A stretch of 64,000 nucleotides of DNA. It comes from an uncultured Gammaproteobacteria bacterium. Lineage in GTDB: Bacteria > Pseudomonadota > Gammaproteobacteria > Steroidobacterales > BM003. The translations under genes were made by a program, and so were the position numbers. The stretch is taken from positions 324,715-388,714 of the forward strand of contig CAWAOM010000006.1 of assembly GCA_963783695.1 (NCBI GenBank), read 5' to 3'. The notes beneath the pieces were generated by a model, which did no database searches, was not told where the DNA came from, and was given only the letters and a program-made list of their open reading frames with translations. Below, piece after piece: positions 1-64,000 of the stretch (position 1 is its first letter; each line of letters opens with the position of its first letter).

Positions 1-155
1 TCGACCTGCTGCGCCGTCCATCCCTGGCGTGGCGCACGGCGCCGTCCAAGCCACCATGCGGCGACGAAGCCTAGCAGATACATCAGCCCGTACCAGCGCA
101 CTTTCAGTGGTCCCAGCGCGACGGCAACCGGGTCGATCTCGGGATATTTCAGCAT
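1..155 (-). CDS. lgt: Prolipoprotein diacylglyceryl transferase, N-terminal fragment (gene runs off the left edge)
   Basis: Minus-strand translation from ATG at 155-153 reads [40 protein letters not shown], matching the conserved Lgt N-terminus (PxIDPV..GP...WYGLMYL.GF). Absent from the ORF track because it is truncated by the window edge. Confidence 0.8.
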
Positions 156-187
156 GGCGCGCTAGTTTATCATCGCCGCGACCGCCG

Positions 188-1402
188 TCATGGCTGCGTC
201 ACGCGGCAAAACAGCGACTTCAGGTAGCGGGTCTCCGGGATCGCCGGGTGCACGGGGTGATCCGGCGCCTGAGATCCAAACGCGAATACCTGGATGTTGC
301 GATCGAGATGGCGCCCGGCATCGCGCAACACACCCAGCAGCTCATGCTCGGAAAAATGATACGAACAGGAGCAACTCACCAGAACACCGTCACGCGCCAG
401 CAGGCGCATTGCAAGCTCATTGAGCTTGCGATATCCGGCCCGACCCTTGCCGAGGTCTTTCTTGCGCTTGACGAACGCGGGTGGGTCGATCACGACCACG
501 TCATAACGGCGGCGCTCCTCGGCAAGCTGACGCAGCGCGGAGAACGCATCGGCCTTTCGCACTTCCAGGTCGAGGCCATTGGCGGTGCCATTGCGCTGGC
601 AATAATCAAGCGCGCGCGCAGAATCGTCGACACAGCAAATCTCTGTCGCACCACCGGCTCCGGCCTGTACCGCCCAGCCGCCGACATAGCTGCACACATC
701 GAGTACCGCGCGGTTGGCCGTCAAACCTCGCAGGCGCTGGCGGTTCTCGCTCTGATCATAAAACCAACCGGTTTTCTGACCGCTGAAAACGGGAACGGTA
801 AAGCGGCATCCCCCTTCCTCGATTTCGAGCTCGTCCGGCACTTCCCCCAGCGCCACCTTCACCTCGCGCGGCAGCCCTTCAAGCTCGCGGCCCGCGACAT
901 CATTGCGCAACAGTATCCCGCTCGGCCGCAGCTCCTGCTCCAGCGCTCCGAGGATCTCACTGGCGCAGCGGTCGATACCCGCTGTGTGCATCTGTACGAC
1001 CAGGTAATCGCCATATCGGTCGACGATCAGACCGGGAAGACCGTCGGACTCGCCATGGACCACGCGGTAGAATGGCGCTGCAAACAGCCGCTTGCGCAGC
1101 TCCAGCGCGGCGCGAATCCGCGTCGCGAAAAGCCCGGGACCCGGCTCCGTCTCCTTACGCCGCGACAAAATCCGCGCACAGATCAGGGTAGACGGATTGG
1201 CATAAGCGTAGGCAAGGAAGCGGCCGTCCGCTGTCGTCAACGCCACCACGGCGCCCGGCTCGAGACCCTGCAAGGGTGTCGCCTTGGTATCGATCTCGTT
1301 GCTGAACACCCACAGGTGGCCGGCTTTCAGCCGCTTCTCCTCGCGCCGCTTCAGGCGCAGTTGCGGAAACCGGCTCGTGTTGTCAGTTGTTGGCTCGCTC
1401 AT
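188..1402 (-). CDS. rlmI: 23S rRNA m5C1962 methyltransferase RlmI-like (PUA + class I SAM methyltransferase)
   Basis: ORF 188..1483. N-terminal PUA-like LRLKRREEKRLKAGHLWVFSNEI, SAM-MTase core VLDVCSYVGGW and VVIDPPAF. Start moved to the internal ATG at 1402 (MSEPTTDN); the upstream extension has no homologous content. Confidence 0.85.
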   Translation of the reverse strand: MSEPTTDNTSRFPQLRLKRREEKRLKAGHLWVFSNEIDTKATPLQGLEPGAVVALTTADGRFLAYAYANPSTLICARILSRRKETEPGPGLFATRIRAALELRKRLFAAPFYRVVHGESDGLPGLIVDRYGDYLVVQMHTAGIDRCASEILGALEQELRPSGILLRNDVAGRELEGLPREVKVALGEVPDELEIEEGGCRFTVPVFSGQKTGWFYDQSENRQRLRGLTANRAVLDVCSYVGGWAVQAGAGGATEICCVDDSARALDYCQRNGTANGLDLEVRKADAFSALRQLAEERRRYDVVVIDPPAFVKRKKDLGKGRAGYRKLNELAMRLLARDGVLVSCSCSYHFSEHELLGVLRDAGRHLDRNIQVFAFGSQAPDHPVHPAIPETRYLKSLFCRVTQP

Positions 1403-1490
1403 CTTCTTTTCACCACGGCGGCATCGCACCGGCTTCGGTATAGTGAGGCCATTGTAATCGTCAGCGCAGCCGGGCAAGGACATTTTTCGT

Positions 1491-3566
1491 ATGGAAACGC
1501 CGCTGTCACAAAATCGTCTGGGCGAGGAGACGAGCCCTTATCTCCGGCAGCATGCGGACAACCCCGTGCACTGGCTGGCCTGGAACGAGAAAACCCTCGA
1601 GCTCGCCCGTGCGGCGGACAAGCCGATTCTGCTGTCGATCGGTTACTCCGCATGCCACTGGTGCCATGTCATGGCCCATGAGTCATTTGCAGACGCCGCA
1701 ACCGCTGCACTGATGAATGAGCTGTTTATCAATATCAAGGTCGATCGCGAGGAAAGACCCGATCTCGACAAGATTTATCAAACCGCGCACCAGTTTCTCG
1801 CGCAAAGAACAGGGGGCTGGCCGCTGACGATGTTCCTGACACCGGACGACCAGACACCGTTTTTTGGCGGCACCTACTTTCCGCCGCAACCGCGCCATGG
1901 TCTCCCCGGTTTTGCCGATGTGCTGCGGCGGGTGGCCCAGTACTACAGCGAGCACCATGATGAGATTGAGCGTCAGGCCAGTGCCATTCGCGCAACCTAC
2001 GACAAACTGGTGCCGCCACCGGCGGCGGAAGGACTGGAACTCGACGCCTCGGTACTCACCAAGGCAAGGGTAGCGCTGGAACGCGATTTCGACCGCACCA
2101 ACGGCGGCTTTGGCGACGCACCCAAATTCCCCCACCCAACCAGTATCGAGAGATTGCTGCGCCATTGGCGCGCCAGCGCCGCCGGCGACGAGCCCGATGT
2201 CCACGCTTTATTCATGGCAACGTACACCTTGCAGAGCATGGCAAAAGGCGGCCTGTACGATCAGCTTGGCGGTGGCTTTTGCCGTTATTCCGTGGACCGC
2301 CGCTGGATGATCCCGCATTTCGAGAAAATGCTGTATGACAACGGACCGCTACTCGCATTGTATGCACAGGCATGGCGCGCCAGCGGCGACGAGTTCTACA
2401 GGGACATTGCGCTCACAACTGCCGCCTGGGTCATGACGGAAATGCAGGCCGGGCATGGTGGTTTCTATGCAACCCTCGATGCCGATTCCGAAGGTGAGGA
2501 AGGAAAATTTTACGTCTGGCGCAAGGAGGAAGTAGAGGCCCTGCTGGATGCCGGCGAATACCCCCTGTTTGCGGCCCGTTTCGGTCTCAATGCGGCGCCC
2601 AACTTCGAAGGGGCCTGGCACCTTCACCAGGCCGTGGACACGGACGAACTGGCAAGGGTCAATGACATGACTCCGCGCCACGTGGAGCAGCTTTTGCAGG
2701 CCGCTCGCCAGCGTCTGCTGAGAGCTCGGGCGCAACGCATTCGCCCGGCCCGGGACGAAAAAATCCTGACTGGCTGGAACGGGCTGATGATACGCGGCAT
2801 GGCCATTGCCGCACGTGCTCTCGAGCGTCCCGAACTCGCCGAATCGGCGCGCCGGGCAACGGATTTCCTGCGCGGGAAGCTGTGGCGCGATGGCCGCTTG
2901 CTGGCCGTACACAAAGATGGGCGGTCCCGCTTCCCGGCCTACCTGGACGACTACGCCTACCTGGCTGACGGTTTGCTCGAACTGTTGCAAACCGAATGGC
3001 GCAGCGAAGACCTCGCATGGGCATGCGAACTCGCCGACTGCCTGCTTGAACACTTCGAGGACAAACTCAATGGCGGTTTCTACTTTACTGCTGACGATCA
3101 CGAGAAACTGGTGCATCGACCCAAGAGTTTCAGCGACGACGCCACACCGGCCGGGGCCGGCATAGCGGCACGCGTTCTGGTGCGCCTCGGTCATCTGCTC
3201 GCCCGCAATGACTACCTTGTCGCGGCCGAGCGCACATTGCGCGCGGCATGGGCCGCTCTCGATCGCTTCCCGCACGCCCACTGCGCTCTGCTCAATGCGC
3301 TGGAGGAACTACTGCAACCGGGCGAAACAGTAATCCTGCGCGGCGATCCGTTGCAGCTATCTGACTGGCGCGCGGTTGCGGATATGCTCTACTCACCCCG
3401 GCGCATGGTGTTCTCGATTGCCGCCAACGCAGCCGGGCTGCCGGCCGCCCTTGCACAACGCGCGGCGCACGCGGAGCCGGTTGCTTACATTTGCCGCGGC
3501 AGTTATTGCTCGGCCGCGGTCACGCGACTGGAAGACCTGGCGGCACAGCTTGCCGATCCGGCATAA
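1491..3566 (+). CDS. Thioredoxin-domain protein of the YyaL/DUF255 family (N-terminal thioredoxin fold + six-hairpin glycosidase-like domain)
   Basis: 691 aa. SPYLRQHADNPVHWLAW...SIGYSACHWCHVM motif typical of DUF255/spermatogenesis-associated-20-like proteins. Confidence 0.85.
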   Translation: METPLSQNRLGEETSPYLRQHADNPVHWLAWNEKTLELARAADKPILLSIGYSACHWCHVMAHESFADAATAALMNELFINIKVDREERPDLDKIYQTAHQFLAQRTGGWPLTMFLTPDDQTPFFGGTYFPPQPRHGLPGFADVLRRVAQYYSEHHDEIERQASAIRATYDKLVPPPAAEGLELDASVLTKARVALERDFDRTNGGFGDAPKFPHPTSIERLLRHWRASAAGDEPDVHALFMATYTLQSMAKGGLYDQLGGGFCRYSVDRRWMIPHFEKMLYDNGPLLALYAQAWRASGDEFYRDIALTTAAWVMTEMQAGHGGFYATLDADSEGEEGKFYVWRKEEVEALLDAGEYPLFAARFGLNAAPNFEGAWHLHQAVDTDELARVNDMTPRHVEQLLQAARQRLLRARAQRIRPARDEKILTGWNGLMIRGMAIAARALERPELAESARRATDFLRGKLWRDGRLLAVHKDGRSRFPAYLDDYAYLADGLLELLQTEWRSEDLAWACELADCLLEHFEDKLNGGFYFTADDHEKLVHRPKSFSDDATPAGAGIAARVLVRLGHLLARNDYLVAAERTLRAAWAALDRFPHAHCALLNALEELLQPGETVILRGDPLQLSDWRAVADMLYSPRRMVFSIAANAAGLPAALAQRAAHAEPVAYICRGSYCSAAVTRLEDLAAQLADPA

Positions 3567-3578
3567 GCCGTCGCGCCA

Positions 3579-4133
3579 CTAGCCGGCGCCGGCCTCCGGC
3601 ATGGTTCGCTCGCGTTGAAAGTCGAGCAACAGACGGGTGATGACATCAAAGGCAAACGCGTACGCTCGCGGCGCCTGACTCTCACGCGGGCCGGCGATAT
3701 TTAGCACGCTTACACGATGCTCAGCGGCGAATGCAGCCACCAGCCCGGCGCTGCGCTCGCGCGAATACTGATCGCAGTCGATAAGCACATAAGGTCTGTC
3801 TGCCTTGCGACAGCAGGCCGCGGTCAGGTGACTGCCCCCGGTCAACAAACCAAAGTGCAATATCGCGGTGCCTTCAGTGTCGATCACATTGCGCAACGTC
3901 CGTCCGCTGTAGCCAGCCCCGGGCAAAGGCTGGAGCGGATAAATGGTCGGGATCACACCGTCTTCGGCCTTGCGTCCGTCCGGGCACCAGCCACCGCAGG
4001 CAAATCCGATCTTGAGTGCCGCATCCAGCGCTCCGCGATCTACACCGGTCTGCCCGCCACTGACGATTTTGGTTATCACATGCACGTAGCTTGAGTCGTC
4101 CTTTCGCACCTCGACTGCATCAGGATACAACAA
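3579..4133 (-). CDS. SLOG-superfamily protein, YpsA / putative molybdenum-carrier (MoCo_carrier) family
   Basis: KIVSGGQTGVDRGALDAALKIGFACGGWCPDGRKAEDG is the hallmark GGQTGVDR nucleotide-binding motif of this family. The start may lie downstream of 4133. Confidence 0.7.
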   Translation of the reverse strand: MLYPDAVEVRKDDSSYVHVITKIVSGGQTGVDRGALDAALKIGFACGGWCPDGRKAEDGVIPTIYPLQPLPGAGYSGRTLRNVIDTEGTAILHFGLLTGGSHLTAACCRKADRPYVLIDCDQYSRERSAGLVAAFAAEHRVSVLNIAGPRESQAPRAYAFAFDVITRLLLDFQRERTMPEAGAG

Positions 4134-4226
4134 CCTGCATCACTATCTCGATCCCCTGCCGCGCGTGCTTTATGAACTGGTCGCCAGCAAGCGGAACACG
4201 GCGGACGTTACTCGATCGCGCCAGTC

Positions 4227-4592
4227 TCAGTGGCGGTCCGGACCGCGATAGACGGCACCGGAGGTACAGGTCTCATGGATGACGACCTGCGACAGTCCTG
4301 GCAAGACATCGGCCAGGTGCTGCCAGATCCAGCGCGCGATATTCTCCGCGGTCGGATTCTCGAGACCGGAGACGTCATTGAGATAGTGATGATCAAGCTG
4401 TTCGAACACCGGCTGGAATGCGCTTTTGATATCGGCGAAATCGGTCACCCATCCGAGCTGCGGGTCCAACTCACCGCTGACGTGGATCTCCACGGCATAG
4501 GAATGACCATGCAGCCGGGCACACTTGTGGCCCTCCGGCACGTTCGGCAGTCGGTGCGCTGCCTCGATGTGAAATTTCTTGTAGATATCCAT
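4227..4592 (-). CDS. queD: 6-carboxy-5,6,7,8-tetrahydropterin synthase (6-pyruvoyl-tetrahydropterin synthase family)
   Basis: MDIYKKFHIEAAHRLPNVPEGHKCARLHGHSY...DHHYLND matches QueD/PTPS zinc-binding and catalytic motifs. Start set at the internal ATG 4592. Confidence 0.88.
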   Translation of the reverse strand: MDIYKKFHIEAAHRLPNVPEGHKCARLHGHSYAVEIHVSGELDPQLGWVTDFADIKSAFQPVFEQLDHHYLNDVSGLENPTAENIARWIWQHLADVLPGLSQVVIHETCTSGAVYRGPDRH

Positions 4593-4664
4593 GCATTCCA
4601 CCTGCGCGCGGCATTGTAGCACCGCGTCCCGATCGCGACCCGCCACCCGGGCAACCGCGCCCGG

Positions 4665-5318
4665 TCAAAGCAAATCAAGCAGCTGTGCCGGCTGGTCTAT
4701 CAGCCATCTCGCTCCGCTCCGACGCAGCTCGGATTCGGGGCGGAATCCCCATGTCACGCCGACGCCTTTCATCCCGGCCGCCCGCGCCGTCTCCATGTCG
4801 ATACCCGAGTCGCCAACAAACCTGACTGCCGCCGGTTCCAAACCCAGCTGCGCGGCAATTTGCAGCGCACCGTGCGGATCCGGCTTTGCCGGCAACGCCG
4901 CTCCGAGTCCGAGCACGACTTCGAAATGCCAGTCGGGAAGAAGATGAGCGACACACTTCCCGGCGAACTCATGCGGTTTGTTGGTCAGCACCGCCAACGC
5001 CACATCGCGCCGGCGAAGACTGTCGAGCAGCTCCGCGACCCCCGCGTACGGGCGGCTGTGCACATGCCAGCCGTCGGCATAGGCCAGACGGAAACGCTCG
5101 ACGGCCGCATCCACCAGGCGTCTGTCCGCCGCGGCAGCGGCCGGCAGCGCGCGTTCGAACAGCACATCGACCCCCGCGCCGATAAACGTCCTGTAAGCGG
5201 CGACCGGATGATCGTCGAAACCCAGCGAGCGCAGGGCGGCGTTGGCGCCCTCGGCGATATCCTCGAGCGTATCGAGCAGGGTTCCGTCCAGATCGAAAAT
5301 CACTGCCGTCGTTTGCAT
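4665..5318 (-). CDS. HAD-IA family hydrolase (phosphoglycolate phosphatase-like)
   Basis: DxDGT motif (VIFDLDGTLLDT), LTNK, and GDSGIDMETARAAGM motifs of HAD phosphatases. Confidence 0.8.
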   Translation of the reverse strand: MQTTAVIFDLDGTLLDTLEDIAEGANAALRSLGFDDHPVAAYRTFIGAGVDVLFERALPAAAAADRRLVDAAVERFRLAYADGWHVHSRPYAGVAELLDSLRRRDVALAVLTNKPHEFAGKCVAHLLPDWHFEVVLGLGAALPAKPDPHGALQIAAQLGLEPAAVRFVGDSGIDMETARAAGMKGVGVTWGFRPESELRRSGARWLIDQPAQLLDLL

Positions 5319-5414
5319 CGGGCTCCCTGCGGAAATCCGGGCTTGCGTGCCCAGCGGGCATGGTGTTAACTAACGCGCAGCCGCACAGCATAGCAATCAC
5401 GGTCACGCACCTAT

Positions 5415-5480
5415 ATGAGCGCCGCAATACTACAGGCAAATTGTTCCGCGAAGACACTTCGCCGACGCCGCAGGGAATAG
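5415..5480 (+). CDS. Candidate arg-operon leader peptide MSAAILQANCSAKTLRRRRRE (21 codons, five consecutive Arg codons before the stop)
   Basis: ATG 5415-5417, then codons CGC CGA CGC CGC AGG at 5460-5474, GAA, TAG 5478-5480. It lies 110 bp upstream of argF' and directly in front of alternative hairpins. No clear Shine-Dalgarno, so translation is inferred, not shown. Confidence 0.5.
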   Translation: MSAAILQANCSAKTLRRRRRE

Positions 5481-5485
5481 TCTGA

Positions 5486-5551
5486 GGCTGGGTCGCGTAC
5501 GGAACACCAGAGAAATATCCGACAACCCGGCCCGACAGGCTGGGTTTTTTT
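5486..5551 (+). promoter_or_regulatory. Candidate transcription attenuator: antiterminator (5486-5493 with 5525-5532) versus terminator (5524-5532 with 5538-5546 plus T7 run)
   Basis: The 8-mer GGCTGGGT occurs twice (5486-5493 and 5538-5545). Both copies are complementary (with one G-U pair) to ACCCGGCC at 5525-5532. The downstream pairing gives a 9-bp stem, a 5-nt loop, and TTTTTTT at 5545-5551, 40 bp before the argF' start. Confidence 0.55.
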
Positions 5552-5590
5552 ATTTCGCAATCATCAAACAAGGCAACGAGGTCGACAGGC

Positions 5591-6601
5591 GTGAGACATT
5601 TCCTTACTACCGAGGACTGGAGTCGCGACGAGCTGCAACGACTCCTCGACGATGCCGCCGCGCTCAAACGCGGGCAGGCGAGCAGTGCCCTCGCCGGCAA
5701 GACCATCGCGTTGATGTTCTTTAATCCCTCTCTGCGAACCCGATCATCTTTCGAAATCGGCGCGCGTCAGCTTGGCGGGCAGGCGATCGTCCTGGCACCC
5801 GGAAGGGACGCCTGGCCGCTGGAATTCGAAACCGGCGCGATCATGGATGGCGAGGCCGAAGAACACGTTCGCGAGGCAGCCCGAGTGCTGTCCCGTTACT
5901 GCGATTTGATTGCAATACGGGCATTTCCCAAATTTCAGGACTGGTCGGTCGACCGTGAAGACCGCCTGATCCGGGCCTTCGCCGAACACGCCGAGGTCCC
6001 GGTCATCAACATGGAGACGATTACGCATCCATGCCAGGAACTTGCCCTGATGCTTACGTTACAGGAACATCTTGGCTTCGCCGCGGGACGAAAATTCGTG
6101 CTCACCTGGACTTATCACCCGCGCCCGCTCAATACCGCGGTGGCCAATTCCGCGCTGCTGATCGCGAGTAAATTTGGCTACGACGTTACCCTGCTCTGCC
6201 CCGGCAACGATTATGTGCTCGATTCACGTTACATGAAAGCCGCCCAGGCCAACGCGGCCGCCGCGGGCGGCAGTGTTTCCTTGAGCCACGATATCGCGTC
6301 GGCTTACAGCGGCGCCGACTTCGTTTACGCCAAAAGCTGGGGCGCATTACCCTATTTTGGCCGCTGGGATGAGGAGCAACCGCTGCGCGACCGCAATCGC
6401 CACTTTATTGTCGATGAGCAAAAAATGGCGCTCACCAACAATGCCCGTTTCAGCCATTGCCTGCCGTGCCGGCGCAATGTGAAAGTTACCGATGCAGTCA
6501 TGGATGCCGACTATTGCACCGCAATCGATGAGGCTGAGAACAGGCTTCACGTGCAGAAGGCCCTGATGGCCAGGCTGATCGGCCAACCCCACTCGAAATA
6601 A
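5591..6601 (+). CDS. argF': N-acetylornithine carbamoyltransferase (AOTCase, ArgF')
   Basis: GTG start. [13 protein letters not shown]...[13 protein letters not shown]...[15 protein letters not shown]...AIRAFPKF...[15 protein letters not shown] closely parallels the Xanthomonas AOTCase rather than classical OTCase. Confidence 0.88.
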
Positions 6602-6620
6602 CAGGACGAAGGTAACGAAC

Positions 6621-7838
6621 ATGAGCAACAAGCAGGTCGTGCTCGCATTCTCCGGCGGTCTGGACACCAGCTTCTGCGTGCCGTGGCTGACTGAACAGGG
6701 TTATGAAGTGACGACGTTGTTTGTCGATACCGGCGGCGTCACGGCCGATGAACGCGCCTACATAGCCGCTCGCGCCGACGAACTCGGCGCCACTCGTCAC
6801 GAGGTAGTCGATGCCGGCGCCGAGGTATGGGAAGAGGTGGTGCTGCCGATGCTATGGGGTGGCTGTTTTTATCAGTTCCAGTACCCGCTGCTGTGCTCGG
6901 ATCGCTATGTGATCGTAAAAAAAGCACTGCAGCTATGCGATCAACTCGGCACACGTCACTTCGCTCATGGCTGCACCGGGATGGGTAACGACCAGGTGCG
7001 CTTCGATCTGACCGTGCGCGGACTCGGCAATTACAACATCATTGCCCCGATCCGCGAGATCCAGCAACTGCAAACCAATGTTCGTGACTATGAGCAGTCA
7101 TATCTCGAACAACACGGCTATTCCGTGCGCGCCAAAACATCGACCTACACGATGAACGAAAACCTGCTGGGTGTAACAATCTCGGGTTCGGAAGTCGATC
7201 GCTGGGAAACACCGGGATCCGCAACGTGGCAACTGACAAGACCGGCGGTGCAATGGCCCGGCGAGGCGCTGCAGGTACGGATTGGCTTCAAACAGGGCGT
7301 ACCGGTTTCAGTGGACGGAGAAGAGCTCGACGGGCCGCGGATACTCGGCATGCTGAATCAGCGCTTCGGCGCATACGGCGTTGGCCGCGGCATGTACACT
7401 GGCGATACCGTCATCGGCCTGAAGGGCCGGATTGTCTACGAAGCCCCGGCGCTCACCGCGTTGCAGGCCGCTCACCGGGCGCTCGAGGAAGCGGTATCGA
7501 CCCGCCATCAGAACGCATTCAAACCTGTCGCCGCGATGAAATGGGTGGAGTTGCTGTACCAGGGGTTCTTCTACGAACCACTCAAGACCGATCTGGAGGC
7601 GTACCTGCAGTCGTCGCAACGCGTCGTCAACGGCGAAGTGACGTTGCAGACAAGCGGAGGCAGCGTGGATGCCGTGGCTATCGATTCGCCGCATATTCTG
7701 CGCTCTGCCGGCGCCACCTACGCACAGTCCGCCGACTGGTCGGTGACCGAGGCGGAGGGCTTTATCAAGCTTTACGGCCAAAGCTCATCGTTATGGACAG
7801 CGGTGAACCAGAAATCCGCGGCCGCTCCAGCCGAATGA
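6621..7838 (+). CDS. argG: Argininosuccinate synthase
   Basis: [15 protein letters not shown]-pyrophosphatase motif, 405 aa type-I ArgG. Confidence 0.95.
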
Positions 7839-8926
7839 GCACGGTTCAACGCCAGACCATCGCCCACCTCGAGGCGCTCGTCGGATTCGACACGCGCAAC
7901 CCGCCACGCGCCATCGCCGAAGACGGGCTGTTCGCCTACCTGCGCGAGAACCTGAGTGGCTTCGCTTTTCACAGCGCGAATCACGGTGACGGATGCATCA
8001 GCCTGCTCGCCGTGCGCGGCTCACCCGACATCGTATTCAACTTTCATGTCGATACGGTGCCGGCCGCCGACGGCTGGCGCGACGACCCGTTGGCGCTGCG
8101 GGTAACCGCCGGGCGCGCCTATGGCCTGGGTGCCTGTGATATCAAGGGTGCCGCGGCCTGCATGCTCACTGCGGCGGCGCTGGCGGACGGTCCGCTGGCC
8201 TTGTTGTTTACCTCGGACGAGGAAGCGGGAAACAGCCGCTGTGTGCGCCGCTTTCTAGCCACCAGCCACGGCTTCAGCAACGCCATTGTCGCCGAACCAA
8301 CCGGTGCCAAAGCGGTACTCGCGCATCGCGGCATCGCCACCGCGACGATTGCCTTCAACGGCATCGCGGGACATGCTTCGGCCGCCCGCGCGCTGGAGGA
8401 CAATGCCATCCACCGGGCGCTTCACTGGGGAACCCGTGCGCTCGAATTCGCGCAGCAGAGACAGCACACGGAGTACGCGGGCCTCAACGGTATCCGCCTC
8501 AACATCGGTACCATCAGCGGCGGAGTAAAACCCAACGTGATAGCGGCCGAGGCTTCGCTGCGATTCGGCATCAGGCCCTTACCGGACCAGGATGGGCGGC
8601 GCTTGCTCGAACAATTGCGGCGGCTCGCCCCGGATACGCATGTCAGCGAGTGGCACGAGGGCTTTGTCGGCCCCGCCCTGCCGGGGCCTGGCGCCGAGCG
8701 CGAGGCAGCGGCAAGCCAGTTTGCGCAGCGTTGCGCCCTGCCGCCCGCCGCTGCGGTGAACTTCTGGACGGAAGCATCGCTGTTTTCCGCCGCAGGGATT
8801 CCCGCGCTGGTGTTCGGCCCGGGCGATATCGAACAGGCACACTGCGCGAACGAATGGGTCGCGCTCGAGCAACTCGACGCGGTTTCACGGCATTACATCA
8901 GGCTAATTGATCATGACAACGGATAA
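7835..8926 (+). CDS. argE: Acetylornithine/acetylcitrulline deacetylase (M20 peptidase family)
   Basis: Homologous part starts at [27 protein letters not shown] 7835 overlaps the argG stop (ATGA). HVDTVP, GACDIKG and SDEEAG motifs. The ORF-track start at 7226 is a spurious extension inside argG. Confidence 0.85.
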
Positions 8927-10226
8927 ACAGACCAGGCAGATCATCGTGCGGCTACTGGGAAACTTCGGTAGCCAAAAGGAAATCCAGCAGTATTTGCGAC
9001 GGTTTTCCAGTATCGAGAGTGAGAAATTCGCCGTGGTTAAAGTCGGTGGCGCCACACTGCATACTCAGCTCGGCGGACTCAGTTCGTCGCTGGCATTCCT
9101 GCAGCAGGTCGGGCTGACCCCGATCGTCGTCCATGGCGGTGGACCGCAACTCGACCTCGCGCTGGAAGCAGAAGGGATAAAGACCGAACGGCTCGACGGG
9201 CTGCGAGTCACGTCGCCATCGGTTCTCAAAATTGCGCGCAAAGTCTTTCAACGCGAGAACCTGCGCCTGGTAGAGGCATTGCGCGAAACCGGAACCCGCG
9301 CCACCTCTATCACCAATGGCGTTTTCGAGGCCGAACTGGTCGACCGCGATCGGCTTGGGCTGGTCGGCGCGGTCACGCAGGTTCACCTCGAAGCAGTCCG
9401 GGCATCGCTGCGCGCAAACATCATCCCGGTTATCTCGCCATTCGGCGAAACCGCCGACGGTCAGATACTGAATATCAACGCGGATATAGCGACCAACGAA
9501 CTGGTTCGCTCGGTCCAGCCTTTCAAAATTATCTTCCTGACCGGTACCGGAGGCATTCTCGATCGCGCGGGTGACGTCATTTCGTCGATCAACCTGAGCA
9601 CCGACTACCGGCTGCTGATGGAGCAGGACTGGCTTCATTCGGGTATGCGGCTGAAACTCGAGCAAATCCACGATTTGTTGAAAGATCTGCCGTTGTCGAC
9701 CTCGATATCGATTACCAAACCGACGCTGCTGGCCAAGGAACTGTTTACCTATCGGGGTTCGGGCACGCTGGTGCGCTTTGGCGAGAGCATTCACCTACAT
9801 CGCGACTGGGACGAGGTCGATCTCGGGCGGCTCAAACAGTTGCTCGAGACAAGTTTCCAGAAGACGTTGAGCCAGGACTATTTTGCAAACGCTGCCGTGG
9901 AAGCGGTGTACCTCAGCGACAGCTACCGTGCCGGCGCGGTCATCACCCGGGTCGGGGATTTCGCCTATCTCGACAAGTTCGCCGTCACCGAAGAGGCGCA
10001 GGGTGAAGGTCTCGGCGGCGCAGTGTGGCACCGGTTCCGCCAGGACTATCCCAGCATTTTCTGGCGCGCGCGTCCGAACAACCCGGTCAATACGTTCTAT
10101 TTCCAACACGCCGACGGGTGCATCAAGGGCAGTGAATGGCATGTGTTCTGGTGCGGTATCGACGATTTCGAGCAAATCAGCCACTGCGTCGACACAGCGA
10201 TGCAAGCGCGTGCGACACTGAGGTAA
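8913..10226 (+). CDS. argB: Bifunctional N-acetylglutamate synthase/kinase (ArgA/B type)
   Basis: N-terminal amino-acid kinase fold (VVKVGG, VVHGGGPQ, NINAD) fused to a C-terminal GNAT-like domain (FAVTEEAQGEGLGG), as in the Xanthomonas bifunctional enzyme. Overlaps the argE 3' end. Alternative TTG start at 8907. Confidence 0.85.
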   Translation: MTTDKQTRQIIVRLLGNFGSQKEIQQYLRRFSSIESEKFAVVKVGGATLHTQLGGLSSSLAFLQQVGLTPIVVHGGGPQLDLALEAEGIKTERLDGLRVTSPSVLKIARKVFQRENLRLVEALRETGTRATSITNGVFEAELVDRDRLGLVGAVTQVHLEAVRASLRANIIPVISPFGETADGQILNINADIATNELVRSVQPFKIIFLTGTGGILDRAGDVISSINLSTDYRLLMEQDWLHSGMRLKLEQIHDLLKDLPLSTSISITKPTLLAKELFTYRGSGTLVRFGESIHLHRDWDEVDLGRLKQLLETSFQKTLSQDYFANAAVEAVYLSDSYRAGAVITRVGDFAYLDKFAVTEEAQGEGLGGAVWHRFRQDYPSIFWRARPNNPVNTFYFQHADGCIKGSEWHVFWCGIDDFEQISHCVDTAMQARATLR

Positions 10227-10230
10227 TCGC

Positions 10231-11184
10231 ATGAGGGAGCCACAAAAAACCGTCGCGCTGATTGGCGCGCGTGGCCATGTCGGCGCAGAGTTAATGCGTC
10301 TGCTGTTTGCCCATCCTGGCTTCGAACTGGTGCTGGTCAGCTCGCGCGAGTATGCCGGTCAGGCGGTCGCCGCGCATGTCGATGGCGCTCCGGACGGCTT
10401 GTTTTTCGCGGCAGCCACGGCGGCACAGGTCGCAGAGCGCGAACCTGACGTTTGCATACTGGCACTGCCAAACGGTCTGGCCGATTCGTGGGTCAGGGCG
10501 ATCGATATGCGACAGCCCCAGACCGTGATTATTGACGTCTCGGCTGACTACCGCTTCGACCCGGGCTGGCATTACGGCCTGCCGGAACTGCGCTCCACTC
10601 CGGCCCATACGACGCGCATTTCGAATCCGGGATGCTATGCCACGGCAATGCAACTGGCGATCGCGCCGGTGGCGAACATTGTCGCCAGCCCGCCACACTG
10701 CTTCGGTGTTTCCGGCTACAGTGGCGCGGGCACTTCACCGTCGCCGCGTAACGACCGCGCGCGTCTGCGCGACAACCTGATACCGTACCAGCCAACAGGA
10801 CACCTGCATGAGCGCGAAGTCAGTTTCCAGTTGCCGACCGCGGTGCGCTTTACTCCGCATGTTGCGTCTTTCTTTCGCGGCATCGCGATGACCGTCGGCA
10901 TGGAACTGGACGATACCTACGAACTCGACGCAATAGTGCAACGTTACCGGGATGCCTATGCCGACGCGCCATTGCTGCGCGTGTCACCGGCAATCCCGGA
11001 AGTCGCCGTCAATGCCGGACACCATCACGCCTGTGTCGGTGGCTTTCAGCTCGACGACTCCGGCCGTTATCTCGTGACATTTGCCACGCTCGATAATCTG
11101 TTGAAAGGCGCGGCAACACAGGCGCTGCAAAACCTCAATCTGGCATGTGGTTTCGCCGAACTCGAGGGAATTCCCAATGACTGA
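10231..11184 (+). CDS. argC: N-acetyl-gamma-glutamyl-phosphate reductase (short type)
   Basis: VALIGARGHVGAEL Rossmann N-terminus and NPGCYAT active-site cysteine motif. Confidence 0.9.
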   Translation: MREPQKTVALIGARGHVGAELMRLLFAHPGFELVLVSSREYAGQAVAAHVDGAPDGLFFAAATAAQVAEREPDVCILALPNGLADSWVRAIDMRQPQTVIIDVSADYRFDPGWHYGLPELRSTPAHTTRISNPGCYATAMQLAIAPVANIVASPPHCFGVSGYSGAGTSPSPRNDRARLRDNLIPYQPTGHLHEREVSFQLPTAVRFTPHVASFFRGIAMTVGMELDDTYELDAIVQRYRDAYADAPLLRVSPAIPEVAVNAGHHHACVGGFQLDDSGRYLVTFATLDNLLKGAATQALQNLNLACGFAELEGIPND

Positions 11185-12496
11185 TTTTCTGTGGCAGAAA
11201 CCCGGCACCCGGATCGACGAGCGAATCATGCGGTTCATGGCCGGCGCTGACGTGGAACTCGATCGCCACCTGTTCCTGTACGATATTCGCGCCTCGCGAG
11301 TGCACGCCGCCGGACTGGCGCGAATCAACGTCCTCAGCGAGACTGAGGCGGACGCGATCTGTACGGAACTCGATCGCCTCGCAACACGTTTCGACGACGG
11401 CGACTTCGTCCTCGACCAGCGCTTCGAGGACGGCCACTCGGCAATCGAGGCATGGCTGACCGAGCATCTCGGCGATGTCGGCAAGAAAGTACATACCGGC
11501 CGCAGTCGCAACGACCAGGTTCTCGTCGCCAGCCGGTTGCTGCTGCGCGACAGCCTGGCGACGCTGGCCGATTTATGCGAACAAACCGCGGGCGCGTGTC
11601 TCGAACAGGCCCATGGCAGCGGCGCTATGCCAATGCCCGGCTACACTCATCTGCAGCGCGCCGTCGTCTCATCCGTTGCCACCTGGTTTGCTGCGTTTGC
11701 CGAAGGCTTCATCGATAACGGCCGACTTGCGCTCGACTGCGCGCATTGGATCGATGCCAATCCACTCGGCACCGCGGCAGGGTTCGGCGTGAACCTGCCG
11801 CTCGACCGCGCGTTCGTGACGTCTGAGCTGGAATTCTCACGAACCCAGGTCAACCCGATCTACGCCCAAAACAGCCGCGGAAAATTTGAACTGCAGACGT
11901 TGACCGTGCTGGCTCAGTCACTGCTGGACGTGCGCCGCTATGCCTGGGATCTGTCGCTTTTCACGACCGCCGAATTTGGCTTCGTCAGCCTGCCGGATGC
12001 ATTTACAACCGGCTCCTCGATCATGCCCAATAAGCGCAATCCCGATCTCGTCGAATTATTGCGGGCCAGTTACCCCACGGTGCAGGGCGCCATGACCGAA
12101 TTGCAAAGCCTGTTGTCGCTACCCTCCGGCTATCACCGCGATCTGCAAAACACAAAGGGGCCTCTGATTCGTGCGCTCGTCCATGGTCTCGACGCAATGG
12201 CGCTGATGCCCGATCTCGTGCGCGCTACGAAATTCATTGCCGAGCGCCTCGAAGCTGCGCTGGAACCGTCGATGTATGCGACCGACCGGGCCATCGAGAT
12301 GACCGCATCGGGCATTCCCTTTCGCGACGCCTACCGCCGCGTTCGCGAGCAATACGACAGCCTCGCCGAATGCACCGCCGCCGACAGCATCGCCGCCCGG
12401 GTATCGCCCGGCGCCCCGGGGGACCTGCAACTCGGGGTTCTCGGCAAACGCCTCGAGGAGTTGCGCAAGATACGGCGCTCGGACACGTCTTCATGA
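11177..12496 (+). CDS. argH: Argininosuccinate lyase
   Basis: Fumarate-lyase signature GSSIMPNKRNPD. Start at ATG 11177 (MTDFLWQKPG) overlaps the argC end by 8 nt. Confidence 0.9.
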   Translation: MTDFLWQKPGTRIDERIMRFMAGADVELDRHLFLYDIRASRVHAAGLARINVLSETEADAICTELDRLATRFDDGDFVLDQRFEDGHSAIEAWLTEHLGDVGKKVHTGRSRNDQVLVASRLLLRDSLATLADLCEQTAGACLEQAHGSGAMPMPGYTHLQRAVVSSVATWFAAFAEGFIDNGRLALDCAHWIDANPLGTAAGFGVNLPLDRAFVTSELEFSRTQVNPIYAQNSRGKFELQTLTVLAQSLLDVRRYAWDLSLFTTAEFGFVSLPDAFTTGSSIMPNKRNPDLVELLRASYPTVQGAMTELQSLLSLPSGYHRDLQNTKGPLIRALVHGLDAMALMPDLVRATKFIAERLEAALEPSMYATDRAIEMTASGIPFRDAYRRVREQYDSLAECTAADSIAARVSPGAPGDLQLGVLGKRLEELRKIRRSDTSS

Positions 12497-12948
12497 CTAC
12501 ACCCGATGCCGCAACGAATAATTGCTTTGTCTGCGGCAGCCGCAACCCGATCGGTCTCGCTATCGAGTTCCGCATGGCCGACGGTGTGTGTCGGGCTGAG
12601 TTCACACCGGGCAGCAATCACATCGGCTGGGATAGCGTGGTTCACGGTGGCATCCTGTTCGCCGCGCTCGACGACGTAATGGCCAATTGTCTGTACCTGC
12701 AGGGACTGCACGGTTTTACCGCCGCCTGCGATTTGCGCTTCCGCCACCCTGTCCAGGTCGGCGCCCGGCTGGCATTGAGCGGTTGGCCGCTGCGCCAGCG
12801 TGGGCGACTGGTCACGATGCGGGGACTTATCGAGGATGCGAGTGACGCCACCTTGTATGCCGAGTGCGAAGCACGCTTTATCATCCCGCGCGAAGCTGCC
12901 GCCAAAGCCGCCACACTGCTCGTCGGCACAGCGGGCATCGCGAGCTGA
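12493..12948 (+). CDS. PaaI-family hotdog-fold thioesterase
   Basis: MTTPDAATNNCFVCGSRNPIGLAIEF...VHGGILFAALDDVM, typical of PaaI/4HBT-II. ATG 12493 overlaps the argH stop (ATGA). Confidence 0.75.
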   Translation: MTTPDAATNNCFVCGSRNPIGLAIEFRMADGVCRAEFTPGSNHIGWDSVVHGGILFAALDDVMANCLYLQGLHGFTAACDLRFRHPVQVGARLALSGWPLRQRGRLVTMRGLIEDASDATLYAECEARFIIPREAAAKAATLLVGTAGIAS

Positions 12949-12963
12949 AGATGGCGCGGCAGT

Positions 12964-13446
12964 TCAGTCGAGACGTTGCCGCGACAGCGTGAAATGCTCC
13001 GGCGCGCGGTCGGACACAGCGGCAACGAAGCGCGCAAATAGCGGCCGGGCCGGCAGATGCACGAGATGACTGACACAACGGCAGTCGCTCGAACCGAATC
13101 CCGGCGCAGGCATTTGCGCGCCGGGCAGCGTGGCCGCGACTTCCGCCCATAGATGCTCGCGACGCGCCGGGTCGTGGCTGAACCAGAACTCTGTCATCGC
13201 CGTTTGACGGCGTAAATAGTCGATATGCCAGTGCAGTCGTTCGCCTGACCCAAGATGACGACGCAGTCGTGCGGACAGTCCGCCGGGGCCAAACGCGCTA
13301 CCTGCATAGCCGGCCCAGCCGCAAGCGAGTCGTAACGTTCCAAGCGCACCGCATTCAAACTCAACCGCCTCATCGAGGCGATACCAGGCAAAGTAACTGC
13401 CCGTTCCGGCCGGCAGCCCCTGCGCATAACGAGACCTGGCGATCAC
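12964..13446 (-). CDS. DUF123 protein (GIY-YIG nuclease superfamily)
   Basis: GYAGSAFGPGGLSARLRRH and HWHIDYL motifs are DUF123 hallmarks. Confidence 0.7.
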   Translation of the reverse strand: MIARSRYAQGLPAGTGSYFAWYRLDEAVEFECGALGTLRLACGWAGYAGSAFGPGGLSARLRRHLGSGERLHWHIDYLRRQTAMTEFWFSHDPARREHLWAEVAATLPGAQMPAPGFGSSDCRCVSHLVHLPARPLFARFVAAVSDRAPEHFTLSRQRLD

Positions 13447-13473
13447 CCGCCGCGGCGCATCGAGCCCTGACCG

Positions 13474-16338
13474 CTAGGGCGCATCACCGCGCAAATCAAT
13501 CAAACCGCCGGCCGTGGTCGGTGCGGCACCGATCGGGCTACGCCGCCATTCGTCATCGACCCGGCGCAATTCGTAAGCCGGCCAGTATCTCTCATCGATC
13601 TTGAGCGTCAGCACTTCTATCTTATCGTTCCATGTCACTGTCTTGATACGCAGCGATTCACGATCCGCCTTATGACTGACCGCGGCAACAAACGCGTCAA
13701 GGTCAGGTGTCGGCTGACCGTCGATTTCCACAATCCGCCGTCCGGCCCAAAGACTGTAACGGCTGGCCGGCGAGCCATAGGCAAAATACGCAACATAGAC
13801 ACCCTCGGGCAGAATGCCGCGCTGTGCCGGCAGCGCCCTGTGCGGCGCCTGCAGAACCGCGCCCGCCCAGTACACAATGCGATCGACGCCATGACCGGTC
13901 AGGGTCGCGGTCTGCAGGGTTTCGCTAAGTTCCTCGCCATTGCGCCACAACGTGACCGTGACCTCGTCCTTTTGCACCCGGCGTTCCACCTCACGGTAGG
14001 TGTTAACGATCTCGCCGTCGATGGCCAGCAGGAGATCGCCGGGGCGCAACACCCCCGCAGCCGGAGAACCCGCCACCGTGCGCACGACCTGCAAAGCCTG
14101 GCGCCGCTGCGGGCTGTGTTTCTCCAGGCTATTTATCCGTTCCGCCGGCACGCCGAGATCACGCACCGTCGCCAGGGGCAGCAGGCGCAATTCAGTTTCG
14201 AGCGAGTGCAGTTCGCGGCCTTCGCGAACGAGGCCCACCATTTCCTCTACGATGTCACCGGCGATCCCGAACGTTACCTGCTCCAGCTTCTTGTTGGGTC
14301 CCTCGTAGGCAAAACTCGACCAGGTAGCCATTACCCGGCCCTTGGAGTCGAGCAGAACGCCATCGACGTTGCCGGGCGCATTGACGACCGCGATGGTCTC
14401 GAGGTTGGTATCGCGAAAACGCAACGTGCGCGACAACGGAAACCCGACCGCATCAACGGCCGCGACCTGGCTTTTCTGAATGAAAGGATTGCTATTGCCC
14501 TTGAGTCCCGCTACCCATATTTCGTCACCCTCCTCGGCAACTTCACGACTGAACACAGCCGTGCGGACCGGCGTGTCACCGATCAACTCCGGGTTGTAGG
14601 AAATAACGGCGAGATTGTGCAACGGGTGGATGTATTCGACCCGACCCGGTACCTCGACGGTTCCGGCAAACGTAATTTGCACGTCTCCCATCGCGACCGG
14701 AACGGTATTGCGGTCGACGACGATAAGTCCACGCTCCGCATCGACCACCAGTCCGGTACCGTGATAGTGACGTTCCGACACACCCGAAATAATGTACGGC
14801 ATGTCGAAGTTCACGAGCACCAGCGACGGTGCGATTTTCCGCGCCCGCGAGTCGCCGTTGGTAACGAAGTCAGTTGAGGCAGGCGCAGGAGGTGCCGCAC
14901 TGCCCACTTCCGGCAGCGGCTCGCACGGCCAGTATCCCAGTTGATCATCGCGACGGCAGTAACGCGCCGGATACCACTGCCGGTCGATATTGACGCTGCG
15001 CAGCTTTGTCGTCTGCGGATCATCGAAAGTGAAATAGCGGATGGTGGCCTGCTGTCCGTCCGCGAGCTCACGAACCTTGCCGACGAACGTGTCCAGGTCC
15101 GGAACCGGCTGCCCATTCAGCTGCGCAATCACCGCACCACGCGGGATACCGGAAGCGCTGAACATATACCCCGGATTGGCCACGAACACACCCATGGCCG
15201 GCATATTCAGATGGCGTGCCTGCTGATACGAAACGGTGTGCAGGACAGCATCGCTGATTTCCAGGTACGCCGCGGGCGTGATCGAATGCAGATCGACGAC
15301 ATCGAGCGAGAAACCGAAACGCTCGCCGCCGCGTTGCACCTCTACCGTTACGTTGTCGCCGACCGAACTGTCGAGCAAAGACTCCAGCGCGGCGAACCGG
15401 GTAACCAGTTCACCATCGACCGCGATCAGGATATCGCCAGGTTCCAGCTGGCGTTGCGCCGGCGAGCCTGGAACGACCTGCTGCACCACCAGCATGCCGG
15501 TCTGGTCCGGTTGAGCCGCACGGGCCCGCGCCTCGATGTCCTCACTCAGACCGAGGCGGCGCAACTCACCGTAAGAGGTGTGCGCAAATATTGTCATCAG
15601 CGTACCGCGGGTGACAATGCCGTCGCCGCGGACGATGTCTACCGCCCGCCGCACCCGCTCCAGGGGCAGGAAAAAACTCGATGCTGCCTGTGCGCTTCCG
15701 CCAGCATTCAACGCCACGGCATTGCCGTCGGCATCGACTACCGGGGACCCCGACGAACCGCCCGACGTCCCCGAGGCCGCCTGGATATAGAAGGTATTGA
15801 AATCGTTGTATTTCCCACGGCCATAATTGGGCGCGCCGCGATCCAGCTTGGCAATCGTGCCGGCCAGTATCGACAGCTGTTCACCGGCATCATTGCCGAC
15901 AACCCGAATTTCCCGACCAACCTCAGCGCGGTCGGGTCGCAACGGAAACTCGTAGGGCTCGATGAATTTAAGCGCGGACGGGTCAAAACGATACAGCCCG
16001 AAATCGTGAACCGGATCTCTGTAGACCGGCTTCAGATCGACCTCTTCGTTGTTCAGAAAAACCGCCTGGGCAGTCACCGGGCCGGAGGTCACAACATGAC
16101 GATTGGTCAGAATAAGGCCCTGCTCGCGGTCGACCACGAAACCGGTCGCCTGGGTCGTCTGATTCCACTCGGTGTCAAAGGCCCGCACCCCGTCGACCTT
16201 AATGGAAACGACGCCGGTCGAAATTTCCTCGAGCGTACGCCGCCAGGCACCGGTTTCCTGGGCAAACCCGGCAGCGGCAAAAAACAGCAAAAAAAGCGTG
16301 GCAATCGGTCGCATCATGTCCCTTTGAGTAAAATTCAT
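13474..16338 (-). CDS. Large secreted trypsin-like serine protease with duplicated HtrA-like modules and PDZ domains (Nma111-like architecture)
   Basis: Signal peptide MMRPIATLFLLFFAAAGFAQE. Active module: GFVVDREQGLILTNRHVV ... ASGTSGGSSGSPVVDADGNAVALNAGG. Second module is degenerate: GLVVDAERGLIVVDRNTV, with no GxSGS. The start ATG at 16338 overlaps the stop of the upstream kinase gene; ATG 16317 is an alternative. Confidence 0.8.
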   Translation of the reverse strand: MNFTQRDMMRPIATLFLLFFAAAGFAQETGAWRRTLEEISTGVVSIKVDGVRAFDTEWNQTTQATGFVVDREQGLILTNRHVVTSGPVTAQAVFLNNEEVDLKPVYRDPVHDFGLYRFDPSALKFIEPYEFPLRPDRAEVGREIRVVGNDAGEQLSILAGTIAKLDRGAPNYGRGKYNDFNTFYIQAASGTSGGSSGSPVVDADGNAVALNAGGSAQAASSFFLPLERVRRAVDIVRGDGIVTRGTLMTIFAHTSYGELRRLGLSEDIEARARAAQPDQTGMLVVQQVVPGSPAQRQLEPGDILIAVDGELVTRFAALESLLDSSVGDNVTVEVQRGGERFGFSLDVVDLHSITPAAYLEISDAVLHTVSYQQARHLNMPAMGVFVANPGYMFSASGIPRGAVIAQLNGQPVPDLDTFVGKVRELADGQQATIRYFTFDDPQTTKLRSVNIDRQWYPARYCRRDDQLGYWPCEPLPEVGSAAPPAPASTDFVTNGDSRARKIAPSLVLVNFDMPYIISGVSERHYHGTGLVVDAERGLIVVDRNTVPVAMGDVQITFAGTVEVPGRVEYIHPLHNLAVISYNPELIGDTPVRTAVFSREVAEEGDEIWVAGLKGNSNPFIQKSQVAAVDAVGFPLSRTLRFRDTNLETIAVVNAPGNVDGVLLDSKGRVMATWSSFAYEGPNKKLEQVTFGIAGDIVEEMVGLVREGRELHSLETELRLLPLATVRDLGVPAERINSLEKHSPQRRQALQVVRTVAGSPAAGVLRPGDLLLAIDGEIVNTYREVERRVQKDEVTVTLWRNGEELSETLQTATLTGHGVDRIVYWAGAVLQAPHRALPAQRGILPEGVYVAYFAYGSPASRYSLWAGRRIVEIDGQPTPDLDAFVAAVSHKADRESLRIKTVTWNDKIEVLTLKIDERYWPAYELRRVDDEWRRSPIGAAPTTAGGLIDLRGDAP

Positions 16339-17273
16339 ACGTGCAGTTCCCTTGCAAAACTCTTGCGGTAGCGTTCGCGGAATGCCTCGGGCGAAAACGT
16401 ATGGTTCTGGGTCCCGTACGACTCTATCTTGATCGCCCCCATCAACGACGCGATCCGTCCGGTTGTTTCCCAGTCGCATTCGTTCATAAGACCGAACAAC
16501 AGCCCGGCGCGATAGGCATCGCCGCACCCGGTCGGGTCAAGCGCTTCCGCGATGGCTGCCGCCGGGATGTCGTGCCGGTTACCCTGCAAATACACCACCG
16601 AACCTTGATGGCCACGGGTGATCAGCAGCGCATCGACCCGTTCCGAAATCTGCGCCGGCGCGAGCCCGGTGCGTTGTGACAATAGTTCGCCCTCATAGTC
16701 GTTTACTGTGACCCACGTCGCGAGCTCGATGAATCGGCGCAACTCCGGGCCATTGAACATTGGCAGGCCCTGCCCCGGATCGAACATAAATGGAATACCG
16801 GCATCGGCAAATTCCTCGGCGTGGGCGAGCATGCCGTCACGGCCATCCGGTGATAACAGACCCATAGTGATGCCGGCGTCGGTCGGTACGTGATTGAGTT
16901 CGGAACGATTCATCGCGCCGGGATGGAAAGCGGTTATCTGATTGTCATCCAGGTCAGTCGTGATATAGGCCTGGGCGGTAAACTCGTCATCGAGCCTGCG
17001 AATGAACCTGCGATCCACATCGCACCCCTTCATCCATTCCGCATAACTCGAAAAATCCTTGCCGACGGTCGCCATCGGATAGCCATCGCCACCGAGTTGT
17101 TTCAGGTTGTAGGCAATATTTCCCGCACAACCGCCGAATTCGCGGCGCATCCGCGGTACCAGAAACGCCACATTCAGCATATGTATCTTGTCCGCGAGGA
17201 TGTGTTCGCTGAATCGTCCCGGAAAAACCATGATCGTGTCATACGCGACGGAGCCGCAGATTAGTGCCGTCAT
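16335..17273 (-). CDS. PfkB-family carbohydrate/nucleoside kinase (adenosine-kinase-like)
   Basis: GGCAGNIAYNL and DPTGCGDAYRAGLLFG PfkB signatures. Confidence 0.8.
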   Translation of the reverse strand: MTALICGSVAYDTIMVFPGRFSEHILADKIHMLNVAFLVPRMRREFGGCAGNIAYNLKQLGGDGYPMATVGKDFSSYAEWMKGCDVDRRFIRRLDDEFTAQAYITTDLDDNQITAFHPGAMNRSELNHVPTDAGITMGLLSPDGRDGMLAHAEEFADAGIPFMFDPGQGLPMFNGPELRRFIELATWVTVNDYEGELLSQRTGLAPAQISERVDALLITRGHQGSVVYLQGNRHDIPAAAIAEALDPTGCGDAYRAGLLFGLMNECDWETTGRIASLMGAIKIESYGTQNHTFSPEAFRERYRKSFARELHV

Positions 17274-17294
17274 TGGAATTCCTCTTTGGTGAGG

Positions 17295-17684
17295 CTAGAA
17301 CAGAACGATAATGGCCCAGACCAGTCCGGCGAGAATCGTGGCAAACATTACCGACGTCGACGCAACATCTTTCGCCATACCGGACAAAGGGTCGATCTCC
17401 GTGCCGATGCGATCTACAACCACCTCGATGGCAGTGTTGAGCATCTCGACAATAAGAAGGATCAGCAAACTGGAAATCAGCAGGGCCCGCTCAACCTTGC
17501 TGACATCGAGCCAGAACGCGAGCGGAATCAGGATCATCGTAGCGATCGCTTCCATGCGGAAGGCTTCCTCGCTGCGAAAAATCGCCTTCAGACCACGCAT
17601 CGAATTACGAATAGCCGAGAACAGCCGGGTCAGACCCCGATAATTATGGACTTCGGGCCTCACTGCTTCGCCTGTGGGTTCCAT
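17295..17684 (-). CDS. dgkA: Diacylglycerol kinase
   Basis: 129 aa, three TM segments, and [15 protein letters not shown] conserved DgkA motif. The 5' end overlaps the gcvPB 3' end by 25 nt. Confidence 0.88.
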
Positions 17685-19126
17685 GCAAGGTCGAGGTGGC
17701 GTGCCGCCCGGACATCGTCGAGACGGCGTACCGGGGTCGAGTAAGGCGCGCCCTTAAGCAGGTCCGGCTCGTTCTTCGCCTCTTCGCGTATTGCCGCCAA
17801 CGCGTCGACAAAACCGTCGAGGTCTTCCTTGGCTTCGGTCTCGGTGGGCTCTATAAGCAGACACTCGGGAATCAGCAGCGGAAAATAAGTCGTCGGCGCG
17901 TGATAACCATAATCGAGCAGACGCTTTGCAAAATCCATCGCGGTGACACCGAGTTCCCGCGCCTCGCTTTTCAACGTCACAATGAACTCATGACTGGCGC
18001 GGCGGTCCGGTACGGCAAGGGTAAAGCCGGCCTTCTCCAGCCGCCGGGCCAGATAGTTGGCATTGAGCGTTGCAAATTCGCCAACCCGACGCATTCCGTC
18101 GCGCCCGAGCATCCGCATATAGACATAGGCCCGCAGCAATACCCCGGCATTGCCCATAAACGCCGAAAGCGGCCCGATCGTTGCGGGACGTTCGGATTCG
18201 CCAAGCCAGCGGAACCGGTCGTCTTTGCGCTCAACTATCGGGACCGGCAGATACGGCAACAGCCGTTCGCCGACACCGACCGCCCCGGAACCGGGGCCGC
18301 CACCACCATGCGGTGTGGAGAAGGTCTTGTGCAGATTCATATGAATCACATCGAAACCCATGTCGCCCGGCCGGGCCTTACCGAGAATCGCGTTGAGATT
18401 GGCACCGTCGTAGTAAAGCAAGCCGCCGGCAGCATGAACGATTTCGGAGACCTCGACGATATGGCGCTCGAATACGCCGAGCGTCGAGGGGTTGGTCAGC
18501 ATGATACCGGCCGTGCGCGGCCCGACTGCCGCCTTCAGCGCCTCGATATCGACATCGCCGTCCGCCAGCGTTGGCAACTCCTTGACCTTGCACCCGCACA
18601 TAACCGCGGTCGCCGGATTGGTGCCATGCGCGGCCTCCGGCACCAGAATTTCGTCGCGCTCATGATCGCCGCGGGCATGATGATAGGCCTTGATCATCGC
18701 AACTCCGGCAAACTCGCCCTGGGCGCCCGCCATCGGGGTCAGCGACACACCACGCATACCGGTGACGTCTTTCAACATCTCCTGCAACTCCCACAGGATT
18801 TGCATAAAACCCTGACCATGACTGGCCGGCCCAAGCGGATGCCGCGACAAAAACTCGGGCAGCATGGCCAGTGTATTGCAGGCACGCGGGTTGTACTTCA
18901 TGGTGCACGACCCGAGCGGGTAGAAGTGAGTATCAATGGAAAAGTTCTTTTGCGACACGCGGGTATAGTGGCGCACCGCCTGCAATTCCGAAACGGCAGG
19001 CAACGCGGGCGGCGTCTCGCGGCGCAAATTCTCCGGAACGTCCGCGTCAGCCAGTTCCAGCGGCGCCTGCGCATAAGCACTGCGACCATCACGGGAATAC
19101 TCGAATATCAGTTTTGCGTCGCTCAT
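17660..19126 (-). CDS. gcvPB: Glycine dehydrogenase (decarboxylating) subunit 2
   Basis: [18 protein letters not shown]..., PLP-lysine region [16 protein letters not shown]. Start set to ATG 19126; the ORF-track start at 19165 would overlap tpx. Confidence 0.9.
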
Positions 19127-19157
19127 TTTATTTGCATCCTGATCGCCGGCCGCGGCC

Positions 19158-19658
19158 TCAGCCAAGGGCCTTCAGCGCGGCCGCATAATCGGGTTCGTCA
19201 CCAATTTCCGGAACGAGTTGTGCATGCACCACGGTGTCGTGCTCGTCGATCACTACGACCGCCCGGGCACACAGTCCGCGCAGCGGCCCTTCTTCGATCC
19301 GGACACCGTAGTTGACGCCGAATTCAGGCGCCCTGAAGGATGAGAGATTCTTCACCTGCTCAAGACCCTCGGATCCGCAATAACGACTTTGCGCAAACGG
19401 CAGATCGGCCGAGACATTCAATATCACGGTGTCGGCCTGCGCGCTCGCTTCCTCGTTAAACCTGCGCGCAGATGCGGCACAAACCGGCGTGTCGATGCTG
19501 GGAAAAATATTCAGCAATTTGCGCTGCCCCGACCACTGACCAAGCGTGTACTGCGCCAGGTCGGACCCGGTCAGTTCGAAGTCCGGTGCCTTGCTGCCAA
19601 TCGCCGGCAGCGCGCCGGCGGTGCGCGTCGGTTGACCCTTGAAAGTGATTCCTGCCAT
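19158..19658 (-). CDS. tpx: Thiol peroxidase (atypical 2-Cys peroxiredoxin)
   Basis: [12 protein letters not shown]...[10 protein letters not shown] peroxidatic Cys motif and 166 aa size match Tpx. Confidence 0.9.
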
Positions 19659-19678
19659 CGCTTTGGTCTCCAGCCCTT

Positions 19679-21052
19679 TCAGGCAACTTTTGCCCGTTGC
19701 AGGATGTCGGCAAGCGCGTCAGCGTAATGCCGTATGTCCTGGTCGGTTTTGGTCTCGGTCGCACATACGAGCATGCAATGGCCGAGTTCGGGAAAATCGG
19801 CTTCGAGATCGATGCCGCCGAGAATATCGCGTTGCGCCAACGCATCTAGAACCGGTTCTGGCGGCCGATCGAGGCGCAACACTGCCTCGTGGAATCCGGC
19901 ACCGGCAAACACGGGTTCGATGCCGTCCAGCGCGGACAACGCGCTCACCAGCGCACGGGTGTTGGCCACGCTCGCCGCGGCCACCCGCGCCAGGCCGCTG
20001 GCACCAAGCAGGCTCATGTAGATCGTCGCCGCGGTCATCACCAGGCCCTGGTTGGTGCAAATATTCGACGTTGCCTTGGAACGGCGAATATGTTGTTCCC
20101 GCGCCTGCAATGTCAGCGTAAAACCGGGCTTGTCATCAAGATCGACGGTTCGGCCGACGATTCGTCCTGGCATTTGCCTGACGAACGCCTGTTTGCAGGC
20201 CATAAACCCGAGATAGGGCCCGCCAGACGACAACGGCACGCCGAGCGGCTGGCCTTCGCCGCACGCGATATCGGCTCCTTCGCTGCCCCATTTGCCGGGA
20301 GGTCTGAGCAACGCGAGCGATGTCGGATTGACCAGCCCAATGGCAAGCGCACCGCGTGCATGGGCCCAGTCGGTCAACGCATCGACATCTTCATATCGGC
20401 CAAAGTAATTCGGTTGCGGCACGACCAGCGCCGTAATGTCGCTGTCGGCCCACGGCGCCAGCGCGGCAAGCGGCGTCGTGCCGGATTCGGGGTCAAAATC
20501 GACGCTGGCGAAGGTCACGCCCTGGTTGCCCGCAATACTATTCGCTACCCGCAGATAGCGCGGGTTGACGGTCCGCGGCACCAGCACCGTCGCCGATTTC
20601 GATTTGCGGTTGGCACGTATCGCCATCAGGCTCGCCTCTGCGAGCGCTGAGGCGCCATCGTAAAGCGAGGCATTGGACACATCGAGGCCGGTCAGCGCAG
20701 TGATCATGCTCTGAAACTCATAGATCAGCTGCAACGTACCCTGGCTTGCCTCCGCCTGGTATGGCGTATAGGCGGAGTAAAACTCGCCGCGGGTCGTAAT
20801 CTCCCATACCGCCGCAGGGATGTGGTGTTCGTAAGCGCCGCCGCCAAGAAAGCTCGCCGGACTGCCATCTCGTGCGGCAAGCTCGCGCATCGTCCGCGTG
20901 ATAGACATTTCCGGCACGGCCTCGGGAACTGCGTCGAGCGCCGCCGCCTTGAGTCCGGCCGGTATTTCGCTGAACAAATCCTCGATGTCATCGACGCCGA
21001 TCTCGGCAAGCATCTGCGCAATGTCTTCTTCGGTGTGCGGGATGAAAGCCAT
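19679..21052 (-). CDS. gcvPA: Glycine dehydrogenase (decarboxylating) subunit 1
   Basis: [20 protein letters not shown]...[14 protein letters not shown] typical GcvPA. Start at ATG 21052. Confidence 0.9.
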
Positions 21053-21074
21053 ACCCGTGTCTCCCCGGGGCTCG

Positions 21075-21467
21075 TCAGCCCTCTTCGTCCAGTAATGCCT
21101 GATAGGCATCGGCATCCATCAATGCGTCCAGTTCAGCGCTGTCACCAGGCCGCATTGCGAACAGCCAGCCGGCACCGTACGGATCCTGATTGACCGTTTC
21201 GGGCGCGTCAGCCAGCAATTCGTTGGCGCCAACGATGTCACCGCCGATCGGGCTGTAAACATCGGAAGCGGCCTTGACCGACTCGACCACAGAGCAGCTG
21301 TCGCCGGCCGCCACCGTGGCGCCAATTTCAGGCGGTTCGATGTAGACCAGATCGCCCAGTGCGCTCTGCGCGTGATCGGTGATACCGACTTTGACGGTGC
21401 CGTCGTCCTCGACCCGCACCCATTCATGATCCTTCGTATATTTCAACTCGCCCGGCAGTTCGCTCAT
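21075..21467 (-). CDS. gcvH: Glycine cleavage system H protein
   Basis: [10 protein letters not shown]...[13 protein letters not shown] lipoyl-lysine motif. ATG 21473 is an alternative start. Confidence 0.93.
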
Positions 21468-21512
21468 GATCACCCACTCCAGAAAAATAGAATCAGAAAA
21501 GCCCTGACGCCA

Positions 21513-22601
21513 TCACAGTTCTATGCGGATCTTCCCGTTGCGTACAAATGGCGGTTTAACGATTTTCGCCCGCAGTCGCTTGCCGCGAATCTCGATATGA
21601 CATTCGCCACTGGCCGCAGCGGGTACCCGCCCCATGCCTATCGCCCGCCCGATCGTTGGTGAGAAAGTGCCACTCGTGACCTCGCCGGCATCTTCGCCGA
21701 CGATGATCTTCTGATGACCACGCAAGACGCCGCGATCCTCCAGCAGCAGCCCGACAAATTTCCGCCCCACACCCTGTTCGCGTTGCTTTTCCAGCGCAAC
21801 GCGCCCGATAAATGACCTCTCCGCCGGCTCCCACGCAACCGTCCAGTCGAGACCGGACTCAAGCGGGCTGGTGGTCTCGTCCATATCGGTCCCATAAAGA
21901 TTCATGCCCGCCTCGAGACGCAACGTGTCGCGGGCACCGAGACCACAGGGACGAACATCGAGTGCCTCGAGCCCTCTCCAAGCGGTCGCGGCGGCATCGC
22001 CCGGCAGAGTGATTTCCCAGCCATCCTCGCCGGTATAGCCGGTTCTCGCCACGAGCCACTCGTCGATCTCCACCGCATGAAACGGTTTTGCCGCCATGGC
22101 CGCCTCGCGCGAGGCTTGCGGCAATATCTGCGCGGCGCGCTCACGCGCAGCCGGGCCCTGCACCGCGATCATCGCGAGATCGGCTCGCTCTGTCACAACC
22201 ACGTCAAAACCGTCGCTGTGCTGCCTAATCCAGGCGAGGTCTTTGTCCCGGGTCGCGGCATTGACCACCGCGCGAAACCTCCCGGGCGCGAGGAAGTAAA
22301 CGATCAGATCATCAATAATCCCACCCGACTCGTTGAGCATGCAGGTGTACAGCGCGCGCCCGGGCGTCTTGAGCCTGGCGACATCATTGGCCAGCAAGTA
22401 CTGCAAATACGGCAATGCGCCGCCGCCCTCGAGGTCGACGACCGTCATATGCGAGACATCAAACATGCCGGCATCGCTGCGGACAGCGTGGTGCTCGTCG
22501 ATCTGCGACCCGTAGTGCAGCGGCATATCCCAGCCGCCGAAATCGACAATGCGCGCGTTAGCGGCGACGTGGCAATCGTATAGTGGCGTACGCTGTTGCA
22601 T
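21513..22601 (-). CDS. gcvT: Aminomethyltransferase (glycine cleavage T protein)
   Basis: MQQRTPLYDCHVAANARIVDFGGWDMPLHYGSQIDEHHAVR typical GcvT. Confidence 0.93.
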   Translation of the reverse strand: MQQRTPLYDCHVAANARIVDFGGWDMPLHYGSQIDEHHAVRSDAGMFDVSHMTVVDLEGGGALPYLQYLLANDVARLKTPGRALYTCMLNESGGIIDDLIVYFLAPGRFRAVVNAATRDKDLAWIRQHSDGFDVVVTERADLAMIAVQGPAARERAAQILPQASREAAMAAKPFHAVEIDEWLVARTGYTGEDGWEITLPGDAAATAWRGLEALDVRPCGLGARDTLRLEAGMNLYGTDMDETTSPLESGLDWTVAWEPAERSFIGRVALEKQREQGVGRKFVGLLLEDRGVLRGHQKIIVGEDAGEVTSGTFSPTIGRAIGMGRVPAAASGECHIEIRGKRLRAKIVKPPFVRNGKIRIEL

Positions 22602-22664
22602 GCTGGCCTCGCTCTTTATTCCAGGACTGCGTCGGACGGTTACAGGTAGCAGGTCGGCACCCGC

Positions 22665-22852
22665 CGCCCCTCTGTCCTGAAACCTGAGAGATTGGATGCT
22701 GCGTCAGCGCCATCCGGCCCCTTCGGTGGGCTGCTCATGCAGCCGCTCTCCAGAGCCAACCAGCCTCTCCCGGTCCGTTTGCCTGAGCGTTTCCGGGCGG
22801 GTTGCGCCTTCGGCGCCCCGAATTTCTGTTCCGGGGTCTCTCCCAGGGGAGG
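22665..22852 (-). promoter_or_regulatory. Tandem glycine riboswitch (two aptamers) in the gcvT leader
   Basis: The minus strand reads CTGGGAGAGACCCCGG...CGGGGCGCCGAAGGCGCAA...CTCAGGCAAACGGACCGGGAG, then CTCTGGAGAGCGGCTG...CAGCCCACCGAAGGGGCC...CTCAGGTTTCAGGACAGAGGGG. Both halves carry the GGAGAG / CACCGAAGGGGC / CTCAGG..GGAC consensus blocks. Confidence 0.88.
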
Positions 22853-22871
22853 CTATGGGTTGGAGCCCGAG

Positions 22872-22901
22872 ATAATAGCCGATCGTCCGGCCCTCCTCCA
22901 A
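22872..22901 (-). promoter_or_regulatory. Possible sigma-70 promoter for the riboswitch-gcv operon
   Basis: Minus strand TTGGAG (22901-22896), an 18-bp spacer, then TATTAT (22877-22872), about 20 nt upstream of the first aptamer. Confidence 0.35.
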
Positions 22902-22971
22902 TCACAGTGCTTGCGGCGCCGCAATTTGACGGCGACAATTACGCGCCTTAAAAAACCGGAGTGTTCGGAGA

Positions 22972-24747
22972 ATGAATCCGATCCGCCTTTTCCCCCTGTT
23001 CCTGGTCGCCCTTGCCACTATCGCCTCCCCGCCAGCCCGCGCCGACGCGGCGACCGCGGTTGCGGAATTGCACGCGGTATTTGCCGACGCCTGGGAACTC
23101 GACCTGAAAAACAACCCGATTTACGCCAGCTACCTTGGCGACACCCGCTACAACGACCGCTGGCCCGATCTGCGCATGGAGGAACTCGAACGTCAGCATC
23201 TGGAGAACGGTGAGATTCTCGTCAGGCTGTCAGAGATCAGCTTCAGCGAACTTCCTGAAGCGGACAAGCTCAACTATGAGTTGTTCAAGCGCGAATACCA
23301 GGAACGTCTCGAAGCATACAAATACATGACATTCCTGCAGCCACTCAATCAGCGCAGCGGCGTGCAGACCGCAAACCAGATAACCCAGGCTCTGAATTTT
23401 GCCTCGCTCGAGGATTATGCGGACTGGATTGCGCGGCTCGCAGCGCTCGGACTCTACGTCGACCAGACGATCGAATTGCTGCGCCAGGGCATCAGCCGCG
23501 GCATGACCCATCCGCGAATCATCATGCAGCGGGTACCGCCGCAGATTGAAACCCAGTTGGTCGAGAAGGCTGAGGACAGCCCTTTTTTCGCGCCATTCGA
23601 TAATTTTCCTGAATCGATCGGCGAACAGGAACGCGAGCGCCTGAGTGAACTGGGGGCGCGCACGATCCGCGACGTCGTGATACCGGCTTATCAGCGGTTG
23701 GACACCTTTTTTCGCGATACCTACCTGCCGGCCTGCCGCGAAACCGTCGGCGCCTGGGACTTGCCGGCAGGGCGCGAATTCTACGAGTTCCGAGCCCGTT
23801 CCTATACGACCACCGCACTGACGCCGGATGAGATTCACGAGATTGGCGTCGCCGAGGTACAACGTATCCGCGAGGAAATGGGAGCAGTGATCGAGGAGGT
23901 CGGCTTTTCGGGCAGCTTCGACGAGTTTCTGCAATTCCTGCGCACCGACAGCCAGTTCTATTACGACAACCCCGACGATCTGCTGGAGGCCTACCGTGCG
24001 ACCAGCAAGCGAATCGACCCCGAACTGGTCAAGTTGTTTGGCCGGCTTCCGCGCATGCCGTACGGGGTGAAGCCGATTCCGGCAGCCTCGGCACCGGACA
24101 CGACGACCGCCTACTATAGCCGCCCGGCCGCTGACGGCAGCCGTGCGGGATACTATTACGTCAACCTGTACCGGCCCGAGGTTCGGCCGAAATACGAAAT
24201 CGAAGTGCTGACGGTGCACGAGGCAATGCCGGGCCATCATCTGCAAATAGCGCTCGCACAGGAACTCGGTGATTTGCCCAATTTCCGCCGTTACTCGGGG
24301 TTTACCGCATTTGTCGAAGGCTGGGCGCTGTACAGCGAGAGCCTTGGCCCCGAATTGGGGCTGTACAAGGACCCCTACTCGCGATTCGGTCAGCTCACTT
24401 ACGACATGTGGCGCGCGGTTCGTCTCGTCGTCGATACCGGGATCCACTTTCGTGGCTGGAGCCGCGACGAGGCGATCGAGTTTTTCAAGGCCAACGCGGC
24501 GAAAACCGAGCATGACATCATTAACGAAATCGACCGCTATATCGCGTGGCCCGGCCAGGCCCTGGCCTACAAGATCGGCCAGCTAAAAATTCTGGAACTG
24601 CGCGAACGCAGCGAACTCCGGCTCGGCGAGAACTTCGATATCAAGGCGTTCCACGACAGGGTTCTGGGCGGTGGCGCGGTTCCGCTCGACGTACTGGAGT
24701 CCAACGTCGGCCAATGGATCATGGACACGCTCGCCACGACCGAGTGA
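22972..24747 (+). CDS. DUF885-family secreted protein (metallopeptidase-like HExxH-type motif)
   Basis: Signal peptide [34 protein letters not shown] motif, and the [16 protein letters not shown]-terminal block typical of DUF885. Confidence 0.8.
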
Positions 24748-24775
24748 GTCGGGCGACAGCGACACAGGGAGCAAA

Positions 24776-25996
24776 GTGACTAACAGACGTAAAACTACTG
24801 CAGTCCCGGTCGGCGGCGTCGTGATCGGCGGCGGCGCCCCGATCGTCGTCCAGTCGATGACAAATACCGACACCGCCGATGCGCGCGCGACGGCTGATCA
24901 GGTTGCAAGCCTCGCCGGCGCCGGCTCCGAACTGGTCCGGATTACCGTTAACAACGAGGACGCGGCGCGCCAGGTTCCGCACATCCGTGACCTGCTGGCG
25001 CGCAAAGGCGTCGAAGTGCCGCTGGTCGGCGATTTTCATTTCAACGGCCACAAGTTGCTGACCCGCTACCCCGACTGCGCCGAGGCGCTGGCAAAGTACC
25101 GTATTAATCCGGGCAATGTCGGCCGCGGCAGCAAACGCGACTCGCAGTTTGGCGCGATGATCGAAGTTGCGTGCCGCTACGACAAGCCCGTGCGGATCGG
25201 GGTCAACTGGGGCAGCCTCGACCAGGAATTGCTAACCCGACTAATGGACCAGAACTCGGAGCTGCCAACGCCGCACGAGGCAACGGCCATCGTCCATGAG
25301 GCGATGATCCAGTCGGCGATCGCCAGCGCGGAGCAGGCCCGCCAGCTGGGACTCGGCGCCGATCGCATCGTTCTGTCATGCAAAATGAGCGGCGTTCAGG
25401 ACCTGATCGGGGTTTATGCGGAACTCGCTCGGCGCTGCGACTATGCGTTGCATCTCGGCCTCACCGAGGCCGGTATGGGGTCAAAGGGAATCGTCGCCTC
25501 GACCGCGGCGTTAGCGGTATTGCTGCAACAGGGAATCGGCGACACGATTCGGATCTCGCTGACCCCTGAGCCGGGCGGTGACCGCAGCCGCGAAGTGATC
25601 GTTGCCCAGGAAATTCTGCAAACCATGGGGCTGCGGGCATTTACGCCGATGGTAATCGCGTGTCCCGGCTGCGGACGTACGACCAGCACTTTCTTCCAGG
25701 AGCTCGCGCGGGATATACAATCTCATGTCCGCGAGCGCATGCCGCAGTGGCGCAGCGAATACATCGGCGTCGAATCGATGACGGTCGCCGTAATGGGTTG
25801 CGTGGTCAATGGACCGGGAGAAAGCAAGCACGCCAACCTCGGTATCAGCCTGCCGGGGACTGGCGAGGTTCCGGTCGCGCCGGTCTACGAAGACGGCAAG
25901 AAAACGGTGACGCTGAAAGGTCAGGGTATTGCCGGCCAGTTCCAGCAACTTGTCGAAGACTATGTCGCCAGACGCTACCCGCGCCGCGAACCCTGA
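24776..25996 (+). CDS. ispG: 4-hydroxy-3-methylbut-2-en-1-yl diphosphate synthase
   Basis: [22 protein letters not shown] and ACPGCGRT Fe-S motifs. GTG start at 24776 is preceded by AGGGAG. The ORF-track start at 24671 overlaps the DUF885 gene. Confidence 0.9.
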
Positions 25997-26046
25997 CGAT
26001 TGCGGCAACCTGTAGCATCGGCCCTGTTGTTTCCGGAGAAGAACTA

Positions 26047-26382
26047 ATGAACGATCTGCGAGATAAGCAATGCAAACCGTGCGAGGGCGGCGTCGAGCCG
26101 TTGGATCGCGCCCAGGCCGAGGACTACCTCGACAAACTCGCTGCTGACTGGACTATCGACGCGGCTGGAAAAGCCATACAGAAAGAGTTTCGCTTCGCCG
26201 ATTTCCATCATACGATGGCGTTCGTCAATGCCCTTGCCTGGATTGCCCATGGCGAGGATCATCACCCCGACCTCGAGCTTGGATATGGCCGTTGCCTGGT
26301 CCGTTACAGCACCCATGCCATCGCCGGCTTGTCGGAGAATGACTTCATCTGCGCCGCCAAAATAGACGCTCTCGGCGCCTGA
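26047..26382 (+). CDS. phhB: Pterin-4-alpha-carbinolamine dehydratase
   Basis: MNDLRDKQCKPCEGG...HHPDLELGYGRCLVRYSTH matches PCD/DCoH. ATG 26047; the upstream ORF-track extension is inside ispG. Confidence 0.88.
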   Translation: MNDLRDKQCKPCEGGVEPLDRAQAEDYLDKLAADWTIDAAGKAIQKEFRFADFHHTMAFVNALAWIAHGEDHHPDLELGYGRCLVRYSTHAIAGLSENDFICAAKIDALGA

Positions 26383-26391
26383 ATTCGGCCG

Positions 26392-26934
26392 TTACCAGCG
26401 CGCCGTCAGGCTGAAATACCAGCCGTCGCCCGTGACCATTGCCGCTACGTCGATATTGTCGTTTCGCGGTGTCACGAACGCATGGGTCAGCGCGGTTGCC
26501 AGCGCCGCGCCCGCCAGCACGTCCCAGCCATCGTGTTTATCGGCATCGATCCGGGTCCAACCCACATATCCGGCGACCAGGTATGCCGGCGCGCCGATGC
26601 GCCAGCCGTAGCGGCGCTGTATAAAAGAGGCGCCGGAAAAAGCAGTGGCAGCATGACCCGAGGGAAACGCATCGTCGTCGCCATCGTCATCGGGTCGTTC
26701 CTTGTCGATAATCGTCTTCAGCACCAGCGTGCCTGCCGCCGTGGCGCCGAAAGCCTTGTAGAACTGTACCCGGCCGGGCTGGTCGTCGCGTTTGAGGGTC
26801 ATACCCCACGCCGCAAGCGGCAGAGCAACCCGCAGGATGTCACCGGAGATTTCAACCGCATCGGCGCTACAAGCGGTGCGCGGACCCGCACCGACGCACA
26901 ACAGCAGCGCCAGCAGCAGCCAGTGGCGGAGCAT
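26392..26934 (-). CDS. PAP2-superfamily phosphatase, secreted/membrane-associated
   Basis: Signal peptide, then KxxxxxRP (KTIIDKERP), PSGH (FPSGHAA) and RIDADKHDGWDV motif blocks. Confidence 0.7.
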   Translation of the reverse strand: MLRHWLLLALLLCVGAGPRTACSADAVEISGDILRVALPLAAWGMTLKRDDQPGRVQFYKAFGATAAGTLVLKTIIDKERPDDDGDDDAFPSGHAATAFSGASFIQRRYGWRIGAPAYLVAGYVGWTRIDADKHDGWDVLAGAALATALTHAFVTPRNDNIDVAAMVTGDGWYFSLTARW

Positions 26935-26941
26935 ATCGGGT

Positions 26942-27211
26942 TCAGATTCCGAGTTTGTTCAGGACGTCCATGATGCGTCCGAGCGTCAGTGTCAGCGTAG
27001 GGTGGGAGTCTTCGAATTCATCGATCGCCTGACGCACGGGTTCGACCAGGCTGCTCGGAGCCACGGAAGCCTCGGGCTCGCCGAGCCGTGACTCGATGGT
27101 CGACTGCAATTGTTCCAGGCGCTTTTTCAGATCGCCTTCCAGGCTGTCCGCCCCCGCAATCTGCTGATCCAGTTCGGCGAGCAGTTCTTCGAGTCTTTTC
27201 TGCGGCATCAT
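26942..27211 (-). CDS. DUF4404-family small protein
   Basis: 89 aa, coiled-coil N-terminus, and a C-terminal ...HPTLTLTLGRIMDVLNKLGI motif typical of DUF4404. Confidence 0.6.
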   Translation of the reverse strand: MMPQKRLEELLAELDQQIAGADSLEGDLKKRLEQLQSTIESRLGEPEASVAPSSLVEPVRQAIDEFEDSHPTLTLTLGRIMDVLNKLGI

Positions 27212-27244
27212 CTCTCCACTTCGGCTTCGTATGTTGATGCGGGA

Positions 27245-28522
27245 CTAGTTTACGCCGTCGCCACCATTGCCGTGCGACCAGGCACCGGCACGCGCATCTT
27301 CGCGTGCCCAGCGCGGAAGGTCACCACCAACGCCGGTCGCTCGCAACATGAAAAACCGCTTGATCAGCGCGCTTTTGTCAATCAGCCCGAGGCCGGTTGC
27401 GCGCAAGTGCCCAAGCGGCGCAGCCCGCGCCGAAAACAAACGGTGCAGCAGATCGATCGAACCGGCCATCGCCAGGTTCTCGCCCTTGCGCCATCTTTCG
27501 TAACGGCGCAGCGGCCGACTGTCGCCCGGGTCGGCGCCACGCTCAAGCGCTTCCGCCAGCACCTCGGCCATTGCCGCAGCATCCAGAAACCCGAGGTTTA
27601 CCCCCTGGCCCGCCATCGGGTGCACCGCGTGCGCCGCGTCGCCAATCAGGGCAAGGCGCTGGCCGGTGTAACGGCGCGCATGCAGAGCACGAAGCGGAAA
27701 ACTGGCGCGGCCAGAGACCGACTCAACCGATCCAAGTACGCCATCGCTCGCTTTTTCGAGCGCTGCGCAGAATTCCTGCCCGGTGCATGCCAGCAGGCTC
27801 TCGGCCGCCGCCGGCGTGGTCGACCAGACGATCGAGCACTGCCCGTCCGCGAGCGGCAAAAACGCCAGCGGACCATCGGGCAAAAAGCGCTGCCACGCAG
27901 TTTGCGTGTGAGCACGCTCCGTCGCGACGGTAGCAACGACCGCATGCTGCTGGTAGTCGCGTTGCCGGGTCGGGATTCGCGCAATCCTGCGTATTGAAGA
28001 GTTGGCACCATCCGCACCAACCAGCAACCGCGTCGTGATGGTCTCACCGCCTGCCAGCGCAACGATCACCCGGCATGCCTCGGCATCGAAGGCCTCGACC
28101 CGTTCCGGGCAAATCCACTCAATCGCCGAATGCCTGGCCAGCGCTGCAAACAAACCGGCCTGAATCGATCGATTTTCGACAATATGACCCAGTTCGGAAA
28201 CGCCCAATTCTGCACTGTCGAAACAAAGCGACGCGGCCCCGTCCGGTGAACCGGAGGAATCCCAGACCACCATGCGCCGGTATGGCGACAAACGCGCCGG
28301 CGCCATGGCCTGCCACGCCCCGGCCGCCTGCAATATATGCCGTGAGGCTCCGGATACCGCCGACACCCTGTTATTCCAACCGTCATCCAGCGCCGGCATT
28401 GGTTCGGGCTGGCGGCCTTCGACAATGGCGATACGCAAACCAGGCGAAGCAACAGCAACAAGATTGGCCAGCGTGGCGCCGACCATGCCTCCGCCGGCAA
28501 CGACAACATCATAATCGGTCAT
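27245..28522 (-). CDS. ubiI: UbiH/UbiF/VisC/COQ6-family FAD-dependent ubiquinone hydroxylase (VisC/UbiI position)
   Basis: YDVVVAGGGMVGATLA dinucleotide motif and GDAAHAVHPMAGQGVNLG. Positioned after ubiH as in the E. coli pepP-ubiH-visC order. Confidence 0.8.
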   Translation of the reverse strand: MTDYDVVVAGGGMVGATLANLVAVASPGLRIAIVEGRQPEPMPALDDGWNNRVSAVSGASRHILQAAGAWQAMAPARLSPYRRMVVWDSSGSPDGAASLCFDSAELGVSELGHIVENRSIQAGLFAALARHSAIEWICPERVEAFDAEACRVIVALAGGETITTRLLVGADGANSSIRRIARIPTRQRDYQQHAVVATVATERAHTQTAWQRFLPDGPLAFLPLADGQCSIVWSTTPAAAESLLACTGQEFCAALEKASDGVLGSVESVSGRASFPLRALHARRYTGQRLALIGDAAHAVHPMAGQGVNLGFLDAAAMAEVLAEALERGADPGDSRPLRRYERWRKGENLAMAGSIDLLHRLFSARAAPLGHLRATGLGLIDKSALIKRFFMLRATGVGGDLPRWAREDARAGAWSHGNGGDGVN

Positions 28523-29733
28523 AGCAGCGGGACCCCGCGTGCCAGCCGCGGTAACTTTCCGGCACGACCCATCGTGTGGCGGGCGAACAGGCGTTTCGCT
28601 GCGGGCATCAACTCAAACATGATCAACCCGGCATTCCGGGCACCGCGCACGGGAGCAAGCGGGTTTGTGAATAGCTTCACAAGCCCATCGGTAAACGCGA
28701 TCACTTTGTTCTGGTCGGCACGACGCCATTCGTTATATTGGGCGAGCATTTCGGTTGCCCCGGGGTCGGCGCGATGATCCGCGAGGGTCTCGGCGAGAGC
28801 GGCGACATCACGCAGACTGAGATTGAAGCCCTGGCCCGCGACCGGGTGCAGTCCGTGTGCCGCATTTCCCAGCAACACCGCGCGCGGGCGCGTTTGTTGT
28901 CGTGCCTGCACAAGATACAACGGGTATGCAGCGCGCCGGGCTACCCGCTCGATCGCCCCGAGACGGAAACCAAACTGCTCCTGGAGGCAAGCGGTAAATA
29001 CGTCGTCATCCCACCCGAGTACCGTTTCGCAGTTCTCACGCGCAACGGTCCAGACAACACTGCAGCGATTATCGTCGAGCGGCAGCACGGCCAGAGGCCC
29101 GCTATCGGTGAAGCGTTCGAACGCGGTACCGTGGTGGGGCCGGGCCGTGGCAATCGTCGTCACTACCGCGTTCTGACCATAGTCGGATACCCGCGCCTGC
29201 AATGCCAACGCATCCCGCAGCCGTGACCGTGCCCCATCTGCCGCAACCAGCAGTCTGGCGCTGATGCGGCGCTGACCTGCACCGGTTGTCACACTGAGAC
29301 AGGCTTTGTCGGCGCCGATATCGACGTCCCCGACCGAGGCCGGCGCCAGCAAATCAATATTCGCGGCGCGTTCGAGTAGCGGCCATAAGGTACGGCCGAT
29401 AACGCGATTCGGTACGACATAACCCAATGCCGGAACACCCTGCTCGCGTGCCGAGATACGCGATATCCCGGGGCGTCCGCGCTCCGAGATGTGGATTGTG
29501 TCGATAGGCGTCGCCTGCGCCGCCATCGCTGTCCAGCAGCCAATCGTTGCGAGAATAACCCGGCTTCCGTAGGCAACCGCGGTACACCTTTCGTCGAAAC
29601 TCGGTTGCGCCACCGTCTCGGGCAGGTGAGTCTCGACCACTGCAATGCGCAGGTCCAGCGGAGCAAGCGCGGCCGCGAGGCTTGCGCCGACCATACCGCC
29701 ACCGGCAATGACTATGTCGTAATGCTCGCTCAT
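28519..29733 (-). CDS. ubiH: 2-octaprenyl-6-methoxyphenol hydroxylase
   Basis: YDIVIAGGGMVGASLA and GNAAHGLHPVAGQGFNLSLRD. Has a 4-nt overlap with the downstream hydroxylase gene. Confidence 0.82.
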   Translation of the reverse strand: MSEHYDIVIAGGGMVGASLAAALAPLDLRIAVVETHLPETVAQPSFDERCTAVAYGSRVILATIGCWTAMAAQATPIDTIHISERGRPGISRISAREQGVPALGYVVPNRVIGRTLWPLLERAANIDLLAPASVGDVDIGADKACLSVTTGAGQRRISARLLVAADGARSRLRDALALQARVSDYGQNAVVTTIATARPHHGTAFERFTDSGPLAVLPLDDNRCSVVWTVARENCETVLGWDDDVFTACLQEQFGFRLGAIERVARRAAYPLYLVQARQQTRPRAVLLGNAAHGLHPVAGQGFNLSLRDVAALAETLADHRADPGATEMLAQYNEWRRADQNKVIAFTDGLVKLFTNPLAPVRGARNAGLIMFELMPAAKRLFARHTMGRAGKLPRLARGVPLL

Positions 29734-29740
29734 TTCTGCA

Positions 29741-31045
29741 TCAGGCCGCCATTAGCGCCTCGATTGCGGCAGCGGACTTGGGCACGTCCCGACTCAGCAC
29801 GTCCGGCCCTTTGGCGGTGACCAGCACGTCGTCTTCGATGCGGACACCAATATTCCACCACTTGCGCGCGACATTCCTGCGCCCGCCCGGAATGTAAATG
29901 CCGGGTTCTACCGTCAACACCATGCCCGGCTCGAGCACCCGCCATTCGTCACCAACTTTGTAATCGCCGACATCATGAACATCCATGCCGAGCCAGTGAC
30001 CGGTGCGATGCATGAAGAAATCGCGATACTTCTCCTCACGAATGAGTTGCGCCGGCGTCCCCTTCAGGATTCCGAGCTTCTTCAGCCCCCTGGTAATTAC
30101 CCGCACTGCGGCATCGTGCGGATCGTTCCAGTGGTTGCCGACCCGGACCTGGTCGATAGCGGCAAGCTGGGCCTCGTGCACAATGTCGTAAATCAACCGC
30201 TGCTCTTTAGAGAACTTGCCACCGATCGGGAACGTACGCGTAATATCCGACGCGTAGTAGTCGTATTCGCAACCGGCATCGATCAGCAGCAGATCGCCGT
30301 CCTGTAATTCGGCATCGTTGGCTGTGTAATGCAATGTGCAGGCGTTGCGCCCACCGCCGACGATCGGCGCGTAGGAGACATCCGTGCCATTGCGGCGAAA
30401 CTCGTGAATCAGTTCCGCCTCGACTTCAAATTCTTTCATGCCCGGGCGGCATGCCTGCATTGCTCGGCAATGACCATTGGCCGCAATGCGCGCGGCCCGG
30501 CGCATGGCGCTCACCTCGGCGCGGCTCTTGTACAGGCGCATATCGTGCAGCAGATGATCCAGCGCCACGAACTCCTGCGGCGTATGCATGCCCTTTAGCG
30601 ATTGCGAGCGCAGTTGCCTTACCCAGCCGAGCACCTGTTGGTCGAACTCAGGGTGTACCCCCAGCGTGTGATAAATACGGTCGGATTGCTCGATCAGGCC
30701 TGGCAGGATTTCATCCATATCGGAAATCGGGAATGCGTCGTCGGCGCCGTAATCGGCGACCGCGCCGTCGGGACCGGCACGCACGCCGTCCCATGTCTCG
30801 CGTTCCGGGTCACGTTCCCGGCAAAACAGAATGTACTCGGCCTGCTTGCGTCCGGGAACCAGCACCGCCACCGACTCCGGCTCTGCAAACCCGGTCAAAT
30901 AATAAAAGTCGCTGTCCTGCCGATAGCCGTATTCCACGTCTCGATTGCGCAATTTGACCGGCGCCGCAGGCAGGACGGCGATTCCGCCCTGCCCCATCAT
31001 GCGCATAATCTGACGCCGTCTTCTGGCAAATTCCTTACTGTTCAA
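29741..31045 (-). CDS. pepP: Xaa-Pro aminopeptidase
   Basis: M24B motifs: DGDLLLIDAG, HRTGHWLGMDVHD, VLTVEPGIY, IEDDVLVT. Confidence 0.92.
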   Translation of the reverse strand: MNSKEFARRRRQIMRMMGQGGIAVLPAAPVKLRNRDVEYGYRQDSDFYYLTGFAEPESVAVLVPGRKQAEYILFCRERDPERETWDGVRAGPDGAVADYGADDAFPISDMDEILPGLIEQSDRIYHTLGVHPEFDQQVLGWVRQLRSQSLKGMHTPQEFVALDHLLHDMRLYKSRAEVSAMRRAARIAANGHCRAMQACRPGMKEFEVEAELIHEFRRNGTDVSYAPIVGGGRNACTLHYTANDAELQDGDLLLIDAGCEYDYYASDITRTFPIGGKFSKEQRLIYDIVHEAQLAAIDQVRVGNHWNDPHDAAVRVITRGLKKLGILKGTPAQLIREEKYRDFFMHRTGHWLGMDVHDVGDYKVGDEWRVLEPGMVLTVEPGIYIPGGRRNVARKWWNIGVRIEDDVLVTAKGPDVLSRDVPKSAAAIEALMAA

Positions 31046-31054
31046 ATCCTGTCC

Positions 31055-31627
31055 TCAATGCAAGCGGCCGGGCGACATATCGAGCCGTCCCGAATCCATC
31101 CCTTCATAGATTGTCTGCACACCGACGCGGACATACTCGACAATTTCTGTCAGCGCGGTATCCACTTCTTCCTCGTCGCAGCCGCTGCCGGGGTCGGCGC
31201 GGGTAATCTCGGCGAAATCATTCAATAACTCGCGAACATCATCCGGCAACGGTTTGTCAGCCGCTAACTGACCACGGCCAAGTCCGTGGAGGAAGCCCTC
31301 GCACCACTGCGCCAGCGCCTCCACACGCAAATTCTCGCCGGAATCGTCATCGGGCAGTAACAGGCGAAATGCCAGCTGCCGCGACTGTAGTTCGTCGCCG
31401 CAGCCACGGTCGAGGCCGGCAAGCAGGCGGCTCAGCGGCTCGTTGCCGGCATTGCGTTCACCTGACGGGTAAAGATAGTCGAGCAGACAGTTGACTCGTT
31501 GCTCGACGCCGCCACATATGAGCCCGACGACAACGCCATGCAATTCGGCCGGAGTAGCCTCGGCGCCGGCAGCATCGAGAAGCGCCACAACCTCGCTGTA
31601 ATCGGGTAATTCCACGGGATGAACCAT
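31055..31627 (-). CDS. ygfB: UPF0149-family protein YgfB
   Basis: Homology starts at MVHPVELPDYSEVVALL...ELHGVVVGLICGG. Conserved position upstream of pepP. Confidence 0.78.
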   Translation of the reverse strand: MVHPVELPDYSEVVALLDAAGAEATPAELHGVVVGLICGGVEQRVNCLLDYLYPSGERNAGNEPLSRLLAGLDRGCGDELQSRQLAFRLLLPDDDSGENLRVEALAQWCEGFLHGLGRGQLAADKPLPDDVRELLNDFAEITRADPGSGCDEEEVDTALTEIVEYVRVGVQTIYEGMDSGRLDMSPGRLH

Positions 31628-31727
31628 GCTCCGGGAGGGTCCATATGCTAACACCCGATGTCGGTTTAACCCAGTCGCGAGGCGCGGATTGATTGACCGT
31701 CCCACAGACCGGTTCTATAGTTGCGCC

Positions 31728-31958
31728 ATGACTGATACGAGCCCGAAACATGAATTCGAGATCGAACTCAAACGTCTCGAAACCCGTCTGGACGATCTGG
31801 TCGATATATGCTCGCAGCTCCAGGAAGAGAATCGCTCGCTGAAGCAACGGCAGGACGCCCTGACCGCGGATCGCGCCTCCCTTCTGCAAAAAAACGAGCA
31901 GGTCAGAGCCCGCGTTGAGGCAATGATCAGCCGCCTCAAATCCATGGAGAACGGTTGA
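31728..31958 (+). CDS. Small coiled-coil protein preceding zapA (TIGR02449 / ZapB-like)
   Basis: 76 aa heptad-rich sequence (LKRLETRLDDLVDICSQLQEENRSLKQRQDAL...). The stop overlaps the zapA start. Confidence 0.6.
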   Translation: MTDTSPKHEFEIELKRLETRLDDLVDICSQLQEENRSLKQRQDALTADRASLLQKNEQVRARVEAMISRLKSMENG

Positions 31959-32275
31959 TGCCCGCAGATGTCGTACGTGTCACGATCCGGATACTGGAAA
32001 AGGAATATCAGATTTCCTGTCCGGTCGATGAGCGCCAGGCCCTGCTCGACTCGGCTGACCTGCTCAACACCAAGATGCTTGAGATACGCGATGGCGGACG
32101 AATCGTCGGCCTCGACCGGATTGCCGTGATGGCCGCCCTCAATCTTGCCCATGAGGTGATCAATTCGGGAAGCAGTGGCGGCGAGCAGATTGACGACTCG
32201 TTTGGTCAGCGCCTGAAAAACATGCGCGAGCGCGTCGAGACGGCTCTGGAACACGGCCAGCAACTCGAATTCTGA
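31955..32275 (+). CDS. zapA: Cell division protein ZapA
   Basis: VTIRILEKEYQISCPVDERQALLDSADLLNTKMLEIR...IAVMAALNLAHE matches ZapA. Confidence 0.88.
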   Translation: MMPADVVRVTIRILEKEYQISCPVDERQALLDSADLLNTKMLEIRDGGRIVGLDRIAVMAALNLAHEVINSGSSGGEQIDDSFGQRLKNMRERVETALEHGQQLEF

Positions 32276-32319
32276 GCGTCATCAGGCGCGCTCACGTATA
32301 CTGAGTGTCAAGTAAGACT

Positions 32320-32508
32320 GGCGCTTCCTGCGGTGTTCGGCAGCAGATCGGGATTCCTTCGAGCCTAATCTGTTACATCGGGGCAATACGGCTGAGTGCG
32401 TCGTTGAGCAAACCCGCTTCTGGCGGGAAGCCTGAGACCAACCGCCGTGCCCCACCTATCGCTCTGGTTCGAGAGCGATGATCTGCACCGGCACAGGCGG
32501 GAAGCGCC
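32320..32508 (+). ncRNA. ssrS: 6S RNA
   Basis: Sits in the conserved zapA-ssrS-ygfA slot. The 5' GGCGCTTCC pairs with the 3' GGAAGCGCC to close a roughly 189-nt rod-like fold. TATACT at 32296-32301 could be the -10 element. Ends are approximate. Confidence 0.72.
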
Positions 32509-32535
32509 TCTTCCCAACATCTGATCGTTGATTCC

Positions 32536-33159
32536 ATGGATAAATCCAAGTTGCGGCGGCGCATGCGGGAAACGCGGCGATCGCTGGACGAGGCGACCCG
32601 GCTCGAACTCTCCGCCCGCGGTTGCGAGGCACTTCGCAGTAGTCGCTTCTACCGCCGTGCCAAAAACATAGCGTGCTATATCCCGTTTGACGGCGAAGCC
32701 AGCCCGCAACCGCTTGCGGCCCAGGCCTCGGCCGACGGCAAGAACATCTACCTGCCGCTCGTCGGAACGCGCAAGCCCCAGCCTCTGCGCTTTGCCCAGG
32801 TGGGCGCCACTACTGAGTTTCGCAACAACCGTTACGGCATTGCCGAACCCGACACGGCAAATGCCCGGCTGATCGAACCGCGCTGGCTCGACCTGGTTGT
32901 CATGCCACTGGTGGCTTTTGACGACAATGGCAATCGGCTGGGGATGGGCTCGGGCTACTACGACCGGACCTTTCATTTTTTGGCGCACCGGCGTTTGTGG
33001 TTGAAACCTAGCCTGGTCGGAATCGCGTTTAATGTTCAGCAGGTAACCGCATTGCAGCCGGCGCCATGGGATATCCCGATGGCCGCGGTGGCAACAGAAA
33101 CCGGTCTCGTGGATTGCTTGCGAAACCGAAGCAACGACGAACCAGGGAGTAACAGGTGA
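32536..33159 (+). CDS. ygfA: 5-formyltetrahydrofolate cyclo-ligase
   Basis: MDKSKLRRRMRETRRSL..., YLPLV, NRYGIAEP and GMGSGYYDRT motifs. Confidence 0.88.
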   Translation: MDKSKLRRRMRETRRSLDEATRLELSARGCEALRSSRFYRRAKNIACYIPFDGEASPQPLAAQASADGKNIYLPLVGTRKPQPLRFAQVGATTEFRNNRYGIAEPDTANARLIEPRWLDLVVMPLVAFDDNGNRLGMGSGYYDRTFHFLAHRRLWLKPSLVGIAFNVQQVTALQPAPWDIPMAAVATETGLVDCLRNRSNDEPGSNR

Positions 33160-33617
33160 AATTCTGGCTTATGAAATCCGAACCTGAAGAATTCGGTATC
33201 GACGATTTGAAACGGGTAAGAACCGAACCATGGGATGGTGTACGCAACTACCAGGCCCGAAACATGATGCGCGACGAAATGAAGAAAGGCGACAAGGCCT
33301 TTCTCTATCATTCCAATTGCGACGAACCTGGCGTTTACGGTGTGATGCGTATCAAACGCAATGGCTATCCGGATCACACTGCATTTGATCCTGACGACAA
33401 ACACTATGATGCAAAAAGTGATCCTGAAAATCCGCGTTGGTTTATGGTCGATGTTGGTTACGTGCGCAAATTCAAACAACCGGTATTGCTAAGAACAATG
33501 CGCGAGTATGCAGAGAAAGAACTCAAGGACCTTGCGCTTCTACGCAGAGGCAATAGACTTTCGATCATGCCCGTTACTGCCACGCAATGGGATTTCATTC
33601 TGGAACTGAGTAAGTAA
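33156..33617 (+). CDS. EVE-domain (PUA-like) protein
   Basis: (V)KFWLMKSEPEEFGIDDL...WDGVRNYQARNMMRDEMKKGDKAFLYHSN is the canonical EVE N-terminus. The GTG start overlaps the ygfA stop (GTGA) and GGGAG lies upstream. Confidence 0.85.
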   Translation: MKFWLMKSEPEEFGIDDLKRVRTEPWDGVRNYQARNMMRDEMKKGDKAFLYHSNCDEPGVYGVMRIKRNGYPDHTAFDPDDKHYDAKSDPENPRWFMVDVGYVRKFKQPVLLRTMREYAEKELKDLALLRRGNRLSIMPVTATQWDFILELSK

Positions 33618-33833
33618 ACCCCTTTATATGTAGCGTTTGCACATAGGGTGCAGAAACGACACATTGCCTTCGCGTTACAACTCACAGCGGCGAACACAAG
33701 TCGCACAGCGAAGTAAGCCTGCATGCATCGATGTGACAGACATCGCAAAAAACCCTTGTGAGTAAAGTAGTTGCTGGAATTTTGAATACTCTTGTATATA
33801 CTCGGTCGCGGACACCCTGACACGGAGACACAC

Positions 33834-34418
33834 ATGGCTACGAGAAAGAAAGCCGTTTCGAAGAAGAAAGCTTCGACGAAACGGAAGACAACTGCGAAGA
33901 AGCGCGCGACCAAGAAAAAAGTTGCAACGAAGAAGAGAGCCGTTGCACGTAAGGGCGCCAAGAAAAGAGTAGTGAAGAAAAAAACGGCTGCGGCCAAGCG
34001 TAAGGTGAAGAAGAAAGTTGCCAAGCGTAAGGTCAAGAAAAAAGCGGCTGCTACCAAGCGCAAGGTGAAGAAGAAAGTCGCCAAGCGTAAGGTGAAGAAG
34101 AAAGTCGCCAAGCGTAAGGTCAAGAAGAAGGCGGCTGCTACCAAGCGCAAGGTGAAGAAGAAAGTCGCCAAGCGTAAGGTCAAGAAAAAGGCGGCTGCTA
34201 CCAAGCGTAAGGTGAAGAAGAAAGTCGCCAAGCGTAAGGTCAAGAAGAAGGCTGCCGTTGCGAAACGCAAGGTGAAGAAGAAAGTCGCCAAACGTAAGGT
34301 GAAAAAGAAAGTTGCCAAGAAAGCCGTGGCTCGTAAGAAAACGACGGCCCGGAAGAAAGTAGCGAGCGCGAAGAAGCGCGCCGCAAGTAAAAAGCGAGCA
34401 GTTTCCAAGAAACGCTAA
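33834..34418 (+). CDS. Lysine-rich histone-H1-like repeat protein (probable nucleoid-associated/DNA-binding)
   Basis: 194 aa, almost entirely K/R/A/V/T. GGAG lies 8 nt before ATG 33834 and a strong terminator follows. The alternative minus-strand ORFs encode implausible F/L-rich repeats. Confidence 0.75.
33996..34316 (+). repeat. In-frame tandem coding repeats: 11 KRKVKKK modules (27-bp KRKVKKKVA and 33-bp [11 protein letters not shown] units)
   Basis: Near-identical DNA units AAGCGTAAGGTGAAGAAGAAAGTCGCC / AAGCGTAAGGTCAAGAA(A/G)AAGGCGGCTGCTACC repeated head to tail. Total 321 bp. Confidence 0.9.
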
Positions 34419-34467
34419 AATTATTGCCATTTGTGCGTTGGGGCATTGTCCCGACCCTCGCACCGAA

Positions 34468-34497
34468 AGTGCCCGCATTGACGGGCACTTTTTTTTG
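34468..34497 (+). terminator. Rho-independent terminator after the lysine-rich gene
   Basis: AGTGCCCG-cattga-CGGGCACT stem followed by a T9 run. Confidence 0.85.
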
Positions 34498-34581
34498 CCT
34501 TCTCTCCGTCACTGGAGTCAGGAGCCAACTCGGGCTATTGTGGCTGCCGCGGTGCAACACGGCGGCAAACGGGGAACCGGC

Positions 34582-35250
34582 ATGGACCAGAATGAGAAGA
34601 AGCGTCTCGCGGCGACGGCGGCAATTGATCATGTAGAGGAAGGTATGTTGATCGGGGTGGGCACCGGTTCCACTGTCAACTTCTTTATCGATGCGCTGGC
34701 CGCCCGAAAAGAAAGCATTCGCGGCGCGGTGTCCAGCTCGGAGGCCTCGACCAGCCGCCTCGCGGGCGCGGGCATCGAAGTCATCGAACTCAACGATGCC
34801 GGCGCACTGGATGTTTATATCGACGGCGCCGATGAGGCCGATCCCAACCTGCACCTGATAAAGGGCGGTGGTGGCGCGCTGACGCGTGAGAAAATTGTCG
34901 CGGCGGCCGCAAGAAAATTTGTCTGCATCATCGACGACAGCAAGTTGGTTGACGTGCTTGGCAAATTTCCATTGCCAGTTGAGGTCATCCCGATGGCACG
35001 CAGCTATGTCGGGCGCCAGCTGATCGCAGCGGGAGGCCAGCCCGAACTGCGGACCGGCTTTGTCACTGATAACGGCAACCTGATTATCGATGTCCACAAT
35101 TTGCGCCTCATCGACGCGGTTGCGATGGAAACACGACTGAACCAGATTGCCGGAGTGGTCAGTGTCGGTATTTTCGCCCAGCGCCCCGCCGATTTGTTGT
35201 TGATCGGGGCCGAAGACGGCGTACGCAGCCACTCCCGAGATACCATTTAG
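34582..35250 (+). CDS. rpiA: Ribose-5-phosphate isomerase A
   Basis: [32 protein letters not shown]...DGADE...[11 protein letters not shown] motifs. ATG 34582. Confidence 0.92.
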
Positions 35251-35262
35251 CCCGTCGGTGCC

Positions 35263-35571
35263 TCAACCCTGACCGGCACCAAATGAATTTGCGTAACCGG
35301 CAAGGACACTGACCACGCGCCACAGCAGGAACGTAGCGCACCATACGCTCCCGATCCTCAGCCACGACTGGGCGCCGGGTTTGCGGAGGAAAAGCCCGGT
35401 TACGGCGGCACAGGCATATGCCTGCAGCGCAACATACGTCGTCATTGCAACAGGCCTCGCAAGGCCCGCGCTCATGGCATAGACCAGGACTACTACAACA
35501 AACAAGGTGGCGAACACCGCCGCCCGCGCTATGGCACGCAGCGGGTTCGGTGCCGCCGTCGCACAATTCAT
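35263..35571 (-). CDS. Small hypothetical membrane protein (about 3 TM segments) directly downstream of menD
   Basis: The ORF has G/C-rich third positions and hydrophobic stretches (AVFATLFVVVVLVYAM, YVALQAYACAAVTGLFL, VWCATFLLWRVVSVLAG). No recognisable family. Confidence 0.45.
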   Translation of the reverse strand: MNCATAAPNPLRAIARAAVFATLFVVVVLVYAMSAGLARPVAMTTYVALQAYACAAVTGLFLRKPGAQSWLRIGSVWCATFLLWRVVSVLAGYANSFGAGQG

Positions 35572-35578
35572 ATTCGCA

Positions 35579-37330
35579 TCAGCCGTCGTCGCGAGCGGAC
35601 GCACGCCACCAGGCGTGGTGGGCAACGGCGCTGGCCTCGCGCGAGACGCACATCTCGATCAACATCGCGGAAGATGCGGACAGAGCCTGATCAAGTACGA
35701 CAAGCGGATCTTCATCGGTCTCGATTCGGCAATAGTCGAACCCGAACAAATCGGCAACCGTTGCGAGATCCAGACCCGGCGGAGTAAGCCAGCCCTGTTC
35801 GAACTCGGGCAACTCCTTCTGCGCAAGGTAACCGAAGATCGCGCCGCCACCATTGTTGATTGCAATCAGCTTCAATCCATGCCGGGCCGCGACTGCCAGT
35901 CCGTTCAAATCGTGGAAAAGCGCAACATCGCCAACAACAGCAACGGTTGTCTCCGACGCCACGGCCGCAATTCCCGCAGCGGTCGAGATATTGCCATCGA
36001 TCCCGCTCACGCCGCGATTGCCGAAGATCGCCAGCGGCGCCTCACGGCCGCGCAGAAAAGAATCGGCATCGCGGACTACCATCGAGTTGCCAAGAAACAG
36101 GGATCCGTTCCCGGCAATCGTCGTGCAGGCTGCCTGCATCAATGCAGCCTCGGGTGGCAGCAGCGCCGGGTCAACGCTCAGCGTCTGCTCATCGCTGCGC
36201 CGCCAGGCAACCATCCAGTCTGCGTGCGAGGCCACTGACACCCTATCGCACAGCATTTCAATCACCCGTCCGGGATCGGCATGGATCACCAGACCGGCCC
36301 GCAATGACGGATCTGGCCAACCCGGGTAAGCCGACACGATCATCGGCCGCGGCATCCCTGGCTGTGCCAGCCACCGTTGCAGAGCAGCCGAGGTAGGCGT
36401 AGCACCGAAATGCAAAACCCACTCGGGAGAGGCTGGCGGCTGCCCACGCAAAAAGCCATCGTAACTGCTGATAACCGACCGTTTCGGCCATGGCCCGCAG
36501 CGCAGACCGGACAATGGGTCGGCCAGGATGGGAGCATCACACTTGTCGGCCAGCGTGACTAAAGCCGACGGATCGATTACGCCGCTATGGCAAGGTCCGC
36601 AGACTATCATTCCGCGCCCGCCCGAGATCGCCGCCGCTATCTCTCCAAGCGCCCATGCATCGGGTTCGAGCGTCGGCCGCGCGACGTTCACCGGCTCCGC
36701 CATACGGTTTGCCGCAGGATCCGCGTCGCCCGTGGCTGCCACAACCAGCGGCTCGCGAAACGGGACATTCACATGCACCGGTCCCGGCCAGGGCCACTGC
36801 GAAATATCTGCTGCACGTGCGCCGACGCTGGCGGCATGGGGATAGTCGACGTCGGCGCCGCTGGCTGGAGCAAGCGCCAGAAACGCGCGAACCCGTTGCC
36901 CGAACAACACGCTCTGGTTCGTCGTCTGATTGGCCCCGCAATCGAGCAGTTCCGGTGGCCGATCGGCGCTGACGAATATCAATGGAATGCGGTCCTCATG
37001 CGCCTCGACCAGCGCCGGATACCAATTGGCCGGTGCGGATCCGGACGTAGCGACCAGGACAACGGGCCGGCACGATTTTCGCGCCATGCCGAGGGCAAAA
37101 AACGCTGCTGAGCGCTCGTCGATAACAACCTCGGTGGTGAGACACTCATGGCGCAGACATGCCAGTGCCAGCGGAGTCGAGCGCGAACCCGGCGATATCA
37201 CCGCTCGCATGACCCCGCCCTTAACCAGGCCCGCAACCAGTGACTGCGCCTGGCGCAGTCCCTCGAGCGCCTGATCGTCAGCCAATGGCGAGCGCCTCAC
37301 GCAACGCATCCAGTTTCCAGCGCGTCTCAT
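35579..37330 (-). CDS. menD: 2-succinyl-5-enolpyruvyl-6-hydroxy-3-cyclohexene-1-carboxylate synthase
   Basis: ThDP enzyme: VISPGSRSTPLALA, GNSMVVRD, GNRGVSGIDG. The start is ambiguous (37330 or 37309); either overlaps the menF 3' end. Confidence 0.85.
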   Translation of the reverse strand: MRRAGNWMRCVRRSPLADDQALEGLRQAQSLVAGLVKGGVMRAVISPGSRSTPLALACLRHECLTTEVVIDERSAAFFALGMARKSCRPVVLVATSGSAPANWYPALVEAHEDRIPLIFVSADRPPELLDCGANQTTNQSVLFGQRVRAFLALAPASGADVDYPHAASVGARAADISQWPWPGPVHVNVPFREPLVVAATGDADPAANRMAEPVNVARPTLEPDAWALGEIAAAISGGRGMIVCGPCHSGVIDPSALVTLADKCDAPILADPLSGLRCGPWPKRSVISSYDGFLRGQPPASPEWVLHFGATPTSAALQRWLAQPGMPRPMIVSAYPGWPDPSLRAGLVIHADPGRVIEMLCDRVSVASHADWMVAWRRSDEQTLSVDPALLPPEAALMQAACTTIAGNGSLFLGNSMVVRDADSFLRGREAPLAIFGNRGVSGIDGNISTAAGIAAVASETTVAVVGDVALFHDLNGLAVAARHGLKLIAINNGGGAIFGYLAQKELPEFEQGWLTPPGLDLATVADLFGFDYCRIETDEDPLVVLDQALSASSAMLIEMCVSREASAVAHHAWWRASARDDG

Positions 37331-38661
37331 CGAGCTCGGTCTCGGGAACTGAACCCGCCACTATGCCTGCGCCCGCGAACAGATCGGCCGTGGCGCCATT
37401 GAGCAGGCCGCAACGCAACACCACGGAAATCTCTGCGCCGTTGCCATCCAGCCAGCCAACCCCGCCCGTGTACCAGCCCCAGCGGGTTTCGCCGTGGTGT
37501 TCGAGCCAGGTCAGCGCCTGTTCCCGCGGCGTGCCGCCTACCGCGGGCGTCGGATGCAGACGTGCAATCAGCGATAGCGGGCGCACACCCTCGCGCAGTT
37601 GTCCATGCACCTGGCTCCACAGATGTTGCACAGTCGGAAGTTTGAGCAGGCTCGGCGCCTGACAGGCACTCACACTGACGCAATCCGGTTTCAGCGCGCC
37701 GATGATATCGTCGACGACCACCGCATGCTCGTGTTGAGCCTTGACTTCCTTGAGCAGCATCTCGCCGGCAATTCGATCCTCTTCGGGCGGACTCAGGCGC
37801 GGCGCCGAACCGGCCAGCGCGTCCGCCAAAACCGCGCCATCGCGAATACTCAACAAGCGCTCTGGCGAGACTCCGACCAGCGCCATTTCCGACTCACGGA
37901 AGGAAAACAACGTGCAGTCATTGTAGCGATCGCCGAGCCAGGCCAGCACTGCCCCCGGGCGCAACGGTCGCGAAGTCAGCATCCGGATACGGCGGGTCAA
38001 AACGAGCTTGTCGACATTGCCGCTGTGAATTTCGGCCAGCGCCCGCCTGACCCTTGCGAGCCAGTCACTCTCAGCGCCCGGAATCTCACGCAACACGATC
38101 GGCGCCGGATTGGTGACGATCGTCCGCGGATCGAAAGCGCGAATGATCTCTTCCGCGCCGCTACACCATTGCGCCATGACATCGTCGCGGTCTTCGTCGG
38201 CACGGCAAGAGAACGTCAGCCGGCAACCGAGCGGCCCGCGATCGATAACGACCCGCGGCACCATAGCCAGCGTATTGGCAAGAGGGGCCCAGTCGCGTTG
38301 CACCTGCTGAACCGGGCTGAACGCAAACCCGAGAAACACCCCTGGCACATCGTCGCCGCGCGACCAGTCCGCTTCCAGCGAGCGCAGCCGGAGGTCGAGT
38401 TTTTCAAATCGGTCGGCACCCGCGAACGCGAGCCGCAGCGCCCGCCCCACGCCCAGCCGGTAATGGCCCTGGGCGGGCCTCGACCAAAAAATGGAATTCT
38501 CCGGCAACTCAACCGGTGTCGGGAAATCCGGCATCGGAGCATCCAGCGTCACGCTGGTCAGATAACCGCGCTGGACCGACGCCAGTGCCGCCGCCAGTCG
38601 GGTCGGCAACTGGACGAGAAATTGGTCGACCACGGGATGTTTGGCTGGGTGCGGAGTCACT
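37278..38661 (-). CDS. menF: Isochorismate synthase
   Basis: C-terminal chorismate-binding domain (VGVSPERL, ALAGSAPR, LHPTPAVGGTPR, WYTGGVGW, AGAGIVAGS). The start is uncertain: GTG 38661, GTG 38633 or ATG 38534. The ORF-track 795-aa version runs antisense through menB and is not credible. Confidence 0.8.
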
Positions 38662-38792
38662 GATCGCCTAGGGGCAAAATCACTTATCAAGTGTATCACG
38701 CAGGCACCCCCGATCGCCCGGCGCCGGCGCCGTGGTTGCTGCGGACAGGCGCCCGCGTACAATAGCACCGCCCTTTCGCCGGAGACCTTCCC

Positions 38793-39614
38793 ATGCAGTT
38801 CAAGCCCGTGCCCGACAAGAGCTTTGAGGAAATCCTCTATGACCATGCCGGAGGCATCGCCCGGATTACGATAAACCGGCCGGAGGTGCGCAACGCCTTT
38901 ACGCCCGAGACCATCGTGGAGCTGCGAGAGGCTTTTCACCATGCCCATCTGGACCAGAACATCGGCGCCATCATTTTCACTGGTGCCGGTGACAAGGCTT
39001 TCTGCTCCGGCGGCGATCAACGGGTACGTGGTGAGGACGGCGGCTATGCGGATAAGAGCGGCGTCAATCACCTCAATGTTCTCGACCTGCAAATGCAGAT
39101 CCGCCGCCTGCCGAAACCGGTGGTCGCAATGGTCGCCGGATACGCAATCGGCGGCGGCCATGTGCTGCATCTCGTGTGCGACCTGACCATCGCAGCGGAC
39201 AACGCGGTTTTCGGCCAGACCGGACCCATGGTCGGCAGTTTTGATGCCGGACTCGGCTCGGGGCTGCTGGCACGCACGGTCGGGATGAAAAAGGCAAAGG
39301 AAATCTGGTTCCTGTGCCGCCAGTATGGCGCCGAGGAGGCGTTGCAGATGGGTCTGGTAAACAAAGTGGTGCCGCTGGCGCAGCTCGAGACGGAGACCGT
39401 GGAGTGGTGTCAGCGCATGCTCGAACTCAGCCCGATGGCGTTGCGCTGTCTGAAGTCTGCTTTTAATGCCGATACCGACGGACTCGCCGGGATCCAGGAG
39501 CTGGCTGGCAATGCGACCGGCCTGTTCTATCTGAGCGACGAGGCACGCGAGGGCCGCAACGCGTTTATCGAAAAACGTAACCCCGATTTCGGCAAATTCC
39601 CACGTCGCTCCTGA
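38793..39614 (+). CDS. menB: 1,4-dihydroxy-2-naphthoyl-CoA synthase
   Basis: Crotonase fold: [32 protein letters not shown]. Confidence 0.93.
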
Positions 39615-39631
39615 GCCGGAGATCCGAACAC

Positions 39632-40522
39632 GTGCTGCAACACTGGATCGCTGCGATACGGCCACGCACGCTGCCGGTCGCAGTGGCCCCGGTTATCGTC
39701 GGCACCTGCATCGCATGGGCCGACGGCTATGCGTTGTCGCTGGCGGTGATGCTCGTGGCGATGGTCGCGGCGACAATGATCCAGATAGGCACCAACCTGC
39801 ACAATGATGTCGCCGACTTCGAACGCGGCGGCGACGATCCAGCGACCCGCCTTGGACCGCGGCGTGCGACCGCCGAGGGGTGGTTGACAGCGACTGCCGT
39901 GCAAGCCGCCGCACGTCTGAGTTTCGCGGCGGCCGCACTGTGCGGGGCCGGCCTGGTTTTCGTTGGCGGCTGGCCAATTCTGATTGTCGGCATACTTTCG
40001 ATCGTGGCGGGATTTTCCTATAGCGGTGGCCCGCGCCCGATTTCCTACACGCCGTTGGGCGAACTTTTCGTGTGGTTGTTTTTCGGCGTCGTCGCGGTAG
40101 CTGGCAGCTACTACCTCCAGGCCATGCATCTGGCACCGCGCCCTGTCATTGCCGGCGCGGTTCTGGGACTTCCCGCCGCGGCGGTTCTGGCGGTCAACAA
40201 CTACCGCGATCTCGATAACGACCGGAATGTCGGGCGATCGACGTTTGCGGTGGTATTCGGGCGCAACGCCAGTCGTGTCGAATATGCCCTGCTGATGTTG
40301 CTTCCGTTCGCCGCGGTGCCGTCGCTGGCGACACCGTCAACGGTCTGGGGGTGGCTTCCCTTCGCCGCCCTGCCGTGGGCACTGCTACTGGTGTGGCGAT
40401 TCTGCGTCGATGAACCGGGACCGCGCTTCAACGTCCTGCTTGCCAGCACCGCAAAGTTCCAGCTGGCATTGAGTGCGCTGGTTGGCATTGCCGTCACGGG
40501 CGGAGCAAGTCCGGTTGCCTGA
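39632..40522 (+). CDS. menA: 1,4-dihydroxy-2-naphthoate polyprenyltransferase
   Basis: UbiA-family membrane protein with the NLHNDVADFERG Asp-rich motif. GTG start. Confidence 0.88.
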   Translation: MLQHWIAAIRPRTLPVAVAPVIVGTCIAWADGYALSLAVMLVAMVAATMIQIGTNLHNDVADFERGGDDPATRLGPRRATAEGWLTATAVQAAARLSFAAAALCGAGLVFVGGWPILIVGILSIVAGFSYSGGPRPISYTPLGELFVWLFFGVVAVAGSYYLQAMHLAPRPVIAGAVLGLPAAAVLAVNNYRDLDNDRNVGRSTFAVVFGRNASRVEYALLMLLPFAAVPSLATPSTVWGWLPFAALPWALLLVWRFCVDEPGPRFNVLLASTAKFQLALSALVGIAVTGGASPVA

Positions 40523-40532
40523 TCAACAGGCA

Positions 40533-41600
40533 GTGGTGCGCGACGCCACATGGCAGCCGTATGCTTTGGCATTACGCCGGCCGTGGACTTCGGCGCGCGG
40601 CACTACCTCGGAGCGCACCGGCTGGTTACTGCGGCTGCGTGACGACCATGGCCGACTCGGGTTTGGCGACTGCGCACCACTGCCAGGCGCAGGCACCGAA
40701 ACCCACGATGGCGCCCGCCAGATGCTCGAGCAGGCGGCGGCGGCAATGAGGGGAAAGCCGGTGACGACCGCCCTCGAGTCGTTACCGACAGCACCGTCCG
40801 CAACCCCTGCGGTTCGCTGCGCATGTGAAACAGCTCTGCTTGACCTCCAGGCTCGTGCGCACAATTTGCCGTTGCATCAACTGCTTGCGCGCGGCAGCAG
40901 TCCCGGTGTGCGGGTCAACGCGATGATAGGCGCGTATCGCGACTGGCCCGAACTCGCCCAGCGTGCGGTCGACGCCGGGTTCGACGTATTGAAACTAAAA
41001 ATCGGTACCGTCGCACCGGCAACGGAACTGACCGCATTGCACTCGCTGATGGCACAGCTTCCGCTGAACATCCGGCTGCGGCTCGATGTCAATCGCGGGT
41101 GGTCGCTCGCTACCGCAAGATCGATTCTGCCCGCCCTCGATGACTCCCGAATCGAGGCCGTCGAGGAACCGGCCTCTGACGCGAGCGGCGCGCAGTTGCG
41201 CGCGCTCCAGGCAGCAGTACCGTTTGCCATTGCACTGGATGAGTCGCTGCATCGGGGCGGCATCGGAGCGCTGCCAGTTAGACGCCAGGTACTTAAGCCC
41301 ATGGCCGTGGGCGGTCTGCTGCCGATCATTGCGCTTGCTGCCGATAACGAGCACGAGACAGTCGTCACCACCAGCGTCGACTCGGCGATCGGCGTGCGCG
41401 CCGCGTGTCATGTCGCGGCGGCACTCGACAACGGCCTTGCTCATGGCCTCGCGACCAGCGACTGGCTGCACACCGACTTCGCACCGCCGTTGCCGATCGC
41501 CCGCGGTCTGCTGCATCTCCCCGCCAGCGCCGGGCTCGGGCTTGACCCCGGCCCCGTGCCAGCCCCTTCAGGTTCGCTTGTCACGGGCAAGGCGCCGTAG
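40533..41600 (+). CDS. menC: o-succinylbenzoate synthase (enolase superfamily)
   Basis: LKLKIG and LRLDVNRGW metal-ligand blocks, plus context between menA and menE. The start is uncertain: GTG 40533/40536, or an upstream start at 40473 overlapping menA. Confidence 0.72.
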   Translation: MVRDATWQPYALALRRPWTSARGTTSERTGWLLRLRDDHGRLGFGDCAPLPGAGTETHDGARQMLEQAAAAMRGKPVTTALESLPTAPSATPAVRCACETALLDLQARAHNLPLHQLLARGSSPGVRVNAMIGAYRDWPELAQRAVDAGFDVLKLKIGTVAPATELTALHSLMAQLPLNIRLRLDVNRGWSLATARSILPALDDSRIEAVEEPASDASGAQLRALQAAVPFAIALDESLHRGGIGALPVRRQVLKPMAVGGLLPIIALAADNEHETVVTTSVDSAIGVRAACHVAAALDNGLAHGLATSDWLHTDFAPPLPIARGLLHLPASAGLGLDPGPVPAPSGSLVTGKAP

Positions 41601-42998
41601 AATCTCGCGCTCCAGCTTACCGCCGCTGTTTCGTGGCAGAACCGGCAAACGCATAAAGCGGCGCGGCCGTTGCGACGATTCAACATGGTCACGGCACCAT
41701 TGTTCGACACCCGACTCGTCAATGTCGCCACAGAAAACCGCTACCAGCAAGTCTCCCCAGCGCGGGTCGTCGACAGCCGTCACTGCGACATCCGCAATAC
41801 CGGGGCATCGCCCGAGCAATCGCTCCAGACTTGCCGGATGCAGATTGAGACCACCGCTGATCAGTACATCGTCGGCTCGCCCAAGAATGTGCAAATTGCC
41901 GCGGTTGTCTATCCGCCCGAGATCACCGCTGACAAAGACGCCATCGATGTTTGCTAGCGCACCCGACGGTTGCAGGTAGCCATCCATCACGACCGGACCC
42001 TCTACGCGCACGGGACCCGTTCCTTCCACTGCAACTCCCGTTTCGTGGTCGACGGCGATACGGACACCTCGCAGCGGCCGGCCTACACGGCCGGCTTCCC
42101 AGCCTGCCGCAACCGCTTCGCAAGTTACATGGGAACCGGTTTCGGTCATGCCATAGGCCACCCACAACGGCCACCCGGCGGCGCGCGCGCGCTGCGCGAC
42201 AACCGGATGCAGCGTGGCACCGCCGATAAGCACGCAACGAAGCCGCGGTGGCGGAGTCAGGCCGGCGGCGCAATCCAGAATCTGGTCCAACATCGCGGGC
42301 ACCAGCGACAGATGGGAAACCTCCTCCGCCATTACGGCCGCGACAATGCGATGCGCATCGAAGCCCTCATGCAACAGCGCACACGCGCCGGCAAGAGCGC
42401 AGCGCGACAGGACCGCGAGCCCGCCAATATGCTGTAACGAAATCGGTGTCAGCCAGACATCGCCCGCCCCGAGCCCGGTCGCGGCGTTGCTGGCACGCGC
42501 ATGGGCAAGAATCGCGGCTTGCGACAGCCGCGCGATCCGGGCGGGCCCTTCGGTTCCACTACTCGCAACCAGCCAGCCGCCCGGGGCGACCGCTCGCCTC
42601 GCGCCAACCTCCTGATCACTCTCGCCCGCATCGTCCAGCCAGCTGGATGGCAGCGTCAGCCATGGCCCACTGATGTCACTGCGCTCGGCGAGAAGCAGCG
42701 CCGGAGCAATGGTACGGAGAACGGCCTCGAGATCGCCGCGATCGGGGTCGAGTATCGCGACGTCACGACCGCCGGCAGCGCCGAGCCAGAGCGTTAGCGC
42801 GCGCAGCAGCGGGTCCCGCGAGATAATCGCGACAGGGCCGTTTTGCAGTCCCTCGGTCGCGACAAGCCTGCCAGCGAGCGTGCGCATGCGAAGACGCAGA
42901 TCGGCATAGCAAAGAGTATGTCGACCGTCGCCCAACGCAGCGGCGCGGGGCGCGGCCGCCTCGATCAGCCGTGCCAGAGCATCAGCTTCAATCCGCAT
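41568..42998 (-). CDS. menE: o-succinylbenzoate-CoA ligase (AMP-binding enzyme)
   Basis: Adenylate-forming motifs (SSGTEGPAR, YGMTETGS, GDLG, SGGKLER) in men-cluster context. Its 3' end overlaps the menC 3' end by 33 nt, convergently. Confidence 0.75.
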   Translation of the reverse strand: MRIEADALARLIEAAAPRAAALGDGRHTLCYADLRLRMRTLAGRLVATEGLQNGPVAIISRDPLLRALTLWLGAAGGRDVAILDPDRGDLEAVLRTIAPALLLAERSDISGPWLTLPSSWLDDAGESDQEVGARRAVAPGGWLVASSGTEGPARIARLSQAAILAHARASNAATGLGAGDVWLTPISLQHIGGLAVLSRCALAGACALLHEGFDAHRIVAAVMAEEVSHLSLVPAMLDQILDCAAGLTPPPRLRCVLIGGATLHPVVAQRARAAGWPLWVAYGMTETGSHVTCEAVAAGWEAGRVGRPLRGVRIAVDHETGVAVEGTGPVRVEGPVVMDGYLQPSGALANIDGVFVSGDLGRIDNRGNLHILGRADDVLISGGLNLHPASLERLLGRCPGIADVAVTAVDDPRWGDLLVAVFCGDIDESGVEQWCRDHVESSQRPRRFMRLPVLPRNSGGKLEREILRRLARDKRT

Positions 42999-43719
42999 CG
43001 CCCGGTCGCGAACCGATATGAAGACACGCGATGCCGAAACTGTAATTGCGGTAATGGACTGCAGTAAAACGCTGCGCCTCGAGCAGTCCTTTCATTTCTT
43101 CCTGGTCGGGAAAGCGCCGGATCGACTCGATGAGATAGTGATAGGCATCGGGATGACGTGCAACCATCGCCCCGAGACGCGGGATCACATGGCGGTTGTA
43201 GGCATCGTAAAAAGGCCGCAACGGTGCCGCCGGAGTCGAAAACTCGAGACAAAGAAGACGTCCGCCCGGCTTCAGCACGCGCCAGATTTCCGCCAGCGCG
43301 GTGTTGATATCGGTGACATTGCGGATCCCGAACGAGATCGTCAGTGTATCGACGCAGGCATCGGGAAGCGGCATCGACTCGGCGGTGCCGGCCGACCAGT
43401 CCACCAGAGACTTACGACTGTCACGGCCGGCCCGCATCATCTCGAAGCTGGGGTCAATCACGATGACCCGCCGGTCGGCGCCCATCACCAGCCGCGCCAC
43501 GTCGCCGGTGCCGCCGGCAAGGTCCACGATTAACTGCCCCGGGCGCGGGTCCACGGCCCATGCGAGACTGCGCTTCCACAGCCTATGGATGCCGAAACTC
43601 ATCAGATCGTTCATCAGATCGTAACGATCGGCAACTCGCCGGAATACGCTGCGCACAAGCGCTTCGCGTTCGGGCGGGGCGACCTCTCGCTCGCCAAATG
43701 TATTGGACAAATTTGTCAC
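42988..43719 (-). CDS. ubiE: Demethylmenaquinone / 2-methoxy-6-polyprenyl-1,4-benzoquinol methyltransferase
   Basis: VADRYDLMNDLMSFGIHRLWK and VDLAGGTGD SAM motif. Confidence 0.92.
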   Translation of the reverse strand: MTNLSNTFGEREVAPPEREALVRSVFRRVADRYDLMNDLMSFGIHRLWKRSLAWAVDPRPGQLIVDLAGGTGDVARLVMGADRRVIVIDPSFEMMRAGRDSRKSLVDWSAGTAESMPLPDACVDTLTISFGIRNVTDINTALAEIWRVLKPGGRLLCLEFSTPAAPLRPFYDAYNRHVIPRLGAMVARHPDAYHYLIESIRRFPDQEEMKGLLEAQRFTAVHYRNYSFGIACLHIGSRPGDAD

Positions 43720-43812
43720 GCAGCACCTCCGCAGCGGGTAAGTTTACAATAGGAACCAGTCGCGGCACCCTCAGTGTGCGTCCGGTTACGCCGCGCGGAC
43801 GAAACCACCCCT

Positions 43813-44193
43813 ATGAAAACGACGATGTACTACGACAGTGGCTGCCCGGTCTGCATGCGCGGCGTCCGCCACTACCGGCGCATCGACTGGGCGCGGCGGC
43901 TGACGTGGACTGACCTGATGGCCGAACCGGAGGCGCTTGCGGCAGAGGGCATTTCATTCGCTGACGCGATGGAACATCTCCATGTGCGTGACCGCCGTGG
44001 TCGTCTCCACGCAGGTGGCTATGCTTTTCTGGCGTTGTGGGACGAATTACCCGGCTACCGCCGAATCGCCTGGTTGATCAGAACACTGCGCTTGTCAGCA
44101 CCGTTCGACCACGCTTATCGGCGCATCAGCCGCGGCCGCTATCTGAAGCGCTGCGAGTCCGGCATCTGCTTTGTCGAGGGCAGAAAGTCGTGA
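43813..44193 (+). CDS. DCC-family thiol-disulfide oxidoreductase (DUF393)
   Basis: MYYDSGCPVC N-terminal CxxC motif and about 126 aa size. Confidence 0.75.
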   Translation: MKTTMYYDSGCPVCMRGVRHYRRIDWARRLTWTDLMAEPEALAAEGISFADAMEHLHVRDRRGRLHAGGYAFLALWDELPGYRRIAWLIRTLRLSAPFDHAYRRISRGRYLKRCESGICFVEGRKS

Positions 44194-44236
44194 GGCGGGC
44201 GCGATGTCGCCTGTGGTCGCGCCCGCCCGCCATCTA

Positions 44237-46033
44237 TCAGGCCGCCTTGGCCGCCACCGCCACCGGCAACAACAGCTTCGATATCCGCTTCGACAACGAA
44301 TAGATTCGTTTTAGCGCATCAATGATCTCGTCTTCGATCCGGAACGCCCGGATCAGCTCCGGATCCGCGGGTGACACCCGCTCCGCCTGGTAGTTGAGTG
44401 CATCATCAATCAACCCATTGATCTCGCCTTTCATATTGATCACATTGTTCGCACGGTTCGCGTCGAGTTCGGCGATTGCGGTTATTGCTTCCTGGACCGA
44501 ATCGCAAACACGCCGGTAGAGCGCATCCAGCGTATGGCGCGTCGTGTCGCTGGCTCTAAGATCTTGCGCAATCAAAGTCCGCCCGATCGGAATGATTTCC
44601 GACTCGACCACTTCACCGATCCGCTCGACTTCATCCGCACCGCGCATCAGGCGCAGGAACGCATCGGTCTGCCCGTCGGTCAGTTCATGGCGCCGGACCT
44701 CACCGAGGTAGTCGATGATATGCGCATGCAATACGTCAACCTGGTCGCCGAGACGCTCGAGTGTCTCAAGCTCTTCGTTGCTGCGGTTGCGGATCGCCGG
44801 CCCAAACTGGTGCACCATTTGCATCGCAATCTCACCGAGATGTTGCACCTCCATGTGTGCCGCATTCAACGCAAGCGTCGGCGTATCCAGTAATGCCTCG
44901 TCGATGAACTTCGGTCGAATGATGTCTTTCGTTGGTTCCGGTCTGTCGGGAACGATCCGTTCCACCGCCTTTGCGAACCACCCGGCAAAGCCGATAAAGA
45001 GAAACGTATTGATCACATTGAACGTCGTGTGCGCATTGGCAATCTGCCGTGGTACCTCAGCGGCCATGCGTGCGGCACCCTCCAGCTGCGGCGACGACGG
45101 CGAAATATCGACGACTATCCCGGCCAACAGACCGATAAATGGTATCCAGATCAACACGCCAAGCACATTGAACAACACATGCGCGGCCGCGGCTCTGCGT
45201 GCGGCGACCGGTTTACCGATCGCCGCCAGCACCGCCGTCATGCAGGTGCCGATGTTGGCACCAAGCGCGAGCGCAATACCCGCTGGCAGCGACAACAGCC
45301 CTTCGGCAGCCATCACGATCGCGATGCCCGTAGTCGCCGCGGACGATTGTACGAGTGCGGTGAAGCCGGCGCCCACGAGGATGCCGAGCACCGGATTTTC
45401 CATTTTCGCCATCAGGTCAAGGAAGGGCTGATAGCTGCGCAGCGGATACATGCCTTCGCTCATAATGCCCATCCCGCCAAACAGCAGACCCAGGCCGAAC
45501 AACATTTCACCGGAATGCTTCATGCGATCGGATTTGCCGAAGAAGATCATCGCAAACCCAATCGTGACCGGGATCAACGCGTACTGGGTGATGTTGAAAG
45601 CGACGATCTGCGCGGTCATCGTGCTGCCGATATTCGCGCCCATGATTACGCCGATGGATTGCTGCAATGTCATAATCCCGGCGGTAATAAAGCTGACCAC
45701 GAGCACCGTGGTCACCGAAGAGGAATTCAACACAGCCGTGACGATGGCGCCGGTCAGCGCGCCGAGAAAACGGTTGCGGGTCATTCCGCCAAGAAGACTC
45801 GCCATTCGTTGCCCTGCAACCGCTTTCAGCCCCTCAGACATCTGGTCGATGCCGAAGAGAAAAAGCGCCAACCCTCCGAACAGACTCATCAGCAGCGTGA
45901 ACCAGTCGATACCCGCTGTTTCGCCGGTCTCGGCGGCTATCGCGGTTGCGGTTACCAGGCCAACGGCGAGAACCCAGAACGCCCGCCCGGCCCTGAACCG
46001 TGAAAATCTGGTGGCGATACGACTCATTATCAT
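44237..46033 (-). CDS. Na+/phosphate cotransporter family protein with C-terminal PhoU-like domains
   Basis: LFLFGIDQMSEGLK and SSSATTGIAI repeat motifs of NptA/YjbB. The start ATG 46033 is preceded by TAAGGAG. Confidence 0.85.
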   Translation of the reverse strand: MIMSRIATRFSRFRAGRAFWVLAVGLVTATAIAAETGETAGIDWFTLLMSLFGGLALFLFGIDQMSEGLKAVAGQRMASLLGGMTRNRFLGALTGAIVTAVLNSSSVTTVLVVSFITAGIMTLQQSIGVIMGANIGSTMTAQIVAFNITQYALIPVTIGFAMIFFGKSDRMKHSGEMLFGLGLLFGGMGIMSEGMYPLRSYQPFLDLMAKMENPVLGILVGAGFTALVQSSAATTGIAIVMAAEGLLSLPAGIALALGANIGTCMTAVLAAIGKPVAARRAAAAHVLFNVLGVLIWIPFIGLLAGIVVDISPSSPQLEGAARMAAEVPRQIANAHTTFNVINTFLFIGFAGWFAKAVERIVPDRPEPTKDIIRPKFIDEALLDTPTLALNAAHMEVQHLGEIAMQMVHQFGPAIRNRSNEELETLERLGDQVDVLHAHIIDYLGEVRRHELTDGQTDAFLRLMRGADEVERIGEVVESEIIPIGRTLIAQDLRASDTTRHTLDALYRRVCDSVQEAITAIAELDANRANNVINMKGEINGLIDDALNYQAERVSPADPELIRAFRIEDEIIDALKRIYSLSKRISKLLLPVAVAAKAA

Positions 46034-46462
46034 CAGCTCCTTACGTCTCCTGCCGGCCAGCAGCGGAGCGCACTGGTAACGGCGAAATCTACGCCCGATA
46101 GCGGCGCGCGAATACTGCCGCCCATTGTAAGCTCGAAGTGGCGCTACGGGCGCGGGCAAACGCGCTGAATTTATGCGTCGCGGCCGCGGTGCTAACGAGA
46201 GACGGGGGCAAATTGCGGTGCGGAGCCGTCGCACGGTCATCTCAAGCGCCACGATCACGATCCCGCAAATGGCTCCGGTCGACTCGACCGCCAGGAGTCA
46301 GCCAAGAATTGCGCGGCGAGGCTCTTCATCTGCGCGCGTGGCAGACGCGGTGACTACACGTACGCGGATTCGCCGTGAATACGATCACTTTCACAGGACG
46401 ATACTGTGGCAGCGGACAAAGCGGCGTCGATGATATGATCGGCGCCACCTGGCATCCACCGA

Positions 46463-48154
46463 TTGGGGTACGCGCAATTGAAACGTTTTCTCCTGCTGTC
46501 TGCTCTGGCTTTGAGCATTGCCGGCTGTGGCAAGCCGGCGGATAAATCTTCGTCGCAAGCCACCTTGCCCCCGGCCGTGGATGTCATTGACGCCGGCCTC
46601 GCCGCGATCAAGCGTGACAACCTCGAAGCTCATCTGAAATTTCTCGCCGACGATGCCCGCAAAGGCAGAATGAGCGGCGAGCCGGGCTACGATGAGGCAG
46701 CGGAATACGTCGCTGCCCGGTTCGAAGCGCTCGGATTGGAACCGGGCGGACGCGACGGCTGGTTTCAGCCGGTGCCATTACTGACCCGGCGCCTCGACAT
46801 CGAAAGCGCTGCGGTTACCGTCCACGGCGATCTTGGCGACGGTGATCTCGAGTGGAAAAAGGATTTCGTGATGGGTGGCGACCCGGTGCGCGACGAGACC
46901 AGCGTGCGGGCCGAGGTCGTCTATGCGGGCTTCGGTGTTCATGCGCCCGAACTCGGCTATTCCGACTACGATGGTGTCGATGTCGAGGGCAAAATCGTCG
47001 CGATTTTTGGCGGTGCACCGGCAACCTTCCCGCATAACGAGCGTGCGTTTTATTCGTCGGGCCGGACCAAACGCGACGAGATGGTGAAACGCGGCGCGGT
47101 CGGCTACATCTCGATGCGTTCGCGCATCGACCAGAAACGCCGTGAGTGGGAGGTGGTAACGCTGAATGCCGGTGTTACCGCCGGCATGTCGTGGATAAAC
47201 CTCTCCGGTCACGCCGCCGATCATCACCCCGAACTGGAGGGAAGCGCCGCAATCAGCGAGATGGTGGCTCCCGACATCTTCGAGCTCACGCCCATCAGTT
47301 TCGAAGACGCGCTCGATGCAGCTGACTCGGGCAAGCCCATGTCAACGCCCCTGGGGGTCGAGGTGACACTGCGCCAGAAAAGCGATCACAGTGAGGTTAC
47401 CAGCCCGAATGTCATCGGTATCATTCGCGGCAGCGATCCCGAACTTGCCGACGAATATGTCGTCTTTTCGGCGCATCTCGATCATATCGGCGTCGGCACC
47501 CCGGTAAATGGCGACGATATCTACAACGGCTTCTACGACAACGCCGTCGGCGTGTCGTTGCTGATCGAGGCGGCACGGGCGTTCACGACGATGGAGAAGC
47601 GGCCGCGGCGCTCGATCCTGATCATCGCGGTAACGGGCGAGGAGCGCGGCCTGCTGGGCTCGGACTACTTTGCGCAATATCCAACCGTGCCGTCGGATTC
47701 CATCGTTGCCAACGTCAATCTCGATATGCCGTTGCTGCTGTACCCGCTCGCGGACGTTATTGCGTTCGGCGCCCAACATTCCTCGCTCCAGGCGCCGATC
47801 GAGAAGGCTGTTGCGGTCGAGGGTCTCGCGCTGACGCCGGATCCGATGCCGGAGGAAGTGCTGTTCATCCGCAGCGACCAGTACTCGTTCGTGCGCCAGG
47901 GCATTCCGTCGGTGTTCCTGGTTCCGGGTTTCAACTCGACCGATCCGGACATCAACGGCCAGGCACTGTTCCGCGACCATCTCGCCAAGCATTATCACCG
48001 CCCGAGCGACGACCTGACCCGCCCGTTCGACTGGGATTCGGCGCTCAGGTTTGCCCGTGCGAATGTACGAATCGGCCAGGAGATTGCCGATGCCGACGCG
48101 CGCCCGACCTGGAACGAGGGTGACTTCTTCGGAGACAAATTCGGCAAACCCTGA
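46463..48154 (+). CDS. M28-family aminopeptidase lipoprotein with PA domain
   Basis: Lipobox LSIAGC. Zn-ligand blocks HLDHIG, DNAVGVS, GEERGLLGS, NLDM. Non-ATG (TTG) start. Confidence 0.82.
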   Translation: MGYAQLKRFLLLSALALSIAGCGKPADKSSSQATLPPAVDVIDAGLAAIKRDNLEAHLKFLADDARKGRMSGEPGYDEAAEYVAARFEALGLEPGGRDGWFQPVPLLTRRLDIESAAVTVHGDLGDGDLEWKKDFVMGGDPVRDETSVRAEVVYAGFGVHAPELGYSDYDGVDVEGKIVAIFGGAPATFPHNERAFYSSGRTKRDEMVKRGAVGYISMRSRIDQKRREWEVVTLNAGVTAGMSWINLSGHAADHHPELEGSAAISEMVAPDIFELTPISFEDALDAADSGKPMSTPLGVEVTLRQKSDHSEVTSPNVIGIIRGSDPELADEYVVFSAHLDHIGVGTPVNGDDIYNGFYDNAVGVSLLIEAARAFTTMEKRPRRSILIIAVTGEERGLLGSDYFAQYPTVPSDSIVANVNLDMPLLLYPLADVIAFGAQHSSLQAPIEKAVAVEGLALTPDPMPEEVLFIRSDQYSFVRQGIPSVFLVPGFNSTDPDINGQALFRDHLAKHYHRPSDDLTRPFDWDSALRFARANVRIGQEIADADARPTWNEGDFFGDKFGKP

Positions 48155-48177
48155 CTGCGGCTGGTAATCGCGGATCG

Positions 48178-48477
48178 ATGACGAAGCACAAACACAGCGT
48201 CACTCTGAAGGAAGCGCGGTCTGATAATGGCGAGGTCAGTCTGCTCGAAGCCTATATCGACGAAAATGGCGACCTCGTGCTCGCAGGCTACGATCTCGGC
48301 GAATCGGTCAGGGAGATATGGGGCGATTCCGATTACGAGTACTGGCGTCGGGTCAAGGCCGAGCATGTGCCGGAGGTACTGCTGCAGTTGCTGCAAGAGC
48401 GCTTCTCGGACGACTCGGAATTCCGCCAGTGGCTCGAAGCGAAAGGCATCGGTGCTGAGTTTCGTAGCTGGATCTGA
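48178..48477 (+). CDS. Hypothetical small acidic protein
   Basis: 99-aa ORF with coding-like G/C third positions. No family recognised. Confidence 0.45.
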   Translation: MTKHKHSVTLKEARSDNGEVSLLEAYIDENGDLVLAGYDLGESVREIWGDSDYEYWRRVKAEHVPEVLLQLLQERFSDDSEFRQWLEAKGIGAEFRSWI

Positions 48478-48589
48478 TCGGTCGCCGGGTAACCTGAATG
48501 CATGCTGGCGAGTCGAGTCGCCAGACGTGGGTCTTTTTTGCATCAATCTGCCCGCCGCGGACCAGAGCTTGCCAACGCCGCGACGAAAC

Positions 48590-49963
48590 TCAGGCGGTTG
48601 CTGCCTTTTGTGCCGTCCGCGGCAGACACAACCGCACGACGAGTCCCGGATTACCGTCGCCGAACTCCAGCCGAGCACCGTGCTGCTGTGCCACGGCCGC
48701 GACCAGGCTCAACCCGAGGCCGTTGCCTTTTTCGCCGCGGGCGCTATCAACACGGTAAAAACGCCGCGTCACCTTGCTCTTATGGGCATCGCCAATCCCC
48801 GGCCCCGTGTCGCGCACTTCGACCCTGCAGTCATCGCCATCAACGGCAACCGAAAGCCTGACCAAACCGCCCGGCGGCGTGTATTTGATGCCGTTATCCA
48901 CCAAATTGACCAGCGCCTGAAACAGCAAGTCGCGATCGCCGGCAACGGTAACCGGAACCAACTCCGCCTCCAGCGCAACATCCTTTTCTTCCGCCACGGC
49001 CTGGTACATTCCAACCACATCATCGGCAACCTGGTCGACTGACACGGCGGCCGCTTTGCGCCGTCCACGCGCCTCGATGCGGGCGATCCGCAACAGGGCA
49101 TTGAAGGTCTGCAATAGCTGGTCCGACTCGGCGATGCACTCCGCAACACCGGTCGAATCGAGTTCATTACCCGTACCCGGTTGCAGCATCTCGAGACGCG
49201 TTCGCAACCGGGTCAAGGGAGTACGCAGGTCATGCGCGATGTTGTCCGTGACATGACGCACGCCCTCCATCAACTCTTCGATTCGATCGAGCATCGCATT
49301 CAGCTGTTCGCTCAGTTTGTCGAATTCGTCGCCGCTACCGCGATCCGCGATACGACGGGAGAGATCGCCATTCATGATCTCGCGGCTGGTTTCGTTGATC
49401 GCCTCGATACGGCGATTGATGCGCCGACTCATCAGCAGCCCGCCCAGCAGGCCCAGCGCTACGCTAAGAGCGAGCCCCCAAATCAGCCCGCGCCGGATCA
49501 TCGCTTCGGTACGGACCAGATCGCGGATATCGCGGCCTACCAGCAGATGCAGACCATCGCGTAACACGAACAGGCGCGCGCGTGCCGGAACCTCGCCCGC
49601 CACAGTGTCCTGGCGCGGGAAATTCAGCCAACCGTCTTTATCCGCGACCAGCGGTGGCCACTGGTCGAGATTGCCGGCCAGCGGCTTGTAATCGGATGTT
49701 GCAAAAAGATAAATAGCGGAACCATCCGGATCGGCGCGCATCCGTTCACCGATAACCTGACCGAGACCGTTCAAACCACGCCTCCGGTACTGTTCCGCCA
49801 GGCCGAGAATCTCGGCTTCGATCGTCTCGTCGGTCTGGCGCGCCATGAAACCGGCCGTCATCCAGTAGATCAGCCCCAACAGCAACACCACGGAGCTCGC
49901 AAAGAGCACCATGTACAACGCCGCGAAGCGGAATGTCGAGGTGCGCCAGATCCGTGCCGGCAT
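48590..49963 (-). CDS. Sensor histidine kinase (2 TM, HAMP, HisKA, HATPase_c)
   Basis: H-box NIAHDLRTPLT, N-box LVNLVDNGIKYT, G-boxes DTGPGI and GLGLSLV. Start at ATG 49963, or GTG 49999. Confidence 0.88.
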   Translation of the reverse strand: MPARIWRTSTFRFAALYMVLFASSVVLLLGLIYWMTAGFMARQTDETIEAEILGLAEQYRRRGLNGLGQVIGERMRADPDGSAIYLFATSDYKPLAGNLDQWPPLVADKDGWLNFPRQDTVAGEVPARARLFVLRDGLHLLVGRDIRDLVRTEAMIRRGLIWGLALSVALGLLGGLLMSRRINRRIEAINETSREIMNGDLSRRIADRGSGDEFDKLSEQLNAMLDRIEELMEGVRHVTDNIAHDLRTPLTRLRTRLEMLQPGTGNELDSTGVAECIAESDQLLQTFNALLRIARIEARGRRKAAAVSVDQVADDVVGMYQAVAEEKDVALEAELVPVTVAGDRDLLFQALVNLVDNGIKYTPPGGLVRLSVAVDGDDCRVEVRDTGPGIGDAHKSKVTRRFYRVDSARGEKGNGLGLSLVAAVAQQHGARLEFGDGNPGLVVRLCLPRTAQKAATA

Positions 49964-50000
49964 GGGTTTGCCGTCATCCGGCGCGCCCGTCCCCGCCACC

Positions 50001-50678
50001 TCAGTCGTCACCGAGTTTGTATCCGGCGCCACGAATCGTGTGCAGCAGGGGCCGCTCAAACCCCTTGTCTATCTTGGAACGAAGACGGCTGATGTGAACA
50101 TCGATAACATTGGTTTGCGGATCGAAATGATAGTCCCAGACACCCTCGAGCAACATCGTCCGGGTGACGACCTGGCCACGGTGACGCATCAGGTATTCCA
50201 GCAGACGAAACTCGGTCGGTTTGATCTCCAGCACTCTGCCGCCGCGCCTGACCTCGCGTTTCAAGAGATCGACTTCGAGATCGGCAACCACCAGCGTAGT
50301 CGCCTCGGTGGTTTCCGGGTGGGCGCGCCTGAGCAGCGCCTCGAGCCGCGCTACCAGCTCGCTGAATGCGAACGGTTTGACCAGGTAGTCGTCGCCGCCG
50401 GCCTGCAAGCCGGCGACCCGGTCATCGACTTCGCCGAGCGCGCTCAGGATCAGTGCGGGAGTGCGATTGTCCGAGGCACGCAACGTGCGGATGATCGACA
50501 GGCCATCCAGCCCGGGCAGCATGCGATCGACGATCAACGCGTCGTAGGATTCACTTGCGGCCATGAACAATCCGTCCTTGCCGTTCGCGGCATGGTCGCT
50601 GGTGTGTCCCGCCTCGCGCAGTCCCTTGCCGATGTAGCCGGCGACGTCCTGATCGTCCTCGATAACTAGCACTCGCAT
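50001..50678 (-). CDS. OmpR-family response regulator
   Basis: MRVLVIEDD, receiver Asp (LIVDRMLPGLDG), and a winged-helix C-terminus (IHTIRGAGYKL). Confidence 0.92.
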   Translation of the reverse strand: MRVLVIEDDQDVAGYIGKGLREAGHTSDHAANGKDGLFMAASESYDALIVDRMLPGLDGLSIIRTLRASDNRTPALILSALGEVDDRVAGLQAGGDDYLVKPFAFSELVARLEALLRRAHPETTEATTLVVADLEVDLLKREVRRGGRVLEIKPTEFRLLEYLMRHRGQVVTRTMLLEGVWDYHFDPQTNVIDVHISRLRSKIDKGFERPLLHTIRGAGYKLGDD

Positions 50679-50817
50679 GACAGAACTCTAGCAGACGCCC
50701 GGTATGCCGGGAAAACATGAAAATTGTTTAACCCGTGCGCAATCCCGCAGCAAGACCGATTTGGATAGTGTGGTCGCAAGCCAAACAGGCCACGAATAAA
50801 TATCAGGAGAAGACTTA

Positions 50818-52272
50818 ATGACGATCCGTCTCCCGATCCTCAACCGACGTCTGCCAGTTGCCGCACTTTTAGCCGCGCTCGTACTGGCTCCGCTTGCCGG
50901 GACAATGAGCGTGCAAGCGGCCAGCGAGCGGCCGCAGTTTGCCGACCTGATCGAGACGAACATAGCGGCGGTCGTAAACATTCGCACTGCGATGTCGGTC
51001 ACTGCCGGCGAGCCCCGAATGCAGGCCCCACATGGGAATATGCAGGGCACGCCCTTCGACGAATTCTTCCGTCGCTTTTTCGAACAGGTGCCGCGGTCGC
51101 CGCATGGATCGCAAGGACCGGCGACCGGACAGGGCTCCGGATTCCTGGTTTCGGCCGACGGTCATATCGTGACCAACAACCATGTCATCGAAAACGCCGC
51201 CGAAATCAGCGTCATCACCAACAAAGGTGAAACTTATGTCGCCAGACTAGTCGGGACCGACCCGCGCACCGATCTCGCCGTCTTAAAAATCGACGCTGAA
51301 GAACCGCTTCCCTATGTCGAATTCGGCGATTCGGACAAAGCCCGCACGGGTGACTGGATCGTGGCAATCGGCAATCCGTTCGGTCTCGGCGGCAGTGCCA
51401 CCGCCGGCATCATTTCGGCACGCGGTCGCGATCTCCAGGCCGGACCTTACGATGACTTCATCCAGATCGATGCACCGATCAACCGCGGTAATTCCGGCGG
51501 TCCGGTATTCAACACCGATGGCGAGGTCATCGGCGTCAACACGATGATCTATTCACCGAATGGCGGCAACGTCGGCATCGGCTTTGCCATCCCCTCCGCG
51601 CAGGTGACCGAAATCGTCGCCGACCTCCAGGCAAACGGTAGCGTCAAGCGCGGCTGGCTCGGCGTACAGATTCAGGGTCTGAATGAAGAAATAGCCGCAA
51701 GTCTCGGTCTTGAGAACATCAAGGGCGCACTGATCGTCGACGTTCAGGGCGACAGCCCGGCTGAAATGGGCAAACTGAAATCCGGCGATGTCGTTCTCGA
51801 CTTTGACGGCAGCGACATTGACACTGTCCGCGATCTGACTCGGCTGGTCGCCAGCGCCGAGGCCGACGAAACGGTCAAGATCGGCGTCTGGCGCGAGAGC
51901 AAAAGGCGCGAGCTGGACGTCCGAATTGGCGCTCTCGAGCCGGAGCCGTCGCAGGTCGCCAGCGCGAACGAATCGAGCCATGGCAAACTCGGGCTGGAAC
52001 TCTCGCCGCTGACCGAGGATGCGCGACGCCAGTTCCGTATCCCCGACGACGTTGAAGGAGCGCTGGTTGTGACCGTCGACCCGCTAGGCCCCGCCGCCAG
52101 CAAAGGCGTGCGCCCCGGTGACGTCATCTCGATGGTCGGCCAGGAAGCGGTTGCCACGCCGAACGATGTGCGCAGGCAGCTTGACTCCGCCATAGACGCC
52201 GAGCGTGACCACGTTCTGTTTCGTATAGAGCGCAATGGCGGCGCAAGATTCGTCGCGATGAAACTCGCCTAA
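50818..52272 (+). CDS. degP: Do-family periplasmic serine endoprotease (DegP/DegQ/HtrA, two PDZ domains)
   Basis: Signal peptide and catalytic blocks VTNNHV, DLAVLKI, GNSGGPVF, followed by two PDZ regions. Confidence 0.92.
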   Translation: MTIRLPILNRRLPVAALLAALVLAPLAGTMSVQAASERPQFADLIETNIAAVVNIRTAMSVTAGEPRMQAPHGNMQGTPFDEFFRRFFEQVPRSPHGSQGPATGQGSGFLVSADGHIVTNNHVIENAAEISVITNKGETYVARLVGTDPRTDLAVLKIDAEEPLPYVEFGDSDKARTGDWIVAIGNPFGLGGSATAGIISARGRDLQAGPYDDFIQIDAPINRGNSGGPVFNTDGEVIGVNTMIYSPNGGNVGIGFAIPSAQVTEIVADLQANGSVKRGWLGVQIQGLNEEIAASLGLENIKGALIVDVQGDSPAEMGKLKSGDVVLDFDGSDIDTVRDLTRLVASAEADETVKIGVWRESKRRELDVRIGALEPEPSQVASANESSHGKLGLELSPLTEDARRQFRIPDDVEGALVVTVDPLGPAASKGVRPGDVISMVGQEAVATPNDVRRQLDSAIDAERDHVLFRIERNGGARFVAMKLA

Positions 52273-52358
52273 ACGGTAAAAGAATTGCGGGGACCCCGCG
52301 CGACTCCCCCCTTGTCGCGTCCCGCAAAAGCATCGACCTCCCCCTCGATGCGGCATGG

Positions 52359-52387
52359 CCGGCTCCCAATCGGAGCCGGTTTTTTTT
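52359..52387 (+). terminator. Rho-independent terminator after degP
   Basis: CCGGCTCC-caatc-GGAGCCGG stem followed by a T8 run. Confidence 0.8.
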
Positions 52388-52444
52388 GCCCGCCAGGGCA
52401 ACCAGTCGCCGGCAAACATTGCGCCGTGGCACGTTCTCAGATCG

Positions 52445-52639
52445 TCAGGGTGAATACCAGGTCGGTAACGTGCAGGCCTGCTCCTGAGTCGGATAACCCC
52501 GACCGGCGTAAAGAGAAAACGCGACTCTGAATTGATCGGCCGGTTCGTTGTCTGAACCGCTATCGGCGGCAACCACGCAAAACGGGAATGCCAGCAGCAA
52601 AAGACCAGCTCCTACTGCTAAAACTCGGCGCATCATCAC
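52445..52639 (-). CDS. Possible small secreted protein (64 aa)
   Basis: Signal-peptide-like MMMRRVLAVGAGLLLLAFPFCVVAADSG with GGAAAGG upstream of the start cluster. No homology recognised. Confidence 0.35.
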   Translation of the reverse strand: MMMRRVLAVGAGLLLLAFPFCVVAADSGSDNEPADQFRVAFSLYAGRGYPTQEQACTLPTWYSP

Positions 52640-53033
52640 CTTTCCACGTCTCCGTAGAACGCCATTAGGTTGAAGCCTCCGGGGGCAGCATCAAACAACC
52701 TGGCACAGCGTTCGTCGTCTGCGGGATCTGGCCGAGATTCGAATCTCAGGGTAATCCCACGTAGCTCGGGCGCCGCCGGGTGCCGAGCTTTCAGCGCAGA
52801 TCGGCGTTCCATTCTCGATTCGACCGGACATTCGAGGAATGACGCGGGCGACGCCGCCGCCCACCAGAATGTCCCGCTTGCCGGATACAGGTAATTCGTT
52901 CAGGCCAACCATTACACGGCAATCCGCTTACGCGACGTAACGCCACAGCTGGCACCGTGACGGGAGTACAATTTCCCGATACCTGCAAAGACGGCCATGG
53001 CGGCGGGAACATTTACGAAAAGGAGTAGGCACA

Positions 53034-53858
53034 ATGTGTAGGTGGTTGGGATACATCGGTGAGCCACTGCTGATGGAGGCGTTGATTGTCAAACCCGAAC
53101 ATTCACTCATCGACCAGAGCCTTGCCTCGAAACAGGGTGCGGAGACGACCAACGGAGACGGTTTCGGTGTTGGCTGGTTCGGCGATGAACCAGAACCGGG
53201 TATTTACAAATCGACCGAGCCGGCATGGAACGACCGCAATCTCGTTTCCCTGTCCCGGCACATCAGGTCGCATCTTTTTCTGGCCCATGTACGCGCCACC
53301 ACCGGCACACCGATACAACAGACAAATTGCCACCCGTTCAACAACGGTCGCTGGCTATTCGTGCACAACGGCCTGATTAACGGTTTTGAGCACATCAAGC
53401 GCGATCTTGCGTTCGAAATCGATCCGGATCTTTTTTTCGGCATCGAAGGAACCACCGACTCCGAGCTGATGTTCAATCTCGCGCTTACCTATGGGTTGCG
53501 CGACGAACCGCTTGCGGCGCTGGAGCGCATGACCGGTTTCATTGAAGATACGGGCCGGCGCAAAGGCATTGAGATGCCGGTGCAGATGACCCTTGGCCTG
53601 AGCGACGGCAAGCGGCTGTGCGGTGTGCGTTATTCGAGTGAACACGAGTCCAGGACGCTGTACCACAGCGCCAGCATGGCCGCTCTGCAACACATCAACC
53701 CGGACCTCGAACGGTTCTCGCCCGACACCCGGGCCATCGTATCGGAGCCGCTCGGCACAATGAGCGAGGCATGGGTGAAGGTACCCGAGTCATCCGCGGT
53801 AATCGTCGAGGGCGGCAATATCGAGGTGCGACCCTTCACGCCGCGCTTGCCGGATTGA
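53034..53858 (+). CDS. Class II (Ntn) glutamine amidotransferase, YafJ/EgtC-like
   Basis: N-terminal MCRWLGY nucleophile Cys2 and GFGVGW, HVRATTG, NCHPF, FVHNG blocks. Confidence 0.8.
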   Translation: MCRWLGYIGEPLLMEALIVKPEHSLIDQSLASKQGAETTNGDGFGVGWFGDEPEPGIYKSTEPAWNDRNLVSLSRHIRSHLFLAHVRATTGTPIQQTNCHPFNNGRWLFVHNGLINGFEHIKRDLAFEIDPDLFFGIEGTTDSELMFNLALTYGLRDEPLAALERMTGFIEDTGRRKGIEMPVQMTLGLSDGKRLCGVRYSSEHESRTLYHSASMAALQHINPDLERFSPDTRAIVSEPLGTMSEAWVKVPESSAVIVEGGNIEVRPFTPRLPD

Positions 53859-54117
53859 ATTACCTCTGCCGCGGCAGCGATGGGGTCAGAACCTTACTGC
53901 ACCCGAAACTTATTGCCACTTGCAAACGCTCAACCACGGCGAGCTATGCGCGGACATTAGCGGCACCAGCCTGTGCCCCGGGTAAGCCAGGGCCGGACGA
54001 TAACCACGCAAGTAGCGGGCGCTAAAAAACAGCTATCCATCGGAGGTACGCGAACCGCGGCGATGGCCCTCGCGCTAGCATCGGATCGCCGCACGAGACG
54101 TTGGGGGTTGCGGAATG

Positions 54118-54813
54118 TCAGTGTTTGCGCAGACGGCGAAACAGGCCGCTGCGCGACGCCCGCCCCGGTGCCCGACTGGTACTCGAGCGCGCCGCCTCCT
54201 CGAGCAGAATGCGCGAGCGGGTTTCGCTCACCCGTTTCTTGAGTTCGCCAAGCATCGCCGCCATCGCAAATTCCTCGCCGCGGGTTTCCTTGATCATCGC
54301 CTGGCAGTAGAGCGCGAAGTAGGCGTTATAAACATCGAGATAGTCACGGTACCATTCCTTGTGATCGATATCGCCCAGCTTCATTGCAAGGAAACGGGCA
54401 CACAGCCCGGAAGCCTCTGCGCTGAGATAGTCGTCATGCGCAAAGAGAATGGCTTCGTTGTAATCGCGGGTCGTGCCAAATGCCTGCAGCAGCATTTTTC
54501 TATCGTCGCGATCAGGCTTGTGACGCTGGAAAAAGGCGAAGAGTGCGGCCTTCGGCACCTGGTTGAGCGCCACTTCCCTGAGGGCGATCATCTGCTGCAT
54601 CGTGGTGCGTGCTTTCGACGGTGCGCGCATGGCCTGTTGGTGACACTGGCGCCACCTGCGGTACCGTCCCGGGTTGTGCAACACCGCCTGGGCGATGTCT
54701 TTCTGCGACTCCGAACCGGATCTGCCGGCGTGCTCGAGTAACGCACATGACTCATCCATGAGCTGGCTATGGCTCAGAATCCAGGTGTAAATACGTGATG
54801 TGACTCGCGACAT
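54118..54813 (-). CDS. Hypothetical protein, predicted all-alpha with basic C-terminal tail
   Basis: 231-aa ORF with strongly G/C-biased third codon positions on this strand. No family recognised. Confidence 0.5.
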   Translation of the reverse strand: MSRVTSRIYTWILSHSQLMDESCALLEHAGRSGSESQKDIAQAVLHNPGRYRRWRQCHQQAMRAPSKARTTMQQMIALREVALNQVPKAALFAFFQRHKPDRDDRKMLLQAFGTTRDYNEAILFAHDDYLSAEASGLCARFLAMKLGDIDHKEWYRDYLDVYNAYFALYCQAMIKETRGEEFAMAAMLGELKKRVSETRSRILLEEAARSSTSRAPGRASRSGLFRRLRKH

Positions 54814-55588
54814 TCCTTCGCCGGCTGACTAGTGGTTTGCTGGAGCATCCAATCGCCGCTAAAGCGCGATCCAGAAAAATTATGTTAATGATGCACGGTT
54901 TCCACGCAAGCGGAACCGCGAATTTGTGGCATAAGTATCTGTAAACACATCGCGAAGCCGCTACTACCCTGCCGAAGCGAACCGCATTATGCGCAACGGT
55001 CTCGTTGACAGCATGAAATTGGAGTGGCCGACCTTCCCGATCGCATTCAAATTGATATTTGACCGGTCACACTAATCCCGGAGAAAACACAATTGGCGGG
55101 GTTGCAATCACAGCCGGTCGAAGCCGGGCCCGTCACAACGGACAAGAGTCAAATCCTGTGGTCTATCTGAACCGTATTTGATCATTTCCGTTTGCTCGCC
55201 GCGCCTTTTGGATTTCGCAATCCATTCTGCTCAGTGTCCTTAACCTTTGCTGCTCTCGCCGAACCTCGTTACGGCAGACATCATCACGCAGCAATATTCT
55301 CCGCGACACTGTCTTGCTCAGAACGAGATACCGGCCCAACTTGCACGGCGACATCCGTTGAACTACACATTAGCAAGTAAGCCCGGATCAATTCACCAGA
55401 GTGGCGGGCAGCGCGGCAACCCGGAGGAATGTCTTTTCGACGGGTCGCAAAAATCACCACTTTCCATAGATACGCGTGGTTGCCGAGCCTGGATTCGTAC
55501 CGGGCACCTGCCCCGGGAAACCGAATCAGCTCATTGCCGGGGAGCGAGTCCCGCAGACGGCACCGCTCACGGCCCAGGAGAGCCAATC

Positions 55589-56356
55589 ATGAACAAGGAC
55601 TTCAGCTTACTCTGTATTGCCACGATCGCCTTGGCCATTGCATCTGCCGCAGCGAAGGCGGACCAACCAACGAATCCACCAAACGACACATCCATACCAA
55701 AACGTGTCGTCCGGCTCGAGTCCAACGTCGCTGATTTGCTGAAAAACGCCGAGGCTCAACAGGCACTGATCAACGATCTGATAAAGGAAAACCTGGAACT
55801 GCGGAACCGAGTCGCCTGCGTGGCCGCCGCCAGTGGCACGAACGACTTCATCTTCGATGGCTGCAACGTGCATATCCGAAACGGAGCAGGCTCGACCGAC
55901 TCCGTTAACGGTTTCGGCAATCTGGTCGTCGGCTATAACGCGGCCCGTGCGAAAGACAGTGACAAAACCGGCTCGCACAATTTCGTCGTTGGCGATAACC
56001 ACAACTACAGCAGCCATGGTGGACTGGTAGCGGGTTTCCATAATACTGTCTCGGGCGCCTCGGCGACTGTGAGTGGCGGAGCCGAAAACACCGCAAGCGC
56101 CCCGTACGCCAGCGTCAGCGCCGGGCAGAGCAACCTGGCCACGCACTCCTATGCAAGCGTAACCGGTGGATGGGCAAATTTCGCAAGCGACCTTCATGCC
56201 AGCGTGAGCGGGGGCGTTGCGAACAGGGCCTTTGGCCCTTCATCAAGTATCAGCGGCGGTGAGAACAACGAAGCCCGTACCCTCAGTTCCAGTATTTTGG
56301 GCTCGGCTGGCAAGGTAACCATGGTCCAGGGCGAGACCATTCCACCGACGCCGTAG
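55589..56356 (+). CDS. Secreted protein: signal peptide, coiled coil, then 15-residue N-x-A...S-V-S-G-G repeats (beta-roll/Hep_Hag-like)
   Basis: AGGAGA lies 6 nt before ATG 55589. Signal peptide LLCIATIALAIASAAAKA. Heptad segment VVRLESNVADLLKNAEAQQALINDLIKENLELRNRV. Six repeats such as ENTASAPYASVSAGQ / SNLATHSYASVTGGW / ANFASDLHASVSGGV. Confidence 0.7.
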   Translation: MNKDFSLLCIATIALAIASAAAKADQPTNPPNDTSIPKRVVRLESNVADLLKNAEAQQALINDLIKENLELRNRVACVAAASGTNDFIFDGCNVHIRNGAGSTDSVNGFGNLVVGYNAARAKDSDKTGSHNFVVGDNHNYSSHGGLVAGFHNTVSGASATVSGGAENTASAPYASVSAGQSNLATHSYASVTGGWANFASDLHASVSGGVANRAFGPSSSISGGENNEARTLSSSILGSAGKVTMVQGETIPPTP

Positions 56357-56672
56357 ACGTCATGGGTCGGTTGGCGGGCGAGGCGTTACCCTTTCCGCCC
56401 AACGGGAAACTCCACGCCAATAAAACAGATTGGACAAAATTTTTTTCCTTCCCGATCCGCTTTGGAAACACAAGCGGCGGTATATGAAGCAGGCCGTGGT
56501 CTGGTCCTTCATCATTGCCACCCGGTCGGCCATTGCAGTAGACGATCGTCAAACCACTCGTATGCATTTAGCAACGTGATCCCTGACTTTTTTCGCGTCA
56601 GAACCCGTACCGAGATACTATTTGCTGACGGCAATAATCACTCGCTAACACGCGGAACAAACGAGACTCTTC

Positions 56673-57811
56673 ATGATGCAACGACTTCTTACCATGACGC
56701 TGGGCCTATTTGTAATGGTCTCTGCGCAGGCGCAATCCGATCGGCCGTTCAACGTAGAACCGGTAACGTCGTTCGATGAACCATGGGCACTGGCATTTCT
56801 TCCGGACGGTCGCATGCTCGTCACCTAGAATAAGGGAAGCCTGTTTATCGTTACGGTGGACGGCGAGAAATCCCGGCCGGTCCGATCGATGCCCGACGTC
56901 GATTATGGCGGCCAGGGCGGTCTTGGCGACGTTGCCGTGCACCCGGATTTTTCGAGCAACAATCTCATTTACCTAAGCTACGCCGAGTCCGGCACGGGGA
57001 ACACTCGCGGCGCGGCTGTTGCCAAGGCGGTCCTGAATATGAACGAACGCGGCGGCTCGTTATCCGATTTGGAAGTCATCTGGCGCCAGTATCCAAAGCA
57101 GGTGGGACGCGGTCACTACGGTCACCGGATCCTGTTCGGCGACGACGGCTACCTGTGCATCTCGTCAGGGGATCGGCAGCAATTCACGCCGCCCCAGGTG
57201 TGCAGTCCAACATTGGCAAGATCCTGCGTCTCAACGATGACGGGACGATACCGGGCGACAATCCTTTTGTTGACTACTTCAGCAAGAATGCGCTTGCCGA
57301 CGACGAAGGCGTGTACGGAGAAATCTGGTCTCTCGGACACCGCAACCCGCTGGGCATTGCGATTGATCTCGACGGACGACTTTGGGAGATCGAAATGGGT
57401 CCAGCCGGTGGCGACGAGCTAAATCGTATTGTTCCCGGCGGCAACTATGGATATCCGGTCGTTTCAAACGGCGACCACTATGACGGGCGTGAGATTCCGG
57501 ATCATGACACGCGACCGGAATTCGAAGAACCGGCGATCTGGTGGACACCCGTCATCTCGCCGGGCGACCCGATGGTCTATCGCGGCGATCTGTTCAGCGA
57601 CTGGCGCGGCAATGCCCTCGCGGCAGGGTTGTCATCGCAGGCCATCGTCAGAATCGAACTCGACGGTGCCACGGCCCGCGAAGTGGAACGTTACCCCATG
57701 GGCGCACGGATTCGCAGCGTGGTTGAAGGTCCCGATGGCGCGCTATGGATACTGGAGGATGACCGCGGCGATAGCAGCGGCCGCTTGCTGAAGCTGACAC
57801 CGAGAGAGTAA
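56673..57811 (+). pseudogene. PQQ-dependent soluble sugar (aldose) dehydrogenase, disrupted (in-frame TAG + frameshift)
   Basis: The signal peptide plus FNVEPVTSFDEPWALAFLPDGRMLVT is followed by an in-frame TAG at 56826-56828. Homology continues (YGGQGGLGDVAVHPDF...SSGDRQQF), then jumps to another frame near 57186-57200 (GVQSNIGKILRLNDDGTIPGDNPF...GHRNPLG...GGDELN). Confidence 0.8.
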
Positions 57812-58254
57812 ACCTGCCGCTTCGCCGCTGCATCTTCACAGTTCGTCGCGAACATCAGTTCCAGGAACCGTTTTTCGGTGCAACGCGCCACCTGCGAAAG
57901 ACGGCAAACAGCGGTTAACGGCGGTGGTGTTCAGCCGGCACCCGATATTGGCGCCTGGTCTGTGTTTCAATCGCGGACAATAAGTCCTGATAGTGGTCCA
58001 GCTAAACCGTATTGGCCAATTTTTCCGGTTTCGGCGAACCATCAAATGGCAAAAACCGTGTAATGGCGCAGAGCTCCAATGCCGGAACCCCGATCAGGGT
58101 GAGTACTGCTTCGAGATGTTTGCGGATTGGGCGTGGCGGCACCCCGAAGCGGGCTTGTAATCGCTGGCCATCGTCAGATGAATATTCGACCGAAACTGCT
58201 GCAGAAATAGTCTGGCACCACCGCTGGGCAACCCGATTCTAAGGCAAAATCCGA

Positions 58255-58857
58255 CTACCGCTCCTGGCTCTCCTGCGACTCCATGTCCGCCTGCCGCTGC
58301 CGGGCCCTCACGGTATATGGCTGCAAATAGTCCTCCATCGACATGTTATCGATGCGTCTGTTGAACAGAGCCTTACAATACTCATCATTGAGTTTCTGCT
58401 CGAGAAACTTTACCCCGCCCTGCGATTCCTCCTGGCTCACGCTACCGCTCTCGACCGAAGCCTTCAATTCAGTCATCGCGGTTGCCATGCTTGCCTTGAT
58501 TTTAGGCAGGGCCCTGTTATCGGCATCGTAGTCAAACCACTCCATGAGTCGCTGTCGATTTTCCTCAAAGTCATCACGATCCGCTCCCGAGTCGGTCAGG
58601 TGTTTCCAGTAAAACTGAATTGCACCGATCAGCGCCTTCTCGAACCGGTCCGCGTTCCGCGCCATGTAGGATTTCGCAACACTGGAGTCCTCGCCTGCCG
58701 AGGCACCGACCGTGAGCTTCAGATACTGGATAGCGGTCCAGCAGTCGACGAATTCATGAGCAATCCTGATATCAGGAACTGGCCGCTCGTCTTCGGCATG
58801 CGCCGGCGGAGCCGCCACAACCGATAGAAGAACCAGCAGAGCTATTCTCATTGTCAT
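58255..58857 (-). CDS. Hypothetical secreted protein
   Basis: Signal peptide MTMRIALLVLLSVVAAPPAHA, acidic helical body. Sits in the AT-richer stretch. No family recognised. Confidence 0.5.
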   Translation of the reverse strand: MTMRIALLVLLSVVAAPPAHAEDERPVPDIRIAHEFVDCWTAIQYLKLTVGASAGEDSSVAKSYMARNADRFEKALIGAIQFYWKHLTDSGADRDDFEENRQRLMEWFDYDADNRALPKIKASMATAMTELKASVESGSVSQEESQGGVKFLEQKLNDEYCKALFNRRIDNMSMEDYLQPYTVRARQRQADMESQESQER

Positions 58858-59321
58858 TGTTTAGGTGCCCCCCGGCGTCATTGCCGTCAATTCTCGCGCA
58901 GGCTCAGTCGCTAAGCTGCCGAACATTTCCTTGTAAGAAATTCACACCATCACCGCCAAAGCGCATACCGGAATAGTTGCAGTAACTAGCAGAGGAAGAG
59001 TGGCATTGGCGCTAAGCTCATGTCGTGTTGCCATCGCAGCGCAGTGTTTTTGTTTTTAGTGGCGGGAGCATAACAAAATTTTGCGATTGAATGTGACCGC
59101 AGAATGACGCCACAACGGGCGGAAAGTCGATTGCGCAGACAAGAGCCCTTATCAAAGGGCAAGTTTTCACGGCCTGCGGCGGTCCGGGAAACCGCGGCTA
59201 TTCGCCGCTTCAATATCGTCGGACACAAGGCCGTCAGCGCTGCAGCAATAGCGGCTGCTCGGCGCGCGCCGTGCGGCCTCTATTCGAACCCGAGATTCTC
59301 ATCCTGGCCCCTCGCCACTGG

Positions 59322-59358
59322 CACAAGGAAAGGGCCCCACCGGGGCCCTTTCCTTGTG
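59322..59358. other. Perfect 17-bp inverted repeat (hairpin) abutting the tRNA-Gln 3'-end duplicate
   Basis: CACAAGGAAAGGGCCCC-acc-GGGGCCCTTTCCTTGTG. Confidence 0.9.
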
Positions 59359-59377
59359 TGGCTGGGGGACCAGGATT
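59359..59377 (-). repeat. 19-nt direct duplicate of the tRNA-Gln 3' end (T-loop to CCA): candidate att-site remnant
   Basis: TGGCTGGGGGACCAGGATT at 59359-59377 is identical to 59527-59545. Identity breaks inside the T-loop. Confidence 0.85.
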
Positions 59378-59492
59378 GACTCGCGCCATCCATGGCGCTC
59401 GCCCTGCGGGCGACTGCGCCGTCCGAATCGACAATCCTGCCGATTCGTCGAACCTTTCAGGTTCGAAGATGCTGATCCCGGCCGATGAAATG

Positions 59493-59518
59493 AAAAAGGC
59501 CCCCCGAGGGGGCCTTTT
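59493..59518 (-). terminator. Terminator hairpin downstream of tRNA-Gln (bidirectional shape)
   Basis: AAAAA-GGCCCCC-cga-GGGGGCC-TTTT. On the minus strand it follows the tRNA 3' end by 9 nt. Confidence 0.7.
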
Positions 59519-59526
59519 CACTTCAA

Positions 59527-59600
59527 TGGCTGGGGGACCAGGATTCGAACCTGGGTTGACGGAGTCAGAGTCCGTAGTCCTACCGCTAGACGATCCCCCA
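59527..59600 (-). tRNA. tRNA-Gln (anticodon CUG)
   Basis: The reverse complement TGGGGGATCGTCTAGCGGTAGGACTACGGACTCTGACTCCGTCAACCCAGGTTCGAATCCTGGTCCCCCAGCCA folds as a cloverleaf: 7-bp acceptor, ACGGA/TCCGT anticodon stem, loop CTCTGAC, CCAGG-TTCGAAT-CCTGG T-arm, encoded CCA. Confidence 0.92.
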
Positions 59601-59623
59601 AGTAATCGTTTCGCGAGACTCGA

Positions 59624-60016
59624 TCAACGCTTGGAGTACTGGGTCGCGCGACGGGCTTTGCGCAGGCCGACTTTCTTACGTTCGACCTCACGCGCATCGC
59701 GGGTGACGAACCCTGCCTGACGCAGCGGCTTGCGCAGCGTTTCATCGTACTCCATCAGCGCCCGGGTGATGCCGTGGCGAATCGCGCCGGCCTGACCGGT
59801 GTTGCCACCGCCGGTAACGGAAACCGTGATATCGAAGCGATCTTCGAGACCGGCAACCTGCAGCGGCTGGCGCACGATCATGCGACCGGTTTCGCGGCCG
59901 AAGAAAGTATCCAGCGGACGACGATTGACGGTGATATTGCCGCTGCCCGGACGAATGTACACGCGTGCCGCAGAAGTTTTGCGACGCCCGGTACCGTAAT
60001 AAACGTTTTCAGCCAT
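59624..60016 (-). CDS. rpsI: 30S ribosomal protein S9
   Basis: [26 protein letters not shown]...[14 protein letters not shown]. Start at ATG 60016. Confidence 0.95.
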
Positions 60017-60050
60017 AACTAATGAGTATCCGTGTGTTGCGTGCGCCGGC

Positions 60051-60479
60051 TCAGATGTCGAGCGGCTTTGGCTGCTGTGCTTCATGCGGGTGCTCGGCAC
60101 CGGCGAAAACACGCAGTTTCTTGTACATGGCCCGACCCAACGGGTTCTTCGGCATCATCCCCTTCACTGCATACTGGATCGCCTTTTCAGGCTTTTCGGC
60201 AAGCAGCTTCTCGAGATTTGTCGACTTCAAATTACCGATATAACCGGTGTGCCGGTAATACATCTTGTCCTGCAACTTACGGCCCGTAACTCTCACGTCG
60301 CCGGCGTTGACCACGATGACGTAATCGCCCGTGTCGACATGGGGCGTGTATTCAGGTTTGTGCTTGCCACGCAGGCGCCGCGCGATTTCGGTCGCCAGCC
60401 TGCCAAGCGTTTTACCCGAGGCATCGACCACATACCAGTCGCGCCTAACCGTTTCGGGCTTAGCGGAAAAAGTCTTCAT
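60051..60479 (-). CDS. rplM: 50S ribosomal protein L13
   Basis: [52 protein letters not shown]. Start at ATG 60479. Confidence 0.95.
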
Positions 60480-60759
60480 GACGGCTCCGGGCAAGACTGC
60501 CCCTAGAGAAAGACGCGGAATTTTATAGGAGCTTTGCGGCTTTTGCAAATACTGGGCCTCCCCTGTAGCAACGCCTTTAACTTATTGAAAAGTATTTAAT
60601 TTTAATCGGCGGGGAACTACGGAAGCAGCCCCTGCGACTGCCTGGGGCCGGAGTCGCCACCACGGACGGCCCACTATCACCTGAAAATACAGTTACCTGA
60701 GGGATAGGCCGCGCTCCTGATTCAGCCCACCCCGGCACCGCGTGGGCGCGCGAAGGACA

Positions 60760-60948
60760 TAAGGTTACCTCCGGCACCGTGTGCGGCATACGGCACCTGA
60801 AGGACATAAGGTTACCTCCGGCACCGTGCGCGCGTAAGGTTACCTCCGGCACCGTGTGGCGCGTAAGGTTACCTCCGGCACCGTGCGCGCGAAGGACATA
60901 AGGTTACCTCCGGCACCGTGCGCGCGTAAGGTTACCTCCGGCACCGTG
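60760..60948. repeat. Array of six identical 22-bp direct repeats TAAGGTTACCTCCGGCACCGTG in the rplM-coq7 intergenic region
   Basis: Copies start at 60760, 60807, 60835, 60864, 60899 and 60927 (spacings 47, 28, 29, 35, 28 bp). Three copies (1, 2, 5) are preceded by GAAGGACA. Degenerate half-copies lie at about 60692, 60732, 60791 and 60953. Confidence 0.9.
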
Positions 60949-61003
60949 TGCGGCACGGCACCGTGTGGGCGCGGCGCGGGGCAATCGGTACAATGCTCTA
61001 CTT

Positions 61004-61648
61004 ATGAACTCGCCTCCGAAAGATCTTCCCGACGCACTTGTGAGCCAGGTCGACCGCGTGCTCCGCTCTTTGCTGTCCGTGGAGCGCAAGACCGAGCGCG
61101 AAAATCCGGCCACCGACGAGGGCGAGGCCGAGCTTTCCGCGGATCAGCGCCGCCATGCCGCCGCGCTGATGCGGATCAATCATGCCGGCGAGGTCGCGGC
61201 GCAGGGCCTTTATCACGGCCAGTCGACCACGGCCCGGCTCGGCGCGGTCCGCGCGGCAATGGACGAGGCTGCGGAAGAGGAATTCGAGCATCTCAAGTGG
61301 TGTGAGGAACGACTCGAGGAACTCGGCAGCCGGCCGAGCCTGCTCGGGCCGTTATGGTATGCCGGCGCTTTTGCGATAGGCGCCGCCGCCGGGATTGCGG
61401 GCGACCGCTGGAGCCTCGGTTTTGTTGCCGAGACGGAACGCCAGGTCGTACGCCATCTCGATCAACATCTCGAACGTCTGCCCGAGGAAGACGAGCGCAG
61501 CCGCGCAATCCTCCGGCAAATGCGCAAGGACGAGGAAAAACACGGCGCGACCGCCAGCGCGGCCGGCGGCGCGGATTTACCTGCGCCAGTGCGCGGGCTG
61601 ATGACGTTGACATCGCGCATCATGACCCGATCGGCCTACTGGTTCTGA
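61004..61648 (+). CDS. coq7: 2-polyprenyl-3-methyl-6-methoxy-1,4-benzoquinone (demethoxyubiquinone) hydroxylase, di-iron Coq7 type
   Basis: [32 protein letters not shown] and DEEKH carboxylate-bridged di-iron motifs. ATG 61004. Confidence 0.9.
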
Positions 61649-61776
61649 CGTACTCTGGCCTGAACTGCCCTGCCACGCCGCACGCTCACTGCCCCGGCGC
61701 AACTTGCGGGCTGGCGCTTTGTGTTATAAAAGACGGCAACTCATTGACATAACGCAAACCGGCACTGGGGGGTCGC

Positions 61777-62451
61777 ATGCAAGAAGCGGTCGACGCCAAC
61801 GGGGACATCCCCGCGATTAGCAAGTTCTTAAGTTACTGCCGCATACGGACAATTTCACCGAAATCGGTGGTCATTCATGCGGGCGACCTGCCGGATACGT
61901 TGTATTACATCGTTGACGGCTCGGTTGAGGTCATGATCGAAGACGAGGACGGCAACGAGATGGTCCTGTCGTATCTCAACAAGGGTGAGTTTTTCGGCGA
62001 GATGGGGCTCTTTTACGAGCGCCCGACACGCAGCGCCTGGGTCCGCACCCGCGGCGAATGCGAAATTGCCGAAATGACCTATCCACGGTTCCGCCAGCTG
62101 TCGAACGAGAGTCCGGCGCTGATTTTCGAGCTCGCCACCCAGCTTGCAACCCGCCTCAACCGTACCAATCGCAAACTCGGCGATCTGGCGTTTGTCGACG
62201 TCACCGGCCGTATCGCGCACACGATCATGGATCTGTGCAACGAACCGGATGCGATGACTCATCCCGACGGCATGCAGATCAAGGTCAGCCGCCAGGAGCT
62301 GAGTCGGCTGGTGGGCTGCTCGCGCGAGATGGCCGGACGGGTGCTGAAAGTACTCGAGGAACAGGGGCTGCTCACCGCGAAAGGCAAGACTATTGTCGTG
62401 TTCGGTGCACGCCGAAAGCCGGGGCTGAAGCCGGCGCGTCCAACCGGATGA
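61777..62451 (+). CDS. crp: CRP/FNR-family global regulator (CRP/Vfr/Clp-like)
   Basis: cNMP-binding beta-roll (GEFFGEMGLF) and C-terminal HTH (VSRQELSRLVGCSREMAGRVLKVLEEQGL). Confidence 0.88.
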   Translation: MQEAVDANGDIPAISKFLSYCRIRTISPKSVVIHAGDLPDTLYYIVDGSVEVMIEDEDGNEMVLSYLNKGEFFGEMGLFYERPTRSAWVRTRGECEIAEMTYPRFRQLSNESPALIFELATQLATRLNRTNRKLGDLAFVDVTGRIAHTIMDLCNEPDAMTHPDGMQIKVSRQELSRLVGCSREMAGRVLKVLEEQGLLTAKGKTIVVFGARRKPGLKPARPTG

Positions 62452-62455
62452 CGAC

Positions 62456-62478
62456 GCGGGCTCAGGCCCGCGTTTTTT
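62456..62478 (+). terminator. Terminator hairpin after crp, overlapping the rpe stop
   Basis: GCGGGC-tcag-GCCCGC followed by GTTTTTT. Confidence 0.6.
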
Positions 62479-63136
62479 CGAGTTCCTTGCGCATCGCGGC
62501 GATCGTCGCCGCGTAGTCGTCGCTGCCGAAAATCGCCGAACCCGCGACAAACGTGTCTGCGCCGGCCGCGGCGATCCTGGCGATGTTGTCCACTTTGACC
62601 CCTCCGTCCACCTCAAGCCGGATACTGCGGCCGCTGGCGTCAATCAGTTCGCGCGCACGGCGCAGCTTGTCGAGCGCTGAACGGATAAAACTCTGCCCAC
62701 CAAACCCGGGATTGACCGACATGATCAGGACCATGTCGATCTTGTCGATCACGTATTCGAGCCAGTCCAGCGGAGTCGCCGGGTTGAATACCAGGCCGGC
62801 CTTGCAACCATGGTCGCGGATCAACTGCAGGCTGCGATCGACATGCCCGCTCGCCTCGGGGTGAAACGTAATGTAGTTGGCCCCGGCCTGGGCAAAATCC
62901 GGTATCAGCCGGTCCACCGGGCTCACCATCAGATGGACATCGATATCCGCGCTAATACCATGGCGGCGCAGTGCCTCGCAGACCAGCGGGCCAATCGTCA
63001 GGTTTGGTACGTAGTGGTTGTCCATCACGTCGAAATGGACGATATCGGCGCCGGCGGCGAGCACGGAATCCACCTCCTCGCCGAGACGCGCAAAATCCGC
63101 GGAGAGTATCGAAGGTGCTATCAGAAAATCCTGCAT
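62462..63136 (-). CDS. rpe: Ribulose-phosphate 3-epimerase
   Basis: [39 protein letters not shown] motifs. Confidence 0.95.
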
Positions 63137-63204
63137 CGGGTCGGTTCCGTTTGGGGTCGGCCTGAAACTCTACCTAAGCTGGCACACTGGCGCAGCCATG
63201 GTGT

Positions 63205-64000
63205 TCATTTGATCTGGCGCGCATCCCGAACCGTCTCGTACGCGCCACGTATCTCGCGGGTTTTCTCCTGGGCGACTGACTGCATCGACTCGGGCAGCCC
63301 GCGTGCGACCAGTTTGTCCGGATGGTGCTGGTTCATCAGCCTGCGGTAGGCCTTCTTGACCTCGGGGTCGCTGGCCGAGGACTCAACGCCGAGCACTTTG
63401 TAGGCCTGTTTCAACGAATCGCGACGCTGTGGCATCTGCTGCCCGCCGGCGAACGCCTGGTGCGCCCGCGCCATTGCCTCGATTTGGGCAAACTCGACCC
63501 TGGAGATGTCGAGCGCCTGCGAGACCCGCCACAGGAGCCGCCGCACCTCCTGGTGGATCTGCCCATCCGCAAGCGCCGCCCGCAACTGCATATCGACAAA
63601 CGCCCGGCCCAGATCGTGACGTCCGCCGCAGTCGCGGCGCAATCGCATTAGCGCTTCGTCCAGCGGATAGTCGCGGCGTTTGCCGTCGTTGAACTGGGCG
63701 ATGGCGCGCTGTACCTGCTCCGGGCGAAGTTGCATCTGGTGCATCAATGAACGGGCAGCGCGGATTTCATTTTCGGACACCCTGCCATCAGCCTTGGCAA
63801 TGTGTCCCATCACGGCGAAAGTCGTATCGAAGAACTGCTGACCGACCCGCGCCCTGCGCTCGCCGCCGAGGCCGGGTCTGCGTGCGCGCGACTCCGCGGC
63901 GCCGCGATCGAACTGGTGGCCCAGCAGCACGCCGACAACGCCTCCGACCGGACCGAGGAAAATCAACCCCCCAAGCCCGCCAATCAGCTTTCCGAGTTTG
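63205..64000 (-). CDS. djlA: Co-chaperone DjlA (N-terminus just beyond the window edge)
   Basis: TerB-like middle region (FAVMGHIAKADGRVSENEI) and C-terminal J domain (AYKVLGV...AYRRLMNQHHPDK). The frame stays open to position 64000 (KLGKLIGGLGGLIFLGP TM segment). Confidence 0.85.
   Translation of the reverse strand, partial: KLGKLIGGLGGLIFLGPVGGVVGVLLGHQFDRGAAESRARRPGLGGERRARVGQQFFDTTFAVMGHIAKADGRVSENEIRAARSLMHQMQLRPEQVQRAIAQFNDGKRRDYPLDEALMRLRRDCGGRHDLGRAFVDMQLRAALADGQIHQEVRRLLWRVSQALDISRVEFAQIEAMARAHQAFAGGQQMPQRRDSLKQAYKVLGVESSASDPEVKKAYRRLMNQHHPDKLVARGLPESMQSVAQEKTREIRGAYETVRDARQIK

Follow-up and report, generated by a model that had tools for sequence, protein, structure and literature searches.

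To our knowledge, arginine biosynthesis is not part of the accepted repertoire of leader-peptide attenuation (trp, his, leu, thr, ilv, phe, pheST and others). Control of arginine synthesis is taught as repression by ArgR, or as the work of T-boxes in Firmicutes. In the fungal AAP system (arg-2/CPA1 uORF), an upstream ORF gives an arginine-pathway gene its arginine response through the translating ribosome. That system is eukaryotic and its nascent peptide senses free arginine; the ribosome stalls at the stop codon of the uORF and translation is repressed, with neither a run of Arg codons nor termination of transcription. In bacteria, the Salmonella speF leader (orf34/SpeFL) resembles the mechanism proposed here: its upstream ORF is translated, and when arginine is low the ribosome pauses at consecutive Arg codons, which refolds the downstream mRNA and raises expression (PMC6386406). 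It differs in its target, which is ornithine decarboxylase and not arginine biosynthesis, and in its outputs, which are Rho termination, occlusion of the ribosome-binding site and RNase G decay, without an intrinsic terminator/antiterminator pair (PMC6386406); its conserved peptide, DUF2618, is unrelated. For arginine, a survey of 2005 gave T-boxes as the only control at the RNA level (PMC1262725). In our full-text search of the literature, no attenuator of an arg operon with an Arg leader peptide came up, and there is no Rfam, Pfam or NCBIfam family for one, in agreement with the preliminary description of this locus, in which such control is not counted among the standard mechanisms of proteobacterial arginine operons. 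The classical type of attenuation is known, and its arginine version seems to be undescribed.

In the window, by which we mean the whole 64-kb stretch of DNA analysed, we describe an element which we read, with a probability of roughly 80%, as a ribosome-mediated leader-peptide attenuator that would sense charged tRNA-Arg and control the operon argF'-argG-argE-argB-argC-argH. The operon (5591-12496; all features lie on the plus strand unless stated otherwise) was assigned from NCBIfam equivalog matches. It starts with argF' (5591-6601), which has a GTG start codon and matches NF003384, N-acetylornithine carbamoyltransferase, at 8.8e-171; argG (6621-7838) is the second gene, and argB is of the bifunctional type. 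A GAGG Shine-Dalgarno-like motif is present at 5578-5581, 5' of the GTG. The element lies in a 272-nt gap between argF' and a divergent HAD phosphatase gene (4665-5318, minus strand). An ORF at 4969-5706 was considered as a minus-strand protein gene and rejected; it has no Pfam match.

A leader-peptide ORF can be read from the sequence at 5415-5480, in the same orientation as argF' and ending 110 nt upstream of it. It opens with an ATG at 5415-5417, runs for 21 codons encoding MSAAILQANCSAKTLRRRRRE and closes with a TAG at 5478-5480. The putative regulatory run consists of five consecutive Arg codons (CGC CGA CGC CGC AGG, 5460-5474) and is followed by GAA at 5475-5477 and the stop codon; coordinates and translation are those given in the preliminary description. 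Dinucleotide shuffling of the gap produced a run of at least five Arg codons within an ATG-started ORF in 18 of 20,000 cases (P ~0.0009). CGA and AGG account for 7% and 6%, respectively, of the Arg codon usage in the genes of the window. No Shine-Dalgarno sequence is present upstream of the leader ATG at 5415. This had been raised as a caveat and it stands as an observation, but its weight is softened by the 5' end of the Xanthomonas RNA Xoo5, described below, and by the xanthomonad mRNAs, which lack a consensus Shine-Dalgarno sequence and 14% of which are leaderless (PMC3300014). The window copy would not itself be leaderless, because its predicted 5' UTR is ~37 nt long.

Downstream of the Arg run, GGCTGGGT is present twice, at 5486-5493 and at 5538-5545, and each copy is complementary to ACCCGGCC at 5525-5532, so that the duplicated 8-mer and the shared pairing partner reported earlier are both found in place. 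The first copy, termed segment 2 (5486-5493), is the predicted 5' arm of an antiterminator and copies the terminator 3' arm. Segment 3, AACCCGGCC (5524-5532), can pair either with segment 2 (antiterminator) or with segment 4 (terminator), while segment 4, GGCTGGGTT, together with a T7 tract (5538-5551) forms the terminator 3' arm and U-tail. Consensus scanning returned a single terminator with its stem at 5524-5546 (9 pairs, 5-nt loop) and the T7 ending at 5551, which is the 9-bp intrinsic terminator previously placed 40 nt upstream of the argF' start. Scanning of the 64-kb window gives a single occurrence of the terminator motif and 100 shuffles give none, and the hairpin has a folding energy of -15.3 kcal/mol (z = -4.3), equalled by 0 of 200 shuffles. 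The antiterminator fold (5486-5537) reaches -19.1 kcal/mol (z = -2.7) and was equalled by one shuffle in 200. Pairing of segment 2 with 5525-5532 comprises 8 bp and is the minimum free energy (MFE) structure of the free RNA 5486-5537, making up 74% of the ensemble. The same structure contains an inner antiterminator stem-loop (5497-5523), formed by GT.CGGA (5497-5503) with TCCGAC (5518-5523), and in the Rhodanobacteraceae an analogous GTCG...CGAC pair encloses a variable hairpin. When the nascent leader is folded without segment 3, the MFE structure is a 1:2 (anti-antiterminator) hairpin (5463-5495), in which CGACGCC.CAGG (5463-5474) is predicted to pair with TCTG.GGC...GTCG (5481-5495) and which shares nucleotides with the Arg codons and with segment 2. 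At -14.7 kcal/mol this hairpin is no more stable than shuffles (z = -0.5), and the 1:2 hairpins predicted in relatives are analogous, lineage-specific in form and non-identical. The fold of the whole leader (5400-5595) is not significant against shuffles (z = -1.16). Motif and covariance-model scans of the 64 kb found no further copy of the element.

These features suggest the following mechanism. Transcription would begin some tens of nucleotides 5' of 5415 and a ribosome would translate the 21-codon leader. With Arg-tRNA plentiful, the ribosome would reach the TAG and its footprint would cover segment 2, leaving segment 3 to pair with segment 4 (here 5538-5546) and transcription to terminate at the T7. 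With Arg-tRNA scarce, the ribosome would stall on the Arg run, melting the weak 1:2 hairpin and leaving segment 2 free, 14 nt past the last Arg codon. Once transcribed, segment 3 would be captured by the free segment 2, and the resulting antiterminator (-19 kcal/mol) would block the terminator and let the polymerase read into argF'. Both the arginine response of the operon and the role given here to the 1:2 hairpin are what we infer from this arrangement.

Judged by its sequence, the element is conserved across the Xanthomonas order (Lysobacterales/Xanthomonadales). We compared 93 argF' loci from related genomes, retrieved by protein search alone; the search with argF' from the window gave close relatives only, and Xanthomonas was reached with the X. 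campestris AOTCase (PDB alignment) as query. In 89 of the 93 loci the same set of parts is kept together: a short ORF in which Arg codons are clustered, a duplicate of the terminator 3' arm, and the terminator. The carriers span the Rhodanobacteraceae, the Lysobacteraceae/Xanthomonadaceae and unclassified MAGs, and include Rhodanobacter, Dyella, Frateuria, Lysobacter, Pseudoxanthomonas and Xanthomonas campestris; the element is absent from loci labelled Myxococcota or Alphaproteobacteria. The preliminary description had proposed to look in relatives for an Arg-codon ORF, the duplicated arm and covariation, and all of these are found, together with the terminator. Homologous leader ORFs are present in the loci L001, L002 and L089/L090. 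Thirteen representative leader peptides, mostly unrelated otherwise, each contain 2-5 clustered Arg codons, and Arg is their commonest residue (18%). CGCCGAC, with the CGC-CGA core of the run, is invariant in an alignment of 78 leaders. The nearest relative beyond the clade of the window, L089/L090 (argF' 86% identical), reads ...SPRRE with two adjacent Arg codons only, which shows that a run of all five is not strictly kept. The distance from the last Arg codon of the cluster down to segment 2 is 11-23 nt in 12 of the 13 leader types, and the leader stop codon falls in a range from 8 nt before to 24 nt past the point where segment 2 starts, which extends the attenuation geometry claimed for the window to the other leader types.

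The pairing arms are conserved as pairs. Across 77 distinct leaders, 95.5% of the cells of the segment 2 : segment 3 pairing are paired, with compensatory changes at two of the eight pairs. A contiguous complement to segment 3 of at least 7 bp, located 12-75 nt upstream, is present in 86% of loci as against 9% of shuffles, statistics which are inflated because the sequences are related. All three arms change together, with GCCGGGT/ACCCGGC/GCCGGGT in 55 loci and GCTGGGT/ACCCAGC/GCTGGGT in at least 7. The terminator is kept in 90 of the 93 loci with compensatory changes at three of its nine pairs, both from G-C to A-U and from A-U to G-C; independent covariation events are few since the arms are highly conserved. 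In a broad alignment of 53 sequences the linkers are so poorly matched that RNAalifold gave a near-empty structure (-1.7 kcal/mol, 6 pairs), and motif-anchored counts were therefore used. A metagenome scan with the unspecific DNA pattern CGCCGAC-N-GGGT-N-ACCCRGCC returned 120 loci, all of them without the terminator.

The hairpin could also be a constitutive partial terminator, an insulator or an mRNA-stability element, with regulation exerted at the promoter by ArgR or another repressor. In many proteobacteria ArgR is the usual regulator, and the region 5328-5400, which is almost invariant among close relatives, could hide an operator. Within it, promoter-like boxes TTGCGT (5343-5348) and TTAACT (5366-5371), separated by a 17-nt spacer, are proposed from conservation, and a transcription start near 5378 would fit with them. 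Both boxes are fully kept in L001, L002 and L089, L093 has TTGCGC-N17-TTAAGT despite divergence elsewhere in its leader, and other lineages carry TTGCxx-N17-GAGGAT or TTGCxx-N17-CATGAT directly 5' of the leader ORF; a strict sigma-70 scan returned no promoter in the window, L009 or L081. The ARG box (WNTGAATWWWWATTCANW, 18 bp) was searched for with up to 3 mismatches and has no match in the whole 64-kb window, which speaks against ArgR. Because the upstream HAD phosphatase gene points the other way, its transcript cannot end at the hairpin, and a role as that gene's terminator is ruled out. Constitutive termination would moreover leave unexplained both the conserved, co-varying upstream copy of the 3' arm and a probably translated Arg-codon ORF that ends on this copy, whereas control at the promoter could coexist with attenuation. 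We therefore regard this explanation as very improbable and retain ribosome-mediated attenuation. At the window leader, no T-box or other cis-regulatory Rfam family was found at E <=10, save chance terminator-like matches.

The leader ORF of the main family, whose peptide has the core [ST]A[RYW]MA[AS]GMTSRARRP, bears the marks of translation. Entropy in its core at codon positions 1, 2 and 3 is 0.18, 0.10 and 0.74 (permutation p = 0.0003), the 3' non-coding part of the same leader has no three-base periodicity, and the stop codon switches between TAG, TAA and TGA at a near-constant position. The periodicity suggests that the main-family ORF is translated, and we infer the same for the ORF of the window. 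The N-terminus MSAA[IV] is common to the window ORF and the main-family leader MSAAVYTATVL.... The peptide core is kept at the amino-acid level across the order, a degree of conservation that a simple attenuator model does not require. In the clade of the window, the non-Arg residues vary (MSAAILQANCSAK..., MSAAILHPNCSGK..., MSEVILHPNRSGS...), so that conservation beyond the regulatory codons is seen in the main family and not in this clade.

Such conservation would be expected if the attenuator were read by a nascent arrest peptide sensing free arginine, in the manner of the ligand-sensing peptides AAP, SpeFL and TnaC, or if a trans factor or RNA-binding protein chose between the 2:3 and 3:4 pairings, instead of charging of tRNA-Arg. 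Codon counting needs no order-wide peptide core, and in the main family CGA-CCG (Arg-Pro) is invariant even at third positions. The clade of the window, however, has lost the core and kept the Arg run with the other residues free to vary, and the 13 mostly unrelated peptides have the Arg codons alone in common. If arginine induced a stall at the Arg/Pro site, segment 2 would be freed and expression would rise at high arginine, the opposite of what a biosynthetic operon needs, and for a trans factor we identified neither a candidate binding motif nor a candidate protein. We consider this way of reading the switch improbable, and sensing of tRNA-Arg charging by the ribosome remains the preferred one. 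A related idea, unlikely but less so, is that the main-family leader (...MA[AS]GMTSRARRP) is more than a codon counter: it might be a leaderless or near-leaderless ORF for a peptide that arrests or tunes, or for a trans-acting micro-protein. sRNA-Xoo5 would then be of dual function, as a cis attenuator and coding RNA and perhaps also as a trans sRNA, and the RRRRR leader of the window would be a simplified derivative.

sRNA-Xoo5 is an RNA of ~124-130 nt from Xanthomonas oryzae pv. oryzae, verified by Northern blot and RACE by Liang et al. in 2011 (PMC3039613), who mention neither arginine nor argF nor a leader (PMC3039613). It is filed by Rfam (RF02242) as an orphan of type 'Gene; sRNA'. It shares with the present element its place 5' of argF', as seen in X. 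campestris (L081), a leader ORF with ...GMTSRARRP..., the same segment 2, and an Rfam consensus hairpin CCGG/CCCA:UGGG/CCGG which we read as 1:2; its 5' end lies 2 nt upstream of the leader AUG. It differs in its classification, and the Rfam model ends short of the terminator. RF02242 scores 146.7, 103.6, 76.5 and 53 bits at the Xanthomonadaceae loci L081, L088, L083 and L086. Rhodanobacteraceae leaders have no match at the gathering score of 50 bits, and the window region 5250-5700 has none even at E <=10; the Rfam search suggested in the preliminary description yields no family for the window itself and RF02242 for the Xanthomonadaceae loci. Our own covariance model, for which 43 leaders of Rhodanobacteraceae and Lysobacteraceae were used and the clade of the window was left out, has its top match in the window, full-length, at 5437-5552 (13.6 bits, E ~0.02 by a rough calibration). 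Orphan sRNA-Xoo5 is probably the arginine attenuator leader of Xanthomonas, and homology of the window element to it is weakly suggested. The premature 3' end anticipated earlier has its counterpart in the detection of this homologous leader as a short RNA, in Xanthomonas only.

The Rfam filing and the discrete RNA of ~100-130 nt detected by Liang et al. (PMC3039613) are what one would expect of a stand-alone, trans-acting Xoo5-type sRNA with its own terminator, for which proximity to argF', the ORF and the Arg codons would be incidental. Attenuator-derived RNAs can act in trans, as is reported for rnTrpL (PMC6614838); a trans role would be an addition to attenuation and not its replacement. 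The element is always immediately 5' of argF' and co-oriented with it, whatever its upstream neighbour. The ORF has three-base periodicity, the Arg codons are the sole feature common to otherwise unrelated leader peptides, and the upstream copy of the terminator arm would serve no purpose in a simple sRNA. There is in our view very little chance that the element is such an sRNA, and we keep to a cis-acting attenuator of the arg operon.

If this reading is right, an order-wide Arg attenuator would fill a gap in the known repertoire of leader-peptide attenuation and explain how the unusual N-acetylornithine/argF' pathway of xanthomonads is regulated, in an order that includes major pathogens of plants and humans. 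Xoo5 (RF02242) would be reassigned from an orphan sRNA to a cis-regulatory leader, with a corresponding correction of annotation in Rfam and the genome pipelines. At present, genome pipelines miss the leader ORF or call it a 'hypothetical protein'. The element would also offer a compact part responsive to arginine or tRNA-Arg for high-GC Gammaproteobacteria, and the natural series of Arg-codon leaders (RR to RRRRR, with CGA fixed) would be material for studies of codon-specific stalling and leaderless translation.

Among described systems, the trp, his, leu, thr, ilv and phe attenuators (trpL, hisL) share with this element a leader ORF with clustered codons for the end product, a stop codon adjoining segment 2, mutually exclusive 2:3 and 3:4 pairings and a position directly 5' of a biosynthetic operon. 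No similarity of the window leader to these leaders was found in sequence or in Rfam. Unlike them, the present element would respond to arginine, its 1:2 hairpin is weak or variable, it has no Shine-Dalgarno sequence (the Xanthomonas ORF being near-leaderless), and the main-family peptide is conserved far past the regulatory codons. With ArgR and its ARG box, and with the Arg T-boxes of Firmicutes, the element would share its output, namely repression at high levels of arginine or charged tRNA-Arg. The Arg T-box also reads the charging of tRNA-Arg through a terminator/antiterminator switch; there the tRNA binds the RNA directly, whereas here the ribosome would read charging.

The arginine leader region of the window is flanked on one side by a divergent gene for a HAD-type phosphatase (4665-5318, minus strand) and on the other by argF' (plus strand, GTG start at 5591), which encodes an N-acetylornithine carbamoyltransferase (NF003384, 8.8e-171) and is the first gene of the operon argF'-argG-argE-argB-argC-argH. 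A leader ORF on the plus strand (5415-5480, ATG at 5415) encodes MSAAILQANCSAKTLRRRRRE and contains the Arg codons CGC CGA CGC CGC AGG (5460-5474), followed by GAA and the stop codon TAG (5478-5480). Both CGA and AGG, which account for 7% and 6% of the Arg codons in the window, are present in this run. Direct reading of the plus strand gives two copies of GGCTGGGT (5486-5493 and 5538-5545) and, at 5525-5532, ACCCGGCC. An intrinsic terminator (stem 5524-5546, plus strand; 9 pairs, a 5-nt loop and a T7 tail) is the sole match of the consensus scan. The coordinates of the ORF, Arg run, stop, duplicated 8-mer and terminator in the preliminary description were all exact when the sequence was read again. 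A minus-strand ORF crossing the leader region (4969-5706) has no Pfam match and is regarded as spurious. Further downstream, the 5' ends of the mechanically called ORFs of argE (7226-8926, 566 aa) and argH (11147-12496) cannot be taken at face value: the argE family match begins only at residue 204, which places the true start near 7835, just past argG, and the argH ORF and the end of argC share 38 nt. Both cases suggest genes that adjoin closely or overlap, as is usual in a co-translated operon.

Judged from the sequence, classical attenuation is the best-supported mechanism for this element. Since a strict sigma-70 scan gave no promoter match, we only infer a transcript start near 5378 from promoter-like boxes (TTGCGT-N17-TTAACT, 5343-5371, plus strand), which are conserved in the clade of the window and have conserved analogues in all lineages. 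A ribosome at the TAG (5478) would cover segment 2 (5486-5493, the 5' arm of the antiterminator), so that segment 3 (5524-5532, the shared arm) would pair with segment 4 (5538-5551, the terminator 3' arm and T7) and transcription would end at ~5551. If the ribosome instead stalls on the Arg codons, segment 2 would stay free, so that segments 2 and 3 would pair first and the polymerase would read through. Pairing of 5463-5474 and 5481-5495 would form a further predicted hairpin, over the Arg codons and segment 2, which would impose termination when a transcript is not being translated; in the window its stability does not exceed that of shuffles (z = -0.5), and elsewhere the form of such hairpins depends on the lineage. 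A scan of the 64-kb window for ARG boxes, allowing up to 3 mismatches, found none.

When the 272-nt gap is shuffled with its dinucleotides preserved, an ATG-initiated ORF with a run of at least five Arg codons appears in 0.09% of cases. Two structures stand out against shuffles: the terminator (-15.3 kcal/mol, z = -4.3), whose motif is present once in the window, and the antiterminator fold (5486-5537; -19.1 kcal/mol, z = -2.7), which takes up 74% of the ensemble. The fold of the entire leader is unremarkable (z = -1.16).

For comparison, 80 loci were gathered by the argF' protein alone, one genome per species, and 13 more by using the X. campestris AOTCase (from a PDB alignment) as protein query and then taking the encoding contigs. 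Nearest to the window are MAGs of uncultured Gammaproteobacteria (argF' identity 95%, 90% and 86%), and the others belong to Rhodanobacter, Dyella, Frateuria, Fulvimonas, Dokdonella, Lysobacter, Pseudoxanthomonas, Cognatilysobacter, Xanthomonas campestris and unclassified MAGs. As the preliminary description would lead one to expect, the Arg-codon ORF and the duplicated arm are kept: 89 of the 93 loci carry, 5' of argF', a short ORF in which Arg codons are clustered, a repeat of the terminator 3' arm at or beside the stop codon of that ORF, and the terminator (A/G)CCC(G/A)GCC-loop-G(C/T)(C/T)GGG(T/C)-T run. Of the four exceptions, L038 and L073 carry the labels Myxococcales and Polyangiaceae. 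The third, from an AT-rich MAG (L022:1291-1476, positions within the locus), has no Arg ORF but retains the terminator, 27 nt from argF', and the fourth (L093:1327-1480) retains the promoter-like boxes and an ORF reading MRRWCEPRR..., its hairpin being degenerate. Together with L089 and L090 (1344-1406), where the peptide contains no more than two adjacent Arg codons (...SPRRE), argF' being 86% identical and the synteny as in the window, L022 and L093 are variants that stretch the attenuator model. The upstream neighbour varies by lineage (a divergent HAD gene, a P-II gene or a conserved ORF without Pfam match), and the element always abuts argF', whichever the neighbour. In most Lysobacterales an ORF of 133-187 aa without Pfam match lies immediately 5' of the leader on the same strand (L081:676-1191, L082:658-1125, L083:718-1215, L086:680-1195), with a conserved C-terminus '...DPGxRLR[IV]RVSVxP' and a divergent cysS before it. 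It is not in the window, whose clade has in its place divergent genes for a HAD phosphatase (4665-5318) and for QueD/PTPS (4227-4646), both on the minus strand.

CGCCGAC, which spells the Arg codons CGC-CGA, is an invariant block in an alignment of 78 sequences, as are segments 2 and 3 and segment 4 together with its T run. Among 77 distinct sequences, 95.5% of cells are paired in the antiterminator (19-57% in slid controls), with compensatory changes at 2 of 8 pairs. For the terminator the share of paired cells is 90.4%, with 3 compensatory pairs. Independently of alignment, a contiguous complement of at least 7 bp to segment 3 lies 12-75 nt upstream in 86% of loci versus 9% of shuffled regions. 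The three arms covary, being GCCGGGT/ACCCGGC/GCCGGGT in Rhodanobacteraceae versus GCTGGGT/ACCCAGC/GCTGGGT in Xanthomonadaceae and others, and GCCC.../...GGGC variants are also found. Strongly conserved arms and related sequences limit the weight of these pairing tests. A constitutive terminator explains neither this covarying antiterminator nor the Arg ORF.

The dominant leader peptide family, ...[ST]A[RYW]MA[AS]GMTSRARRPxxxxxAG-stop, extends from Xanthomonas to Rhodanobacter. Many leader peptides are unrelated to it: RRRRRE-stop (window), ...SPRRE-stop (L089), ...HDRRRRPSEG..., ...NLRRRNL..., ...SSRRRSRRLQRSRAG-stop, ...NARRRDRRPL..., ...ILRRRNGG..., ...VPRRAMRRN..., ...GRLRRCPRQ..., ...SISRRRRTG... 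and ...LSHRRTN... The sole feature common to all is the Arg cluster, Arg being the commonest residue (18% in 13 representative types). The ribosome geometry suggested for the window recurs in relatives: in 12 of the 13 types segment 2 begins 11-23 nt past the start of the last clustered Arg codon, and the stop codon lies from 8 nt before to 24 nt after the segment 2 start. In the dominant family the stop may be TAG, TAA or TGA at a nearly constant site overlapping the last base of segment 2. From sequence, this spacing fits a ribosome footprint.

When 13 codons of the dominant family were scored in a DNA alignment built without reference to the peptide, column entropies at codon positions 1, 2 and 3 were 0.18, 0.10 and 0.74 (permutation p = 0.0003), with no periodicity in the 3' non-coding part. 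A comparison of codons gave 187 synonymous versus 52 non-synonymous differences. Such a pattern reads as the signature of a translated ORF and, more surprisingly, of a peptide that is itself under purifying selection. Neither this coding periodicity nor the duplicated arm nor the fixed position before argF' is explained if the RNA is a purely trans-acting sRNA. The core [ST]A[RYW]MA[AS]GMTSRARRP is kept at the amino-acid level throughout the order (e.g. L012:1326-1445, L081:1281-1397), and the CGA-CCG (Arg-Pro) codon pair is invariant, third positions included. A plain codon-counting attenuator has no need of a conserved core, whose RARRP end resembles SecM-type arrest motifs. This conserved peptide is the sole hint of a nascent-peptide or ligand sensor, for which the regulatory sign is wrong and which is inapplicable to the clade of the window, where non-Arg residues drift. 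Gene callers annotate the leader ORF occasionally (34 aa in L087), under the name 'hypothetical protein' in Luteimonas, and six leader peptides gave no family match in NCBIfam or Pfam. A 90%-identity protein cluster holding 34-aa leader peptides (Luteimonas and others) also holds 514-aa fungal exopolyphosphatases and is represented by one of them, a likely artefact of clustering that would hide the leader peptides from representative-based searches.

In the Xanthomonadaceae loci, Rfam family RF02242 (Xoo5) coincides exactly with the leader (146.7 bits in X. campestris, L081:1240-1363; 103.6 in L088, 76.5 in L083 and 53 in L086). Cloning from X. oryzae pv. oryzae yielded sRNA-Xoo5, whose 5' end was determined by RACE and which gave Northern bands of ~130 and ~100 nt, the longer being lost in late growth; arginine, argF or a leader are nowhere mentioned in that paper (PMC3039613). 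A transcription start site is reported for the homologue in X. campestris pv. vesicatoria (Xcv) (PMC3300014). The Rfam consensus begins 'cuAUG', 2 nt 5' of the leader AUG, so the peptide would be translated from an essentially leaderless RNA. The caveat raised earlier, that no Shine-Dalgarno precedes the leader ATG, is weakened by Xcv genes without a consensus Shine-Dalgarno and by the 14% of Xcv mRNAs that are leaderless (PMC3300014). A conserved GAGGAT/GAGCAT/CAGAAT box precedes the leader ATG by 9-10 nt in Xanthomonadaceae (L081:1227-1244 and equivalents in L082-L088); for Rhodanobacteraceae the prediction is instead a 5' UTR of ~25-30 nt bearing a GGAA motif. The Xoo5 consensus structure includes a CCGG/CCCA:UGGG/CCGG hairpin sequestering segment 2, and the model stops short of segment 3, leaving the terminator and the attenuator logic outside the family. 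RF02242 does not match the window element. With a covariance model of 43 leaders, the clade of the window left out, 5437-5552 is the best match in the 64 kb, full-length, with only 13.6 bits (E ~0.02 on a rough calibration). If the element is an attenuator, as its sequence suggests, the existing Rfam sRNA Xoo5 would need re-interpretation.

The kind of mechanism is a textbook one, and we found no record of its use for arginine biosynthesis. Rfam has no cis-regulatory family for an Arg leader-peptide attenuator, the protein family databases have no family for the arg leader peptide, and a full-text search of the freely readable literature gave no paper on an Arg attenuator of an arg operon; this agrees with the earlier statement that it is not a standard described arg mechanism. 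The published description of the X. campestris arg operon is silent on transcriptional control, and a 2005 survey lists RNA-level control by arginine solely as T-boxes (PMC1262725). Attenuation leaves the order-wide conservation of the leader peptide unexplained. The nearest functional analogue is orf34 of Salmonella speF, in which the pause occurs at Arg codons (PMC6386406).

Follow-up and report, generated by a model that had tools for sequence, protein, structure and literature searches.

Between the divergent rplM-rpsI operon and coq7 in the DNA of an uncultured gammaproteobacterium, a 22-bp sequence, TAAGGTTACCTCCGGCACCGTG, occurs six times without a single mismatch, and the question raised by this locus is what has made the copies identical. 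An earlier note had seen in them an iteron-like array of sites for dimeric DNA-binding proteins, and had traced their identity either to very recent expansion or to strong selection or homogenisation. The comparisons presented here lead us to a different view of what the array is: with a probability of about 0.8, it is a young, hypermutable intergenic minisatellite (VNTR), most likely neutral or nearly so, rather than a set of protein-binding sites.

Architecture of the array

An exact search recovers all six copies that had been claimed, on the plus strand at 60760, 60807, 60835, 60864, 60899 and 60927, and no further match to TAAGGTTACCTCCGGCACCGTG with up to three mismatches was found on either strand of the window, by which we mean the whole 64-kb stretch of DNA that was analysed (0 are expected from 100 shuffles). 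The six 22-nt cores lie head to tail at periods of 28-47 bp, as do the tandem copies, with a unit of ~10-300 bp, by which a minisatellite or VNTR is recognised. Tandem Repeats Finder reports an array at 60807-60952 with a period of 28 bp and 4.9 copies (score 185), and a repeat search returns six copies of 31 nt whose starts are separated by steps of 47, 28, 29, 35 and 28 bp. The layout can be parsed as AAGGACA-U1-TGCGGCATACGGCACCTGAAGGACA-U2-CGCGCG-U3-TGGCGCG-U4-CGCGCGAAGGACA-U5-CGCGCG-U6-TGCGGCA-(partial copy), with stereotyped spacers of 6, 7, 13, 6 and 25 nt. The spacers CGCGCG, TGGCGCG and CGCGCGAAGGACA are present as the earlier note had listed them, and the one it did not list, the first, is 25 nt long and is made up of the decayed tail of a unit (CGGCAC) and, after it, AAGGACA. 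The features of the array are given below; L080, L082 and L083 are independent contigs described in a later section.

60727-60752, plus strand: left boundary with a degenerate 'unit 0', CCACCCCGGCACCGCGTGGGCGCGCG (repeat search, sequence and array parse)
60733-60750, plus strand: left-hand copy of the flanking direct repeat of 18 bp, CGGCACCGCGTGGGCGCG, inside 'unit 0'
60753-60781, plus strand: unit 1, long type, AAGGACA followed by the 22-mer (60760-60781); also in L082 and partly in L083
60782-60806, plus strand: spacer 1, 25 nt, TGCGGCATACGGCACCTGAAGGACA; identical in L082
60807-60834, plus strand: unit 2 (22-mer at 60807-60828) and CGCGCG; also in L082
60835-60863, plus strand: unit 3, short type (22-mer at 60835-60856), and TGGCGCG; junction to unit 4 in the window only
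60864-60898, plus strand: unit 4 (22-mer at 60864-60885) and CGCGCGAAGGACA (22-mer matches and array parse)
60899-60926, plus strand: unit 5 (22-mer at 60899-60920) and CGCGCG; confirmed by the independent contig L080
60927-60948, plus strand: unit 6 (22-mer); also in L080
60949-60973, plus strand: right partial copy: TGCGGCA, then CGGCACCGTGTGGGCGCG, which is the right-hand member of the 18-bp direct repeat

The basic unit of the array is 35 bp long, and there are deletion variants of 28/29 bp besides. Superimposed on these is a higher-order repeat with a 92-bp period, in which 60784-60858 and 60876-60950 are 91% identical and units 5 and 6 together make up the second copy. The partial copies that had been noticed on both flanks are there as well, in the form of an 18-bp direct repeat, CGGCACCG[C/T]GTGGGCGCG, that brackets the array at 60733-60750 and 60956-60973; in the alignment described below, the final 10 nt of the right partial copy are shared with an invariant block next to coq7. 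Farther to the left, a candidate older and decayed copy at ~60678-60698 (CACCTGAAAATACAGTTACCT) was set aside, its similarity being marginal (p ~0.014 by shuffling).

Gene and promoter context

The gene coordinates agree with the setting that had been described, with rplM-rpsI on the minus strand and coq7 on the plus strand.

60051-60479, minus strand: rplM (L13), first gene of the divergent rplM-rpsI operon
60520-60548, minus strand: predicted rplM promoter, sigma-70-like, TTGCAA-17-TAAAAT (promoter scan)
60964-60994, plus strand: invariant 31-bp block TGTGGGCGCGGCGCGGGGCAATCGGTACAAT, probable coq7 core promoter (alignment)
60989-60994, plus strand: TACAAT, the putative -10 element of the coq7 promoter, at the end of the 31-bp block
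61004-61648, plus strand: coq7, 214 aa, ubiquinone biosynthesis hydroxylase, the gene directly downstream of the array (ORF list, Pfam COQ7 on orthologues, cluster names)
61777-62451: gene of a CRP/FNR-family regulator, adjoining coq7 and followed by rpe and djlA

The predicted rplM promoter is matched at the identical position in three relatives (L001, L002 and L003), a conserved AT-rich stretch extends upstream of it to ~60605 in the alignment, and some 180 bp or more separate it from the array. On the coq7 side, nearly all columns of the 31-bp block are invariant over seven sequences and the DNA upstream of the block is unalignable. The block is probably the coq7 core promoter, with TACAAT as its -10 element, a function that we assign from its conservation and position; no recognisable -35 hexamer lies 16-18 bp from TACAAT, and no other promoter-like site was found on the plus strand in the window or in three relatives. 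Between the block and the coq7 ATG (61004) lie nine non-conserved nucleotides without a Shine-Dalgarno sequence and, given the invariant block so close to the start codon, the coq7 mRNA is probably leaderless or nearly so.

The inner end of the array is ~15 bp upstream of this block, and its span corresponds to about -40 to -245 from the putative coq7 start. It lies within the divergent control region, as claimed, but does not fill it: it takes up 189 of the 524 bp of the spacer, and both the rplM promoter and the block adjacent to coq7 fall outside it. No promoter-like or terminator-like site was found within the array itself, and none of its sequence reaches 9 of 12 matches to a sigma-70-like site; the best in-unit pair, TTACCT-17-TAAGGT, scores 6/12 by eye. 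A sigma-54-like reading (GGCAC-N7-GC) was rejected, as the TTGC core is missing and there is no activator gene nearby (also by eye).

That no gene explains the array, and that open reading frames through it are encoded by the repeats, is in keeping with what we find: these frames have no Pfam match and their sequence is missing in relatives, and they were discarded as coding candidates. A structured RNA was likewise rejected. The array region has no Rfam match at E values up to 10, and compared with shuffled sequences its plus strand folds worse (z = +2.6) and its minus strand marginally better (z = -2.25).

The locus in syntenic relatives

The rplM-coq7 spacer of the window was aligned with those of six syntenic relatives (L001, L002, L003, L004, L008 and L009), in which it is ~340 bp long as against 524 bp in the window. 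Conservation is limited to two parts, ~60480-60605 (the rplM promoter, the leader and the AT-rich part) and the 60964-60994 block, and the DNA between them is fast-evolving. At the position of the array, the sister MAG L001, whose flanks are ~91% identical to those of the window, has a single unit, GAAGGACATGAGGTTACCTCCGGCACAGTGTGGGCGCGG, which runs directly into the invariant coq7 block, and all five of the other relatives have sequence unrelated to the unit. With one unit in the sister and unrelated sequence in the remaining five, the unit is a lineage-specific stretch of spacer DNA that is not conserved, and the array has arisen by its tandem amplification.

Elsewhere in the public records, Coq7 orthologues carry the label of 'Chromatiales bacterium' MAGs and the sister contig that of an 'uncultured Gammaproteobacteria bacterium'. 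Clustering of Coq7 at 90% identity or more gives 47 members, all of them from the more distant lineage, and look-ups of the exact Coq7 and RplM proteins return only short contigs that end at the array, and L082 besides. The same CRP-like protein, at 100% identity, is encoded in ten metagenome or MAG loci that share this gene order and whose rplM-coq7 spacers are ~340 bp long.

The spacers of L003 and L004 contain a small tandem duplication of their own (AACCCCACCGCGCC / AACCCCGCCGGCC, 2.1 copies, at 962-989 of L003), which lies some 30-60 bp before the invariant coq7 block, at about the same position as the array. This hints that the site upstream of the block is generally prone to slippage.

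Copy number among closely related strains

A comparison of copy number between strains, as had been proposed, is provided by L082 (GCA_942492655.1, CALOFQ010000033.1), an 89-kb contig of a short-read MAG, which has three units where the window has six. To the left of the array the identity of the two is 99.7% over 3.8 kb, to its right it is 99-100% over the first 500 bp, and L082 shares unit 1, spacer 1, unit 2 and CGCGCG with the window; it also has a spacer/junction, CGCGCGCGGGCACCG, that is not present in the window. About three substitutions in the surrounding 4.3 kb compare with several length-changing events in the array. Given the different number of units, the novel junction and the near-identical flanks, the array changes far faster than its surroundings, and a copy number that differs between close strains with conserved flanks, seen here in a short-read contig, is what is looked for in a VNTR. 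Collapse during assembly keeps some small probability as the cause of the three units, but the novel junction must exist in the reads of that sample, which argues for a real variant.

Four further contigs, 99.7-100% identical to the window, end or begin within the locus. L080 (SRR28011612) starts at 60893 and matches 60893-61857 at 100%, L083 (SRR22269842) matches the window as far as 60777, where it ends, and L084 and L085 stop at 60747 and 60750. With the short contigs of other runs stopping at the edges of the array, it is clear that assemblers are unable to traverse the locus.

It might be asked whether the array, or its copy number, is itself a misassembly of metagenomic reads, as the window evidently comes from a MAG-type contig, assemblies from short reads are interrupted here and L082, with its differing structure, is partly chimeric. 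We regard this as highly improbable, since the left flank with unit 1 (L083) and unit 5-unit 6 with the right flank (L080) are each found in an independent run, and unit 1-spacer 1-unit 2 (L082) in an independent assembly, all at 100% identity, and since assemblers are more prone to collapse repeats than to expand them. Only the window shows the junction unit 3-TGGCGCG-unit 4.

Beyond the array, L082 is strongly divergent from ~500 bp into coq7. From ~61500 (the 3' end of coq7, the CRP-like gene and rpe) its identity to the window is 50-89%, gaps are numerous and gene calls truncated, and near the position equivalent to 63330 there is again a stretch of 100% identity, which suggests either a chimera in the MAG contig or a break caused by recombination.

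Alternative explanations

Short, GC-rich, intergenic repeats invite comparison with REP/BIME, ERIC and MITE elements, which are imperfect palindromes scattered over a genome in tens to hundreds of copies, and with CRISPR arrays. That the array is a cluster of such a dispersed REP/BIME or MITE family, or an orphan CRISPR-like array, is nevertheless scarcely credible. The window contains no other copy even at low stringency: in gapped local alignment of the 35-bp unit, the best score outside the locus is 24, and a shuffled window gives 28. Among one genome each of 185,579 GTDB species, the pattern AGGTTACCTCCGGCACNGTG has 11 single matches, of which the only syntenic one is in L020 (the same contig as L001), where the sister MAG has one match in its whole assembly; there are 58 single matches in JGI metagenomes, mostly on contigs labelled human-gut metagenome, and one in IMG/VR. 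In none of the genome, metagenome and viral collections scanned does any locus hold more than one copy of AGGTTACCTCCGGCACNGTG, and the array region has no match among PLSDB plasmids. Outside the array, then, there are single chance matches and the orthologous locus, as befits a single-locus VNTR, and the check that the earlier note had proposed, of a locus-specific array against a dispersed repeat, comes out in favour of the former. The unit also differs from REP/BIME, ERIC and MITE elements in having no hairpin, which arms of 4 bp around a 1-nt centre make impossible; these are the sole palindromes, no inverted repeat flanks the array, and the plus strand, as noted above, folds worse than shuffles. 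As for CRISPR, a repeat of 22 nt and stereotyped spacers of 6-25 nt fall short of repeats of ~23-55 nt and unique spacers of ~26-72 nt. One 21-nt identity to the repeat core (AAGGTTACCTCCGGCACCGTG) was noticed at 6043-6065 of L016 (CAWCJE010000010.1, gammaproteobacterial MAG MFD09368.bin.2.99); it apparently lies in coding sequence (by eye) and has dissimilar flanks, and it was rejected as a dispersed copy in favour of a chance match among ~10 hits.

The idea that each 22-mer is the site of a dimeric protein that regulates the divergent rplM and coq7 promoters or nucleates a nucleoprotein complex, and that selection holds the copies identical, has some points in its favour. AGGT-T-ACCT is found in all six units, as had been claimed, every unit contains the 9-bp palindrome AGGTTACCT, which the window lacks elsewhere, and the gene of a CRP/FNR-family regulator adjoins coq7. 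That AGGTNACCT does not occur outside the array says little, as 64 kb should hold only 0.24 occurrences of it anyway. Such symmetry is common, however: of random 23-mers from the window, 15% hold at least one palindrome of this size (4-bp arms with a 0/1-nt centre) and 1.6% hold two, and the second palindrome, GCAC-C-GTGC, which does form in copies 2, 4 and 5 as stated, hinges on a spacer base, its C being the next base. The spacing of 47, 28, 29, 35 and 28 bp would place successive sites 120-274 degrees apart on the helix. The weightiest objection is that an operator should be kept in the control regions of relatives that retain the regulator, and the unit is absent from five of these and present once in the sixth, the five having a 100% identical CRP-like protein; maintenance of the array by selection, as the earlier note had envisaged, does not sit with its absence from otherwise syntenic relatives, the outcome by which that note would have its reading refuted, nor with three units against six in near-identical strains. 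Nor does the unit contain a site of the TGTGA-N6-TCACA type (by eye), and a candidate CRP/Clp site, an 8/10 resemblance (TGTGC-N6-GCACC, by eye) at the right edge of the array, was rejected, L001 being without it. We consider binding sites of this kind very unlikely. With a 9-bp palindrome in each unit and a promoter next to the array, the minisatellite may have a regulatory side-effect.

The likeness to the iterons of plasmids and phages (R6K, RK2, F, P1, pPS10) goes no further than direct repeats of ~17-22 bp in several copies in non-coding DNA. Iterons are regularly spaced at about two helical turns (~22 bp), they adjoin a rep initiator gene, an AT-rich unwinding element and DnaA boxes, and they are conserved within a replicon family. 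The array differs in its irregular spacing, its rplM and coq7 neighbours and its lack of conservation. There is no rep gene and no AT-rich stretch, no DnaA box lies within 11 kb (the closest DnaA-box-like match with at most one mismatch is at 48894), the local GC content is 0.65 (60.7% for the window), no switch in GC skew occurs at the locus and there is no plasmid similarity, and an origin of replication was rejected along with the iteron-like reading of the earlier note. Avoidance of a restriction site (GGTNACC) elsewhere was also considered and dismissed, since the site occurs 19 times outside the array where ~10 are expected and hence is not avoided.

Proposed origin of the array

Under the minisatellite reading, the array would descend from a single ancestral copy of ~35-37 bp, AAGGACAT(A/G)AGGTTACCTCCGGCAC(C/A)GTGTGGGCGCG, located directly upstream of the coq7 core promoter. 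This ancestral unit would have overlapped the upstream edge of the promoter block and included its first ~10 bp, which would account for the GTGTGG(G)CGCG-like tails of the units and for the 18-bp direct repeat at the ends of the array. Tandem duplication of this stretch would have been the first step. With direct copies in place, replication slippage (slipped-strand mispairing) and/or unequal RecA-dependent recombination could then have expanded and reshuffled the array, yielding long units of 35 bp, short units of 28/29 bp from which AAGGACA has been deleted, and the 92-bp block duplication. Three to five events would suffice for six cores and, if these were recent, the 22-bp cores would have had no time to acquire point mutations, such that their identity needs neither selection nor homogenisation. 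Of the two sources of identity put forward in the earlier note, it is recent expansion that the relatives and strains favour. The higher-order structure and the 18-bp terminal repeats are as expected under slippage or unequal exchange.

As the array lies upstream of about -40 of the putative coq7 promoter and ~180 bp or more from that of rplM, both conserved promoter cores are intact and only non-conserved DNA has been displaced, which makes neutrality the default assumption. The build of the array, its restriction to this locus, its absence or single unit in relatives and its differing copy number in a near-identical strain are observed, and mechanism (slippage or recombination), neutrality and promoter assignment are what we infer from them.

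The class to which the array appears to belong is well represented by the VNTR loci used in bacterial MLVA. Intergenic minisatellites of this size class are commonplace in other Gammaproteobacteria; those of Xanthomonas citri have units of 10-166 bp (22, 23 and 27 bp among them) in 2-12 strain-variable copies (PMC12654951), and the present array, with a unit of 28-35 bp around an invariant 22-bp core, fits this class in every respect tested: a handful of head-to-tail units of tens of bp, an intergenic location at a single locus, a copy number that varies among close strains with identical flanks, and absence or single-copy presence in related species. It differs from the Xanthomonas citri loci in belonging to an uncultured 'Chromatiales/Gammaproteobacteria' MAG lineage, in its compound build of long and short units with a 92-bp higher-order repeat, and in abutting a conserved promoter block. 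A striking and perfect array in a control region can in this way be explained by a few recent duplications, without binding proteins. The locus is also one to be wary of in metagenomic assemblies of this lineage, which break or collapse there, and the array could serve in typing strains of this uncultured gammaproteobacterial group.

Possible consequences for coq7

It is tempting to speculate that the minisatellite is a contingency or tuning locus, whose copy number alters the transcription of coq7 (or rplM) and so provides heritable variation among strains, be it by shifting the upstream DNA, by altered bending or by absorbing supercoils between the promoters in alternating CGTGCGCGCGTA tracts. 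The simple-sequence contingency loci of Neisseria and Haemophilus have units of 1-9 bp and usually lie in reading frames or between the -35 and -10 elements; the array resembles them in being slippage-prone, close to a promoter and of strain-variable length, and differs in its units of 28-35 bp and its position wholly upstream of the core promoter. Its inner end is close to the invariant coq7 block and near-identical strains differ in copy number, and there is a precedent in the promoter tandem repeats (PTRs) of M. tuberculosis, which are located proximally upstream of leaderless promoters and vary in copy number in a phase-variable manner (PMC12817950). The likeness to these (dop, lpdA and cysG; PMC12817950) extends to a variable repeat of tens of bp directly upstream of an apparently leaderless gene. 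The dop unit, however, holds a promoter, and further copies add promoters, whereas here the units are without promoter elements and the -10 element TACAAT lies downstream of the array, for which reason a PTR of the M. tuberculosis type was rejected; extra units would add no promoter, and the DNA that they displace is unconserved in relatives, so that no known upstream site is moved. We therefore think a tuning role for the minisatellite unlikely.

A shade less likely still is the more specific proposal that copy number (1, 3, 6 and so on) tunes a leaderless coq7, or couples coq7 to the ribosomal-protein promoter. The product of coq7 is an O2-dependent ubiquinone hydroxylase, and the routes would again be DNA geometry or absorption of supercoils by Z-DNA-prone CGTGCGCGCGTA. 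Were it true, an uncultured sediment gammaproteobacterium would have heritable, rapidly switching variation in its supply of respiratory quinone, and if copy number affected coq7 this would be a case of phase variation by promoter tandem repeats in an environmental non-pathogen; nothing here supports that, and beyond housekeeping the significance of the array is probably little.

Other repeats and RNAs in the window

Several observations were made elsewhere in the window and in the sister MAG. The 3' end of a tRNA-Gln(CTG) gene (59527-59600, minus strand) is repeated downstream of the gene, at 59359-59377 (TGGCTGGGGGACCAGGATT as read on the plus strand), 168 nt from the in-gene copy. In L001, the corresponding region (1490-1951, matching 59300-59600 of the window) consists of tandem 179-nt units, each starting with the tRNA 3' end, of which those at 1558-1736 and 1737-1915 are 100% identical and a third begins at 1916. 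The lineage has here a second locus of variable copy number. The repeats resemble the tyrT/rtT repeats of E. coli, and Rfam gives a weak, sub-threshold match to RtT (RF00391) at this point (28.5 bits against a gathering threshold of 45, E = 0.0023).

At 33975-34319 of the window lies a long compound tandem repeat whose periods are 27, 60 and 87 nt, in up to ~11 copies (consensus GCCAAGCGTAAGGTGAAGAAGAAAGTT). It is rich in AAG/AAA codons and, if coding, would specify lysine-rich repeats like those of histone H1 or AlgP. At the Rfam gathering threshold, the window also contains a 6S RNA at 32322-32507 on the plus strand (77.5 bits) and a glycine riboswitch aptamer at 22761-22855 on the minus strand (66.8 bits).
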